Below the pieces are notes generated by a model. The model was not told the origin of the DNA, ran no database searches, and saw only the letters and a list, made by a program, of their open reading frames with translations. From NCBI GenBank assembly GCA_964252035.1, contig OZ176204.1: DNA of 64,000 nt; one strand, 5' to 3'. This DNA is from Podarcis erhardii. Taxonomy: Eukaryota. The translations under genes were made by a program, and so were the position numbers. The number at the start of each line of letters is the position of its first letter. Within the stretch, counting starts at the first letter, position 1. Below, piece after piece: positions 1-64,000 of the stretch.

Positions 1-27
1 TTCAGTAGCTGGTAGTGGGTCTGCCTG

Positions 28-28
<1 letters not shown>

Positions 29-82
<54 letters not shown>
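29..82. repeat. (TTTC)n microsatellite
   Basis: About 13 uninterrupted TTTC units. Confidence 0.97.
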
Positions 83-83
<1 letters not shown>

Positions 84-393
84 GAACTTAAATGACTTTG
101 GAGGGTGGTAGATCACTGCCAGTTTTTGATACTTGTTGGTAGATCACAGCCTACTTGAGGTTGGATGTGCCTGCTCTAAACCATACAGCTATGGTGGCGG
201 AAATGGGAGAAATGACACTCTAAATCAGGGATGTCCAACTCCCAAGAGATTGCGATCTACTCCCAGATTAAAAAAAGAAAAAAATAATGATCTACCCATT
301 TGGGGGATGATAACCCAAAGATGAACTTTTTTTAGGAGGGCAGACCAAAGTTGTTGAGCCTGAAACCCTGGAGAGCTGCTGCCAGTCAAAGTA

Positions 394-768
394 AGGTAAA
401 AAGGTAAATGACCTCTGGACGGTTAAGTCCAGTCAAAGGCGACTATGGGGCATGGTGCTCATCTTGCTTCAGGCTGAGGAAGGCAGTGTTTGTCCACAGA
501 CAGCTTTTCTGGGTCATGTGGCCAGCATGACTTCTGGCACAATGGAACTCCATGACGGAAGCCAGAGCACACAGAAAGACTGCCTACCTTCCTGCCGCAG
601 CGGTACCTATTTATCTACTTGCACTGGTTAGTTTTTGAACTGCTAGATTGGCAGAAGCTGGGACAGAGCAACGGGAGCTCAGCCCGTTGTGCAGATTCAA
701 ACCACCGACCTTCTGATCAGCAAGCCCAAGAGGCTCAGTGGTTTAGACCACAGCGCCACCCACATCCC
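394..768 (-). mobile_element. Sauria SINE, full length, inserted into an older SINE-like repeat
   Basis: The minus strand reads GGGATGTGGGTGGCGCTGTGGTCTAAACCACTGAGCC (tRNA-like head) through the TAGATAAATAGGTACC core to an ACCTT-type tail. Degenerate TSD AGTCAAAGTA (384-393) / AGGCAGAGTA (769-778). The flanks join into CTGGAGAGCTGCTGCCAGTC..AGTAGACAACACTAAGCTAGA, an older repeat. Confidence 0.9.
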
Positions 769-3139
769 AGGCAGAGTAGACAACACTAAGCTAGATACAC
801 CGAAGTTATGACTTGATATAAGACAGTTTCCAAAGTATTTATGAACACACAAGTGAATTCATGCAATAAAATGTCTTTCTAAGGTGTGCAGGCCCCAGTA
901 CATATGCTTTAGAGTTCAAAACCAGCAGGCCAAACAGCTGTGATAATCCTGGTTGCTTATGTTCCTATTTCCCCATAGCCAATTAGGAAGTAGCCTGCAG
1001 CACTCTGCACAAGCTGAAGCTCCTGTACCACTTTCAAGCAAGGTAGGAATTTGTTCTATTTATTACACTATTGAGTTGTATATGAAATAATAATGGAAGA
1101 CTGATGAAAAAGAACCCTAAAGAATAGAACTTAAGCATGAGAGAGAAAACAAGTGATGAAGAGTAAGAAGTTGGACGTGATGAGATAACTGATGGTAGAA
1201 ACAAGGCATCCCGGCAGCCAAGATGGGACTACGTTATTTGCATGGAGCTATGCTTATAATGCAGGACCTCAGTCTAAAGTGATGCTACCCATGCTTTGTA
1301 GCTGTGAATAAAGAAGCAACTGCTGCCAATTTAATTGCATGGAATAAGCTTGCTGTACCGCCAGATGAAACATGAAGCTGGGAACTGAATGCAAAGTGTA
1401 ACACTCAGCTGGTAATAAGGAGAAACCTGCCTGTTGCCTGCAAGAAAGAAAGAAAAACCTGGTTTCCCATCATCACATTTGTGAAAGCTGCCTCACACAA
1501 TGAAAAGCTGGATGTCACAGTCGTAGATCATCAAAACCCAGGGCACTCTTTTTCCGTAACAATAAAAACGATGCACTGAGACTGCAGAGTTTCAGACAGT
1601 TAAGCATGTTGATGCTTCCCCTGATTCACTGTTGTAATGCTAAGTCACACAGGTGGAGTAAAATATATGTGAAGATGCCCAGCTATTATCAGAGGAGGAA
1701 GGGCTTGCCTTACATTATGCTTTGGTCTGTGCCATCTACACTGACCCTAGTAGCTCTTTGGGGTATGCAGATGAGGCATACTGACATTCAAAAAACACTT
1801 TACCTCGAAATGCTGTAAGTATGATCTCTAATATTAGGGGATAACCACATACTTAAATATTTGACCTCTTATAAAAGCTCTTTTTGTTCTAATGAAGGAA
1901 TGGGTTAGGGTTAGTCTAATAAGGCTACACTAAAAAGATCAGGACAAAGTTAACCCTGATATATATACCGTGTGTATATATATATATATATATGCAGTAA
2001 GATTTATCCAATGTGCTCATAATAAGGAAGATTATGTTTCTATTATCCATTCTGTCCTAGGCTACTAGGTCACAATGTTCTACTTTTGGCCTGCAAAAGT
2101 TGGAGTACTATTTCTCATTTTAATCAGGTGCTCATCCCAAAATTCACATACTTTCCCTCTAGCTTAGAGCCTGCAATCCAAATTCCATTACTTGTGGCAT
2201 ATATAAAATGTTTGTCATTTCCAACTTTCAGAATAAATCAGCACAATCCTGTCCAATAATGCCTAAAACTTTTGCAGGCTTTATTTTTTAAATAAAATGG
2301 CTCAAAATTCATTACTTTAGTTTAGATAGACAAACAGAGATAGGAAAATGCTACAATGTAACTCTGGCAACCACTTCCAAAATACCCCAATCCCAAACCC
2401 AATTTTCTTCCTATATGAAGGAAATAATAGCACACGCTTATTCAGAACCACATCTGAAAACAATCTAAGTAGTGGCCCTGAGTTTTCATGTTCAGCTCAT
2501 TCATAATTTTAGAAGACTACATAGTCTTAGGACACATTGGCATAAAATCATTTTTATTTAATGTGCTTATTCAAAACATCACCTAGAGAATCCAGATTAT
2601 GAAAAGGAAACTAACAGATATAAATGATAAATGAATAAATGAATAAGAAATGTAATCCATCTATTCTTATCTGCCAGTGTGGATGCATGGACAGGAAAAG
2701 ATTTGTAAGGGAGAGCCGACGGACAAAGGAAGAGAAGCAAGCCCTCCTGCCTCCTGATTTCCAGCTGCATGTCCCACATACACACATCAGTTCGCAGCAT
2801 GAATGTTACAATGCAAACTCCAAAGGTGACAAGGAATTGCATGTAGGTGAGTGCATGAAATTGCATGCAAGCAAATCAGTGGGCTGGAAGAAGAGTGATG
2901 GAGTGCTCTGTCTCTCCTCTGTACCCAGCAAGGATGCTAAGACGGAAATGCAGCACTGTGCTACACGAGGAACAGAGCTCTCCACCTCTCCTCTGTCAGC
3001 CCATAACAGGCTAGTAAAAAAAACAAAACACCAAAAAAGACTGAAGGATAGCAGTTTCTCTTGAGTTTTTCTACAAGGCTGTAAAAACGTTTAGTTTGCC
3101 TTTTTACAACCTCATCACAATTTTTTTATTATTATTATT

Positions 3140-3899
3140 TGTCAGGGCTGCCTCTAGGTCCCAGCTCACAGAGGACCAACGCCAGGCTGATATTATGTAC
3201 AAAAGTCTTTATTGAAGTTTAGTTTCCATTTCAAACCCCAGAGCGTGCAGCCCTACGTCTTGGCCCTAGACCGGCGAAGTCCCCTCTGAGTCACTACCCC
3301 CTCCGCACCAGTTTAAGATCCTAGCCCGGCTCCACCTCCTGCGCTGTTCCTTCCTCCTCTGGGTCCTTCTGCCCCCTGGGGTTTCCTCCCTCCTGGACTC
3401 TTCTGACGCTGACCCCCCTGAGTCTTGCCCTTCCTTCCGGCGGGCTTTAGGACCTGGCTCCCTCTCTGGGCTACCTGCTGTGCCGCTCGCCTGTACATTT
3501 GAACTTGGCGCGCGCGCCCAGCCGGTGACTTTCCTCTTGACCGTTTCCCCGCTCTCCGATGGAGGTGTGGCCAATCCTGACTCATCTCCTCCCTCTGGTG
3601 GTGGGAAGACTGGTCCCGATGCCTGGGACTCCTCCCCCCCACTACGCTCTGGTGGGGACGCTGGTCCTGATTTCCAACTGCTGCTCAGGGAGTCCCCGCT
3701 GGCCCCTTCCTTCTGGGGTTTCCCCCTTGGCACCCCCCTTGCCCTGGCCATCGGCGCTCCTCTCTGTGAATCTTCCGATTCGCTGGAGAGACTCGTGGAA
3801 TCTCTCTGACCACTGTCACTGCCTACACCTCCCTCGTATTCCTCCTCCTCACTCTCCATTTGCTCCTTCTCCTGTGTCTCTGCTCCTGAACCCCTGACA
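3140..3899 (-). mobile_element. Solo LTR (760 bp, GC-rich) of an LTR retrotransposon
   Basis: TG...CA ends with 8-bp inverted termini TGTCAGGG/CCCTGACA. Perfect 5-bp TSD TTATT (3135-3139, 3900-3904). Minus-strand AATAAA at 3208-3213. Sharp GC contrast with the flanks. Confidence 0.9.
3266..3859 (-). CDS. Uninterrupted 197-aa low-complexity ORF inside the solo LTR (acidic N-terminus, Arg-rich C-terminus); coding status unproven
   Basis: ORF track gives ATG to TAG, wholly within the LTR. No recognisable domain. Confidence 0.25.
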   Translation of the reverse strand: MESEEEEYEGGVGSDSGQRDSTSLSSESEDSQRGAPMARARGVPRGKPQKEGASGDSLSSSWKSGPASPPERSGGEESQASGPVFPPPEGGDESGLATPPSESGETVKRKVTGWARAPSSNVQASGTAGSPEREPGPKARRKEGQDSGGSASEESRREETPGGRRTQRRKEQRRRWSRARILNWCGGGSDSEGTSPV

Positions 3900-4329
3900 T
3901 TATTAATCTAGATTTTCAAGATAGCCTACAAAAGAGAACCATAAAACAAATATGAAACATCAAAACATCAGAAACAAAAGCAATTATTGTAGCAAAAATA
4001 AAAATACACAAAGCAGCAGTTATAAAATCAGTTAAAATTCAGTGCAATCATGTGTGTGTCTAAAACGTGGCTCTCCGGGCAACCCAGTCACATAGCAATA
4101 TATAAATAATAGTAATTATTATTAAGAAAGCCTACAGAGTGACAGGGATATTTAGAGAAGGACTTCTGGTGCCAGACTTAACACGTTTTTTTAAAAAGAA
4201 AAGAGGGAAAAGCTAACATTTTCAATGAATATATCCCGTCCACAGACACCTCTGTGATGATGTTGGCATTGAAATATCATCACAATGCTTAGATCATCAT
4301 TGGGTCCCCATTCCCTCCCCTTTTGGTTG

Positions 4330-4745
4330 GTCCAGCCTGAAGATGAGTGTGCAGCTGCCAGTTAGAACTTACTATGGAATATTGTAATTGGGAGTTGACT
4401 GTCTGTAGGTGTTTGCTTGCCTCATAGCAATTGTCACAACTTAAGGCAATGGGCTGGAATTTTAGCTAAATGGGTACCCCATTAAAGAGTGTCTAGGAGG
4501 GTGTCTCTGTCTGGGGCTGATGGGCCATAACACCTTTCTGATGGTGATCTTGGGGAAGAGCACCCCAATTTGGCTTGAGTGATAGGGCGATCTCCCTTCC
4601 AGGATTGACCCAGACCATCATCAGCTGGCTAGTGTACCAAAGCCTACTCCATGTGTAATAAACGTTGTGGCCTATTTCAACCCAAATAATGATGTTCTCT
4701 TATTTCTTACCAAGGGGTGGGGAGCAGCCTGGCTGGGCAGCATAA
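4330..4745 (+). mobile_element. Degraded LTR, same family as 27881, 37656 and 51786 copies
   Basis: Shares GGTACCCCATTAAAGAGTGTCTAGGAGG (cf. GGTATCCCATTAAAGGGATCTAGGAGG in the 51.8-kb copy), TTGCC..TAGCAATTGTCACAACTT and AATAAACGTTGTGGCC. Boundaries are approximate. Confidence 0.65.
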
Positions 4746-7700
4746 TCCCTGTACCTAGGCTTGTAATAGGTACGCCGCCTTGAGCTCTTCGGAATATTTC
4801 TAAAAGTTCTGACACTCAGGAATTTGATAAAGACAAATATGCTTCAGTCCTTAACTTATAAGAATTCCCGTTGCTTTCAATGGGACCTCTTGCCAGGGGA
4901 GTAAGCTCAAGCTGGGAGCTTATGTCAGCTATTCAAACACAAATTCCGTAATAAGTTTTTTCTGATTTGTTTGTGCATGTTTGATTTGTTTAAATAGCTG
5001 TCCAAGGCAGCAGGGGCATTCTTCCCTCTTTATTTTGGCATTAATGCAAACAAATCACTAACACTGACAGGAAGCTGAAGCTGTGAGAGACGGCTGAAAT
5101 GATAAGAAATGTTTAAGCCGCTGATTAACGTTTAGACATTAGTTGCTTCAACATTTCTAGCATACTGTCAATATCAAAAATGAACTGCAAAAGAGTGTCA
5201 GCGTGTATCATTGAACATTTGCAATTTTTATCTCAACCTGGTACGGAATTAGATTTAGGGAGGATGTGGGTAGGGGGGAGAGAAAGAAATAAGCTTAGAA
5301 AAATCTGCTTATGCAGGGGTGAAGATGTGGAAAAGGACAAGAATGCCAAGGAGAATCAAGAACATATATCTCTACAAATGATTCATCTTGTATGTGTCAG
5401 AGAGAGCCACGTTATAAAAAATATATTAAGGGAAATGTTAATCTATGCACCTTGCCACAATAAATGTCATTGAACAACAAAGCTGTTCAGGGAAAAGTAA
5501 TTAACATACTACTCTACAATTTTGTTTTGCCAGATAAGGAATGTTGCTCATGGCATCAATTTTATCATAGCCCACCCAGATTTACATTTTGGTTGTTTTA
5601 TGTCTGCCTTCTTAGAAATTAAAGGACTCAAAACAGTCTGGAGAAAAGTAACATCCAGATGAAAGAGTCCCTGATACAACGTGAGAGAAAACATTAACGA
5701 TGGAGATGACACTTTGGAATTTCTCTTCAGGGATAAAAGAAAATGTAACGCTATAAATATTTCTGCATAAAACAAAGATGACATGCCAGACAGTATCAAG
5801 GGTAGGCCCTGTATATCACAGACAGCACCTTTTGGACTGTGTGTGCACCCAAGCAGGATTAATCATACTGGTAGCAATTCAATCACCAACCGATTTCTCT
5901 TCTCTGTCTCCTTCACAGCGCTAGAGTACCAAGGCTTCATCAGAAAGAAAGAAACTCTACACAATTACAACAGACCTTGAAATACCACAAATCCTTTCTT
6001 TCTATTTTTATTTTTCTCTTTATTTCCTTTTGGACACAGGAATTGAAAAAGGGTCAAAGTTTATGGTTTCATGACCCCAAAGAATAAATATCACATATCA
6101 GCTCCACCAGGCAAACAAATTTTACTTCTTTGCACTCCAAGATACATTCATCTTCTATTTTAAGAAAGGGGAAAATAATTAGGTGTGTTGTCAAATTATG
6201 CGTTATATGACAGATCATCTGGTATTTGGTGTTTCACTTAAAAGCAGTCACATGGTCCCCAAACTGGATGGGAATAGTGATTTAGTCCTTGCATGAATTC
6301 CTCCAACTCACTGCTATTTGCTCCACTGAAGGAAACATACTTGCACATTTCCTTCAGTAGGGATAACTGCAGTTTTGGCGGGAAAGGGAGATTGTAACTT
6401 TTCTCCTTATCAACTAGGAAAAATGTGTCAGGGGAAAAGTTTAAAAGCCACAATGAGGCTGCTGCAATCTAATTCAGGGGCCCCTGAATCAAGGCATCCG
6501 ACCACAAGATGCCTCACATAATTTAATTCTCACATGCACGCACTATTTGTGAGTACAAATTAGTCTGGGCTGCACGCCTGTCCAGGCTGCTCACCAAAAT
6601 CCCAGCCATTCCCCTCAGATCAACCCCCCAGAGCTTCCCCTTCCCACCCCAATTTCTGAAGCCACTTCCCTTTTCTATTCTGCAGCCCCATTTTGCATGC
6701 GTTACTCAAACCTCTGTCATTGTTTAAACTCACCACCACCTTTCCTCTGTTTCCATCCATTCCTGCTTTATTCAACCATGTGCTGTTGTTTAAAACTACT
6801 ATTCTCCACCCACCCGCTAACTGCATGCAAATCCAAGATTATGATGCAGCACTACAAATCTTCCAATGCAATGACAGGATTGCATTTTTATGTATACTGG
6901 GGAAAATAGATTCTTTCAAACAAAGGCATTAATTTCAATGCATACTTAGCAACTACATCCAGATTTCCAGCACAAGAATTTTTGCACTGGTTTTTTAACA
7001 TCAGACCACATTGTGCAAGGTCGGGAGGGTTTAACCTTTTCCTTTGCAGCTACAAACTTGGGCAATTTCTCCCCACACAGAAATTAGGAAAGTAATAGTC
7101 TCCCCTCGAGCACCATGGTCCTAACTGGACACATTTGCACCACAACATTCCCCCTCCCCAGATTTTCTAATGTCATATCTAATTGAATCCTCAGATTTCC
7201 AGTTTTGTTTTCCCCACTCTTGCCTTCATTTTGTAGTCTTTTCCCTTCCTATCAAGATCTCATCCTTTAAATCTCTTCCTCAAAACTTATTTCTTTCGCA
7301 AGCCTTTTCTTGGCCCAGTGTATCTTTTCTGTATTGCCTGCTAGTATTATTGCTACTCTCACTACTGCTTTCTTGTTTTGTCCCTTTGTTGGTGTCCTGT
7401 ATGATTTATTTAGTTTAGTTAGGCTGAAGGCACTCCAAAGCATGATCCATATCATAACTCAATTACAAAAGCGGGAAGAAATAAGAGTTATGTAAATATA
7501 ATTATTTTCTTCCTACACATGGTAGATAATAAAGATGCCTATATATGACTACGTGTTGGAGAGCGAATAAGGAACAGAAGCCTTGAAGCACAGATTCCTT
7601 ATGCGTAGATAACATTTTGTGGTAGAGGGTATTCTTTTAATGAATATGATTGCAAACCAGGAACCAAATTCAGTCTTCTGGTATACACGACTCTCATGGT

Positions 7701-7805
7701 GGAATAATGGTTACAGATAGGTAGCCGTGTTGGTCTGCCATAGTCAAAACAAAATAAAAAAATTCCTTCCAGTAGCACCTTAAAGACCAACTAAGTTAGT
7801 TCTAG

Positions 7806-7841
7806 GTATGAGCTTTCGTGTGCATGCACTTCTTCAGATAC
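7806..7841 (-). ncRNA. Second minimal hammerhead ribozyme motif (opposite strand)
   Basis: The minus strand reads GTAT-CTGAAGA-AGTGCATGCACAC-GAAA-GC-TC-ATAC. The core is intact, stem I is 4 bp, and stem II is 2 nt shorter than in the plus copy. Confidence 0.7.
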
Positions 7842-8094
7842 ACTGAAACAGAAGTCACCAGACCCTTCTATATAGTGAGAAGGTGGGGAGGGGTATTACT
7901 CAGAAGGGTGGTGGGAATGGGTGATTGGCAGATAGCTGTGATGAGCCTGTTGACGACTCTTAATGACTGCAATAGGTCTTACAGGAAAAAGCAAGGGGTG
8001 AGAAGGTGAAAAATGGCTTTGTCATGTATAATGAGATAAGAATCCAATGTATAACAATAATGTATAACAACAGAATAATGTATAACAACAGAAA

Positions 8095-8136
8095 TGGTAT
8101 CTGAAGAAGTGTGCATGCACACGAAAGCTCATACCA
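8095..8136 (+). ncRNA. Minimal type I hammerhead ribozyme motif
   Basis: TGGTAT-CTGAAGA-A-GTGTGCATGCACAC-GAAA-GC-TC-ATACCA: stem I TGGTAT/ATACCA, CUGANGA core, palindromic stem II, GAAA, palindromic AGCU stem III, CUC cleavage triplet ending at 8130. Confidence 0.8.
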
Positions 8137-9599
8137 AGAACTGACTTAGTTGGTCTTTAAGGTGCTACTGGAAGGAATTTGTTTTGTTTTAACAGAAATG
8201 GGAAACCTCTGCCCCAGGGAAACTGGATGTAGCAGCGGATGCTACATAGAAACCTGCATCCTCAGTCCAACCTCATGCAGTAATTAGGCTTTAAAAAGCT
8301 CCCATTAAATAAAAGTCGTCCCCCCCCAAAAAAACGTAATTGTGCTTTCCATACATTATGACCTCTGCGCACCCTCTCCCTAAGCAGCTTTTAGGATTTA
8401 AATAATTTCCCAGAGGGCAATTAGAGGGGAGGGCACAAATAGGGAGGGAAGGTCAATCCTCTTCTACCCATGTGCTGCAACACCTCCCACCAAGGCATAA
8501 AAAAGAGAGAAAACTGCACCCCCAGCCCCAAGTACCACTAGAATGTGCCCTCCAGAAAGTTCTCATGAGGGAATGTGACCCTTAAGCTGCAAAATGCTCC
8601 CAACCCTATAGTATAAGCAAGATACAACTGCCATGAAAAACAGCAAATCTGAGTCAAGTTTGCAACATACTATATTAAACTCCCCTGATATTCTGCTTCC
8701 TCACACTCACTGGTGAGAGTCAGTGAAGTTGAGAAGGTTTCATGAAACACAGAAAGTGTTGAGAACCAGGCACTTTATATACATGATATAGGAAAGGATA
8801 AGAGCTGAAACAGGGGTGTCATAGTCTGTGGGTGGGTTATTTATTTAGAATATTGACCATGCCTGTTGTTCATACAGGGACATCTTCCCAGTAATGACTG
8901 CTACAGTGCAAATCAACTCTTGGTTATTTTGATTATTTAATTTCTATATTGCTTAATATATTATAAATATCTAAGCTGTGCACAAACCTGAAGCAAAGAC
9001 AGGCACTTAAATATTACAAAAATGTGCAGTTATATATAAAAATGTTACTTTAATACTAAATTGCTGATATATAAAAATCGGTATCAATTCATTTTCCTTC
9101 CGACACACCCTCCCTCTCAGCCTCCAGGTTTTCACTCAGGATCCAAACAAACAAACAAACAACTCACCCACAAAAATATCACAATGAGAAGAGTTCCTGG
9201 AAACAGAGGAGTTTGCTCTAGACTTGTTTTTAATGGGCAGGCCCAATGTGCCTGGTACTTCCTCAGGCTGCCCAAAGCTGTGTCCCATTCATACCCAGTT
9301 CCAGGTGCTGCAGGTTTGCTGAGTTTCCTAGGGGCTCCAGAGGATGTGGAAAGGGCCCCACTCCAGCTACAGCTCTTTCTTCACCCTCTGTCCTCTCCTC
9401 CTCCTCCTCCTCCTCCAGCTGCTTTACTGTTCCATGGCAGGGCAATATATACAATGTGTTCTTGTTACTGGTGGTGGCTAATGTATATAGTATTTTAAAA
9501 TATTCAACAGAAGACTGAGTAAATGAGGGTGGATAGGAGCCAGAAACACTATTTGCCACAGCGATGTATAAAATTTATCACTATAATGAAATGAAGCAG

Positions 9600-9836
9600 A
9601 AGAATTTGGATTTGATATCCCGCTTTATCACTACCTGAAGGAGTCTCAAAGTGGCTAACATTCTCCTTTCCCTTCCTCCCCCACAACAAACACTCTGTGA
9701 AGTGAATGAGGCTGAGAGACTTTACATAAGTGTGACTAGCCCAAGGTCACCCAGCAGTTGCATGTGGAGGAGCGGGGAAGCGAACCCGGTTCACCAGATT
9801 ACGAGTCCACTGTTCTTAACCACTACCCCACACTGG
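9600..9836 (-). mobile_element. tRNA-derived MIR/CORE-like SINE
   Basis: The minus strand starts CCAGTGTGGGGTAGTGGTTAAGAAC (A box), has GGGTTCGCTTCCCC (B box), then the CORE-like TGGGTGACCTTGGGCTAGTCAC. Confidence 0.8.
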
Positions 9837-10424
9837 TGAAGAGATGCTGTTGCATTTTATTTATTTATTTGTATTGTGGTTTAAAAATCAGCTTTCTATT
9901 TTGTTGCTCTTCCTCAGTTTACTACTAGAAGAAGTCATGAAATATTTACTGCTTTTTCAACTCTTATCTTTTCTTGACATGCATACAGAAAGAGCTCCAC
10001 ACTGCAATTCTGCAGATAATTAAAGCTGAAGTGTAAAACAGAGTGGCAGCCATCAAGAGCATGCATTCCACTGATATGGAAAAACTGCACAAATGCTAAC
10101 ATTTCTTACTGGACATTACAACACTGCCTAGGCCAAACTGCCTGTTGTAGAGACAACAGAAAACACTGCAGCATGCCACTGAAATATTCAACCATTACAG
10201 CTGCTGAACACATAAAACAAAATAAAGTAAATGTCAGAGTTAGGACAAGAAAGAAACAGCAGTTCAGGGAGCAGGGTAAAGCCTGTTCTCCTCTGCTGAC
10301 CAGTGATGCAAACTAGATCTATGTTGGTTACCGCCAGAGATTCTAGAACCTGAACCAACAATTCAGAGGTTTTGATAATGAAATATTCAGGCTTGCAATT
10401 TCTTCTGGGGATCCGTAAATGCAT

Positions 10425-10622
10425 TTATTGGATTTATATCCCATCTCTCCTCCAAGGAACTCAAACCAGTGTACATGGTCCGCTGCATCTTTCTTTTATC
10501 CTCACAACAATTCTGTGATGTATGTAAAGCTCAGGAATGGTGACTGGGCCAACGTTATCCAGTGAGCCTAATTGGCTGAGTGGGGATTTGAACCTAGGCC
10601 TAATCAAACACTAACCACTACA
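10425..10622 (-). mobile_element. Old MIR-like SINE remnant
   Basis: Contains TTTATCCTCACAACAA.TCTGTG and GAGTGGGGATTTGAACCTAGG..CACTAACCACTACA, the reverse complement of a tRNA head plus CORE. Confidence 0.55.
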
Positions 10623-11357
10623 TCCTCCTCAATGGCACTTTCTTCTTTCTGTGGCGAAACTCTTGTTCTTAGTACTAATTCTGTTGCTACCTAAAGATGA
10701 TAAGCTTAGCAAGTAGCTGGGAAAGGAGGATAGGATGGAGAAAACAGCAAACCTGGAATGGGATGCTGAAAAAGGTACAACTGGGCAGAGAAGAGAGTGC
10801 AGAGATGAAGACAGAAAGCAATGTGGCCATTTCCTCAGTACCCTGGAATTTGTGTGTGGATAAAGACGTCAGAGAAGCCCTCCTCCCAGGTCCAAGGAGG
10901 ACTAATTTAAATGCAGTGCAAGACGTGTAAGAAAATCTCATTTAAACTCTTTTTATCTCAACTATGCATGCATTACTAACACACCACAGAGCAGGGGTGT
11001 ACTGGTGTGTTAGCACTGCAAATGCAGCAGCTGGGGGCCAGTTTAAACATAGTACCTTTTGAAAGGAAAGTCTCATAAATATCTTTTTCGTACAGATCCC
11101 AGCATCATATTTAAATTGGGCTTCAGGGGCCATTAAAGCTTATTTGAAGAGAAAATGGATTGTTATCTAAGTTGAGAGACCAAAACAGAGAATAAACGTC
11201 ACTTTTTTCAGCAGAACCTTCCTGAAAACGAATTAAAAATAAAAATAAAGCATAAAAGTGTCTCTCCAGAATGCTTAAAGCTCCTGGGTTCAGAATTCGG
11301 ATCAATCGTATTCTAGTCTTGCCCTAGTTGCAGCCCTTGATGACTCTAATGCCATTA

Positions 11358-11619
11358 CAGTGGTGCCCCGCAAGACGAATGCCTCGCAAGACGAAAAACC
11401 CGCTAGACGAAAGGGTTTTCCGTTTTTCGATGCGCTTCGCAAGACGAAAAACATCTTGCGAATCTTGCGATTTTTTAGCTCCCCCCCTTTTTCTAAGCCG
11501 CTAAGCCTTTAATAGCCGCTAAGCCGCTAAGCCGCTAATAGGGTTGCTTCGCAAGACGAAAAACCGCTAGACGAAGAGACTCACGGAACAGATTATTTTC
11601 GTCTTGCGAGGCACCACTG
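11358..11619. mobile_element. Tc1/mariner-superfamily (pogo/Tigger-like) MITE, family A
   Basis: TA|CAGTGGTGCC.CGCAAGACGAA ... TTCGTCTTGCGAGGCACCACTG|TA, with internal (TAAGCCGC)n repeats. A second copy lies at 55185. Confidence 0.92.
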
Positions 11620-11758
11620 TAATTTAAAGCACATTGCATCCCTCCCAAAGGATCACTTACCCCTAGAAATTTACTGTTTACAGAGATGAAATTCCTAGCA
11701 CTTCCAACAAGCTACAGTTCCTAGAATATTTGTGGAGTGCTTTAAATGTATGGTGTGT

Positions 11759-12120
11759 AAGGTAAAAAAGGGAAAGGACCCCTGGATGGTTAAGTCTAGT
11801 CAAAGGCGACTCTGGGGTTGTGGTGCTCATTTTGCTTCAGGCTGAGGGACCTGGCGTTTGTCCACAGACAGTTTTCCAGGTCATGTGGCCAGCATGACTA
11901 AACTGCTTCTGGTGCAATGGGACACTGAGACGGAAGCCAGAACACACGGAAACGCCGTTTACCTTCCCGCCGCAACAGTACCTATTTATCTACTTGCACT
12001 GGTGTGCTTTCAAACTGCTTAGTTGACAGGAGCTGGGACAGAGCAACAGGAGCTCACTCCATTGTGTGGATTCAAACCACCGACCTTCTGACTGGTAAGC
12101 CCAAGAGGTTCAGTGGTTTA
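11759..12120 (-). mobile_element. Sauria SINE (slightly 5'-truncated)
   Basis: AAGGTAAA tail and GTACCTATTTATCTACTTGCAC core. Same subtype as the 394-768 copy. Confidence 0.88.
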
Positions 12121-14205
12121 GAATGTGACACATTTGAAAATAATTGTGTCTGAGAGATGACTCGCAAAGTAAAAAAAAGGTTTGTTTTCAGTGTGCCACT
12201 GCAATAGCTCGTTCACACATGGATTTTATCCCTTAATGTGTAGTCCTCAACTACAAATGTGGATGTGTGAATTAGACTATAAATACATACCCTGTGACTA
12301 TGAACTGTGTATTTTATCTAGCAAACAGCACCAATAATACTTTTTCCATTGTTGGTAGTGAGTCACTATTTTTAGCATAAAAGTTGACTTGTCATTCACA
12401 TTTGTTTCATTTTGTTTCAAAAGCTTCCTGCTGTTATTTAGAAAACATGCTCCCAGACAACATAAAGTAATGTCTTGTTATAAATGGTATTTAAGGTTTA
12501 AATAATTTCATAGAGCAGATGGCTATTATGAAAGAAGGGGGAAATTCCAAGGCATCTCCCCCAGCCATTCTATTAAATCTGTTTAAAATGACTATAAAAG
12601 AAAAAATAATACATCAAATGAATCTGATAAGGGGCATAGGGAAACCCAAGTTTTTTAATGCAATATGTCAAATTTTTCATGTACAAATCAAAGGACAGAA
12701 TATCCTCCATCATCTATAACACTGAAAGTATGACCCTAATAATGAACATTTAGTAACAATGTTTTTTTTATTTCTGTTTCAATATTACTTGCAAGAACTA
12801 TTAATTTTCATTCCCTTTTGTCTTTCTCCATATGATACATAAAAATAGAAAGGTATATGATTTACAAATTATTATGGCGACTAAGAATAGCAAGATTATT
12901 AGACCCAAATGTTATTACAACATATCCAAGAACTACAGAGTTAGAATTTTTCTTTTCTTAACAATGTTGTTGTTTTTTGGTGTTATATGGAATATTTTTG
13001 ATACTGTACAATTCTGTCATATAAATAAAAATCTTTATTTTAAAAAATTGCATGTTTTCCCACTGTTAGCTGTACAGTAAAATGTGAAACAATGTTATGC
13101 TGTGAGCTTATTGTGTTATTTTATCCAGTGAATATGTGCAAATATGGTTTGATTCTCAGGAACAGATTAGATAATTTTATAAAGTTAATTTAACATTTTT
13201 TCAATGTTTTCAGAAGCAGTGTGGGAGCAGTGGTAATGTAACTGCTTTCATTCTGCTCCCAATATTATTTCAAGTGAAGTGATCTTGTATGTAGCAGTGT
13301 TCATTATGTGGTGGTTACTTCCCATGGCTCCCAAGACAGAGTGCTGTCGGTATGGAGAGGAACCATACTGTGAATTCCATGTATATATGACCTATTTTCT
13401 TCAAATGTGGTTGGGAGTAGCTACACCCTCAATTTAATGCTGTTTTAAAATAAGTATTTCCCTCTGTAAAAAGCTAGAATTATTAGGTACTTGTCTGCCT
13501 CAGTTTCAAAGAACTGAGAAAAATGTCATATACTCCTACTGAATTTGATCATAGTAACCCAAAACCAATTTTTCTCCATTAACATTCTACAATGCAGATT
13601 TGCACCAGAAAAAAAATGGAAACAGTGTACTGTACATTTTGCAGCATGGCCCTATGAACCTTTGTGCATCAGTAATGAAAAAGTGGATAGGGTATTCAAA
13701 GAGACATGGTCTGTTGTTTCACCATTGCAACCTGCAGTGAAGCACAAAGGACCAGTGACTCATCTCCATATTCTACAAAGTTGTACTGCAAAATATTTTC
13801 ACAGGATACTTTTAAGAGACACATGGGGGCAGAGTTGAACTTCCAGTGAACATAGTACCGTTTACTTGTTGCTTTCCCCCCTCCAAGTCACCACTGCTAA
13901 AGTGCCAATGCAGAACTGGGCTGCAGATCATATTGTATTTAAGTATTATCTATTTTAAAGATTTTTATCCTGCCTTTTGATTGTAATAGACACCAAGATG
14001 CTTTGCAATACCTGTTAAAACAAATTTAAAAGAGCAAGAATATTTATAGTAAGCAATAAACAGTCTAAAACAAATTAGTGATGCACATTAACAGCAGCAA
14101 AAATACCAATAAATTTGTTAGAGCTAAGCAGTGTTAACTGCTATTATATTCTCAGGCAAACAGGACAGACTTGGTCTGGTGTCTAAAAGCTATTAATAGC
14201 AACAC

Positions 14206-14254
<49 letters not shown>

Positions 14255-14778
14255 TCTTTATTGTCATTACACAAGTGCAACATTGCACAAGTGCAACGAA
14301 ATTGGATGCCATCCCTTAAAAACAACAAAAGCAAAACAACAACAACAACCAAACAAACCACATTCCAGCCACACCCACACCCACACCCATCAAACTCCCA
14401 GGTCACACTATCGAGTTACTGCATTTAAGAAGGCCACAGCTCTTGGATAGAAACTATTTTTCAGTCTATTTGTCCTTGACTTGATGTTTCTGTATCTCCT
14501 GCCAGAAGGCAGTAGTACAAACAGACTGTGTCCCGGGTGAGATGCATCCTGCAGGATATTGTTTGCTTTCCTAAGACAACGGGAACCGTACAGTTCTTCC
14601 AAAGATGGGAGGGGATGACCAATAATCCTTTGGGCTGTGGTTATGACCTTCTGGAGCACCTTCCTCTTCCTAGCTGTACAGCTGGAGAACCAGGCACAAA
14701 TACAGTATGTGAGAATGCTCTCTATGGAGCCTCGGTAGAAGGACACCAGCAGTCTCTCACTCAGATTGAGAGTTATAC
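14206..14778 (-). mobile_element. Rex1/Babar non-LTR retrotransposon, 3' fragment with (TCTA)n tail
   Basis: The minus ORF reads LNLSERLLVSFYRGSIESILTYCICAWFSSC..HPGHSLFVLLPSGRRYR..RTNRLKNSFYPRAV (Rex1 ORF C-terminus). The 3' UTR ends GTTGCACTTGTGTAATGACAATAAAGA followed by (ATCT)n at 14206-14254. Confidence 0.88.
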
Positions 14779-14789
14779 CTAACAGTATA

Positions 14790-15159
14790 AAGGGTCGTGG
14801 GTGGTGCTGTGGTCTAAACCACTGTGCCCAGGGCTTGCGGATTGGAAAGTCGTGGTTCGAATCCCCGTGACGGGGTGAGCTCCCATTGCTGGGTCCCTGC
14901 TCCTGCCAACCTAGCAGTTCGAAAGCATGTCAAAGGGCAAGTAGACAAATAGGTACCGCTCCGGCAGGAAGGTAAACAGTGTTTCCGTGTGCTGCTCTGG
15001 TTTCGCCAGAAGCAGCTTAGTCATGCTGGCCATATGACCCGGAAAAACTGTCTGTGGACAAACATCGGTTCCCTCGGCCAGTAAAGTGAGAGCGCTGCAA
15101 CCCAAGTCATTCGCGACTGGACTGTCAGGGGTCCTTTACCTTTACCTTTACCTTTTTAA
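14790..15159 (+). mobile_element. Sauria SINE, full length
   Basis: GGGTCGTGGGTGGTGCTGTGG head and (CCTTTA)n tail. Perfect 11-bp TSD CTAACAGTATA (14779-14789, 15160-15170). Confidence 0.95.
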
Positions 15160-15386
15160 CTAACAGTATAGCATTTTCAGAGCTTCAAATTGATTGAAAT
15201 GCATTATCTAGCTGAAATCCTTACAGCATCCTAAGTTACAGGACTGTCTGCCAGTCCATTTCTAGACACAATTCAAAGCACTGGTTATGTCCTACAAATC
15301 CTTAAATAGCTTAAGACCAAGCTATCTCAAGTGCTGATATCCTCCCAAGATTTCATTCTATCTGTCCAACCAACATTTAAGATATA

Positions 15387-15620
15387 CAGTGGTACCTCGG
15401 GTTAAGAACTTAATTCGTTCTGGAGGTCCGTTCTTAACCCGAAACTGTTCTTAACCTGAGGTACCACTTTAGCTAATGGGGCCTCCCGCTGCCGCCTCTG
15501 CGTGATTTCTGTTCTCATCCTGAAGCAAAGTTCTTAACCTGAGGTACTATTTCTGGATTAGCGGAGTCTGTAACCTGAAGTGTCTGTAACCTGAAGTGTC
15601 TATAACCCGAGGTACCACTG
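15387..15620. mobile_element. Tc1/mariner-superfamily MITE, family B
   Basis: TA|CAGTGGTACCTCGGGTT ... AACCCGAGGTACCACTG|CA. Four copies in the window. Confidence 0.92.
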
Positions 15621-16904
15621 CATTTGGTGAAAACTCAAGAAAAGGCCTTTCAGGGACTACATCCAAACTTTGGAGCTGTCTCCCAAGTAAGACTTGCCCA
15701 GACCCTTCATTGATGGCCATATGCAGGAAGGTAAAAAGTATATTAAGCATGCATTTGTTTTACTTTCCTAGGACCAGCATGCAAACCATACGTAGTTCCT
15801 AAATTAATTTCCACTTTTTCCATGCATTATCTGTATGCTTATTTAGGAAACTTAAAACCCTTGGATTATCACCAAAGGGGGGGGGGGAGCAACCATTACT
15901 ACGAAAATGTACACACATCTCCAAGGAGTCTATTAATGTTCTTACAAAATTAAACTGCACTGCCCTTTCTGTTTATTGCGAATAAGTTCAACTACTGAGC
16001 TGATCTGAGGTGCAGAAAAAGCACTTTTGGTGTGACATTTGCATACACAACTCTAAATGGTAGAAAGATGTTTACTGTTAATGCAACGTTATTTAATACT
16101 GTGCACAACATGTTAGCAATGCCTTGGGTCCATACCAGAAACACAAATTCTACTTTTTATGAGTGAAGATCAGAGAAGTTGAAGCTATATCTCTGTAAGT
16201 ATCACAAGAGTAAACAGCAGTTACTGAAGACCTGAATCGCCTTTGCCTTGCTTTCCCTCTGCCTTTGCATTATTGCACTGCCAACAAGTCAGGTCTGACA
16301 GAATATAGCAATAAGAAGTCTCTTGGCTTTTAACATAACATTGAATCCAAATATTAGAACATCTAACCTGGTTTTATTAGTAAATCATAAAACTGGATGG
16401 TGAAGCCTGAATCTAGGCATTTGGCACTTTGAAATGTTGGCATGTATCAGCTGGATTCTTTACTACATTCTATGATGGCCTTTGAAAGATTTGTGCATTC
16501 CAGCCCTAAAAAATGCCAAGCAATAAATTAACAGGGAAAGGGAATTAAGGAATTCTTCACATTATAACCAAGCTCTTCATTTTGCTTAAGAGCAGCCTTT
16601 TGCTTCAGTATTCATTTATTACTTGAGCAAAGAATAACTTCCATGTCCACTGATTTCTTACACAGGAAAATAAAACATGTATTTCCACTACATAGCCTGC
16701 AACCTGGGAATTGCCTGGCTGGTTCAAATCAGTATGTGAAATTCAGCCACTCCCTGCTCTCATTGTTACAATGGTCAGTGGTCATCTATTAAACATTAAA
16801 AGATATATCAAGATATCAAGCCTTTTGGGTTATAGATACTAGAGCAGGGATGGGTGACTTCTATCATGCTAGAACCATCAGCTGCAGACCCTTCAAGTTT
16901 CCCT

Positions 16905-17575
16905 ATTTTCCAGGGACATCCCTGATTTAGAGACGCCATCCCAGTTTCTGGTTTGACTCCAGAATGTCCCACTTTTCTTTAGGATGTCCCTATTTTCATT
17001 TGAGAAATGTTGGAGAACATGGTAAAGGTAAAGGGACCCCTGACCATTAGGTCCAGTTGTGGCCGACTCTGGGGTTGCAGAGCTCATCTCACTTTATTGG
17101 CCGAGGGAGCCTGCGTACAGCTTCTGGGTCATGTGGCCAACATGACTAAGCCGCTTCTGGTGAACCAGAGCAGCACACAGAAACACCGTTTACCTTTCTG
17201 CCGGAGCGGTACCTATTTATCTACTTGCACTTTGACGTGCTTTCAAACTACTAGGTTGGCAGGAGCAGGGACTGAACAACGGGAGCTCACCCTGTTGCGG
17301 GGATTCGAACCGCCGACCTTCTGATCAGCAAGTCCTAGGCTCTATGGTTTAACCCACAGCGACACCCGCATCCCTCGGAGAACATGGTAGGATGTCCCTA
17401 TTTTCATGGGAGAAATGTTGGCGGATATGGAGTTATCTGACCCCCGAGCCGTCTGAAGGCAATCCTGTATAAGGAAGGTTTTTTAAAATGTTTACTGTTC
17501 TACTATTTTTTATATACGTTGGAAGCTGCCCAGAGTGGCTGGGGCAATCCAGCAAGATGTGTGGGATATAAATAG
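16905..17575 (+). repeat. Unclassified interspersed repeat with L2-like 3' tail, interrupted by a Sauria SINE
   Basis: The unit TAGGATGTCCCTATTTTCAT..GAGAAATGTTGG is duplicated either side of the SINE. The element ends GGAAGCTGCCCAGAGTGGCTGGGG..GGATATAAATA. Confidence 0.45.
17025..17376 (-). mobile_element. Sauria SINE, full length
   Basis: Perfect 13-bp TSD GGAGAACATGGTA (17012-17024, 17377-17389). Confidence 0.95.
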
Positions 17576-20500
17576 TTCTTTTTGCATCTTTTAAGGAACT
17601 GATATACTAAAACATCCAGAGTCCTCCTTAGCTATGGAGATCAAGATCATGAACTAGTGGGAGGCTCTCTGATGCTTAGACTAAAAGAAAACATAGAAGG
17701 AAATGAGTTTCACTGCAGTCTTCTGCACTATTAGATAGAGAAATGAAGTCAGCAAATGAACTCAGCACTTCTAAAGAGAATTTCACTGTCACTGCTCCAG
17801 TAAAAGCAGCTATTATACCAGACACCACTTCTGTGTGACAGCTTCTGCTGGCAAATACAAACTGAACAATTTGTCCTCTTCCACAAGCCATGCCAACCAG
17901 TCTGGAAAATGGAGGAAGATAATATTAATCTACCTACCTAACACATGGAAGTATTTCTGAATTTCTTTAAAGATCTAAACAACTCCATAAAACTTGACAT
18001 TTGATAAAGACCAGTACATTAAGCTGCAGTGTAGTGTTTGGATTCCATTCATTTTTTGAGGGCTTGAAATATTGAGGTTTATTCAAATTCATCTACAGTA
18101 CTAACAATAACTAGACATCAGAAACCAAGTTTTGGCTAGCTCTGGTGAAACAGTATGTGGAAATAATCTGCTATCCTTGCTATTAACACAAAGGAGCACA
18201 TATAGCCCCCATCATGCCTGCTTTTTTATTTTTTGTCCAGAAATGCTGACCATTTGCTTTCCTAATACCAGCTATACCATTAATTGGCAATGGTTCACAC
18301 CTACCAGTAAACCACAGTTTAGCAAACTCTTGGACTGGGGTATTGTTTGGGGTTTTTTGGGGGGGGGATGTTGCTGTTCTTGATGTTAGTTTTTAGTATT
18401 TTTATTTTAGATTTTGTGATTTATATAGAAATTGTTCAGTTTAGCTGTGTATTTTTTGATGTTTTGTTTTTGACTACTTTTTAATGTTGCAGTTACATAT
18501 TTTTTCATGCTATAAGCTGCCTTGAGCATGGTTTGAATTGTGGAAAGGTGGCATACTAATACAATTGTGTATGTATATATTATGAGGACAAACTTCAATG
18601 AGCCTTAGGGCTTGCCTGTTCCCAGCTGTCTTCATCCAAAGCGGTGACAAGGAGGTTGGAAACTTGTGCTTATGTTTTAGATTAACCACAATTCAGCAAT
18701 ATGTCTGTACCCTGAACTATTATTGAAACAAGCCAGCTTCTTAAACCAACTCATGAAGCGTGATCAGAATGGTGATAGCAGGTGGACGGCACTCATTCCC
18801 ATGACCTTTCCATGGGTTTACTTAACCCTGATAATTAAAGCTTGCAGGAGGATAGGACTGAATCCCAATATTACTTACAGTAGCAGTCTCTTTCAATGGA
18901 TGCTTCCAGAATATCACTACTGTGAGGGAGGAAATCAAGTGCGTAACGGAACTTTAGGTTTGCTCAGCTAAAGTGGATTAAAGGATTCTGTCACCATAGC
19001 ACAACAAATCCACTCTAAAAAAAGAATCAGACTTTTTGTGAATCGGAAAGTAATGATGAAATATACTGGAAAAAGTGGGACGAATAAATGACTAATAGGA
19101 AGACATATAAATACTCCACAAGCCAATCAGGATAAATTCAGGACAAATGTTCCTTGTCGTATCACCATCCAAGAAAAAAGTCAGAACAAATACTCAGTAA
19201 AGACTGGATATAAATGAACTACATAGGCTTCATGCAAGCAAATGAGGATGAATGCCCCAAAATAGGTCATCTGGAGCAGCCCCAAACACAGGACAAAAGG
19301 TCCACAATTAGGGTAGTAAAACCCCAGAAAATGAAGAAAACACTTGAAGCAGGTACAGGCAGACACCAAAAATAAAAAAGGAGGCAGCCTTCAAGAACAA
19401 GCCAACAAGGATGCTGCTCAAATTACTTCTCCATATGCAGAACAGCAGATACTGGCCTTTCTCTTGAATAATGCAATCTGCACAGTATTTTATCATTGTA
19501 CAAGGAGTGCATGAATGGGAGAAGTATCTGGGTGTTATAGAATGTTGATCAGATCTGTCCTTCTGTACCTTACTGCCACTCCCTGATTTCTCAAAACCCG
19601 CCATCCGAAGCATCTGCTTCCCTTTGCCTAATGGTAGGGTCAATATGGTAGATGGATAAATAAGAAGACAGATATTGGGAGGATCAGTATGCACTTGGGT
19701 GCAAGAGGACAAGAAGAGGGCATGAGAAGCATTTGCCAAGGCCTCTACTGGCACACATATAACCATTTCATTTTTGTCCAAGATGGCAGTGGATGTGCCA
19801 GTAGCCCGTGATTGGAACCTGGTGGGTTATCTCTGTTTACAAAACATAATGAAAAAGAAAACAAAAGCAACATCAAGTAAGAGGTACTTTATTATCATTG
19901 TTGGCAGAGACAGTTCACCAACATGCTCAACCATTACCCCTTAAATCCACCTCAAAGAGGACATTTTGACCCATGAAAACGCTGATGTGGTTCAAGAGCT
20001 TATTGTTACCTCTTATGGACTTAACTTTTGTGTTTCATTTACTAGGCTGAGAGCCAACACAGCAGCTTTCATGAATATCAAAATCCATGCTCTTTTCTAG
20101 CCAGGCGTGTGTGAAATTATTCATCTCATCACTTGATAATGGAGCTAATTGTTCCCAAACTCCTTGATGGTATCTATAAAAACAGATTACCAGGTGGGGG
20201 GAAATTACACACAGTTTCATTGCTTAACCATTCCTCATACTTAAGACTTAAAGAATCCAGAGGTCCCTGGTAGTTCTTACAGCAGAAACAGGGGAGGGGT
20301 GTTTTTGGTTGTTTTTGTACAAGTCCTGACAGCTGGCATTTTGCATGCTCTGATACACCACAGGGTTCTTTTCACCCATACATGCCTTGTTTTTGAAAGG
20401 TGCTGTGCACATCAGCATCTTTGGGATTTGGAAGATTTATCCCCACCAGCTGCTATATGGCAACAACGGAGGAACCAAGGCAGAAAAAGGAGCCAGCATA

Positions 20501-21446
20501 ATGAGACCAAAAGAGCATTAGGAATTACTGAAATGAGAAACAATTGCTTCGGTAAGAGCACACGGACTTTAAAATTGCAAATCTTTACCATTTCAACTTG
20601 CCTAATTGCTGCTACAGTTGATTTCCTTTCACTTAATAAATCAGAGTAGATTGAATTCCACAGAAAAGTTAATTACCTCAAATGACACTTGAAGAGGTAA
20701 TAGATACACACTCTCCCCTACAAAAAAAAAAAGTTCTTCCCATTGAAATCAATGGGAAACTTAATTTCAGTTCCTTTCCTGCCCTATTCTTTTCTCAGTG
20801 CACCGTAACCAAAACCGTGTCAGTTACAGTACGTTGGAAGATGTCCAGTAAGCTTCATGTTTGAACAAGGTTTTGAATCTAACTCTTCAGTGGTCAAACC
20901 CAACATTCCATCTCACAGCTCCCACCTGGCACTTAAGCTCACTTAACAGGACGTGCTTTCCTTTCCCTTTCCTCCAGATAGTTTCTGCACAGCTGTTACT
21001 GCTCTCCCTCGTTTTATCTTGTTTCATTCAGTGTATACAAGCCTCGCCAAAATGCATGTGAAGGGCATTTGGAACAGATACTACAAAACCTGAGGAAATT
21101 CCAAAAGCTATCCTTCCTATTAACATAATCTCATTTGTTTATCTTGACTTTCTTCTTACTTCTCCCCAGATCCTAAACACTGAATCGTAAAAGCAAGGCA
21201 TCAATGAGTGAAAACCACGTTCACAACATGGTTAAGATGCAGTACAGAATGAAGTCTTGACACTTGACAAATGGCAACGTTCTGCAGCGTTCTGAAATTT
21301 CAAGCCTAATATCCTAGTACTTAGAAGAATTAAATGAAGCAATTACTGCAAATCTAGTAAACACCCAGCTGCTTTCTGTAAGGTAGTGCTGCTGCTGCTA
21401 CTTCAACAGGGTGAAAAATGGCTGGGAACCCTTCAGAATTCTTATA

Positions 21447-21672
21447 CAGTGATACCTCGGGTTACATATGCTTCAGGTTACAGACTCCGCTAAGTCAGAA
21501 ATATTACCTCAGGTTAAGAACTTTGCTTCAGGATGAGAACAGAAATCGTGTGGTGGTGGTGTGGCGGCAGCGGGAGGCCCCATTAACTAAAGTGGTGCTT
21601 CAGGTTAAGAACAGTTTCAGGTTAAAAACGAACCTCCGGAACGAATTAAGTTCTTAACCCGAGGTACCACTG
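21447..21672. mobile_element. Tc1/mariner MITE, family B
   Basis: TA|CAGTGATACCTCGGGTT ... CCGAGGTACCACTG|TA. Confidence 0.92.
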
Positions 21673-22308
21673 TACATGAAATCAATGAAAGGCCTGCCAG
21701 CTTTGTGCTAACTCCAAGGCAGCTTCCAAATTAAGACGGGCTGAAACACAGAATTTCCACAAGTCAAGATTGGGGCATGGGTGCTATTGTCTCCTTTTTC
21801 CATCCTTTCTCACGTGTTCTTTTTACACGTGGATAGTTCTGAAGAACTAGCTATAGCAAATCAGCTAGGACACCTGAACCACATAAGAAGATGGGAAATC
21901 CAGCTAGGATTAACCATTATTAAAACCGGTGCAGAAGTTAACAGTGAACCATGAATATGGTTAATAAAGGACTGCCGGGGGAAAGGAGGTTTGCACTGGA
22001 CGGGAAAAGATAGCTCTTCATTTTGATACCGCTATGCAGGGAAGCAACACTGACTACAATGAAAATTATTTTTGTTGAAACTTTCATAGATACTGGCAAT
22101 GAAGGAAGAGTTTAATGTCACAAACCAAGAAGCACAAATAAGTTATATGTAGTAGTACAGGAAATCAAGAGGTCCCCAAGTGTTTTGACTTGTGCTAGCT
22201 CTTCATCAACTGACCCCCTGAGATGCTTACTTCCGCCCTATAGTTTTCAAGAGGAGCTGCATGACACCCATATCCTGCAAAGAGTTACAGCAACAAGTCA
22301 TTCTCTAG

Positions 22309-22427
22309 GGGTGGTTTTCAACTAAATTTTACTCAGAGCAGACCCACTGAAATTAACGAGTCCAATTTAGCCATGTACATTAATTTCAGTGGGTCTACTT
22401 TGAGTAAAACTAATTTGCATACCACCC
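22309..22427. repeat. Palindromic (foldback) interspersed repeat
   Basis: GGGTGGT..TTTTACTCAGAGCAGACCCACTGAAATTAA is inverted in the right half (28/30 core match), and the element ends ACCACCC. Confidence 0.75.
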
Positions 22428-25400
22428 GGAGTATCTAAGAGGGCTAACTAAGCCACTTTACCACAGGATTTCCAGACAATACTATCTTAAATGATACCAG
22501 AACAGGAATTCCATTGAGGAAATGGATAATACCACAGTAACACTTTCCCCATTTAATCAGAGATTCCTAGGCTTTCTCATGTCAAATTTATGGTGTGGGA
22601 GCTGCTGCAACAAACTGCCTTCACATATTGCTATTGCAATGGCAATGTCAGAAGCCATGGGCTACACTGATATTTTTTCCGACCTCAATGTTTCCTCCTT
22701 CACCAAATGAGGTGATGCAGGTGTGAAGGAACCTGAACCAATGTGGCCCACGGCTTCTGGTATTACTTTCATTGCATGAAAAGGAGCCACAATACAGTGG
22801 CTTCCATTCTTCAAATGCCAAGGTTCCCAGAGACCAAAGGCATACAGATAAATACTCTATACCTGAAGCACTATATGGTCAGCCCTTATTGTACAGAGCA
22901 ATGAAATCTAAAATGCAAACGCCCTGATCTTACTGAATACTTCATTCCTTGGAAGAATCGCAAGTGTCTGCTTGTTCTTGCAAAATGCTTCAGCCTCAAA
23001 GAGAGCCTAACTATGTGGAACGGCAAAGGAATTTAGATTTCATAAAACTTCCCATTGCTCTGAACTGTTCAGCTGGCTGTCACAGCATGAGCAAAGAACA
23101 ACTTCTTTGTCTCTGTCACACTCCCAGCACTAGAACATAAAAATTCTCTCTGCTGTTATCAATCTGACTCGGAGTGCATTTCTTCCCATCATCACTTGAG
23201 CTTCCTTCCTTGTCACTTCATTAGTCACATGGTGACCTGTGAAGACCATGAAAAAGTAAAGGCCATATAGGTTTCAGGCTCCCAGTGTCTATGGATAAGT
23301 GATTTTTTATAATATATCACTAAAGCTCAGTGACAAAAAAGCTCAGAAGACACATGACAACAATATCTTTCAGACCAGGCTGAAGGGAGGGAATAAAGGT
23401 TAATATGTCTCTATGGGCAGCTCATCAAGAAGCATCTCCAACCCTCTTCCCAGAGGACAAATGGAATATCATTTGTCCTTGTGTCCACTGACATTTATCG
23501 ACAAAACTCAAGAATAATTATCCCAATATTTGTTGAGGTTACTTTTAAATATTTCATTCTAATCAAAGATAAAAGGGCAGCTAAAAAATAGGGGTTGAGG
23601 GGAGGTAACACCATTTCTAAAAGGTGTTCCTGACAGAATATAGTGAACCATTTCAGTAAGGAAAAATTTCTATGACCCAAGATCTGAAGCTATCACCTTT
23701 CCTTTCTACTTAACCTGACCCCAACATTTAGCCAAATGTTATTTAGTGGTTTGCTGAAATCCTATCAAGCCTCCTGATTGCAGAGGTAAGTTTGAACATC
23801 GGATGTTTCCCATTGTGTTCTTCAGTGTCAAAAAGACTTACTTGTTGGTAATGATTAATGTATGCATTTTTATGTTCTGAGCACATGAATATTTGTCAAT
23901 GCAAAAAGAATATACAGTAGGAGGATGTTCTGTAAAATGAACACAATCATCTTAATTGATTTTATACTTCCCAATCCATTTTGTTGTGACACACACTTTC
24001 CTAAAGCTAAGATTTCACCTGTTGTAACATCCTTGCCTTTGCATCATTTGCAAAAACAAATAATTACTATAAAATGCTTCTGCCATGGTTGGTTTAGTAA
24101 AATGAGGCAGATTGGGTGCAGTATTTTTAAAAAAGTTGTAAAGAACTGAAAAATTATCTGAAAACTATAAATGTCAGTAAAGAGGGGGGTTTTTTAAAGT
24201 CTATTAATAAAATGCTTCAAGCATCTGTATCACTTTCCCTAGTGCAATTTTACTGAGGTCAATGGACCTGAATTCACAACACCATTTTAATGTCTGTCTC
24301 CTGTCCTGCCTCTAACATCTAGCTATTAAGTGCCAATCTACAGGATGGATTTTTAAGAGTAATGTCATCACAACTTGATTTCTCCAGTGGTTTTTGTAGG
24401 GTCAACCAATCTTGTAAATGCTACATCCATCATCTGTCGAGATAACAATTCACCACTTTCTGAAAATGAGGAGACAAACTTTGTAAAAGTTGAACCAGGC
24501 CTGCTTGATTCCAAGGAATAAAAGTGATCATATGAACTGGTTCTGAACACCTCATACCACAATAGAACCAAGCTTAGTAATGACTATGTGCCACTGAAAA
24601 TATATGGATTTAGGTTAATTATGACTAACATGTTCTATTGGTTTTACTGGGAACCTGTGCCCATATCTAAATTCTCAGTTGCTTAATCTGCTGTTTTCTG
24701 CATTTCTTTTGTTGCTTTTATCTGTGATAATTAACAGAAGGAGAACCAATAAAGTTTGCCAGCCCATTTCCATCTGTTTTGCAAACAACATAAAGTTTGT
24801 TCCATATTCATATATTTAAGCATTTCAGACATGATCAAGAAGCAGGTAGTTTAAATTTTATTTCTGTGTTCGTTGCTAGGTAACTGTGGCTGGATAGAAT
24901 TTGATTGGCTATGTATTCAAAACGCTTGCCAGAAATGTTAGTACACACAAACAGGAGAGGGGGGGCCAGCAGGCAGGCAGACAGACAGACAGACCGACCG
25001 ACAGACCAAAACTCAGATACTTAAGGATGCTTTCTTTGGAAATCAGAAAGGAGTGACAGGTCATCAGCCTGCTTTCTCCCTCACAATGACCAGAATTCTG
25101 TAATTAGGAAGCAGAAATAATAGAAGAACACATAAGCAAAAACTCTGATTCAGTATCTTTATTAATAAGTCCTCTATGTATAAATAATAAGTGGTGTATT
25201 TTAACAAGGATGAGAGGCATTTCATGAGGTTTCTTTGCTCATTTTATAACAAATATGGGTGAGCTTGAATTTCCAGCATTAAAAACAACAGCAGTCCACA
25301 AAGCACTAACAAAACTCTTACAATCTATTTTGGCCTTTTTTCAGCTGCTACTTCACTTTACCCTATCCTCTGCTGTTGCCCAAAGAAAAATAAAACATTT

Positions 25401-25780
25401 TTTTTAAAAGTCCAGCAGCATCAGAGAGATCATTAACTTCAAAACCTTCGTTGCATCGTACTAAATTGGCCCAGTTGACACAGGATGACCAATCCATGTT
25501 CTATCCATCATCGGGACTATGCTTTGGGCTTAGTTCAAACCTTCATTTCTAATTCAAGCCATGTTAAAGCTACAATTGCAGTTCTAATTTGCAGGCATAG
25601 AATTGTTCATGGTAACCACCATTTGCCAAATGTGAACATCATTACGAGTTATGGTTATCATGAACCAGGACCAATGGAGGAAATCAGAGTGCACAAGGTA
25701 AGGAGGAAATACGTGAGCCTGAGGCATAGCCCTGGCAATCAAACCATGATTTGACTGTGAAATGTGAAAGGTAAATATGT

Positions 25781-25895
25781 AAGAAGAGCCTGATGGCTCA
25801 GACTAATGGCCCATCTAGTCCAGCATCTTCTCACAGTAGTCAAACAAATGCCTATGGGAAACATGCTTGAGAACAAGAGCACTTCCTGCCTTACT
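25781..25895 (-). mobile_element. CR1-type 3' UTR fragment
   Basis: AAGAAGAGCCTG..GGCCCATCTAGTCCAGCATC..CTCACAGT, homologous to the 26201 copy. Confidence 0.6.
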
Positions 25896-26200
25896 GTAAA
25901 GCATAAGCCTTACTCAGAATACCAACAAAAGCCTGCACAGCACAGACTATGTAGATACTGGATCAGAGCTCTACCAGGAACCTCCTAAACTAGAGACATG
26001 AAAACCAGAAGTTTCTGAACTGGTATCCCTCAAGACTGTATTTCTGGACTGGATACCACCAAGGGTCTTATCATGTTCCAGTTGACCATCACAGTCAGAG
26101 TACCATGTGAGAGATTATGGACAGGCAAGAGTGTCAGCTTCCAGGCTTGAGGGCTACCCCTTTAAGATACGGATGGTGGGTGGGTGGGTGGGTGTGCAAA

Positions 26201-26390
26201 AACATAAGAAGAGCCCTTCTGGATCAGGCCATTGGCTCATCAAGTCCATCATCCTGTTCTCATAATGGCCAGTCAAATGCCTATGGAAGCCTGCAAGCTG
26301 TACATCAGCGTGGCAGCACTCTCCCCACTAGTTATTCCCAGAAACTTGTAACCAGAGGCATACCACCTCCGACACAGGAGGCAGGATACA
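26201..26390 (-). mobile_element. CR1-type 3' UTR fragment
   Basis: AACATAAGAAGAGCC..CTGGATCAGGCCA.TGGC.CATC.AGTCCA.CATCCTGTTCTCA. Confidence 0.65.
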
Positions 26391-27129
26391 GCTAAGGGTT
26401 TAAGTAACAGCAAACACATTTTTGTCCAGGGTGCTGAAGTATCTGTCCCAGACCACCCTTGTTTCCCAATTCCACTTCCCATTGTGCAAGTGGATACACA
26501 GTGCTATGCTCTTGCTATATGTACCAACCTGCTATAACCAATGCAAGACCTGTTTACGCAAAGCTCCTCCAAGACTCATCATGAAATGAAGACAGAAAAC
26601 TAGAAAGCTCATACTGCATAAACAGGAAGCACAAGGACATTAAAGAGCATATTAAATAACATTTTGCTAATATTGTCTCTACACTCCTGTGCTACACATA
26701 TAATGGATGTGGTATAGATAATCCTGTTTATTTAAGTGACACCATGGACATCCAAGACATTGAGGCAATGAAAGAAAAAGCAGATGAAAAGGATGTGCTG
26801 CTTACATAAACGTACCATTGACATGAGACTGTGTGGGTGGCAGCAAGTAAATTTAGATCACTAGATAATTCTAACACAGAAAATGTATTAGCTGAATTCA
26901 GTCTTCATTTTGGGAAGTAAAAATGTTCAGATATGAAGTATCAGGTGTGGTGCCTCCCAAAAGATTTGTGGGTTCCTATTCACCATTCTTGGCCTGGCAT
27001 CTTTGCCATCAGTTTTTCAAAAACTAGCACCATTGCATGTATGTACCTAAGAGAGCCAATAATTCATATTACTCAACAAGTAATTGTCAGTGTCATAGGG
27101 ATGAGATGGGACACTCAGTATATTTAGAC

Positions 27130-27265
27130 CAGGCATAGGCAAACTCTGGCCCTCCAGATGTTTGGGAATACAGTTCCCATTATTCCTGACCACTGGTCCT
27201 GTTAGCTAGGGATGATGGAAATTGTAGTCCCAAACATCTGGAGGGCTGGAGTTTGCCTGTGCATG
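27130..27265. mobile_element. hAT MITE
   Basis: TIR CAGGCATAGGCAAACT / AGTTTGCCTGTGCATG. 8-bp TSD ATTTAGAC/ATTTAGGC (7/8). Internally palindromic. Confidence 0.88.
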
Positions 27266-27880
27266 ATTTAGGCAGAGCTAACTGTTGTACTATATAAATT
27301 AACTTTTTTTGGAGTGGCCTAATTGAAACAGCACAGCCAAGCCAATTACAAGGACTACTCTATGACTATAATGGATACTTTAAGGTGTCAATCAATTAAG
27401 GATGGGCAGGATCCCCTAAGAATTAATGAGATCTCACTGCAGTTCCATGGTGCCTCAAACCTACATACAGCTGTCCATAATAACCCCATTCATAATGGTT
27501 TACCCCTTAGACCTCCCTACTAATTCTTCCTAATTTGGAATCTTCTTAAACACACACACAACTGCATTCTCTGGAGCACCGAAATAGCTAGGACTTTCTC
27601 TCACCAGTTTATTTTAGTAAACACAAATTAGCTATGGAAAAATATCCATGAGAAGGAAAGCTGCTCTTGAAGATGGTTGGTCAAAAAGTAAATTTACATT
27701 ACAAAATTTATTAAAAATAAAATGTATGTGTTAAACTATTAAATCTACATAGATTCAATATTATTATTTTACTTTTATAGAATAAAAATATGCACACTAT
27801 TGCTGTCAAACGTATCCACAGCAAAGTCCAATTGAATTCAGTGGGAATGACAAAGTGTGTTCTCCCTCATAGAGAGCACA

Positions 27881-28661
27881 TGTTGCAGTGGGGTCTGCCA
27901 GACCACCCCTCTGCTGCCAGGCAGGGTTAGAAAGATGGCCTGTGGCAACAGTTGGATGATTGGGTTGCTGGGGTAATTTCTATGTTGCCAATTCGGTGGG
28001 AGGGATCAAAGGTTTTATATTATGTGCACACAGCTTGGGGCTTTCTCTTTCGCTGCGTGCACCGGATCACCCGCCCACACGCCCTAATTTCAGGAGTTTT
28101 TGCGTTGACCTTGCTATGCCTGTCATGGGGTCGTCTGCTTTGGGGGCAGGGGCCTGGTAGGAATTTTGTCCATCTGGCTGATTGGCTGGGCCATTTGGTT
28201 TTTGCCTACTGTGTAACAAATCGTCACAACTTGTAAGGTTGTGGTTAGGCACTGGTCATCAAATTGGTTGGAGGAGGGGTAAGGATTGGCTGTGCCTGCC
28301 CCTCCAATGCTGCTGCTGAAAGGGAATTCCATTAAAGGAATCCAGGGGCTTGCCATGTTTTTGTCCGAATCCCTGGAATGGGGCTAGGGCCGGCAAGCCC
28401 CGGGGAGCATGCAGGGAGAGGTGAGGGCCTGTGGCTCAGCTCCATTTCTCCCCAATATTATTTTCCCTTAATGGCTTTCGCTGGAATCCAGAAGTCAGTT
28501 CTGTCCCCGGGCAGGGGGACAGATAGTTATAACCATTGCCTAAGAACCACTTTATGTATTTTAATAAAGTTGTGGCCAAAATTATGCCAAAAACCTTAAA
28601 CAAAAATTATGTGTGAGTTGTGAGTTATTTGAGGGGTGGCTTGGGGACCTCGACACGCAAC
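27881..28661 (+). mobile_element. Solo LTR-like element (~780 bp)
   Basis: Starts TGTTGC and ends GCAAC. AATAAAGTTGTGGCC at ~28563. Internal homology to three other copies. No clear TSD. Confidence 0.72.
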
Positions 28662-28678
28662 TGAGAAATCATACATAG

Positions 28679-28813
28679 CAGCCTTCCCAACCTAGTCTCG
28701 TCCAGATGTTTTGGATTACAACTCCCATCAGATCCAACCAGCAGAACCAATGATCAGGGATGGTGGGAGTTAAGTCCAACAACATTCTAAGGGTGCCAAG
28801 TAGGGGAAAGCTG
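28679..28813. mobile_element. Degraded hAT MITE related to 27130 copy
   Basis: CAGCCTTCCCAACC..TCCAGATGTTTTGGATTACAACTCCCATC..GGGAGTT.AGTCCAA..GGGAAAGCTG. Confidence 0.65.
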
Positions 28814-30009
28814 ATCTTGTAGACTGGTCTGGAAATGCAATACTTTTCCAGAATAGTAGTCCAGATAAGTATTTAGTTATTTTTTAAAAATGAATCTCTT
28901 TATTAGAAAGAATGGTGTGTATAGTTTCGTTGAAGAAAAGCTTGACACACTTCTGAAAAAAACATTGGCCACAGTACAAATTTACTTACTTGCAAGTGTC
29001 AACCTAAATCCTTGAAGCTTACTGCATTGCAGTGGCTGTGTTATTATCTTTGTGCAGAAACAAAGAGATTACATGAGAGAGATCTCAAAAGTAAGAAAAA
29101 ATGACAGGTTAGCGATGAAAGCTAAGTGTTCAACAGCTAAAAGGTTCATTCCCCCTCCTTTATTAAGGGCTTTGTCTCCAGGCAAAATTTATTTTTAAAA
29201 GACAGCAATCACTATATATTGCTATACAGACTGAGCAATGGAAGTCTCTAGTAAGAATGGGGATGAGGAGAAGTACCTTTTACTCCCCTTCTGTAGCTCA
29301 GTGATTTATGGGCATGAGCCAAATTACATTAAGGATTTCAGGCTTAAGATTGGGTCCTGATTTAAATATGCTCCTAGATTACTAAAGCTGCATACCTATG
29401 TGGTGACCGCTTCACTTGGCTGTATGCTTAAAACAGGGCTCTCAGGTGTAATGTTAGCATGCTGCCATGGATCACTAACCCAGCCAGTTGTCCCACTAAC
29501 ATGTTAATGCAAATGCATAGCAGCTGGATTTAAACATTAAGATGGATTGTTGGATATAGGTTAAGTTTTAGGGATGGCTTTTTAGCATTAGATTACCAGG
29601 AGGATTGCTTCCTTGAAAAAGCTGAGTGCTGCTGAAATAAATGTGTGTCAATGTACAGAGTGTCCTTTGAGGACATAAGGTTCTGGTGGATCAGACCACA
29701 GGCACCCACTAGTTCAACATCCTCTGAACCACCCCAAGATCTTCAGGTGAAAGGCAGTATACAATTTTAATAAACAACAACAACAACAACAACAAATATC
29801 CTGTTTCCTACAGTGGCCATTTGTGCCACAGTGGGTTGCTCTGCATTGAAGTTCCCAGGGTTTGAAATGCTTTGAAGCACAAAATTTACTTTTTGAATTC
29901 TGGAAAAGCATATATCAGGTTATGAAACGTATTATATGGACTGATTGCTGTTGTGGAACTAGCTTTTAAATGGCGATTTCAGAAAACAGAATGTGTGACC
30001 AGTAACATT

Positions 30010-30325
30010 GAGGGAGAAATTTGTTTCAGATTGCATTTCAGTGAATCAAACTGACAAAGTGAATCAAACAACCAAAACACAGCCATCCTTAGAAATTCAA
30101 GCTTCTCCAAATTTTGCAATGCAGTTTTCTAGCCAAGTAATGTGTACAAAAATTGATATGCTAAGGTGCATATATTAGTGAAAATAACACACAAAAATGC
30201 ATTATGTTAGGGGGCATTGCTTTACAAAAGTCTCTTAGGCAAAAGAGAAGTTTGATAATTAATTTTCGTGCTGTTTTTAAAAAGAAAACAAATCTCAAAT
30301 TGATGTAGGAGAACTGAACCTAGGA
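30010..30325. repeat. Unclassified interspersed repeat
   Basis: Contains CAGCCATCCTTAGAAATTC..TTCTCCAAATTTTGCAATGCAG..GCCAAGTAATGTGTACAAAAAT..CAAAAATGCATTATGTTAGGGG. Recognised from memory as a lizard repeat; class unknown. Confidence 0.45.
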
Positions 30326-30593
30326 ATGGAAAAAATGAGAAACTGAAATAAATTGAAATTGATAAATTCGCCCATCCCAGTTAACTGTCAGTCCCCTTAC
30401 TAAACTGTTCCAGAAGTCTTCAGAACTGAACCATTGTCTATAGTGGTTGGAAAGTCTCAATGTTCTAACATTCTGATTTCTGATTAACCTTATTTGTACA
30501 TTATATATTTTCATTATTGAGTATTTAACCATAGTGGTCCCTCTTCCTCTTGATGCTTAATACCTGATTCGGTGGAATATTATCTGAGAAATA

Positions 30594-30675
30594 ATACAAT
30601 ACAATACAATACAATACAATACAATACAATACAATACAATACAATACAATACAATACAATACAATACAATACAAT
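30594..30675. repeat. (ATACA)n microsatellite
   Basis: About 16 perfect units. Confidence 0.97.
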
Positions 30676-31212
30676 ATTCAGTTGTATGATCTGTATTCAT
30701 GTTCTTATTTTGGTAACCAGGATTACCAAAGTTTTGCATTTCTTTTCTTTGTTTAACAACGAAATATGGCCTTGGTTAGTGTGCATAAGAAGAGAAGTTC
30801 AAGTGGGGGGGGGGAGGCATATTTGTTTTGCTCTCACCAATAAGAAAAACAAACAAAATATGAGGGCAAAGAAAAAGTGACAGAGCAGGAAAGAAGAATG
30901 ATGGCACACATGACATATCTCCTTGAAACACAAGTTCTATTACAAATTCATTTCCTTCCTATCTTTTATGGTATTACAGCATAGTCCTGCCTAGATCAAA
31001 CCCTAGAAGTTATTTAAAATGGTTCTTTCTCACACAAGGACCAGGAAAGGTGGCAAAAATAAAAAGGAAATATTTTAAAGCAATCTCAACAATATAATGA
31101 ATGTATTTTTTAAAAACAAAAAAATGGGATTGCTTTCCATAATGACTGTGCTTAGTAGTGCAGTACCAGGGAGCGTAACGCACAACTTAAATAATGTAAT
31201 GATTGTCACAAT

Positions 31213-31360
31213 CAGTGCTTTTTTTTCTTAAAAAAATGTTTAGGGTACTCTCATTTTCCTACTCACATTGAAATATTGCCCCTCAATGAGGCCAAACTTA
31301 GATTCACAAATTGTTTAGGAGTATGCGTACCCCTGCGTCCCCCCAGAAAAAAAAGCACTG
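31213..31360. mobile_element. hAT MITE
   Basis: TIR CAGTGCTTTTTTT / AAAAAAAGCACTG. Perfect 8-bp TSD GTCACAAT (31205-31212, 31361-31368). Confidence 0.93.
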
Positions 31361-32791
31361 GTCACAATACGTTCTTTTGCTGCATTTCAGTACAGCACTG
31401 CCTACTATATTTTAAATGCTTTCACAAATGATGAATGATGATTTTTAGAATATTGTTTTAGATTACCATACTGGGGCTTGGATTCAAAGGTGTAGCCTTT
31501 GGGGCTATTCTAAAGGCCTAAAAAGCAAGTCCATAATAAAAATGTTCTGGTAAAGAGGTCTTAGAGGGTGGAAAATCAATACAAAAAAGCGAGAAAATAA
31601 ATACAGGTGGCCTAAATATTTATTTGTTAGTAAACTATTGAGTAGAATACTGCCTCCATGTCATTCTAAGGTTGCGGTGCTAGTTGTAAATGGGTGGTGA
31701 AAATGAAGGAAAGGGTCCACATTAGGCAACATTTAAAAAGAAAAAAATCTAATATCTAATCCTCTCCGAATTTCACATGAATATCTACTATATTACACTT
31801 TCTAATTCTTCTTTTCTTCAATATAATTTTGCATGTTTACAAAACTGTACAATTAACATGTGTCCTATATGGAACAATTACTAAGTCTAAGTTGTTCGTA
31901 TTTGCTGAAGAAAAATAGAGATTTGAAATGCTTCGGACAGAAGCTGCAAAGTATATTAACAAATGCAACTGTGTTTCCCCACACCCCATTCCTCACTCCT
32001 ACCCCACAGTGATGCAATCTGCCTCCTCTGTAGCAATGTCCTAGCTATACGGATTAAAGAGATTCTACGGATTCTACGGATTCTACGGATTAAAGTTTCT
32101 TAAATATTTTTTTTAAGCACAAAGAAACAACCTTTCTTCCTGATAAGAGGAGATTTAGTAATCTTTGTGTTTTTAAAGAGTTATGTGGATTTAGCCATAT
32201 GATTCCCATTAGTGTCAATAGGACCCATGCCGATTAATCCCAAAAAGTTATTTGAAAAGATGGAGTTGGTATGGCTAGATCACAAGAGCATCATATCTAA
32301 TAGAGAATCAACTTCTAACTGATTTTTACTTGACAAAGCACTCCAATAACATTTGGAAGCGGTGCAAAGTCAGACTGTCAGCGGTTAAAAAAACCAAAAA
32401 CATTTGTTGGACCAGACCTGTAAATCTTACTCCATAAACATATGAAATATTCTAGTAGGCATGGTGTGCAGGTATGTAAAGAAGTCAGCTGTATCTAACT
32501 TATGCATTGCTGGCTCTTGACTGTTGCGATACACTCCTGATTAATGCTTTTTGATACATCATGGCTATTCCAAGTCACTGGAATTTGCACCATCCATCCT
32601 ACCAGTTAGAGAGAAGCTAATTTTTTTAATCTGGATAGAGACAAATGGCAAGAAGCAGCCTGGAAGAGATTCATGGTCATGCTCTTGTTTTTGAGAAACT
32701 GTTGCTGCTTCAGGATTAGTTCCAGGGTCTGTCTGCCTGCTCTCCCACTACTCAGGCAATGCATTTGTAAAATACCCATGAACAGGCATTA

Positions 32792-33033
32792 GTGTGGTAC
32801 CTTGGGTTAAGTACTTAATTCGTTCTGGAGGTCCGTTCTTAACCTTAAACTGTTCTTAACCTGAAGAACCACTTTAGCTAATGGAGCTTCCTGCTGCTGC
32901 CATGCCACCAGAGCATGATTTCTGTTCTCATCCTGAAGCAAAGTTCTTAACCTGAGGTACTATTTCTGGGTTAGCGGAGTCTGTAAACTGAAGCATATGT
33001 AACCTGAAGCGTATGTAACCCGAGGTACCACTG
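32792..33033. mobile_element. Tc1/mariner MITE, family B
   Basis: TA|GTGTGGTACCTTGGGTT ... AACCCGAGGTACCACTG|CA. Confidence 0.88.
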
Positions 33034-33107
33034 CACTGTGTGCAGATCCAAATATGTAGTTGCTTCCATATTTAATGTGGGTCAAATGCAACACTCTTTA
33101 TCCACAT

Positions 33108-33250
33108 AGGTAAAGGTAAAGGTACCCCTGACTGTTAGGTCCAGTCACAGATGACTCTGGGGTTGCGGCGCTCATCTCGCTCTATAGGCCAAGGGAGCTG
33201 GCATTTGTCTGCAGACAGCTTCCGAGTCATGTGGCCAGCATGACTAAGCC
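33108..33250 (-). mobile_element. Sauria SINE, 3' fragment
   Basis: AGGTAAAGGTAAAGG tail to CATGTGGCCAGCATGACTAAGCC. Confidence 0.85.
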
Positions 33251-33349
33251 AACTAGCAAGCCCAGAGAGGGCAGAAAAGGAACCACAAGGACCATGGCAG
33301 GTTATAATTGTTCTGAACTGCCTTAGATCTACAGATAAGGGGACGTATA

Positions 33350-33696
33350 AAAGGGTAAAGGGGACCCCTGACCATTAGGTCCAATCATGACCGACTCTGG
33401 GGTTGCAGTGCTCATCTCGCTTTATTGGCCGAGGGAGCTGGCATACAGCTTCTGGGTCATGTGGCCAGCATGACTAAGCCACTTCTGGCGAACCAGAGCA
33501 GTGCATGGAAACACTGTTTACCTTCCCGCCAGAGCGGTACCTATTTATCTACTTGCACTCTGACGTACTTTCGAACTGCTAGGTTGGCAGGAGCAGGGAC
33601 CGAGCAACGGGAGCTCACCCTGTCGCGGTGATTCAAACTGCCGACCTTCTGATCTGCAAGCCCTAGGCTCTGTGATTTAACCCACAGCGCCACCCG
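33350..33696 (-). mobile_element. Sauria SINE, full length
   Basis: GGTAAAGGGGACCCCTGACCATTAGG ... CCCACAGCGCCACCC. Confidence 0.92.
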
Positions 33697-36619
33697 GGTA
33701 TACAAATTTAATAAAAATAAATCATGATCTGCTCCCTAAAGCCTCATTTGAATCAACCTACTGACAATGCCAACAACTCACAAATAGACATACAAATATT
33801 GTTTTCCTTTTTTAAAAAAAATAATAATATGATTATGTGTTCCAGAACAATGAGCTGAATATGACACAAGCAGGGGTACATACAATAACTGGATGCAATA
33901 TTATAGTTCTAAATAAAAACAGATTTTAAAAAATGAAAGGCTCATAAGGAGAGCTCTGCTTTATCAGATCGAAAGTCCATAGGTCTATGTACCTATGGTG
34001 CCAACTAGATGAATATGGGATGCATCTTCACCACTTGATTCCCAGCAACCTTAAGAGGCATATTTAGACACAACTGGCCTCGTCATGAGTTATGTAGAAT
34101 CATGTGGGTTCACGCACCAGATCCAAAGGATACTACCTGAACGGCCACTTACAAGTCACAAATGACTGCATTGCCAGTCACCACTGTGTCAGTGCTCCAG
34201 CCCTTCTGACTGCCATTCCTCAGCTCCTTCCCTCTTGCTCATTCGCCCACTGCTGAGAAAGCAGCAGCAGTCACATATTCCAGGCCTCACTCTGTGTGAT
34301 GCACTGTAGTTGAAGAGAGCTATGGAGCATCTTCATAACCACTGCTTTGCCACAATATCACCAAATTACTATTTAAAGCTATTAGACGGTGAGGAGTTTA
34401 AATCTATCTATCATCTATCTATCTATCTAGTCCACAGCCACCTCACTTACAATTCCTCACTCTGAGGAAGGAACCCCGAGATTGTGACATGGAAAGGCTG
34501 CACAATCACCAGTTTCTTGGCAGTGAATTGTGGAGGAAGATGAAAGAGGCAGCAGCTGAGGTCAGGAGGAGAAGGCAATAGGGGGAAGGAGGAGATGCAG
34601 TGGTAGGTAGGAACACCCTTAGGAGGTGCAATGTCTTGCACAAACCTTGTTTTTAGATTTCGAGAAGCAGGTGTACTTGGGAACAGGTTACCTGGCTATT
34701 GTTCCCCAGTAAGCTGCAGCTAGATATAGTAACTTGGTTGTGTTTTGTTTTGTATTTTTGGTATTCTATTTATATAATTAAAGGAGGGGGTGTTCCAAGG
34801 CAATGCTTATGTTCTTAAGATTTCTTGTATGATGACAAATAGTTTGCACATTGCCTAACAAGATTTCTCAAAGCAACAGCTGTTATGCATGCATGCGGCT
34901 TTGATATCAAACACCTCAACTTAGAAGTCAATACGCAGATACTAATGATAAGGTTTTATTATTTAGACACTTTCCAAGTTAATTTAAGGAGCGTATATCT
35001 GAAGGGAGTGGTTGGGCGGGGTTTATTTAAGGTTATGGGTCACCCACTATTTTACCTACACTTTCATGTTTCTTTTGGGTGTGTTATCTGGTTTTTTGTT
35101 GAATAAACCAGAGCTGGAAGATTCCCCCCCCCTTAACCTACCTTCCTTAATTAGAGCAAACTCCCTGATGTGATGTGATCTAATCTGCCCTAAATTCCTC
35201 AAGCCCCTAATTCCAAATGCATCCACATCACTGGCTCTCCCCAGCAGACAATGCCATATTTCTTGGTTTTATTAACTGACCAGATATTCTTGGAATCAAA
35301 CTCGTCTAGTGCAGGAAATCTTGTCCAGTTTAAATACATGATGATCTATGAAGCAGTAACAAGTCCTGGGCCAATATACCTTCATGGTTTCTCTCTTCTT
35401 TTGTTTGCCTGGGCAATTTATTCATCGCTTGAATTTAAACCAGAATCCCAGTTGCATCAGAACATCTAAGTCCACCTTAGGCTTATTGTGAAGGCACGCC
35501 TTTTGTCAGAAGCGGAGTGGTTATGTTTTAAGCTCCAGTATCTCTCTCTCTCATACACACTTAAATTCTTCTTGTACAAATTAATCCCTGTTTGGGATTA
35601 TGCTGCATATCAGCTTCAATCACAATGCCATAGCTTGAATGGATTGTGAATCAGGCTGATGGAAGCTGGAGTCCCCCGTCCCCCCCCCCCCCCCCGGTCA
35701 TGTAAGCTAAGGAGAGGAAATAAATATTTCTCAGTTGCCTTTATTTTTAGAGTAATAAAAAAGGGCTGCTGAGGATTTCCCTAAACAGCATGTGAATGGA
35801 TGTGAATGGATGTGAAAAGAGAACTGAGTGTGAAAAGATACAGCCTTAAATAGGTGCTGCCTCATTTGCATTCTATTTACAAAAAAAGATAGTTGCTTCT
35901 TGACAGTTTGCTGCTAGCTGACATCTTGGTGTGCTAGAATGACCTTAATTATGTACAGATTCCCTTTGCTTCATTATTTGAGCACAAACATTTTTTTTTT
36001 AAAAAAAAAAACCCACACATTTATTTAACACTTAGCATTTGCTGACCATTCTGTTCTGCAAAAAGCATTCCCTGATTTGGGTGTAAAAAAATTAATATAT
36101 TGCAAAGCTTTGGTTTCTTCCGCTTGTTGGAAGCATAGCGGAAGTGTGAGAGTATTATTTAGACAAGATGTTCCTGCTATGTTGAAAATGGGAAGAAATG
36201 CTAAGATTTAGCAGTTTAACACCACAAAAGGAAGCTTACACCCCAAAACAGCAATGTGCCACTAGTAAGCAGTGCCCTGGTTCCTTCTGAAAACACAAGC
36301 AGTAAGAATATGTCAACATCACAATGATGACTGCAATATGCTTTAAAGTCAGGTACTAATATAATTATTATGGGCTTGAATGACGCACCCTGAAACTAAA
36401 AGCAACTAAACATTTACAATATGATATTATTCTTTTTCTCTCTCCCCCCCCCCCCCGCCACCCCACATCCCTTCAGCTAATTATATGCTTCCCTAAGTTT
36501 AGGTTTTGTGCTTTATTTTCTTCCCACCTACACACAAGCAGTAAAGCCATAGAGGAAACATGCTGAAGCAGAGGCCTGAAGTGTGATGCAGGCCTTCCCA
36601 GTCAAGCATAGATGCTTAC

Positions 36620-36883
36620 TGTTAAGTTGTGGGTGAACATATCAGACGGCACAGTGATTCTTCAAACAGCTCTTGTTTACTCACAGGCCAGAACAGAACT
36701 GAACTGAAGGGTTCGACCAGCCTGCTTATATAGAGCTGCACTAGAACGCAACAGTAACCATTTTCTGTAACTATCCAATCACTGAACGTCTTTTTCAATC
36801 CCTTATTTGTATATGTGGACCTGAGTGAAAACTATCTACAGTATCCCCCTGCTGGCCCAGGGTGAGAACTTCAGTACATAACA
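36620..36883 (-). mobile_element. Short solo LTR (264 bp; Copia/Gypsy-type)
   Basis: TGTTA...TAACA termini. Perfect 5-bp TSD CTTAC (36615-36619, 36884-36888). Minus-strand TATATAA at 36726-36732. Confidence 0.9.
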
Positions 36884-37655
36884 CTTACCAAGAGGAGTGT
36901 GAGCTGTTCCCTTGTCTCCAGCCCAATGGATCAGGAAACAGAAGCCCTTCTAGAAGTTATGGTAAACATGTGCACAGGAAGGGAGGTATGGTAGTGCATA
37001 AACTATATGCATGTAGGTTCTGCACCTATATTTCAAACTCCTTCCCAGCCCGCCCCCCACAAAAAGAGTCCATTCCACAATCACAATGTTATTTGAACAC
37101 CTGCATGCTCTTCCACAACTATGCTGAATGTTCCCAAGAGATGGGATCAGGGGCAGGTGGCTTCAACATCAGGACAAGTTGGCATCCCGGGACAGCTGCC
37201 AGGACCCTGGCACTCCTGCAGAGTCCACAGCTGATACCCTCTCTAGGTTCTCATTTAAACTATTTTTTCCAGCCTGATACTCTTAGTAGAGCTTGTTGGC
37301 CACTATCTTAATTTCTCACAGTGCCCAAGAATGATCTTACATTAGGAATACTGCAGGAAATTGAAAGGAGAGCTAGTGTCGGTTTCCCAATGCTGCTTAG
37401 AGCACACCTCAGAGCACTGCTGCTGCCGCCTTCAGCAGCACCAGCAAACTCACTATCACATTAAGGAAAGGCACTTTGCCCTTTAAACCTGGAACTGGCC
37501 CTGATGCTCATATTCTGTTACATACACTATTTTACTATACCATTCAATAAGGGCTGGAATGTCAGTGCATTCCAAGGCAGAGCCTTGGATTGCAAGTTTA
37601 CTGCCTTTACCCTATTATTCAAGTAGCAATATTTCTTGGGGAGGGGATGCAGCTT

Positions 37656-38185
37656 GTGTGGCAAGGCCCAGGGACCCAAAGTTCCCCTTAGATAATAAAC
37701 AGATGGCCACAAATATTTTGAGTTAATCGGATAAATAAAGCCACAACTTTATTGGTTACAGACATGAGTGGTTTGTCTTAGGCGTTTGGGTGAAGCCAAA
37801 CTATATCCTGACTCTCCTGCCCATCTACAGAAAGTCTCAACCACAGAGAGGGGGAGCCCTAAGATATACATCAATTAAGAGCACCCCCAGGGTCACTGAT
37901 GGGGTCGTGGCATGGTCCTAGCCCACGCCCAGGCTTCGGACAGGATCCACACCCCCGGATCCCTTTAACAGGATACCCTTAATGAGGAGGGGCAGGCAAA
38001 GGCAACAACCTTCCCTCCCATGAACCAGGCTTACCCAATGCCTAACCGCCTAACCTTACAAAGTTGTGAGGATTGCTACAAGGTAGGCAAAAACCAAATG
38101 GCTGGTGCCAATTTGCCAAGTGGAAAAATTCCTACCTGGCCTCAACAATAAGGTAACTGACATTAGTCCATAGCAAGGCCAAAGT
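37656..38185 (-). mobile_element. Truncated LTR fragment (family of 27881/51786 copies) flanked by 51-bp direct repeats
   Basis: The reverse complement matches the 27.9-kb copy (GGCCTTGCTATGG, GCCATTTGGTTTTTGCCTAC, AATAAAAGTTGTGGC). Direct repeats at 37605-37655 and 38186-38236 are 49/51 identical. Confidence 0.85.
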
Positions 38186-39524
38186 CTTTACCCTATTATT
38201 CAAGTAGCAAGATTTCTTGGGGAGGGGGTGCAGCTTTCCAGAGTGGCCATGGTTTAGAAAGTTCTGTAGATTGCAGCCTGCTTCCAGCCTGCTGTGTGGG
38301 GAGGGGGACCCATTATCGCCTCTTGAATGACCTCTGTTAACTTTTCCATCAGTTTCCAGTTCCATAGAACTGTAGAGCTGAAAGAGATCACAAGGTCATC
38401 AGAATCAATTGAATAATTGAAGTTGATTCCACAAAAAAGGACAAGATACAATACCAAACACCTCCCTAGGAACTGCCATCATAATAGTTGTCCTAAATAC
38501 AAGTGACTTTATTTTCAAAGTCTTATGCAAACATGCCACAGTGGGCGTTTGAAGAATCCAGAGGTGTGCCCTCCACAGACAACAACCTATGGACCAAGAT
38601 GACAAATGGAGGATGCAAAGTATCTCTTCTTTCCTGTTCTTGGTACCACCTGATAGGTGTGATTTGTTGGCCTCAGAGTGAGATTTCCACTACCTACATA
38701 ACAGAATTGCATCCGCTCCTTTGCAATTCTATGAAGGATGAAGGGGAAATCAAGCTGAAAACAATATTAAATTTAAGTGAATATGCTGCATAAAAGCAAT
38801 AGTCCCATGCATGATCTCATACAGTACATACATACTGCTTAGGCAGATGTTTTCATCAGTCACTTATTAATCTTATGATGGAGATGAACCACCACCAGAT
38901 AATATGCGAAAATCCATTTTTATCCCCTCCTAAAATGCTTTTCTTCAGTTTTAACTTTCAAGACAATCAAATTCCCATTAATCTGTTGTTAATGAACCAA
39001 AGCAAAGAAGAAAAGTATAACTTTCCCCCTAATACTGGTAGAAAAAAATAGTTCAGATTTTTTAGATAATAATCAGAAAAACATCAACTGAGTTAATGAT
39101 GCTCTGCGTTTCAGCCTTGGAAACAGCATTGCACTGACGTACTTATACACTTCTGCTTTTCGAAGAGAAATTTTGAAGCTGGCCTGCTTCAACTCCGTTA
39201 TTAGTCCACATATTAAGGTGCTTTTCTTCTTCTGCCTAAAGCCATATATCTCTGTTGCTGGCTGTAATGCTTTAATGGTAATTCCCTACTTGAAAGCAGA
39301 AAGGTTGCGAGAAACAATTCACACTGCCGTCTGCAGATATTTCATGATTCTCAGGAGAATTTTATGAAAAACTGTTGTTTGCACAGTACTGACATGGTCC
39401 CTGTTGCCTACAGAATCATTCACTGATTTATTCAGCCCTTAGTTACCAATGGAGGTGGGGTGTTATGCAATCTTCCCCCAGATTGGTGCAGGGTAAAGGT
39501 TTCATGTGCCTACTGCTCTCCTGT

Positions 39525-39882
39525 AAGGGATGTGGGTGGCGCTGTGGTCGAAACCACAGAGCCTAGGAATTGCCAATCAGAAGGTTGGCAGTTCAATTCC
39601 CCGTGATGGGATGAGCTCCTGTTGCTCGGTCCCAGCTCCTGCCAGCCTAGCAGTTCAAAAGCACATCAAAGTGCAAGTAGATAAATAGGTACTGCTCCAG
39701 CGGGAAGGTAAATGGCCTTTCCGTGCGCTGCTCTGGTTCGCCAGAAGTGGCTTAGTCATGCTGGCCACATGACCCGGAAGCTGTACGCCGGCTCCCTTGG
39801 CCAGTAAAGCGAGATGAGCACCGCAACCCCAGAGTCGTCGGCAACTGGACTTAACTGTCAGAGGTCCCTTTACCTTTACCTT
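39525..39882 (+). mobile_element. Sauria SINE, full length
   Basis: Perfect 14-bp TSD TACTGCTCTCCTGT (39511-39524, 39883-39896) and (CCTTTA)n tail. Confidence 0.95.
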
Positions 39883-42475
39883 TACTGCTCTCCTGTTACG
39901 CTGCCACCAGAGAGAATAGCAAGCCATAGGTAGCTCTTGCTTGTCAGATCTGAAGTTTGGATTGCTGAAGAGAAGCCCTCCTGTTTTTGCATGCATGCAA
40001 CATTAGCTAAATTGGGGTGCAAGACTTGTCCAAGGCTATCCGGGCTCCTGCCTGCCCAAGGCTCATGGGTGAGTGAGGATTTGGACCCAGGTCTTTATGT
40101 GCAAAGTTCACCACAACCGACTCTACACCATACTTCCTCCAAAGGGCCTGCACATCCAATCAAATGGGGAGTGGGGGAGCATGCTTCCCAGCAACACATG
40201 TCCCATCACTCCTCGTAATCAGGATGTTGTACAATTAAAACTCTTCATAAAAATCTAAAGCTATTTTAAAATGCCTGCTGAAATAAGAAACTTTAAACCT
40301 ACAGCTACACCGGCAAAACCTAGTGGCAGTTCCTAGTGAGTGTCCATATAACACTCAAAAGAGTACATCAGCTTAATCAATCACAAACTGTGCAGTTCTG
40401 AAGCAGAAAATATGCTTCAAGAGAAACAGCCAAACAGGATACTTTGATAACTCAGTACATTTTACTCCAATAAATACCTTTAAGACCCTGAGATCCATAA
40501 GGTTTAAGGAGGTAAAAAGGCAGTTATTTCCTTTCCTACCTGCCTTCATCTATCCCAGTACTGTTTCCATTCTGCTGCAGTTTGGCTTCCACCAAATACT
40601 AAGCTATTAATTTCACCATCTGCTATTTGACATTATTTGTGTAATTATTTACACAATTTATGAAAGTTGTGATGTGAATATAATTAATGATGTAATTATT
40701 TCCAAAAAATTAACTTCAATGTAAAGGAAATGTCATAAAAACATTGTAAAAGGGGGGGAAATACGTATCGTTTTCAGGCTTTTAAAAAACACAAGAATAT
40801 TGTGAATGAATACCAATCACATTCACCGGACTGATACCAATGATATTTTCTGGATTGGTTTCTGTTCTAGAACTGGGACGAAAACATGAACAGCAGTCAT
40901 TTTCATTTCTGTTTCAGACACAATTCACAAATAAGGCTACAAGCATAGAACAAAGTTTAGGTTTAATATTGATTATCCAGGCTATCCTATGTACTTCAAG
41001 GAAGTTTAGTTGTTTAGATGCTTTATAAAGAAGCATTTCCACTAAACCTCAATATTATGCTGTAGGTATGCATTTCAAATGCTACTAAAAGTTTTGAAAG
41101 TGTGTTCAGAAATTACAGCAAGTGCAAAGGGGAAAAAGAATCAGAAGTAAATACTGGGTCATATTTTGAGTTGCAGTATTTGTTGTTTTCTTTAAAGAAA
41201 GTTTGGATTTTCAATAAAATGTTATAGTCTTTAGCTTTGGGGAAAATGCAATAGCAATAGCAAACATTTTGGGAATCGGTTTCACTAGCATTAGAGTCTG
41301 TCTGCCCTATAGCTAAGAGAAAAATGTGTTTTGTTTGCAGTCGTGGCAGTTATTGAACTCAGAATATACATTATTCCCACTGCATTCACTTCCACACAAG
41401 GCCTGCCTTTCAAAAACAAAACAAAACACTGAGGTAGAAAATATTATGGTCATAAAGGGAAATATGGAACAAAACATGTTCCCCTACTGTTTTGGCTCTG
41501 GGCCTTTTCTAGGGAAATGATGATGTTATGATAAATCAAACACTTTATTTTGACATTGTTTTCTCATAATGCTGTGTTTAATCAAGGAATGCAATGGGGC
41601 CATTCACAATTGTTTTCATCTTTCATAAAGGTGCTATGCCAATTCCCTGTGCAATTAATTAATTCAAGTTCAGCTGTATATTGCAAAGCATCAGAGTTTT
41701 AAAAGTCACTGCATCACGAGAGACATGTGGGCTGTAAATTCAAGCAGCTCTCCTAAAGAATATGCTAATATTATCTGAAACAGCAGCAAGTTTATGTCAT
41801 AAAAAGAGTATATCATATGCTTCAACCATCCCTGTTCACCAGGTGCTAACCAATAAATCATAGTCCTTGTTTTGTCTTTAGGAGAGACATTTTAATGTGT
41901 GCCAATACGCACTAGGTTTCATATCCTGATCCCTCCTACAACATGACACCTCCCAGCACTGCTGAATAGACTGGAATTGCATCTATTCTATAAAAAAAAC
42001 AAATCAATTGAACACCCTTCTAGAGGACTTAAAAACAGGGCACAGGACATATATTTAAAAGTAACACAAATGAAAAAGAGATTGTTATGATCAATTTACT
42101 AACTCACTCAATTCAGAAGTCAGTAAAGGTGGGCTAATACTAATGAACATTGCATATGCCAATGTCATGAAAGAAGCCTGATTTTTACAAGTTGGTCAAC
42201 CTGTGCAGCTCTCTGTTTTCTAAAGCACAACCCCCCACCCCATATTCAGTTTTCGGCTGCTTGTCTTCTGTGGAGGAATTCTAGCTAACACAGGGAGTCA
42301 GATGTGAATTCAAGGTCACACAAGCCATAGAAGATTGTTTTCCCCTTAATCGGCATAATATATGGAAACATCATGTGCTTAATCTTCTGGTGTTGGATAG
42401 TTTTTTCAACCGCCCTCCCCCCTAAATCAGGCATCCCCAAACTTGGCTCTCCAGCTTTTTTGGGGGAAAAAACAT

Positions 42476-42704
42476 GTTCGAAAACATGTCAAAGCGCAAG
42501 TAGATAAACAGGTACCGCTCCAGCAGGAAGATAAATGGTGTTTCCATGCACTGCTCTGGTTCGCCAGAAGTGGCTTAGTCATGCTGGCCACATGACCCGG
42601 AAGCTGTATGCCGGCTCCCTCAGCCAATAAAGTGAGATGAGCGCCACAACCCCAGAGTCGGTCACGACTGGACCTAATGGTCAGGGATCCCTTTACCTTT
42701 ACCT
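42476..42704 (+). mobile_element. Sauria SINE 3' portion, abutting a lone hAT-MITE left end (42428-42460)
   Basis: GTTCGAAAACATGTCAAAG.GCAAGTAGATAAA ... CCCTTTACCTTTACCT, preceded by CAGGCATCCCCAAACT. Confidence 0.85.
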
Positions 42705-43996
42705 ATTAAAACCCATCCTGCAGCTTTCACATAATTAATGAATAAATAGGCTTCTATGGGGACAACATCTGGTTGATTCCATTTTGAAATCACTTGAACA
42801 ACAACAAAAAACCTCTGGGAAAAATGTAAATATTTGGCAAAGCTTACTGGATATAACGTCTAGGCATATCTTTCTTTTTGCAATTCATACTTTCACAAAA
42901 GAAGTAACATACATATAAATACACATGTGAACTATTAGGGCTAGAGTGTATTTTGGTCATCAAATATTTAAATTTTCTAATTTAATCGCTAAGCTGATCC
43001 CTATAACAATTATCTGCTCAAATAAATAAAAGATTTCTAGACAAAAATGTATGTGAGTGGAAAATGGAAATGTGAGCAATTAGGATAAATGTGCATTGTA
43101 TTTTGATGTCATTTTAAAACGATCCAGGCTGCAGGCTGTTAAAAATGTCAAGGAGCACATGCTTTACATGTGAGCCAGTGAGGTGTAAGCGTGCATATAA
43201 TGTGGTCTCAGGTTGCAGCCATATTAAATATAATTTACTTGTCATTTATCTGTGCTCTAGCTCCCCATTGTAATTTGCCTGTGTTGTAACTCTTGAACTT
43301 TAAACGCTGTGTAATACATGCATTTAAATGATTAATTAATTTCACTATACATGATTAATGTCCATTGAAGCATCATACCTAAAAAAGAAAAACAAGTTAT
43401 AAAAAGCCAACAGTAAAACAAAAGAAATGCCTTAGACATTTCCATAAGGATCTGAGTATGACACTATAGCCCATTACTAAATGATAAGATTTAATTTGCT
43501 AATTAATATCCCATGGAGAAAGAACTAATACTTTCTTCCATAGAAAAACGAGACCTGTAATTTTCCAGAGCATAGCAAATTTCATTGGAAATGTGTGTGC
43601 AGTCAGCTGCCTTCCATCTGTGTCTTACCATCTGTATATATAATGCAGCTACTGTATTCTGTTCCTACTTATTGGATAGCATGTCAATCTGGATTATTCA
43701 CCTTCTTCATTTAAGTACATTCACTGCTTCTGGAAGGTAGTTATCTTGGAACGTCAAACACCTTATATGGAGCTACTATATTGCTGCAAAGAGCAATTTG
43801 GTTTAAGCAGACTATACAGGAATACTGGGGATAAGCAAACCTAATTGCTACATGGTGACATTTTGCACACGTTTCACATGTCAACGTGGCAACATACCTA
43901 TGTTTGCCAGCAACATGCATCACAACCAATGTGTAAAAACTGCATCACAGGTATAGCTATGTACTTTACCACTCAATGCTTTATGCTTTTTAGGCA

Positions 43997-44001
<5 letters not shown>

Positions 44002-44033
<32 letters not shown>
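44002..44033. repeat. (CA)n microsatellite
   Basis: About 16 CA units. Confidence 0.95.
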
Positions 44034-44035
<2 letters not shown>

Positions 44036-44057
44036 ACTTTATAAATATATAAAACTA

Positions 44058-44283
44058 CAGTGGTACCTAGGGTTACATACGCTTCAGGTTACACACTCCA
44101 CTAACCCAGAAATAATGCTTCAGGTTAAGAACTTTGCTTCAGGATAAGAACAGAAATTGTGCTCCGGCGGCGTGGCAGCAGCAGGAGGCCCCATTAGCTA
44201 AAGTGGTACTTCAGGTTAAGAACAGTTTCAGGTTAAGAACAGACCTCTGGAACGAATTAAGTACTTTACCTGAGGTACCACTG
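44058..44283. mobile_element. Tc1/mariner MITE, family B
   Basis: TA|CAGTGGTACCTAGGGTT ... CTGAGGTACCACTG|GA. Confidence 0.9.
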
Positions 44284-45117
44284 GATGTGTGAAAGACCAT
44301 GGATACCACCTTTAACCAAAAGGTTCCATGTGGTGTCTGTGGCAAAAGGAGGAACATTCTGCAAGCAATGTGTTAAACTGCTAAAATGTGACAACAGCGG
44401 ACCTTTATTGGAAAGCATCTTTTTTCTTATTTAAGTTTGCATCAGTACTTTCAGGAGATGTTCCATTCTATCCTTACTAAATGTCACATACTGGGTCACT
44501 GATATTCTCATTTTAAATATGGGGAGCATGACTTGTTCAAGCACCTCCAGATAATTCATGACTGAGCAAGGTTTCAGGTCGGGTCCAGCCACCACACGAC
44601 ACAGAATGATGGGTTTATTAAAGTAACATTAATGGGCAAAAATCCTCGGATTCAAAGCAGCCAGTATTTGCCAGGCTCTATATTTATGGGGCTCAACAGT
44701 TTAACAGTTTGGGTGGTCTCCTTAAAAAAGCTCATCCCACAGTGCACATCAGTGTAAAAAAAACCCCCAACTCTTAAGAGCACTTCTGTAATAAAAATAA
44801 TTAGGAAAGTCTTGCCTAAGCACTAATATTTATTCAAATGTGTTATCTATTAAGACATATAGGTTTGATGTGCCCCGAAGGTGAACTATGCCTGCTCTAA
44901 GCTACAAGGGTAGCTGATCCAGAAAGTGCACATGTAGCTAAGGAGGCTACCCTATTCATTTCTACCACCAACTGCCCTATGGAAAGGATGCTAATGAATG
45001 GTGAAATCTTAATATTATTCATTGTGATTTTATTATTGTATCTATATGTTACTTGTAAGGATTTGTAACCTGAAATGAGGGATATATAATTTTTTATGTA
45101 GATATATCTATATATGT

Positions 45118-45246
45118 CCCCTTCATGGATCACTGCCTTGCCGTGGCGAAGGGGCTTGAATAACTCGGAGAAGCTATGAGCTATGCCGTGCAGGGCCACC
45201 CAAGATGGACAGGTCATAATGGAGAGTTTTGACCAAAGGTGATCCA
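45118..45246 (+). ncRNA. Candidate HDV-like self-cleaving ribozyme at Bov-B 5' end
   Basis: P1 CCCCTTC (45118-24)/GAAGGGG (45148-54); P2 TGGATCAC (45126-33)/GTGATCCA (45239-46); P3 GCC/GGC with L3 TTGCCGT; P1.1 G45140-C45155; P4 base AACTC/GAGTT; J4/2 C45234-AAA. Confidence 0.72.
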
Positions 45247-48200
45247 CCTGGAGCAGGAACCGGCAATCCACTCCAGTATCCCTGCCAAGAAAACTCCATG
45301 GACAAAGACAACAGGCATATAAAACTTATGACGCTGGAAGATGAGCCTCTCAGGTTGGAAGGTGTCCAACATGCTACTGGGGAAGAGCGGAGGGCAAGTA
45401 CAAGTAGATCCAGAGCTGATGAAGCGGCTGGGCCAAAGCCGAAAGGACGCTCAGTTGCGGATATGCCTGGAAGCGAAAGGAAAGTCCAATGCTGTAAAGA
45501 AAAATATTGCATAGGAACCTGGAATGTAAGAACCATGAACCTTGGTAAGTTGGATGTGGTCAAAAATGAGATGGCAAGAATAAATATTGACATCCTGGGC
45601 ATCAGTGGACTAAAATGGATGGGAATGGGCGAATTCAGTTTGGATGACCATCATATCTACTACTGTGGGCAAGAATCCCGTAAAAGACATGGAGTGGCCC
45701 TCATAGTCAACAAAAGAGTGGCAAAAGCTGTATTGGGATGCAATCTCAAAAATGATAGAATGATCTCGATACGAATCCAAGGCAGACCTTTTAACATCAC
45801 AGTAATCCAAGTTTATGCCCCAACCACTGGTGCTGAAGAAACTGAAATTGGCCAATTCTATGAAGACTTACAACACCTTACAGAATTGACACCAAAGAAG
45901 GATGTTCTTCTCATTATAGGGGATTGGAATGCTAAAGTAGGGAGTCAAGAGATAAAAGGAACAACTGTCAAGTTTGGCCTTGGAGTTCAAAATGAAGCAG
46001 GGCAGAGGCTAATAGAGTTCTGCCAAGAGAACAAGTTGGTCATCACAAACACTCTTTTCCAACAACACAAGAGACGACTCTACACATGGACATCACCAGA
46101 TGGGCAGCATCGAAATCAGATTGATTATATTCTATGCAGCCAAAGATGGAGAAGCTCTATACAGTCAGCAAAAACAAGACCTGGAGCAGACTGTGGCTCA
46201 GATCATCAGCTTCTTATAGCAAAATTCAAGCTTAAACTGAAGAAAGTAGGGAAAACGACTGGGCTGGTAAGATACAATCTAAGTCAAATCCCTTATGAAT
46301 ACACAGTGGAAGTGAGGAACAGGTTTAAGGATTTAGATTTGCTGGACAGAGTGCCTGAAGAACTATGGATGGAGGCTCACAACATTATACAGGAGGCAGC
46401 AACGAAAACCATCCCAATGAAAAGGAAATGCAAGAAAGCAAAGTGGCTGTCCAATGAGGCCTTACAAATAGCGGAGGAGAGAAGGCAAGCAAAATGCGAG
46501 GGAGATAGTGAAAGATAAAAGATACCGGAAATTGAATGCAGATTTCCAAAAAATAGCAAGGAGAGACAAGAAGGCCTTCTTAAACAAGCAATGCAAAGAA
46601 ATAGAGGAAAACAACAGAACGGGAAGAACCAGAGATCTGTTCAAGAAAATTGGAGATATGAAAGGGACATTTCGTACGAAGATTACCATAATAAAGGACA
46701 AAAGTGGTAAGGACCTAACAGAAGCAGAAGACATCAAGAAGAGGTGGCAAGAATACACAGAGGAACTATACCAGAAAGAAATGGATGTCTCGTATACCCC
46801 AGGTAGTGTGGTTGCTGACCTTGAGCCAGACATCCTGGAGAGTGAAGCCAAATGGGCCTTAGAAAGCACTGCAAATAACAAGGCCAGTGGAAGTGATGAT
46901 ATTCCAGCTGAACTACTTAAAATTTTAAAAGATGATGCTGTTAAGGTGCTACACTCAATATGCCAACAAGTTTGGAAAACTCAGTAGTGGCCAGAGGATT
47001 GGAGAAGATCAGTCTACATCCCAATCCCAAAGAAGGGCAGTGCCAAAGAATGCTCCAACTACCGCACAATTGCACTCATTTCACACGCTAGCAAGGTTAT
47101 GCTTAAAATTCTACAAGGAAGGCTCAAGCAGTATATGGACCGAGAACTCCCAGAAGTGCAAGCTGGATTTAGAAGAGGCAGAGGAACCAGAGACCAAATT
47201 GCAAACATGCGTTGGATTATGGAGAAAGCTAGAGAGTTCCAGAAAGACATTTAATTTTGCTTCATTGACTATGCAAAAGCCTTTGATTGTGTCGACCACA
47301 GCAAACTATGGCAAGTTCTTAAAGAAATGGGAGTGCCTGATCACCTCATCTGTCTCCTGAGAAATCTCTATGTGGGACAAGAAGCTTACAGTTAGAACTG
47401 GATATGGAACAACGGATTGGTTCAAAATTGGGAAAGGAGTACGGCAAGGCTGTATATTGTCTCCCTGCTTATTTAACTTATATGCAGAATTCATCATGCG
47501 AAAGGCTGGGCTGGATGAATCCCAAGCCAGAATTAAGATTGCCGGAAGAAATATCAACAACCTCAGATATGCAGATGACACAACCTTGATGGCAGAAAGT
47601 GAGGAGGAATTAAAGAACCTTTTAATGAGGGTGAAAGAGGAGAGCGCAAAATATGGTCTGAAGCTCAACATCAAAAAAACGAAGATCATGGCCACTGGGC
47701 CCATCACCTCCTGGCAAATAGAAGGGGAAGAAATGGAGGCAGTGAGAGATTTTACTTTCTTGGGCTCCATGATCACTGCAGATGGTGACAGCAGTCTCGA
47801 AATTAAAAGACGCCTGCTCCTTGGGAGAAAGGCGATGGCAAACCTAGACAGCATCTTAAAAAGCAGAGACATCACCTTGCCAACAAAGGTCCGTATAGTA
47901 AAAGCCATGGTTTTCCCAGTAGTGATGTATGGAAGTGAGAGCTGGACCATAAAGAAGGCTGATCGCCGAAGAATTGATGCTTTTGAATTATGGTGCTAGA
48001 GGAGACTCTTGAGAGTCCCATAGACTGCAAGATCAAACGCATCTATTCTTTTTTTTTTTAATAAATAATTTTTATTAAAGTTTTCCAATTTAAAACAAAT
48101 TAAATCCAATTTATAATCTTTTTCCAATAACCAGGACTTCCCCTCCCCTCCCCCTCTTGTCTTCCAGTTTAACAAATCAATTCAACAAATTCTTATCCCC

Positions 48201-49990
48201 AAATTACACTTATCGTCAATAACCCAATTTTTCGAAAATTCCCATCCCCTAAGATCGACCTAATTCCCTTCCACGAGTTCCCCCCCTTCAAGAATAATGC
48301 AGATAAAAATAAACAAGATAAAAAATAGTTTTGCACCCTTTGGATTCCAGATTTCCCTCCCCCCTTTCCCGGTTGCGTTCCCAATATCCCTCGACATCTG
48401 ATATCTTCCTGGGGTTCCCACATCTCACTAAACCCAAACCTCTCTAGTCCTTTACCAGTCATTTTTAAATTCGAATGTCCAATCATAGAAGGAGTCTATC
48501 TCAAAAAGGGGCCCATTTCTTCTATCCAGATTTTTATATCCAGGAGCAAAAACTCCAATTTTATTTCTGTAAGCTTGTCAAATCTGAATGTCCCAAATGT
48601 TCCCACTTCCAGTTCTGTCCAGATCTTGTTATTTCATTATTCTTATTAATCACACTCCTCCTTTTTATTTTTTGCTTTTTCCCTGCTCTTCTGCCGAAAT
48701 GTTCTATTTCCAAAAGTTTCTAGTTTCTCTGCAGAGGCTTGTTATTCAGGAGCAAAACATTGCGTCATGTCCCTTTCATTTACATCCATTGTTTTCTGTA
48801 GTGTGTAGACCTCTGTAGACAAAATAATGTTCCATTTCTGCAGTTTCCCAGGAGATAAAAAGTTCTGTTCAACTGTTCAAATTTCCAGTCAAAAACACTT
48901 GCAATATCCCTCAGCTCCTCTAGATGGATTTCAGTAACTGAGTTCCCTTCCAGATCACATCCACCAATCCAAGTAGCTTATTGATCCTTATTTGAAACAT
49001 TTTATATCCAATTTATAACCAATGTAACCGGCAAAGTCCTCATAACAAAGTCTCTGTTTTGTTCTTCCGTTTTGACAGCTCTTTGACAGCTGTCAAAACC
49101 TCCGTTTCTCTTCCCCAGGCATTTTCACCAGTCGCTCCCGGGGTTCCGGGGGGGGGGGTTGCTTTTTAGTTCAAATTCCACTTTTCTCCTCCAGCTCAAT
49201 CTTATATTTTTCCCTCGCGAAGTCACTAATTCATCAAAATAAGGTCACTCTCGATCTTAGTTGTTAAGTCCTTTGTTTTGGCTCTTCTACAATTGGGGGG
49301 GGATGACTTCCTTTTTATACCCCCCCCCCCCCGCTCGCTCCGGATTTTAAAAATTTATCCCTCTTTTTAGTCCATATTCCAATTACTCACGGGTTGTTCT
49401 TTTGGATCCAAATTTTCAATGGAAGAAGCCAGCGCTCTCCACCGAATGGCATGCGGCTTCGCTCGGCAGGGGAAGCGGCGGACTCAAAGCACCACCACCC
49501 CCCAGGCGCCCGCTCCGAAGCCTTTAAAAAGGCTCTTTCGCGGGCCGGGGGGGGGGCTCAAAGGTGCCAGCCGAGTCACCATGTCCATGGGGCTCCGTGC
49601 CCATGGTTTTTGCGGGTCCCCGCGTCGCCGGCGCGGTAGAACCCAGCCCCTGCCGAGCCGGCTCCCTCCGGAGCACGGAGAGAGCCCGCCATTCGGCGAT
49701 GGCGCCAACCCGGAAGTCCCAAACGCATCTATTCTTAAGGAAATTAGCCCTGAGTGCTCACTGGAAGGACAGATCGTGAAGCTGAGGCTCCAATGCTTTG
49801 GCCACCTCATGAGAAGAGAAGACTCCCTGGAAAAGACCCTGATGTTGGGAAAGACTGAGGGCACAAGAAGAAGGGGACGACAGAGGACGAGATGGTTGGA
49901 CAGTGTTCTCGAAGCTACAAACATGAGTCTGACCAAACTGCGGGAGGCAGTGGAAGATAGGCGTGCCTGGCGTGCTCTGGTCCATGGGGT
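45229..49990 (+). pseudogene. Disrupted Bov-B endonuclease/reverse transcriptase ORF
   Basis: EN segment 45229-46518, then frame breaks near 46516, ~47250 and ~47387. Premature TAG at 46985-46987 and 47997-47999. Interrupted at 48050. The C-terminus (LEGQIVKLRLQCFGHLMRR..LEKTLMLGK) resumes at 49737. Confidence 0.93.
48051..49720 (-). mobile_element. Non-autonomous L1-type retroelement (1.67 kb) nested in Bov-B
   Basis: Perfect 16-bp TSD AAACGCATCTATTCTT (48035-48050, 49721-49736). Target TTCTT/AAGG fits the L1 endonuclease consensus. Minus-strand AATAAA (48071-48076) plus A tail. CpG-rich 5' end GGGACTTCCGGGTTGGCGCC. No long ORF of its own. Confidence 0.85.
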
Positions 49991-50055
49991 CACGAAGAGT
50001 CGGACACAACTAAACAACTAAACAACAACATCTATATATGTATATATATAGATGG

Positions 50056-50766
50056 GGTGTATGGGGTGTTGGGGAGGGGTAGTACCTCTGGTGGGGGAAC
50101 ACATCTTGCTCCTTCTAGGGTAGTTTGTCCACTTTTGGTGCCAACCCTGCACTCAGCTCTCATCTGTAGTTCCTAGAGCTGTCATCATGTGAGAGTGACC
50201 ACATCCTAGGAACAGCTTTGACTGGCTAGTTAAACCAGATGAGGGTAGCCAATGGAACCCAAACCCTTGGTGAGTTAGGGACTTCCCCTGCATGCAAAGA
50301 CAGGCTTCGGCAGATTGAGTAGACAAGACCAATAGTGGGTCCAAGGGTCAAGAAGGTGGTTTCTTCACATGCTGTAGAGGGAAGTGAGGGACAGAAGGGT
50401 CTCATCAACCTGGGAAGGTATCCCATCTAAGAGAAGGAAAACTCTGATCCTAAACATCTGCTGCCTTGTGGGATATCTTCAGGAGAAGAAAAGATACTAA
50501 GGAGTAAACCATATAGAAATCTGGAGTGGAGTCCCTAAGACAATTGGATGGCACCTTCTACACCTCCTTCTAGCAACTCCTGCAGCCAAGCTGTTGCCAA
50601 ATGTATTGCTCGGCTTTCTTTTGGACCACATCTGCAAGCCTAAAGGTGTCTGTCTTGTTGTCTGGGCAGCCCAGGACCCACATACACACTGCCCAGGTTT
50701 GCACCCTAGGGAAGTCACTTCAGTGCTGCTAACACAGCAGTTTGACTCCAACCCTGGATGCCAACA
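50056..50766 (+). mobile_element. Non-autonomous non-LTR element, tentatively Vingi-like
   Basis: Contains GAAGGAAAACTCTGATCCTAAAC..CTGGAGTGGAGTCCCTAAG..GGGCAGCCCAGGACC and ends GGATGCCAACA. Family name from memory only. Confidence 0.45.
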
Positions 50767-51785
50767 GATATAACTATATAGATATAGATGGTGGACCTGT
50801 ATCTGCATCATTTTGTATACTGCAGCCCACCACTCATGTACACTTAAGAGGACCAGAACAGAAAAAACAGCTGTGAACATTAGACTTCCTTTATCTTTCA
50901 AGGGATGGCTGATGAATCCTCCGACCCATACTTTTCTTCCTTCATATTGCCCCCACTAAAGAGTGACTTGCTGGGCTGCTTATCTCTCAGAAAAAGGAGG
51001 CAACTTGTCTGTCATTCAGGAGGAGAAAAAGGAGTGAAGATTTTATCTGTCCTCTCTAGTGTGGCTGTTTTACATAAACAGATGTAAATCTCTCTGCTGA
51101 TAACCTCTCCTTACATAATGAACCACTGTCTGCAGTTCACACTGGAGATTCTATTCTTGTCATTAGCAATACAATATGCTCATCTAACATCCACCTGACA
51201 GAGCAAGCAGTGTATCTCCCTACATGCATACCCAGCAAATGGAAGCATGGCACTGCAGACCTCTGGCAAAATAATATTTAAGTAACATGGTAAGTAACAT
51301 CAATTTTTTGAAGTATCCTGTGAACAAGGACGAGGTCAGGACTAATATGTTTCCAGAGCTGAAAGTGCTCCAAAACCTACATGAAAGACACCCAGGATCC
51401 TGCTTGGGAGATCCATGCTGGCAAATGTTATGCAGGTAACCAGTTTCCATTTTTGCATTCTCATACCAAATACTACACGGGAATTGGTTTTAACATTCAG
51501 CATCACAAACCTTAGTTTTATACCCCCGCTCTAAAAACTCATTCAATGTCAATCTCTCGATACATTAATAATTTAGATTTCAAGTGAACTACCAGATTCA
51601 TTGGTGCCAATACTTTAGCCCTATGCATGCACAGGGGCATAAGGTATGTAGGGGAGGAGCCCCCTCCCATCCTCATGAATGCTGGCTCTGCCTACAACCT
51701 TTCCATATTGAGCAGGTGGGACTGCTGAAACTCCTCACCATGATTAGAGGCTCTGCATTATCCTAATTTCTGATTGTCGGTAGAC

Positions 51786-52520
51786 TTGCATGCCCAGGCG
51801 CCCGCAGCCCCGACACCCTGACTTTCAGAATAATAACCAGATAAGACACAATACACTTTTGGGTCAAATAAGGCCACAAATTTTATTGATTACAGATGTA
51901 GGAGGTTTGGCATACACATTGGGTATAACCATCAACAACCAGCCAGCTTGTTGGAAGTATAACCATAGGGATTGGCCCTGAGGCAAAGAGGATTGCCTCT
52001 GTGGGATTCCTGCCTTGAAGAATGCTATGGCTTAGCCCCCTCCTTGGCTATGGAGCACCTCCTCCTAGATCCCTTTAATGGGATACCCCTTCCCTTGGGG
52101 CAGAAGCTTACAACCTCCCCTCCACAAATAGTAAGGCCAACCCAATGCCCAAACCACCAAAGGTGTGATGATTGCTATGAGATAGGCAAAAACCCTGGAC
52201 AGGGCCAATTAACCAGAGGGAAAGATTTCTGCCTGGCCCCAAAACTGGTGACCAATGTAGTCCATAGCAAGGCCATGCATATACAGAGAAGACTAAAAGG
52301 GAGGGTTGGGTGGGATATTCGAGGAGGAACTGTGTGTGGAGGAAGGAGCCAGGCCTCTTTATATGCTTGAGGAGCAGTCCCAAGTGAAGCCTACTGGCTC
52401 AGTTGGGCCCATTCTGGGTGAGTGCCTGCCCCAAAACCTGCTGTTGAAAAATATTCCACAAGTTATCTCCCTGCCAGGAGAGTGTTAGGGGAGACAGTGG
52501 CCAGGCCATAAGACCGTAAC
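51786..52520 (-). mobile_element. Solo LTR (~735 bp), same family as 27881 copy
   Basis: The right end GTAACA reads TGTTAC on the minus strand. Minus-strand AATAAAATTTGTGGCC. Internal homology GGCCTTGCTATGGACTA, GGTTTTTGCCTA, CCCATTAAAGGGATC. Left boundary approximate. Confidence 0.75.
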
Positions 52521-55184
52521 ACCTTTAAACAGGTAAGTGGACTTCATAAAAGCCCACTTCAGATCTTCCTGCTCAACACAGAAAGATTGAGGATATAGCA
52601 TGTACACTCAGTGTATGTGCGGACATTGGGGCATAACAGCAATGATCAGAATGACAGACTGAAAGAAAAGGAATGGCTACATAAATTGATTCACTGCTAT
52701 CCTCTCCATTGTGCATTCATAGCTCCTTTTCTTTCACTTTGGTTATGACCTTCCACATATCAACACATTGTCAATCTAGGAAGAACACATACTTTAGCTA
52801 CAAGCTAATATTTCACTGTTGACAATGAGCAAATTTTGACAAATATTTTGAACACAATGTGTGTTTGAAGGATTAGGACATGAATTAAGCCCCACTGAGG
52901 TCAACCATGGCTCCATTTCTTAATTTTGGAAATGTATCCTGCAGAATAGCATTTGGCATAATGCACCACCAGGAACATTAATTGCCCTGAAAAGAACCTC
53001 ATTCTACTCTGTGTAGTTTTGAAAGAAATTCAGCCCCACACAAGAAAACAACCAGCTCGTACGTATGTGCAATGTGTTCCTAGGAAAATAAAGTACTGGA
53101 GGGATAAAAAAGAAAGTTTCTTAACTGAGTATGCACTCATGGGAATCTGTGTAAACCATTATAATTCACTAATTTTGTATTTATTTTCTTCCCAAGAACA
53201 TACTTTATTATCTACTTAACACTTGTAGCAAAGATCCCTGAGTAATCTCATTTCCTCTTCATTTTATTGTGCACGGTTTGTTTCCATCTGCCTGATAAAT
53301 GGTTATCATTTGGAGTGCAATTCCAGAGAGAACAGTTGTTCTAGTGCTTGTCATGTGAACCTGTTATGCTCCATAAAAAGATGTTGCAATCAGTCTACTT
53401 TATGCTTAAGAATGCAACATTTCTCAGAGTTCCTCTACTAGTGAGATAGCATTTCTATGGCGCTGATTCATCCAACACAAAACGATTTCACATATTATGT
53501 TAATATAAAAAACAGTGTAATACCATTTCCTCTTTCATTTTTCATTTTAAAATGTGTTTTACTTCAACTCAAAATAGGATAGCTTAAACTTTTAAAAGGC
53601 ATCTGATGATATTCTCTTAACTAAATTAATATTTCATGGTATTTTTGCATAACATTTCTTAAAGATCAGAATTTTTCAACTTTGCCAAATTGCAAAAATG
53701 CAATGCATCTAAGCAGAACTCCATATTTTTATGGAGCTTTCTGTGACAGCTGTACACCTGATAGATCTCCTTAAGTTCATGGAGCTATTTCCCCTTCCAC
53801 AGCCAGTAGTCAGAAAACCCATCTCTTTGTTGTTCGCTGCCCCCAATTAATCTTAACTGAGAGCTTTAAATGAAGTTCCAGAGTATGGCTACACCCAAGC
53901 AATCAAATATTTTATTATGCACTGCCATGTTTTAATTTTTTCCCATCTGTGTATCTATAGTTATAATGTGGGTTAGATCAGGACTCTTTTCTTCCTTTCT
54001 ACACATTTGATTTGATTCCTCAGAGGTGATAATATGGGGATAAAATGAATCCCTACACACATACCACACACCTCAGTCACCATCTCAAAGTTTTCTGCAT
54101 AGACTGGATAACCAGTTAACACTGATTATCAGTCAAGGTCAGAGCTTTCCTCAAGAAACAGTAATCTGGAGCAGATAACCACCAGATCCATTCCACTTAT
54201 GCCACTCTTTGAATTAATCATCCATTAGTTATTTTAGCTCAAATTTTCAAAAACATATTTTTCAGATATATACGTGTAATTTATTTACCAGCAATACACA
54301 TATGAAAAGCAATTAAAGAGTGCCACTTAGTTTCATACACTAACAGCTGGTCAGAAAATCAACTTCTACAAATATAAATAATATGGCATATTAAAAAGTA
54401 TTCTTTTTTCAGAAATGAAAAGTGTGAGGCTATCCATCCTATAACATGACATAAAACATTTCTCCAGCTTTACTTCTCCAGATTGTACACTGCCCACAGC
54501 AACCTTGCCTGACGAAACACAAGAGAATGAATCACTGATTTCAATTAGTAGCAAACACCATATGTTTTCATCTAAGGAATGTTACCTGTTACTCCTTCTT
54601 TTATATGGGTCAAAAATTCCACAACAAAAACCATAATTAAAGCCATCATTCATCAAGTAAAAGCTCAACTATGATTTCTCTCACACTAAAATGCACGTGT
54701 AGCCAATATTTGCACTGAAAGGAAGGCCAAAAATCACAGCTTGCCACCCACAAACCAGGTGGAATATGAGATTTGAATAAGAAATATGTACAGAAAACCC
54801 AATGCGTGTAACCTTAAACTCACAATTCATTTCCATCATACAGCCTGAGAATCACTCCTTTAATTGGGAGCTCACATGCATTTCATTTAGCATTTTATAT
54901 ATGTATAGGCTGCATTGCAATATTGTGCTCCTTTGTGACCATCCAGTGGGACGGTCACAGAGTGGGTGAATTCAGTGAGTGAGACCTGATTTTCCACCAC
55001 CCAGGTAACAGGGTCATCAGGAAGAAAATATTGCCCTATGCAGGCCTCACAGTTCACACAAAATGCTAGAAAATTCTAAATACAACTGCACATCAGCTAC
55101 TGAAAGGTCAGTTATTAAATATAAAAATCAAATATGGAAGTAATATGCTTTCAGATGTCAAACACTGGCACTGAATACTGAATA

Positions 55185-55536
55185 CAGTGGTGCCTCGCAA
55201 GACGAAAAGAATCCGTTCCGCGATTCTCTTCGTCTAGCGGTTTTTTCGTCTTGCGAAGCAAGCCCATTGACAGCTTAGCGGATTAGCGCTATTAGCGGTC
55301 TAGCGGCTTTTAGCGATCAGCTGTTAAGCGGCTTATCAGCGGAACAGCTGATAAGCGGCTTAGCGGCTTAGGAAAGGGGGGGAGCAAAAAAAACCCGCGG
55401 GAACTCGCAATATTTTTTCGTCTTGCGAAGCAACCCCATGGAGAAATTCGTTTAGCAAAGCGCCTCCAAAACGGAAAACCCTTTCGTCTAGCGGGTTTCT
55501 CGTCTTGCGAGGCGTTCATCTTGCGGGGCACCACTG
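55185..55536. mobile_element. Tc1/mariner MITE, family A (opposite orientation to 11358 copy, longer)
   Basis: TA|CAGTGGTGCCTCGCAAGACGAA ... CTTGCGGGGCACCACTG|TA, with (GCGGCTTA)-type internal repeats. Confidence 0.93.
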
Positions 55537-56790
55537 TACTTGGCAATTGTAAAAATGTACAGATGAAATTTTGAAGAACGTTTAACAGAGCTGCAGCTTT
55601 ACACAAGTATTTTTGTCACCACTGTGGGTTGTTATGGTTCATTTTCATGAACCAATGATGAATTTTTGTTCTGTTTTGTTTTGTTTTCAAGCAACTTATT
55701 TTTGTGTATTTAACAATATCTAAAAACCTGTATCTAACATTTGAGTTCATTTCTTAATTCTCCTAGATAATGAGCAGAAAATAAATTTGTAGACTAGAGG
55801 GTCAGAGACAGAAAAGTGAAGAATACAGAAAATACTCTTTTTCTGAATCTTTAAAGATGGGCCAACAAATACCAGCTACCAATTAAATGTATCACAAAGT
55901 GTAGGCTGCTCCATTTCCTCTCAAGGACCAGTAGGGTTACAAACATTTTCTGCATACAAATTGAAATTACTCTCTCAAGGTTGGTAGGACAAACCACACA
56001 TGGGCATAATTTGAAATAGGATTCTTTTTACTGAGTTGATCATTGCAATGTGGACTGCTAAGCATCATATGCCAATAAAAAACTGGAAATGATACTTAAA
56101 TAAAGGAAATTACTGGTAATGTATCATTGTTACACAAGGCCTATTTATTTTATGGAAACAAGGACTTGCGTGGAACTCTCTATTTACAGGCCAAATTCAC
56201 AAAACTAAAAGGTTCAACTTTTCAACAGCATATTTACATAACAGGTTTGAAATGTAAGGCATGAAGCTACATCTGAGTGCATGTGCTCTATCTCTGTGAC
56301 ACTTTTTATGCTTGATGGCATCAACTTATTACATAAATCCTGACCAACTTTATGTGGCACAATAAATTCCTAGGCTACTATCTAGAGCACAAAAAGGCCT
56401 CCCAAGATTACAGAAACTAGCCAGTCTCTGAGGTAAATCACACCCTCCCCCAGTATTTATTTTTATTTGAAATATTTCTATATTACCCTTCAGCAAAATT
56501 GGTTCCAGAACAATTTATATAATTAAATATATTTATGATGGGGGGAAGTCAGTTACTAAGGACTCAGCTGTGCTTTTGATAGAAACCATGATCTGGGAAT
56601 CCTGGTTGCTGCTAAACAATGGAGTGAGAGTAAGCACATTTTGTAGTGTGGAATCAGTCAGCCAATTAGCAGTGCTTAAAACTCCATGTGGCCTTCTATG
56701 GTGGAAGTGCTTGTGGAAAGTGGCACAGAGGGAAAGTGTTAAGCATCTCCTCTACTATATTTCTGCAGCATATCATGCCATTTCTCTACT

Positions 56791-57095
56791 CAGTAGTGGA
56801 GGAAGGGGTGTGCGGGGTGTGCGGGCCGCCCCGGGTGTCATCACTGAGGGGGTTGACAAAATGACAAAAAGATGAGTTAAAAAAAACTGGGCTCACAAAA
56901 CTTTTTAGTTCAGTCAACAAATGTAAAGAAACATGGCTGGCACTGGGCGCCACACTGCGGCGGCCGGCACTTACCGCCCTACAGCTGAGGGGGAGGGGCA
57001 GAGAGGCTCCATGCAGCATGCCCCACCCCCATGGGCTGCTTGCCCCACCCTTGGCTGCAGGACATGCGTGGCGCACCAGGCTAGCTATGCCACTG
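56791..57095. mobile_element. hAT non-autonomous element (GC-rich)
   Basis: Perfect 8-bp TSD TCTCTACT (56783-56790, 57096-57103). Imperfect TIR CAGTAGTGGAG / CTATGCCACTG. Confidence 0.88.
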
Positions 57096-59809
57096 TCTCT
57101 ACTGTTTTGTATTTGTTACCCTTCCACCTAGCTTCCATGTTTCTGGTCTGCCACTGAACATCTAGCTGGGCTCTAAGTTACAACTTGGTTGATAATGGGT
57201 ATGGCTAACTTGGGCCCATTAATTTCAATGGGTCTACCCTGAACAAGCTGGGAACAAGCCTCTCAAAAAATTAAGTGGTCAGGTTCATTCTTCTCTTTTC
57301 TGCATAGTTGCTTGGCCAGAGAAAACAGGAATGTATCTGTCCTCTTCTTACAGTAACTTGAAAGGCTTCCTGCCCCTAATGATAAAGGTAAACAATATCT
57401 CCACTCCTCCCTTCTTTTATAAAAAAAGAAAGATGAAAAAATAGTCATTAAAATATTTAAGGATGCGCCATTTCAATGGAACTGAACAGTAATTACACCC
57501 ACCCTCTTTCTCAAATAGCATGAAGCTATTACTTTGTCTGAAAATTAATGCTGCTTATTTGTAATAACTTGAAGCAATGGCACCTCATTATAGGACATAA
57601 TCAACAGCCGTAGCACAAAAGGCCAAGCAAATGAGATTTTGTATGTTGGTGAAGTAAGTTCATATTTAAATATAATTTGCCTCTGGTGCTAAGATTTCTC
57701 CCCCAACCAGAAGTGGGAATGTTTATCTCTTTATGATCTGCTTCATAAATTATTTCAGCAAACAAAGTGACTACAATAATCATAAATGGAAATATCTGCC
57801 CTCTGACTCAGATTTGTTGAGAAAGCAAGGTCAGCTAATTATACATGAAAGATAGAGCTGCCTTTGTGAGCTGCACAGCGGATGAGAAGTGAATAGAAGT
57901 ATAAAGATATCATTCAGGATGGAAAAAATAAGGTAATGTCATGCCACAGTCAGCATACAAGATTAGATCATCAGCTTCCATTAGTACATACTGTGTGTTC
58001 ATTTTCAGGTTTCAGTGGGGAAGAAATACTAGCCTTTTCACTTTAGTCCTCAGAAACGTGACCCAGCAGATCTGAAACTCCAACAGCTTAAGAGATTCAG
58101 TGTTGGAATAAGAACATAGCTTTGAGAAATCTTCATTGGATTTCATGGTTTATTCAATGCAACAGCCATTTTGCCCTGTTCAGAAGTAGAGCTTAATATT
58201 TTTATCTTCCACAAGCATGTATGGTGGTTGGTATTGCCTAGCACAACTTAGGCAAACAAAAATTGCTGAAGCAATGATCGCCTGTTTGTGCTCAACTTCT
58301 GAATGCAATGCTAAGAGAAAATCCAGCTCCTTCCCCACTGAAACTGCTTTCTGCCGTCAGTATTTATTTAAAGTCAAGAAATCCCACCCACTCTGCAAGT
58401 CCTCCATCACCAGTTTTAAACATTTCACTTGCAAACAGGAAGGGAATAGTCCTTTTACCGACTGACATGTCATAAACTACCAAGCCCCACCATGAGCTCA
58501 ATAACCTTACTGATTTTGCAGCCTGTCTGAGATTGCAAAAAGCAAGTTGCCAGGCACCTATCAGGTAACATTCACTAGCAGCCAGGTAAGGCTGATGGAC
58601 TATATTTGGCTGGTAGATTGCATGGACCTGCTTTGAGAGGGCACTTGGCAGTTACAATCTGGCATTAGCAAAAGACAAAAGGAACCCTAAGGGCAGTCGA
58701 GCATGAGATTAATGAAGGCTGGAGAGCAGCAGTGCTTGGCTGAATGCTTTTCTTTGGCCTCTCATTAAATACCTTCAAACCTCAAATCCACCTCCTGGCT
58801 GGGTAAGTCCCCTGATCTTTCAGGCAGCCTTTCTCTCAAATTAGCTTAAGCACTCTTAGCATTTGTTTTCTAGACATGATAAAATGCAATATGAAAATTT
58901 GTACAAATAAACTTCAAACAGTTCTCCTTGAATTAACAACTGAGCTGACCCACCAAAAAGAGAGAGAGAGAGGCCGAGAAAGACAAAAGAGATAAGTGAA
59001 ACAATAAGTGGTACAATTTGTATTATCCCTGGTCTATTCTTTTATTGTACAAAAAAATGATATTTTAGACATGTACTTAAGGCTTTAAGTGGTTTGCTGC
59101 CAGTTCATATCCTACACCAGCTAAGTATTACTAGCTCACAGCTATCAAAGCTTTTAGCTTGGGCTTCTCTTTGCACATCATGCGTTTCTCACTGCAGGAG
59201 GAGGTTTTATTTTCTGCATTCCTTTCTGTCAAAGAAGGTTTTTAATAAAGGGTTTTTTGTTTCCGCATTCAGCTCTTCAAGACAACAACTTCAGAAGAAA
59301 GAATATACTATAAATACAGATGGAAGGAACCATCAGAACTGTAAGGGTGACCGTTCCATCTGTACAGCCAATGTGTGGAGGGGGCAAGAAGTTGACCCTG
59401 ATAGTCCCACCCACAACATTTACAGCCATGCACCACTGTCTGTGTATTGTGTGCATTGTTATCAATGGGAAGTAAATGCATATAGGATGTGCAGAATCCC
59501 CTTAGTGGGACCACTGTGGCGTTGGGACTCCTGCTGGTAGGGAGAGACTCTATGCATACCTATGTATGCACACAGCTTCTCCCACCCTGCTGACATTCTT
59601 TTTAATGGACAGATACTGGGATGAGGCTGGTCCAGCTTTTCCCTCCAGACACTGGCTATATGAATAGACTGGACTTATTTCAAAGTGTCATTATTACATC
59701 CCTGCTAAAGATCCCCTTCATTTTCTTACAGGAACCATTTGCACCAGTTTAATCCTGGGACTTCTGTTTGCATTACTCTATTTATTATTATGACCACTTT
59801 TACAAATTA

Positions 59810-60061
59810 CCGTATTTTTCACTCTATAAGACACACTTTTTTCCTCCTAAAAAGTAAGGGGAAATGTGTGTCTGTCTTATGGAGCAAATGCAGGCTGCGC
59901 TGCTATCCCAGAAGCCAGAACAGCAAGAGGGATCGCTGCGCAGCAATCTCTCTTGCTGTTCTGGCTTCTGGGATTCAGAATATATTTTTTTATTGTTTTC
60001 CTCCTCCAAAAACTAGGTGTGTCTTATGGTCTGGTGTGTCTTATAGAGCGAAAAATATTGG
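59810..60061. mobile_element. Tc2-type (CCGTA-ended) Tc1/mariner MITE with internal hairpin
   Basis: TA|CCGTATTTTTCACTCTATAAGAC ... GTCTTATAGAGCGAAAAATATTGG. Internal 33-bp inverted repeat at 59906-59973. Confidence 0.88.
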
Positions 60062-63000
60062 ATAATATAGCACCTTCTTTGCTAAACAGCTTTTATGCAG
60101 CTTTTATGCTAAAACTCCCATGTACAACTCCTGATTTTAAAAAAAGAAATGCTGGAATTAAGATTCAGTATATAAACACCATATCCTGATTCTAATGCAT
60201 GGAAGGTGTAATGGAACAAGGTTAAGTAGTACGTGCTGAAGAGCAGGAGCTACTTAACAGAACGTATTAAGCGCCACATAAGTGGTGCTACACTGTCCTT
60301 TGTAAATAAAATTAAAAAGCCAGTAAGTTTGGAGTGCACTTGAGACACAACACAAGTGGGGAAAGAACTAATTATCCACAATGAATTGTATGAAAGTTGT
60401 GAAGACAAGGAAAAAGAAGGTAGCAGTCACAACAATTGATTGGATCAACCTCCTTCCCCCTCCCATCATACAAAGTAAGATTTTCTTCAGGCAAAGGGGA
60501 AGCAAATGGTGCTGCAATGGTCTAACCACAAGATTACTGTTTCAGACACGTGTTTGGTTTGTACCTGGTACACATCCATGCTGAAGTAGTGATGGAAGGC
60601 CATGATCTGCTTTTACAAGAAGACACTGCTGCATTGGGTGCATGAAATGTTCCTTTCACCCAGAAGTGTGTTGAGTGTGTATGCATGCACATGCACACAC
60701 GCATGGCATCTCTCTCTCTCTCTCTCCCTTCCCCCTCCCTCTCTAGCTTTTTCTTTGCATTTCCACCACAAGCTATGCAAACAGCATGGAGACAGAAGGT
60801 GCACATTTCAGAAACAGAAGCTGTCTATCTGCTTGGATGAAACAGCTGTGATACTGGAGCTAAGCAAAAGAGGGAGGAATGGGAGCAGCATTCCTGCTAG
60901 TATTAGTTGATATCCATCTACCCTGATCTACAAATCATTGTCTACAGCAATGGGATAGACACCCACAAACAAAGTATTAGTGTTGAATTGGTGACAAAAG
61001 TCTTTAGCATATTCAGAAGGGGTCTGAGTACATAAATCTTGAGAACAGTGGGCTTACGTGGACCTGTGTCAGTACAAAATACTTCTTTTCCCCTACAAAA
61101 AGCTACTATTACTAGGCAGTGTCATTAACTTTGGCTGTAAGGAGACATAAGGATGGGTAAAGAGTTGAAGGCAGTTTGAAAGAGAAATGGCTGCTCATGC
61201 CATTTTCGCTTCTAGCAAATGGGTTTCCAATTTATGCAAAAGGTTTCAAAAAAACATATGGAACCTGTTTGATCACAGTAATTGTCAAGGGGAGAGTACA
61301 CCTAAGTACACAATGGAAGGGAAGCCTCTATCACATCAGCTTGAACACATTTGACAAATGCTGCATGTCCCTTGACTTTTGGCATTTTGTACCATAGCAT
61401 GTCCTAAAGAGCATGGGATTATAAATACACCTACTGAAAAACATTTAAGAATTATTTGATCAGATGTTTATGAACATAGAAATCCTGATGAGGGGCAGGG
61501 GAAGCACAGAACAGTACATCCTTCACTACATCGGTAACACTGCTGGCTCCTGCTGGCCAGAAGAGAAGGTGGAGGGTGTTTTTCTGTTCCAGTTTTTGTA
61601 TGTCAGCTCCAGCTAGTAAAGCTAGTAAGGCTTGAGGACTGGGCCCTTCAGGGATTTGATGGGGCTTAGGATCCAGCAGATCTCAAACCTCTGGCACCCC
61701 ACCTCCATCATAGTCCAATATGCCTCATTTTGGGAGGTTCACACCCTAACCACTCCAGCCACCAACACGGTGGCAGGTAAGACCAAGGTCAAAAAAGCAC
61801 TAATCCCATCACCTTCTATGCATGGATAAACTTTCTTAGCAAAACTGGCCAGCAACTGCAGGATGATTGGGTGGGTGTTTATCATAACATCAAGAACAAA
61901 AACCTACTGGAAGTATTTTTACCAATGTAATGGGAAAATGTAATTATCTATAGGAGCACAATCTTTTCTGTCTGCCTATACTAAAACAAGAATAGTATGA
62001 TGCAGTATTAAGGTTGAATGACACTTATAGAAATTATCGTGTAAGAAATAAAGAAGGAATGTCTTGGTATCTTAATTGAAAGGAAGGCAATTGCAGTGAT
62101 TTCATGAAAACAGTAAGCCAGATATAACAGCAAAAGCTTAACTCAATGACCTGGTAGTCTTGTCAAACTCAGTTTTTGTATCACAAAGTGCCTCAGAAGC
62201 AGGAAAAGTCAGAGGAGAAAAGCAAAGGGTAGAAATGTGATACAGACAAAGATGAAAGAACATGAGAGTGAAAGGTTTTTAAGAAGAACTAGACAGGAAG
62301 AAAAGAAAAGAGAAAACAGAGGAGTTGACAGCAAAGTGGGAAATTGGCAGTACAGATTGATGACAGCAAGGAGAGGTGAGTTATGACACGGGAGATATAA
62401 GGGGGAAAGAGAAAAATAACAGCGAGAAACTGAAAATGTGATGAAGGCAAACTATTTAGGCATTTGCCTTAAGATGACAATAATCAACTGATGTCATTAA
62501 TTTAGTTCCAGATAAAAAAGGATGTTTCTGAATAAGATTTCCTCACTTTAACAAACAAGAATTTAAAAAATAAGTATGGAGATACAGCAACATTTAACCA
62601 ACTGAGAAGCAAATAATAGAAGATGACAAAGACATAGACACTAGATATTAGTCAATCAAATAAAAAAGGACTATCTAGCTAACAGTTACCAGGCAGTTAC
62701 CTACTAGCCTAATAATTTCAGTATGCATATTTTGGTACTGCAAGGATGTAAAACAACAGAGGACAGCTGTTGCCTTCATGCTCTACTTGTGATATCCCAC
62801 AGGCATCTGGCTGGTGAGTGTTAAAACCAGACCAACCAGACAATATGGATTTTGGGGCTCATCTAGTAGGGTTCATCTTATATCCTAAGGACCCAGAAAC
62901 AATATTTTTGTATACAGTATTGGGAAGTGAGGCTAATAACAACTTAGGCTTCCGGTCAGCTGGGAGATTAAGAACCAGATACTGCTAATTTAAATTACTG

Positions 63001-64000
63001 AAAATAATTAGTTTGAAACAGATTGAAACAGGTATCAGACATGTGGTAAATTAAGAATACAAGGCAAATGCTAAAGAATCATTTCATGTTGAGCTGAGGG
63101 TTTTCTACTGGGAACTTTTGGGTCAAGATTAGGGGGGCATGAGGCGAAATGGGGTAATTTAAGGGTGCATAAGACAGATTAACCTGTGGTCGCAGTTCTT
63201 TTTTCATTTAAAAAAAATGTTTGTATGTTGTTGCAGCCAATGTTGGCGTTGGTGGAGCTAACAGAAACAACATAATGGCAATTCAAATGTGAAAGCTGCC
63301 CCTTAGAGTTTCTGGTAGAGCGCTTTCTGAGCCCTGCTACCTGAATTTATTTTTTAAAGAAGGAAGGATGGGGATGATGAATGGAACTTTGGCATGCAAA
63401 GCTTAAGCTATGTCCCCTACCAAATGAAAAAGTAGTTTGCATGTGAATAAGTAGTATGGACTAGATAATATAAATGCATAGTTCACCAGGAACTTTTACT
63501 GTATAGACTCCAGGAAAATAGAAGGGAAATGTGAAAACCCCTTTGTTTAAATAGGGTTTGTGCAAGAGAATTTTCTTCTGCCAAAGGTAGTAGGTAACCC
63601 GCAACAACACCTTAATTATACAGACTGGGTCAACCTCCAAGTGCCACAAGTATTGGTGTTGTTTTTAAAAAAGAACACAATATTAGTGCTATAAGTAGAG
63701 AGGAATGACTCTCTTTGGTAAAACATAATTGCTATTATTAGCTGGATTTCAATTTAATTTTATCTACTTTTTGTTGTAACTGGATGGCTGTCATGCTGCT
63801 CCTGCCCCTCAAATGTAACACAAATCATCATCTCTATTATCTAAAAATGGCTACGTCTCACTCTTCCTTTCAGCTCCACCTTTGCTTTACAAGCTGGAGC
63901 TGAGATGAGCAATTTGCTGGTTAAAATTTGGAGTGCAGTTTTACATTAAATTAATCTGAGCACTCGATGAAATTAGATAGCTTTCAATATATAGGACAGT

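What the first reader, a model, noticed from the sequence alone, without database searches (positions are those of the whole stretch)
45118..45246. HDV-like ribozyme fold beginning exactly at nucleotide 1 of a full-length Bov-B LINE
Seen in the sequence: the first base after the 12-bp TSD opens a perfect 7-bp P1 (CCCCUUC/GAAGGGG). A perfect 8-bp P2 (UGGAUCAC/GUGAUCCA) spans about 105 nt. P3 (GCC/GGC) closes a 7-nt L3 UUGCCGU, compared with CPEB3 UUCACGU. P1.1 is a G-C pair plus U.U, the swapped equivalent of the CPEB3 C-G/U.U pair. An extended P4 follows, then a C-A-A-A J4/2 directly before P2. All elements are in the order of the HDV nested double pseudoknot. Established: HDV-like ribozymes process the 5' ends of R2, RTE and L1Tc/ingi retrotransposons, and L1Tc also starts with a C at +1. 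Inference: Bov-B copies define their 5' end by self-cleavage from read-through host transcripts and so need no own promoter. That could help explain Bov-B's frequent horizontal transfer between squamates and mammals. I do not know whether this has been reported for Bov-B specifically.
Basis: partly seen in the sequence, partly recalled or inferred. Interest (0 to 1): 0.82.

Follow-up and report, generated by a model that had tools for sequence, protein, structure and literature searches.

The report
HDV-like ribozyme at Bov-B 5' end
The first 129 bases of this lizard Bov-B jumping gene fold like the self-cutting RNA of hepatitis delta virus, and relatives keep that fold through matching mutations, so the element most likely cuts itself out of longer transcripts exactly at its first base; cattle-type Bov-B has lost this core.

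Summary
Window 45118-45246 can be drawn as an HDV-type nested double pseudoknot that starts on the first base after a 12-bp TSD. A strict all-Watson-Crick descriptor hits only this site in the 64-kb window; shuffles give 0.13 hits.

The fold is real. In 13 homologous 5' ends from Podarcis-like, Zootoca, Pogona, Candoia, Varanus and five metagenome/contaminant RTE lineages, 91% of cells pair. 26 of 43 pairs carry compensatory changes, including 4 of 7 in P1 and 7 of 8 in P2. No shuffle out of 500 reaches this. A J4/2 motif C-N-A-A is kept, which places the conserved C at 45233 rather than 45234.

TSDs in six independent insertions put the element's first base on P1 nucleotide 1. Shorter HDV-like ribozymes sit at the same place in two further lineages.

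Self-cleavage itself is untested. RNA-seq showed no pile-up of 5' ends and did show junction-spanning reads, so it is uninformative.

The idea that the ribozyme eased transfer to mammals is not supported. All 16 complete mammalian-type hits of the model (cattle-type and relatives) lack P3, L3 and the P1 3' strand, and cattle-type copies carry a repeat-rich 5' leader instead.

HDV-like ribozymes are already known in RTE elements, so this is a new member of a known kind. Another first-reader note (s1-263154) reports the same idea on another piece of this genome.

The parts
45106..45117 (+). left target-site duplication ATCTATATATGT
   Evidence: exact 12-mer repeated at 50030-50041
45118..45124 (+). 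P1 5' strand CCCCUUC; the predicted cleavage site is 5' of C45118, the first base of the element
   Evidence: 7 Watson-Crick pairs with 45148-45154; 4 of 7 pairs have compensatory changes in A5
45126..45133 (+). P2 5' strand UGGAUCAC
   Evidence: pairs with 45239-45246; 7 of 8 pairs have compensatory changes
45135..45137 (+). P3 5' strand GCC
   Evidence: pairs with 45145-45147; GCC/GGC alternates with ACC/GGU in relatives
45138..45144 (+). L3 UUGCCGU; G45140 is the P1.1 partner of C45155
   Evidence: The Rfam RF02682 consensus aligns its L3 UCUaCGU here. The G-C of P1.1 is kept in 12 of 13 sequences.
45145..45147 (+). P3 3' strand GGC
45148..45154 (+). P1 3' strand GAAGGGG
45155..45156 (+). 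J1/4, the 3' side of P1.1 (C pairs G45140; U faces U45139)
   Evidence: helix 4. Two Watson-Crick pairs stand here in L001, L021 and L069.
45157..45232 (+). Long P4 domain. Helices: 45160/45229, 45162-45166/45224-45228, 45173-45179/45214-45220, 45181-45182/45211-45212, 45184/45209, 45186-45189/45205-45208, 45193-45195/45199-45201.
   Evidence: RNAalifold; 14 of 23 P4 pairs have compensatory changes
45233..45238 (+). J4/2 CCAAAG; C45233 is the conserved (candidate catalytic) cytosine of a C-N-A-A motif
   Evidence: In A5, column 137 is C in 11 of 13 sequences. L001 has its C one column on, and L090 has U.
45239..45246 (+). P2 3' strand GUGAUCCA
45248..45276 (+). second conserved hairpin just downstream: 6-bp stem CUGGAG/CUCCAG with a nearly invariant 17-nt loop
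   Evidence: 99% of cells paired and 4 of 6 pairs compensatory in 16 sequences
45298..47999 (+). Bov-B ORF (endonuclease and reverse transcriptase), broken into four frames
   Evidence: ORF list and Pfam PF03372, PF14529, PF00078; 95% identity to Podarcis muralis proteins
48051..49736 (.). nested insertion of another repeat with a 17-bp TSD (CAAACGCATCTATTCTT)
   Evidence: the element is colinear with a 3226-nt Bov-B once this is removed
49737..50029 (+). Bov-B 3' end
50030..50041 (+). right target-site duplication

Best explanation
Window 45118-45246 is the 5'-terminal HDV-like self-cleaving ribozyme of a squamate Bov-B (RTE-clade) LINE.

Proposed mechanism, by analogy with tested relatives. 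When the element is transcribed as part of a longer RNA, or from a start upstream of it, the first 129 nt fold into the nested double pseudoknot P1/P1.1/P2/P3/P4. The J4/2 cytosine (C45233) and a bound Mg2+ then catalyse cleavage of the phosphodiester 5' of C45118. This leaves an element RNA that begins exactly at nucleotide 1 and still carries the whole ribozyme, so every full-length retrotransposed copy inherits it.

Shown here: the fold, its conservation by covariation, and the coincidence of P1 nucleotide 1 with the TSD-defined 5' ends.

Inferred: catalysis, co-transcription with host genes, and any role in translation.

This particular copy has an intact ribozyme but a broken ORF.
For: 1. 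All helices are perfect, and this is the only strict-descriptor hit in the window, against 0.13 expected.
2. In 13 homologous 5' ends, 91.3% of cells pair, against 76.5% in shuffles and 37-45% in slid controls. 26 of 43 pairs have changes on both sides (shuffles 17.3; 0 of 500 reach it). The covariation score is 0.525, against 0.237 shuffled and 0.07-0.12 slid. Both pseudoknot helices covary: P1 in 4 of 7 pairs and P2 in 7 of 8.
3. In my hand parse, P1 takes at least six different sequences and stays 7 bp in all but L069 (6 bp). The 5' strand starts with C in all but two sequences (L096b starts with U, L069 with A).
4. The J4/2 motif C-N-A-A is kept in 14 of 15 parsed sequences. The L3 pattern U-N-N-N-C-G-U matches the Rfam HDV consensus.
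5. TSDs of 10-13 bp put the 5' end on P1 nucleotide 1 in W, L098 (Zootoca), L097a and L097b (Candoia), L003 (Varanus) and L093.
6. Minimal HDV-like ribozymes sit at the same place in other RTE lineages. Rfam RF02682 gives sub-threshold hits there: L021 32.3 bits, L069 30.8 bits, L018 26.3 bits. RF02682 also aligns its P1/P3/L3 core starting exactly at 45118.
7. Precedent: HDV-like ribozymes process RTE, Baggins, R2 and L1Tc 5' ends (PMC6765202 citing Ruminski 2011; PMC3185411).
Against: - No cleavage assay was done.
- No Rfam family reaches its gathering score (15.1 bits against 44).
- The first P1 pair is C-G, not the G.U wobble of HDV and CPEB3. This comparison is from memory.
- P1.1 is one G-C pair plus U.U in the Bov-B lineage.
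- The nested-only MFE fold is not unusually stable (z = -1.0) and prefers an alternative pairing of the P3/L3 region.
- In two RNA-seq runs there is no pile-up of read starts at 45118. 54 and 73 reads run from another copy's flank across the junction. Their strand cannot be assigned with certainty.
- Several relatives showed no detectable HDV-like fold (L005/L006, L019, L028).
- Mammalian-type Bov-B (cattle-type and relatives) lacks the core.
Confidence: 0.8

Rival explanations
1. The conserved structure is a non-catalytic 5'-UTR element that only has HDV-like topology. It could be a binding site for the element's own protein, an IRES-like translation element or an RNA stabiliser. The 5' end would then be set by an internal promoter starting at +1.
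For: Covariation proves a structure, not catalysis. The first P1 pair is C-G and P1.1 is weak. RNA-seq shows junction-spanning reads and no 5'-end pile-up. Mammalian-type copies keep P2 and P4 without the core, so those helices have value on their own. HDV-like ribozymes of retrotransposons are also proposed to promote translation (PMC6765202).
Against: A non-catalytic element has no evident need for the full HDV active-site layout: a 3-bp P3, a 7-8-nt L3 ending CGU, C-N-A-A in J4/2, and P1 beginning at the terminal nucleotide. That layout is kept across lineages with only about 40% protein identity. Related RTE ribozymes were shown to cleave, according to PMC6765202 and PMC4908430 (drz-Agam-2-1, which I recall from memory maps to an RTE element; PMC4908430 does not say so).
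Confidence: 0.12
2. Dual function as in L1Tc. The same first ~130 bp act as an internal promoter at the DNA level and as a ribozyme at the RNA level, so the element does not depend on host read-through.
For: L1Tc's first 77 nt are both promoter and ribozyme, with the cleavage site and the transcription start at the same +1 (PMC3185411). Nothing here excludes promoter activity.
Against: No promoter test was possible. RTE and Baggins elements with HDV-like ribozymes are described as lacking their own promoters (PMC6765202). This is an addition to the best explanation rather than a true alternative.
Confidence: 0.25
3. Chance complementarity in a GC-balanced 5' UTR, with no selected structure.
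For: A loose HDV descriptor gives 142 hit positions on the + strand of the 64-kb window. The MFE z-score is only -1.0.
Against: The strict descriptor is expected 0.13 times per 128 kb and hits only here. Compensatory changes occur in 26 of 43 pairs. The same fold is found with different helix sequences in distant lineages.
Confidence: 0.01

Closest known systems
HDV-like ribozymes at the 5' ends of RTE and Baggins non-LTR retrotransposons (Ruminski et al. [quoted passage not shown]
   Same: Same retrotransposon clade (RTE), same position (the first nucleotides of the element), same nested double-pseudoknot topology, and the same proposed role of liberating the element RNA from a co-transcript.
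   Different: These are vertebrate (squamate) Bov-B hosts. P4 is a long branched domain of about 76 nt and J1/2 is 1 nt. The P1 5' strand is pyrimidine-rich and starts with C. No Rfam drz-Agam model matches. I could not read Ruminski 2011, so I cannot exclude that vertebrate RTE or Bov-B examples are listed there.
L1Tc/ingi HDV-like ribozyme (L1TcRz, PMC3185411)
   Same: An HDV-like ribozyme occupies the first nucleotides of a TSD-flanked, APE-type LINE, with cleavage at +1 of the element.
   Different: L1Tc's ribozyme is 77 nt and doubles as the promoter Pr77. It belongs to a different LINE clade in trypanosomatids. Promoter activity is untested here.
R2 element 5' ribozyme (PMC3774820)
   Same: An HDV-like fold defines the 5' end by self-cleavage from a co-transcript. 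Internally deleted derivatives keep the ribozyme (PMC3414825). A comparable short form, nt 1-201 joined to the 3' tail, is hinted at by reads here.
   Different: R2 is site-specific in 28S rDNA and P1 can involve 28S sequence. Bov-B inserts anywhere, and the whole ribozyme lies inside the element.
HDV, CPEB3 and F. prausnitzii HDV ribozymes (Rfam RF00094, RF00622, RF02682)
   Same: Helix order; 7-bp P1; 3-bp P3; 7-nt L3 ending CGU; C-N-A-A in J4/2. RF02682 aligns its core to 45118-45154.
   Different: The score is far below the gathering threshold (15.1 against 44 bits). The first pair is C-G instead of G.U (from memory). There are 5 nt rather than 3 between the C and P2. P4 is much longer.
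Twister-variant ribozymes at the 5' end of the RTE element Perere-3 (PMC8501958; PMC7761336)
   Same: RTE-clade LINEs that use a 5' self-cleaving ribozyme.
   Different: A different ribozyme class. This shows that the 5' ribozyme module is exchangeable within RTE, as is the loss seen in mammalian-type Bov-B.

Membership tests
HDV-like self-cleaving ribozymes | Nested double pseudoknot with strands in the order P1-P2-P3-L3-P3'-P1'-J1/4-P4-J4/2-P2' | tested here: met
   Both crossing helices are supported by covariation.
HDV-like self-cleaving ribozymes | Cleavage site at the first nucleotide of P1 (PMC4908430) | tested here: inconclusive
   P1 nucleotide 1 is the TSD-defined first base of the element in 6 of 6 insertions with a TSD. 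This is what cleavage there would produce. Cleavage itself was not observed, and RNA-seq shows no 5'-end pile-up.
HDV-like self-cleaving ribozymes | Conserved catalytic cytosine in J4/2 followed by purines (C-N-A-A) | tested here: met
   C-N-A-A is present in 14 of 15 parsed sequences. In the window it is C45233-C-A-A.
HDV-like self-cleaving ribozymes | 3-bp P3 closing a 7-8-nt L3 of HDV-type sequence | tested here: met
   GCC/GGC or ACC/GGU with L3 UUGYCGU. The RF02682 consensus aCC-UCUaCGU-GGu aligns to it.
HDV-like self-cleaving ribozymes | P1.1 mini-helix between L3 and J1/4 (usually 2 bp) | tested here: inconclusive
   The G-C pair is kept in 12 of 13 sequences, but the second position is U.U in the Bov-B lineage. 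Two Watson-Crick pairs stand there in L001, L021 and L069.
HDV-like self-cleaving ribozymes | G.U wobble as the first P1 pair (HDV, CPEB3; from memory) | tested here: not met
HDV-like self-cleaving ribozymes | Score above the gathering threshold of an Rfam HDV-family model | tested here: not met
   RF02682 gives 15.1 bits in the window and 26-32 bits in relatives, against a threshold of 44. Covariance models cannot score the pseudoknot or the long P4.
HDV-like self-cleaving ribozymes | Mg2+-dependent self-scission leaving a 5'-OH | not testable with these tools
   Needs in vitro transcription and cleavage assays.
Bov-B / RTE-clade LINE | Single ORF with an APE-type endonuclease and a reverse transcriptase, about 3.2 kb, TSDs, and a Bov-B-type 3' end | tested here: met
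   Pfam PF03372, PF14529 and PF00078. 3226 nt colinear with the Zootoca, Pogona and Candoia copies. 12-bp TSD. 72-81% identity to ruminant craniofacial-development-protein-2-like/Bov-B endonuclease proteins.

The most novel reading that the evidence does not exclude
Bov-B changed its way of making a 5' end during or after its spread into mammals. Squamate and invertebrate-type RTE/Bov-B elements rely on a terminal HDV-like ribozyme and so need no promoter. The mammalian-type lineage deleted the 21-nt catalytic core (P3, L3 and the P1 3' strand) and, at least in the cattle-type copies, acquired a tandem-repeat 5' leader that acts as its own promoter. P2, P4 and the downstream hairpin were kept for another role, such as translation or protein binding. 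The ribozyme would then be a lineage marker for the direction and timing of Bov-B horizontal transfers.
Probability: 0.3. Interest if true: 0.7.

Novelty: new member of a known kind. Interest (0 to 1): 0.55.

Why it matters
Bov-B is the textbook case of horizontal transposon transfer among vertebrates, yet how its transcripts get their exact 5' end has not been explained in any paper I could search.

A terminal self-cleaving ribozyme would explain three things. Full-length copies begin at one precise base. The element can be expressed from any host transcript. Short internally deleted derivatives that keep the first ~200 nt can still be mobilised.

The loss of the catalytic core in cattle-type Bov-B, with retention of P2, P4 and a second conserved hairpin, gives a testable contrast between two ways of expressing the same element. 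It also gives a structural character for tracing transfers.

The class of mechanism is already established for RTE elements, so this extends known biology and does not overturn it.

Tried and rejected
- Rfam with evalue thresholds over 44000-50000 and over 45100-45270 gave no family near its gathering score.
- A plain MFE fold is not unusual (z = -1.0) and cannot show the pseudoknot.
- My first, loose descriptor is useless as evidence, with 142 hit positions (many overlapping) on the + strand of the 64-kb window. I replaced it with a strict one.
- A viral-contig scan found no relatives.
- RNA-seq. The unique flank 44600-45068 has zero depth. There is no pile-up of starts at 45118. 54 and 73 reads cross the junction into another copy's flank. 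The 5' 350 nt are dominated by the mate orientation opposite to that of the ORF region, so these reads may be antisense. I treat the data as uninformative, not as support.
- I considered a hammerhead, or an alternative CUGCGU/ACGCAG helix, in L002/L018/L021. I rejected this: the hammerhead cleavage-site rule fails, and RF02682 and a manual parse give an HDV fold instead.
- A descriptor hit at -466 in the ruminant locus L012 is absent from the other ruminant copies and is taken as chance. Rfam finds no ribozyme in eight ruminant-type loci.
- The ATG at 45177 inside P4 starts the annotated ORF in one Anolis protein. It is not conserved in L001, L079 or L077 and is out of frame here, so the P4 conservation is not explained by coding.
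- No HDV-like fold was found upstream of the ORF in L005/L006 (Adineta), L019 or L028. L004 (Anolis) is 5'-truncated. L080 has P2, P3, L3 (UUCACGU) and C-G-A-A but an imperfect P1 (by eye). L049 is only tentative.
- Ruminski 2011 (PMC3308841) and the RNA Biol 2011 paper PMC3256348 are not held, so I could not check their lists of elements. Full-text searches for Bov-B, BovB or RTE-BovB together with ribozyme found no report.

Full report
**What is there**

- A 12-bp TSD, ATCTATATATGT, lies at 45106-45117 and again at 50030-50041.
- It brackets a Bov-B/RTE LINE at 45118-50029.
- A nested repeat at 48051-49736 has its own 17-bp TSD. With it removed, the element is 3226 nt and colinear end to end with copies from Zootoca, Pogona, Candoia and Varanus.
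- The ORF has endonuclease and reverse-transcriptase domains (Pfam PF03372, PF14529, PF00078) but is split into four frames. The copy is full-length and dead.
- The best protein matches are Podarcis muralis at 95% identity, so the host is probably a lacertid lizard. Ruminant Bov-B-derived proteins match at 72-81%.

**The fold in this copy**

| Element | Window coordinates | Sequence |
|---|---|---|
| P1 | 45118-45124 / 45148-45154 | CCCCUUC / GAAGGGG |
| P2 | 45126-45133 / 45239-45246 | UGGAUCAC / GUGAUCCA |
| P3 | 45135-45137 / 45145-45147 | GCC / GGC |
| L3 | 45138-45144 | UUGCCGU |
| J4/2 | 45233-45238 | CCAAAG |

These elements stand in the order of the HDV nested double pseudoknot. Topology alone is weak evidence:
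- A loose descriptor gave 142 hit positions (many overlapping) on the + strand of the window.
- The nested MFE fold is ordinary, with z = -1.0.
- No Rfam family comes near its threshold.

A strict all-Watson-Crick descriptor hits only this site on either strand. Thirty dinucleotide shuffles gave 0.13 hits per 128 kb. The hit starts on the TSD-defined first base. When given only this stretch, Rfam's RF02682 (F. prausnitzii HDV ribozyme) aligns its P1/P3/L3 core to 45118-45154, starting exactly at 45118. The score is only 15.1 bits, because the model cannot span the long P4.

**Comparative evidence**

I collected relatives in three ways.
- By protein, from encoding contigs.
- By a protein-profile scan of metagenome contigs, which gave 80 loci at 36-81% identity.
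- From contaminant contigs in bacterial genome assemblies.

A covariance model was built on five 5' ends with P2, P3 and P4 as its structure. It found full-length matches in these loci:

| Source | Locus |
|---|---|
| Zootoca | L098 |
| Pogona, two copies | L096 |
| Candoia, two copies | L097 |
| Varanus | L003 |
| Metagenome or contaminant lineages, about 40-66% protein identity | L001, L077, L079, L058, L093/L090 |

On a MAFFT alignment of these 13 sequences (A5), the full pseudoknotted structure gives the following:
- 91.3% of cells are paired, against 76.5% in shuffles and 37-45% when the partners are slid.
- 26 of 43 pairs have changes on both sides. Shuffles give 17.3, and 0 of 500 reach the observed value.
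- The covariation score is 0.525, against 0.237 shuffled and 0.07-0.12 slid.
- Compensatory pairs per helix: 4 of 7 in P1, 7 of 8 in P2, 1 of 3 in P3 and 14 of 23 in P4.

P1 was not part of the search model's structure, so its support does not come from model fitting. The sequences are related, so cell counts overstate the number of independent events.

By lineage:
- P1 takes at least six different forms: CCCCUUC, CUUCAGC, CCCUCCC, CUCCUCC, CUUCCUC and CUCUCAU, each with its matching 3' strand.
- P2 takes at least seven forms.
- L093 and L090 are one column out of register in A5 for P1. The official P1 count is therefore conservative.

**Active-site features**

J4/2 reads C-N-A-A in 14 of 15 parsed sequences. 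The exception, L090, has U and also has a broken P3, so it looks like a decayed copy.
- The conserved C corresponds to window C45233, five nucleotides before P2'.
- L3 follows U-N-N-N-C-G-U, like the Rfam HDV consensus.
- P1.1 is a conserved G-C pair (12 of 13 sequences) plus U.U in the Bov-B lineage. It is two Watson-Crick pairs in L001, L021 and L069.
- The first P1 pair is C-G, or U.G in some copies, not the G.U of HDV and CPEB3. That comparison is from memory.

**Other lineages**

- The lineage of L002, L018 and L021 has about 57% protein identity to the window's Bov-B. It carries a minimal HDV-like ribozyme about 190 nt upstream of the ATG: P1 CUCUCAU/AUGAGAG, P2 ACGUGC/GCGCGU, P3 ACC/GGU, a short P4, and C-U-A-A. 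Rfam RF02682 finds it at 32.3 and 26.3 bits.
- L069 is found at 30.8 bits, exactly where my descriptor had placed it.

The 5' HDV-like module is therefore widespread in this part of the RTE clade.

**The 5' end**

Upstream of P1 nucleotide 1, independent copies share no sequence. TSDs confirm the boundary:

| Copy | TSD length |
|---|---|
| W (this window) | 12 bp |
| L098 Zootoca | 12 bp |
| L097a Candoia | 11 bp |
| L097b Candoia | 10 bp; the element starts one C further upstream, which completes a 7-bp P1 |
| L003 Varanus | 11 bp |
| L093 | 13 bp |

This is what cleavage 5' of P1 would produce. It is also what a transcription start at +1 would produce.

**Mammalian-type Bov-B**

- All 16 complete mammalian-type hits of the model (cattle-type loci and relatives with more diverged proteins) align to the lizard element only from window 45155 onward.
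- They keep P4 and a covarying P2 (GGACCAC/GUGGUCC; L051 has UGGACCAU/AUGGUCCA).
- They have a deletion of about 21 nt that removes P3, L3 and the P1 3' strand.
- Upstream, the cattle-type copies carry at least 300 nt of GC-rich, repeated leader.
- Rfam finds no ribozyme in eight of these loci.

If anything, that lineage switched strategy.

**RNA data**

Two bulk RNA-seq runs of the same species label were laid on 44600-46600.
- The unique flank has zero depth, and the element is covered.
- No position qualifies as a place where many molecules begin.
- At 45118, 54 and 73 reads continue upstream into one other copy's flank. Co-transcripts across a Bov-B 5' junction therefore exist.
- The first ~350 nt are dominated by the mate orientation opposite to that of the ORF region, so these reads may be antisense. 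I could not resolve this and count the data as neutral.
- Reads that leave the element at 45318 continue into sequence resembling the Bov-B 3' tail. This suggests a short internally deleted derivative that keeps the ribozyme.

**Literature**

- HDV-like ribozymes are established at the 5' ends of R2, L1Tc, Baggins and RTE elements. The RTE and Baggins elements are described as promoter-less (PMC6765202, citing Ruminski 2011; PMC3185411; PMC3774820).
- Some RTE elements use twister variants instead (PMC8501958, PMC7761336).
- Full-text searches for Bov-B, BovB or RTE-BovB together with ribozyme found no report.
- Ruminski 2011 itself is not held, so prior mention cannot be excluded.
- Another first-reader note (s1-263154) makes the same proposal for a different copy in this genome. 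It is not independent evidence.

**Verdict**

A conserved HDV-type double pseudoknot at nucleotide 1 of squamate Bov-B is demonstrated by covariation. That it self-cleaves is a strong inference (about 0.8) from three things: the active-site layout, the position, and tested relatives. It is a new member of a known kind. The secondary finding is that mammalian-type Bov-B has lost the core.

Noticed in passing
window 45248-45276; also L001-L005, L008, L018-L028, L050, L080: Directly after the ribozyme lies a hairpin with a 6-bp covarying stem. 99% of cells pair and 4 of 6 pairs are compensatory. Its 17-nt loop is nearly invariant (AAGGNAAUGGCAAMCCA). It is kept even in mammalian-type Bov-B and, from memory, in Bov-A2/Bov-tA SINEs. 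It is probably a protein-binding or translation element.
   Followed up: yes
L007-L016, L022, L032, L038, L040, L048, L051, L091 (mammalian-type Bov-B: cattle-type and relatives): These copies have lost P3, L3 and the P1 3' strand through a deletion of about 21 nt, but they keep covarying P2 and P4. The cattle-type copies carry at least 300 nt of GC-rich tandem-repeat 5' leader.
   Followed up: partly
window 45318 (reads of X23 and X3): Reads and a contig leave the element at 45318 and continue into sequence like the Bov-B 3' tail. This suggests an expressed, internally deleted short derivative of about 280 nt that keeps the ribozyme. It would be analogous to R2 SIDEs and to ruminant Bov-A.
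   Followed up: no
window 48051-49736: A nested insertion with a 17-bp TSD sits inside the Bov-B. It starts with a T-run, so it may be a reverse-oriented poly(A) retroelement, and it is C-rich. It was not identified.
   Followed up: no
L021 136-213, L018 643-720, L002 about 4820-4900, L069 144-217, L080 about 240-345: Minimal HDV-like ribozymes with a short P4 lie upstream of other RTE lineages. In L018 and L021 they are followed by a second covarying hairpin (CUAYCG...CGRUAG). L080 has L3 UUCACGU but an imperfect P1.
   Followed up: partly
L090, L093, L094 (Metamycoplasmataceae MAG); L088, L089, L091, L092, L095 (bacterial assemblies): Bov-B/RTE LINEs sit in bacterial genome records. They are almost certainly eukaryotic host contamination of those assemblies.
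   Followed up: no
window 45177-45231: An ATG inside P4 opens a short frame (MSYAVQGHPRW...). In one annotated Anolis protein (P0012) it is in frame with the main ORF. Here it is out of frame, and it is not conserved in distant lineages.
   Followed up: partly
I did not examine it.
   Followed up: no
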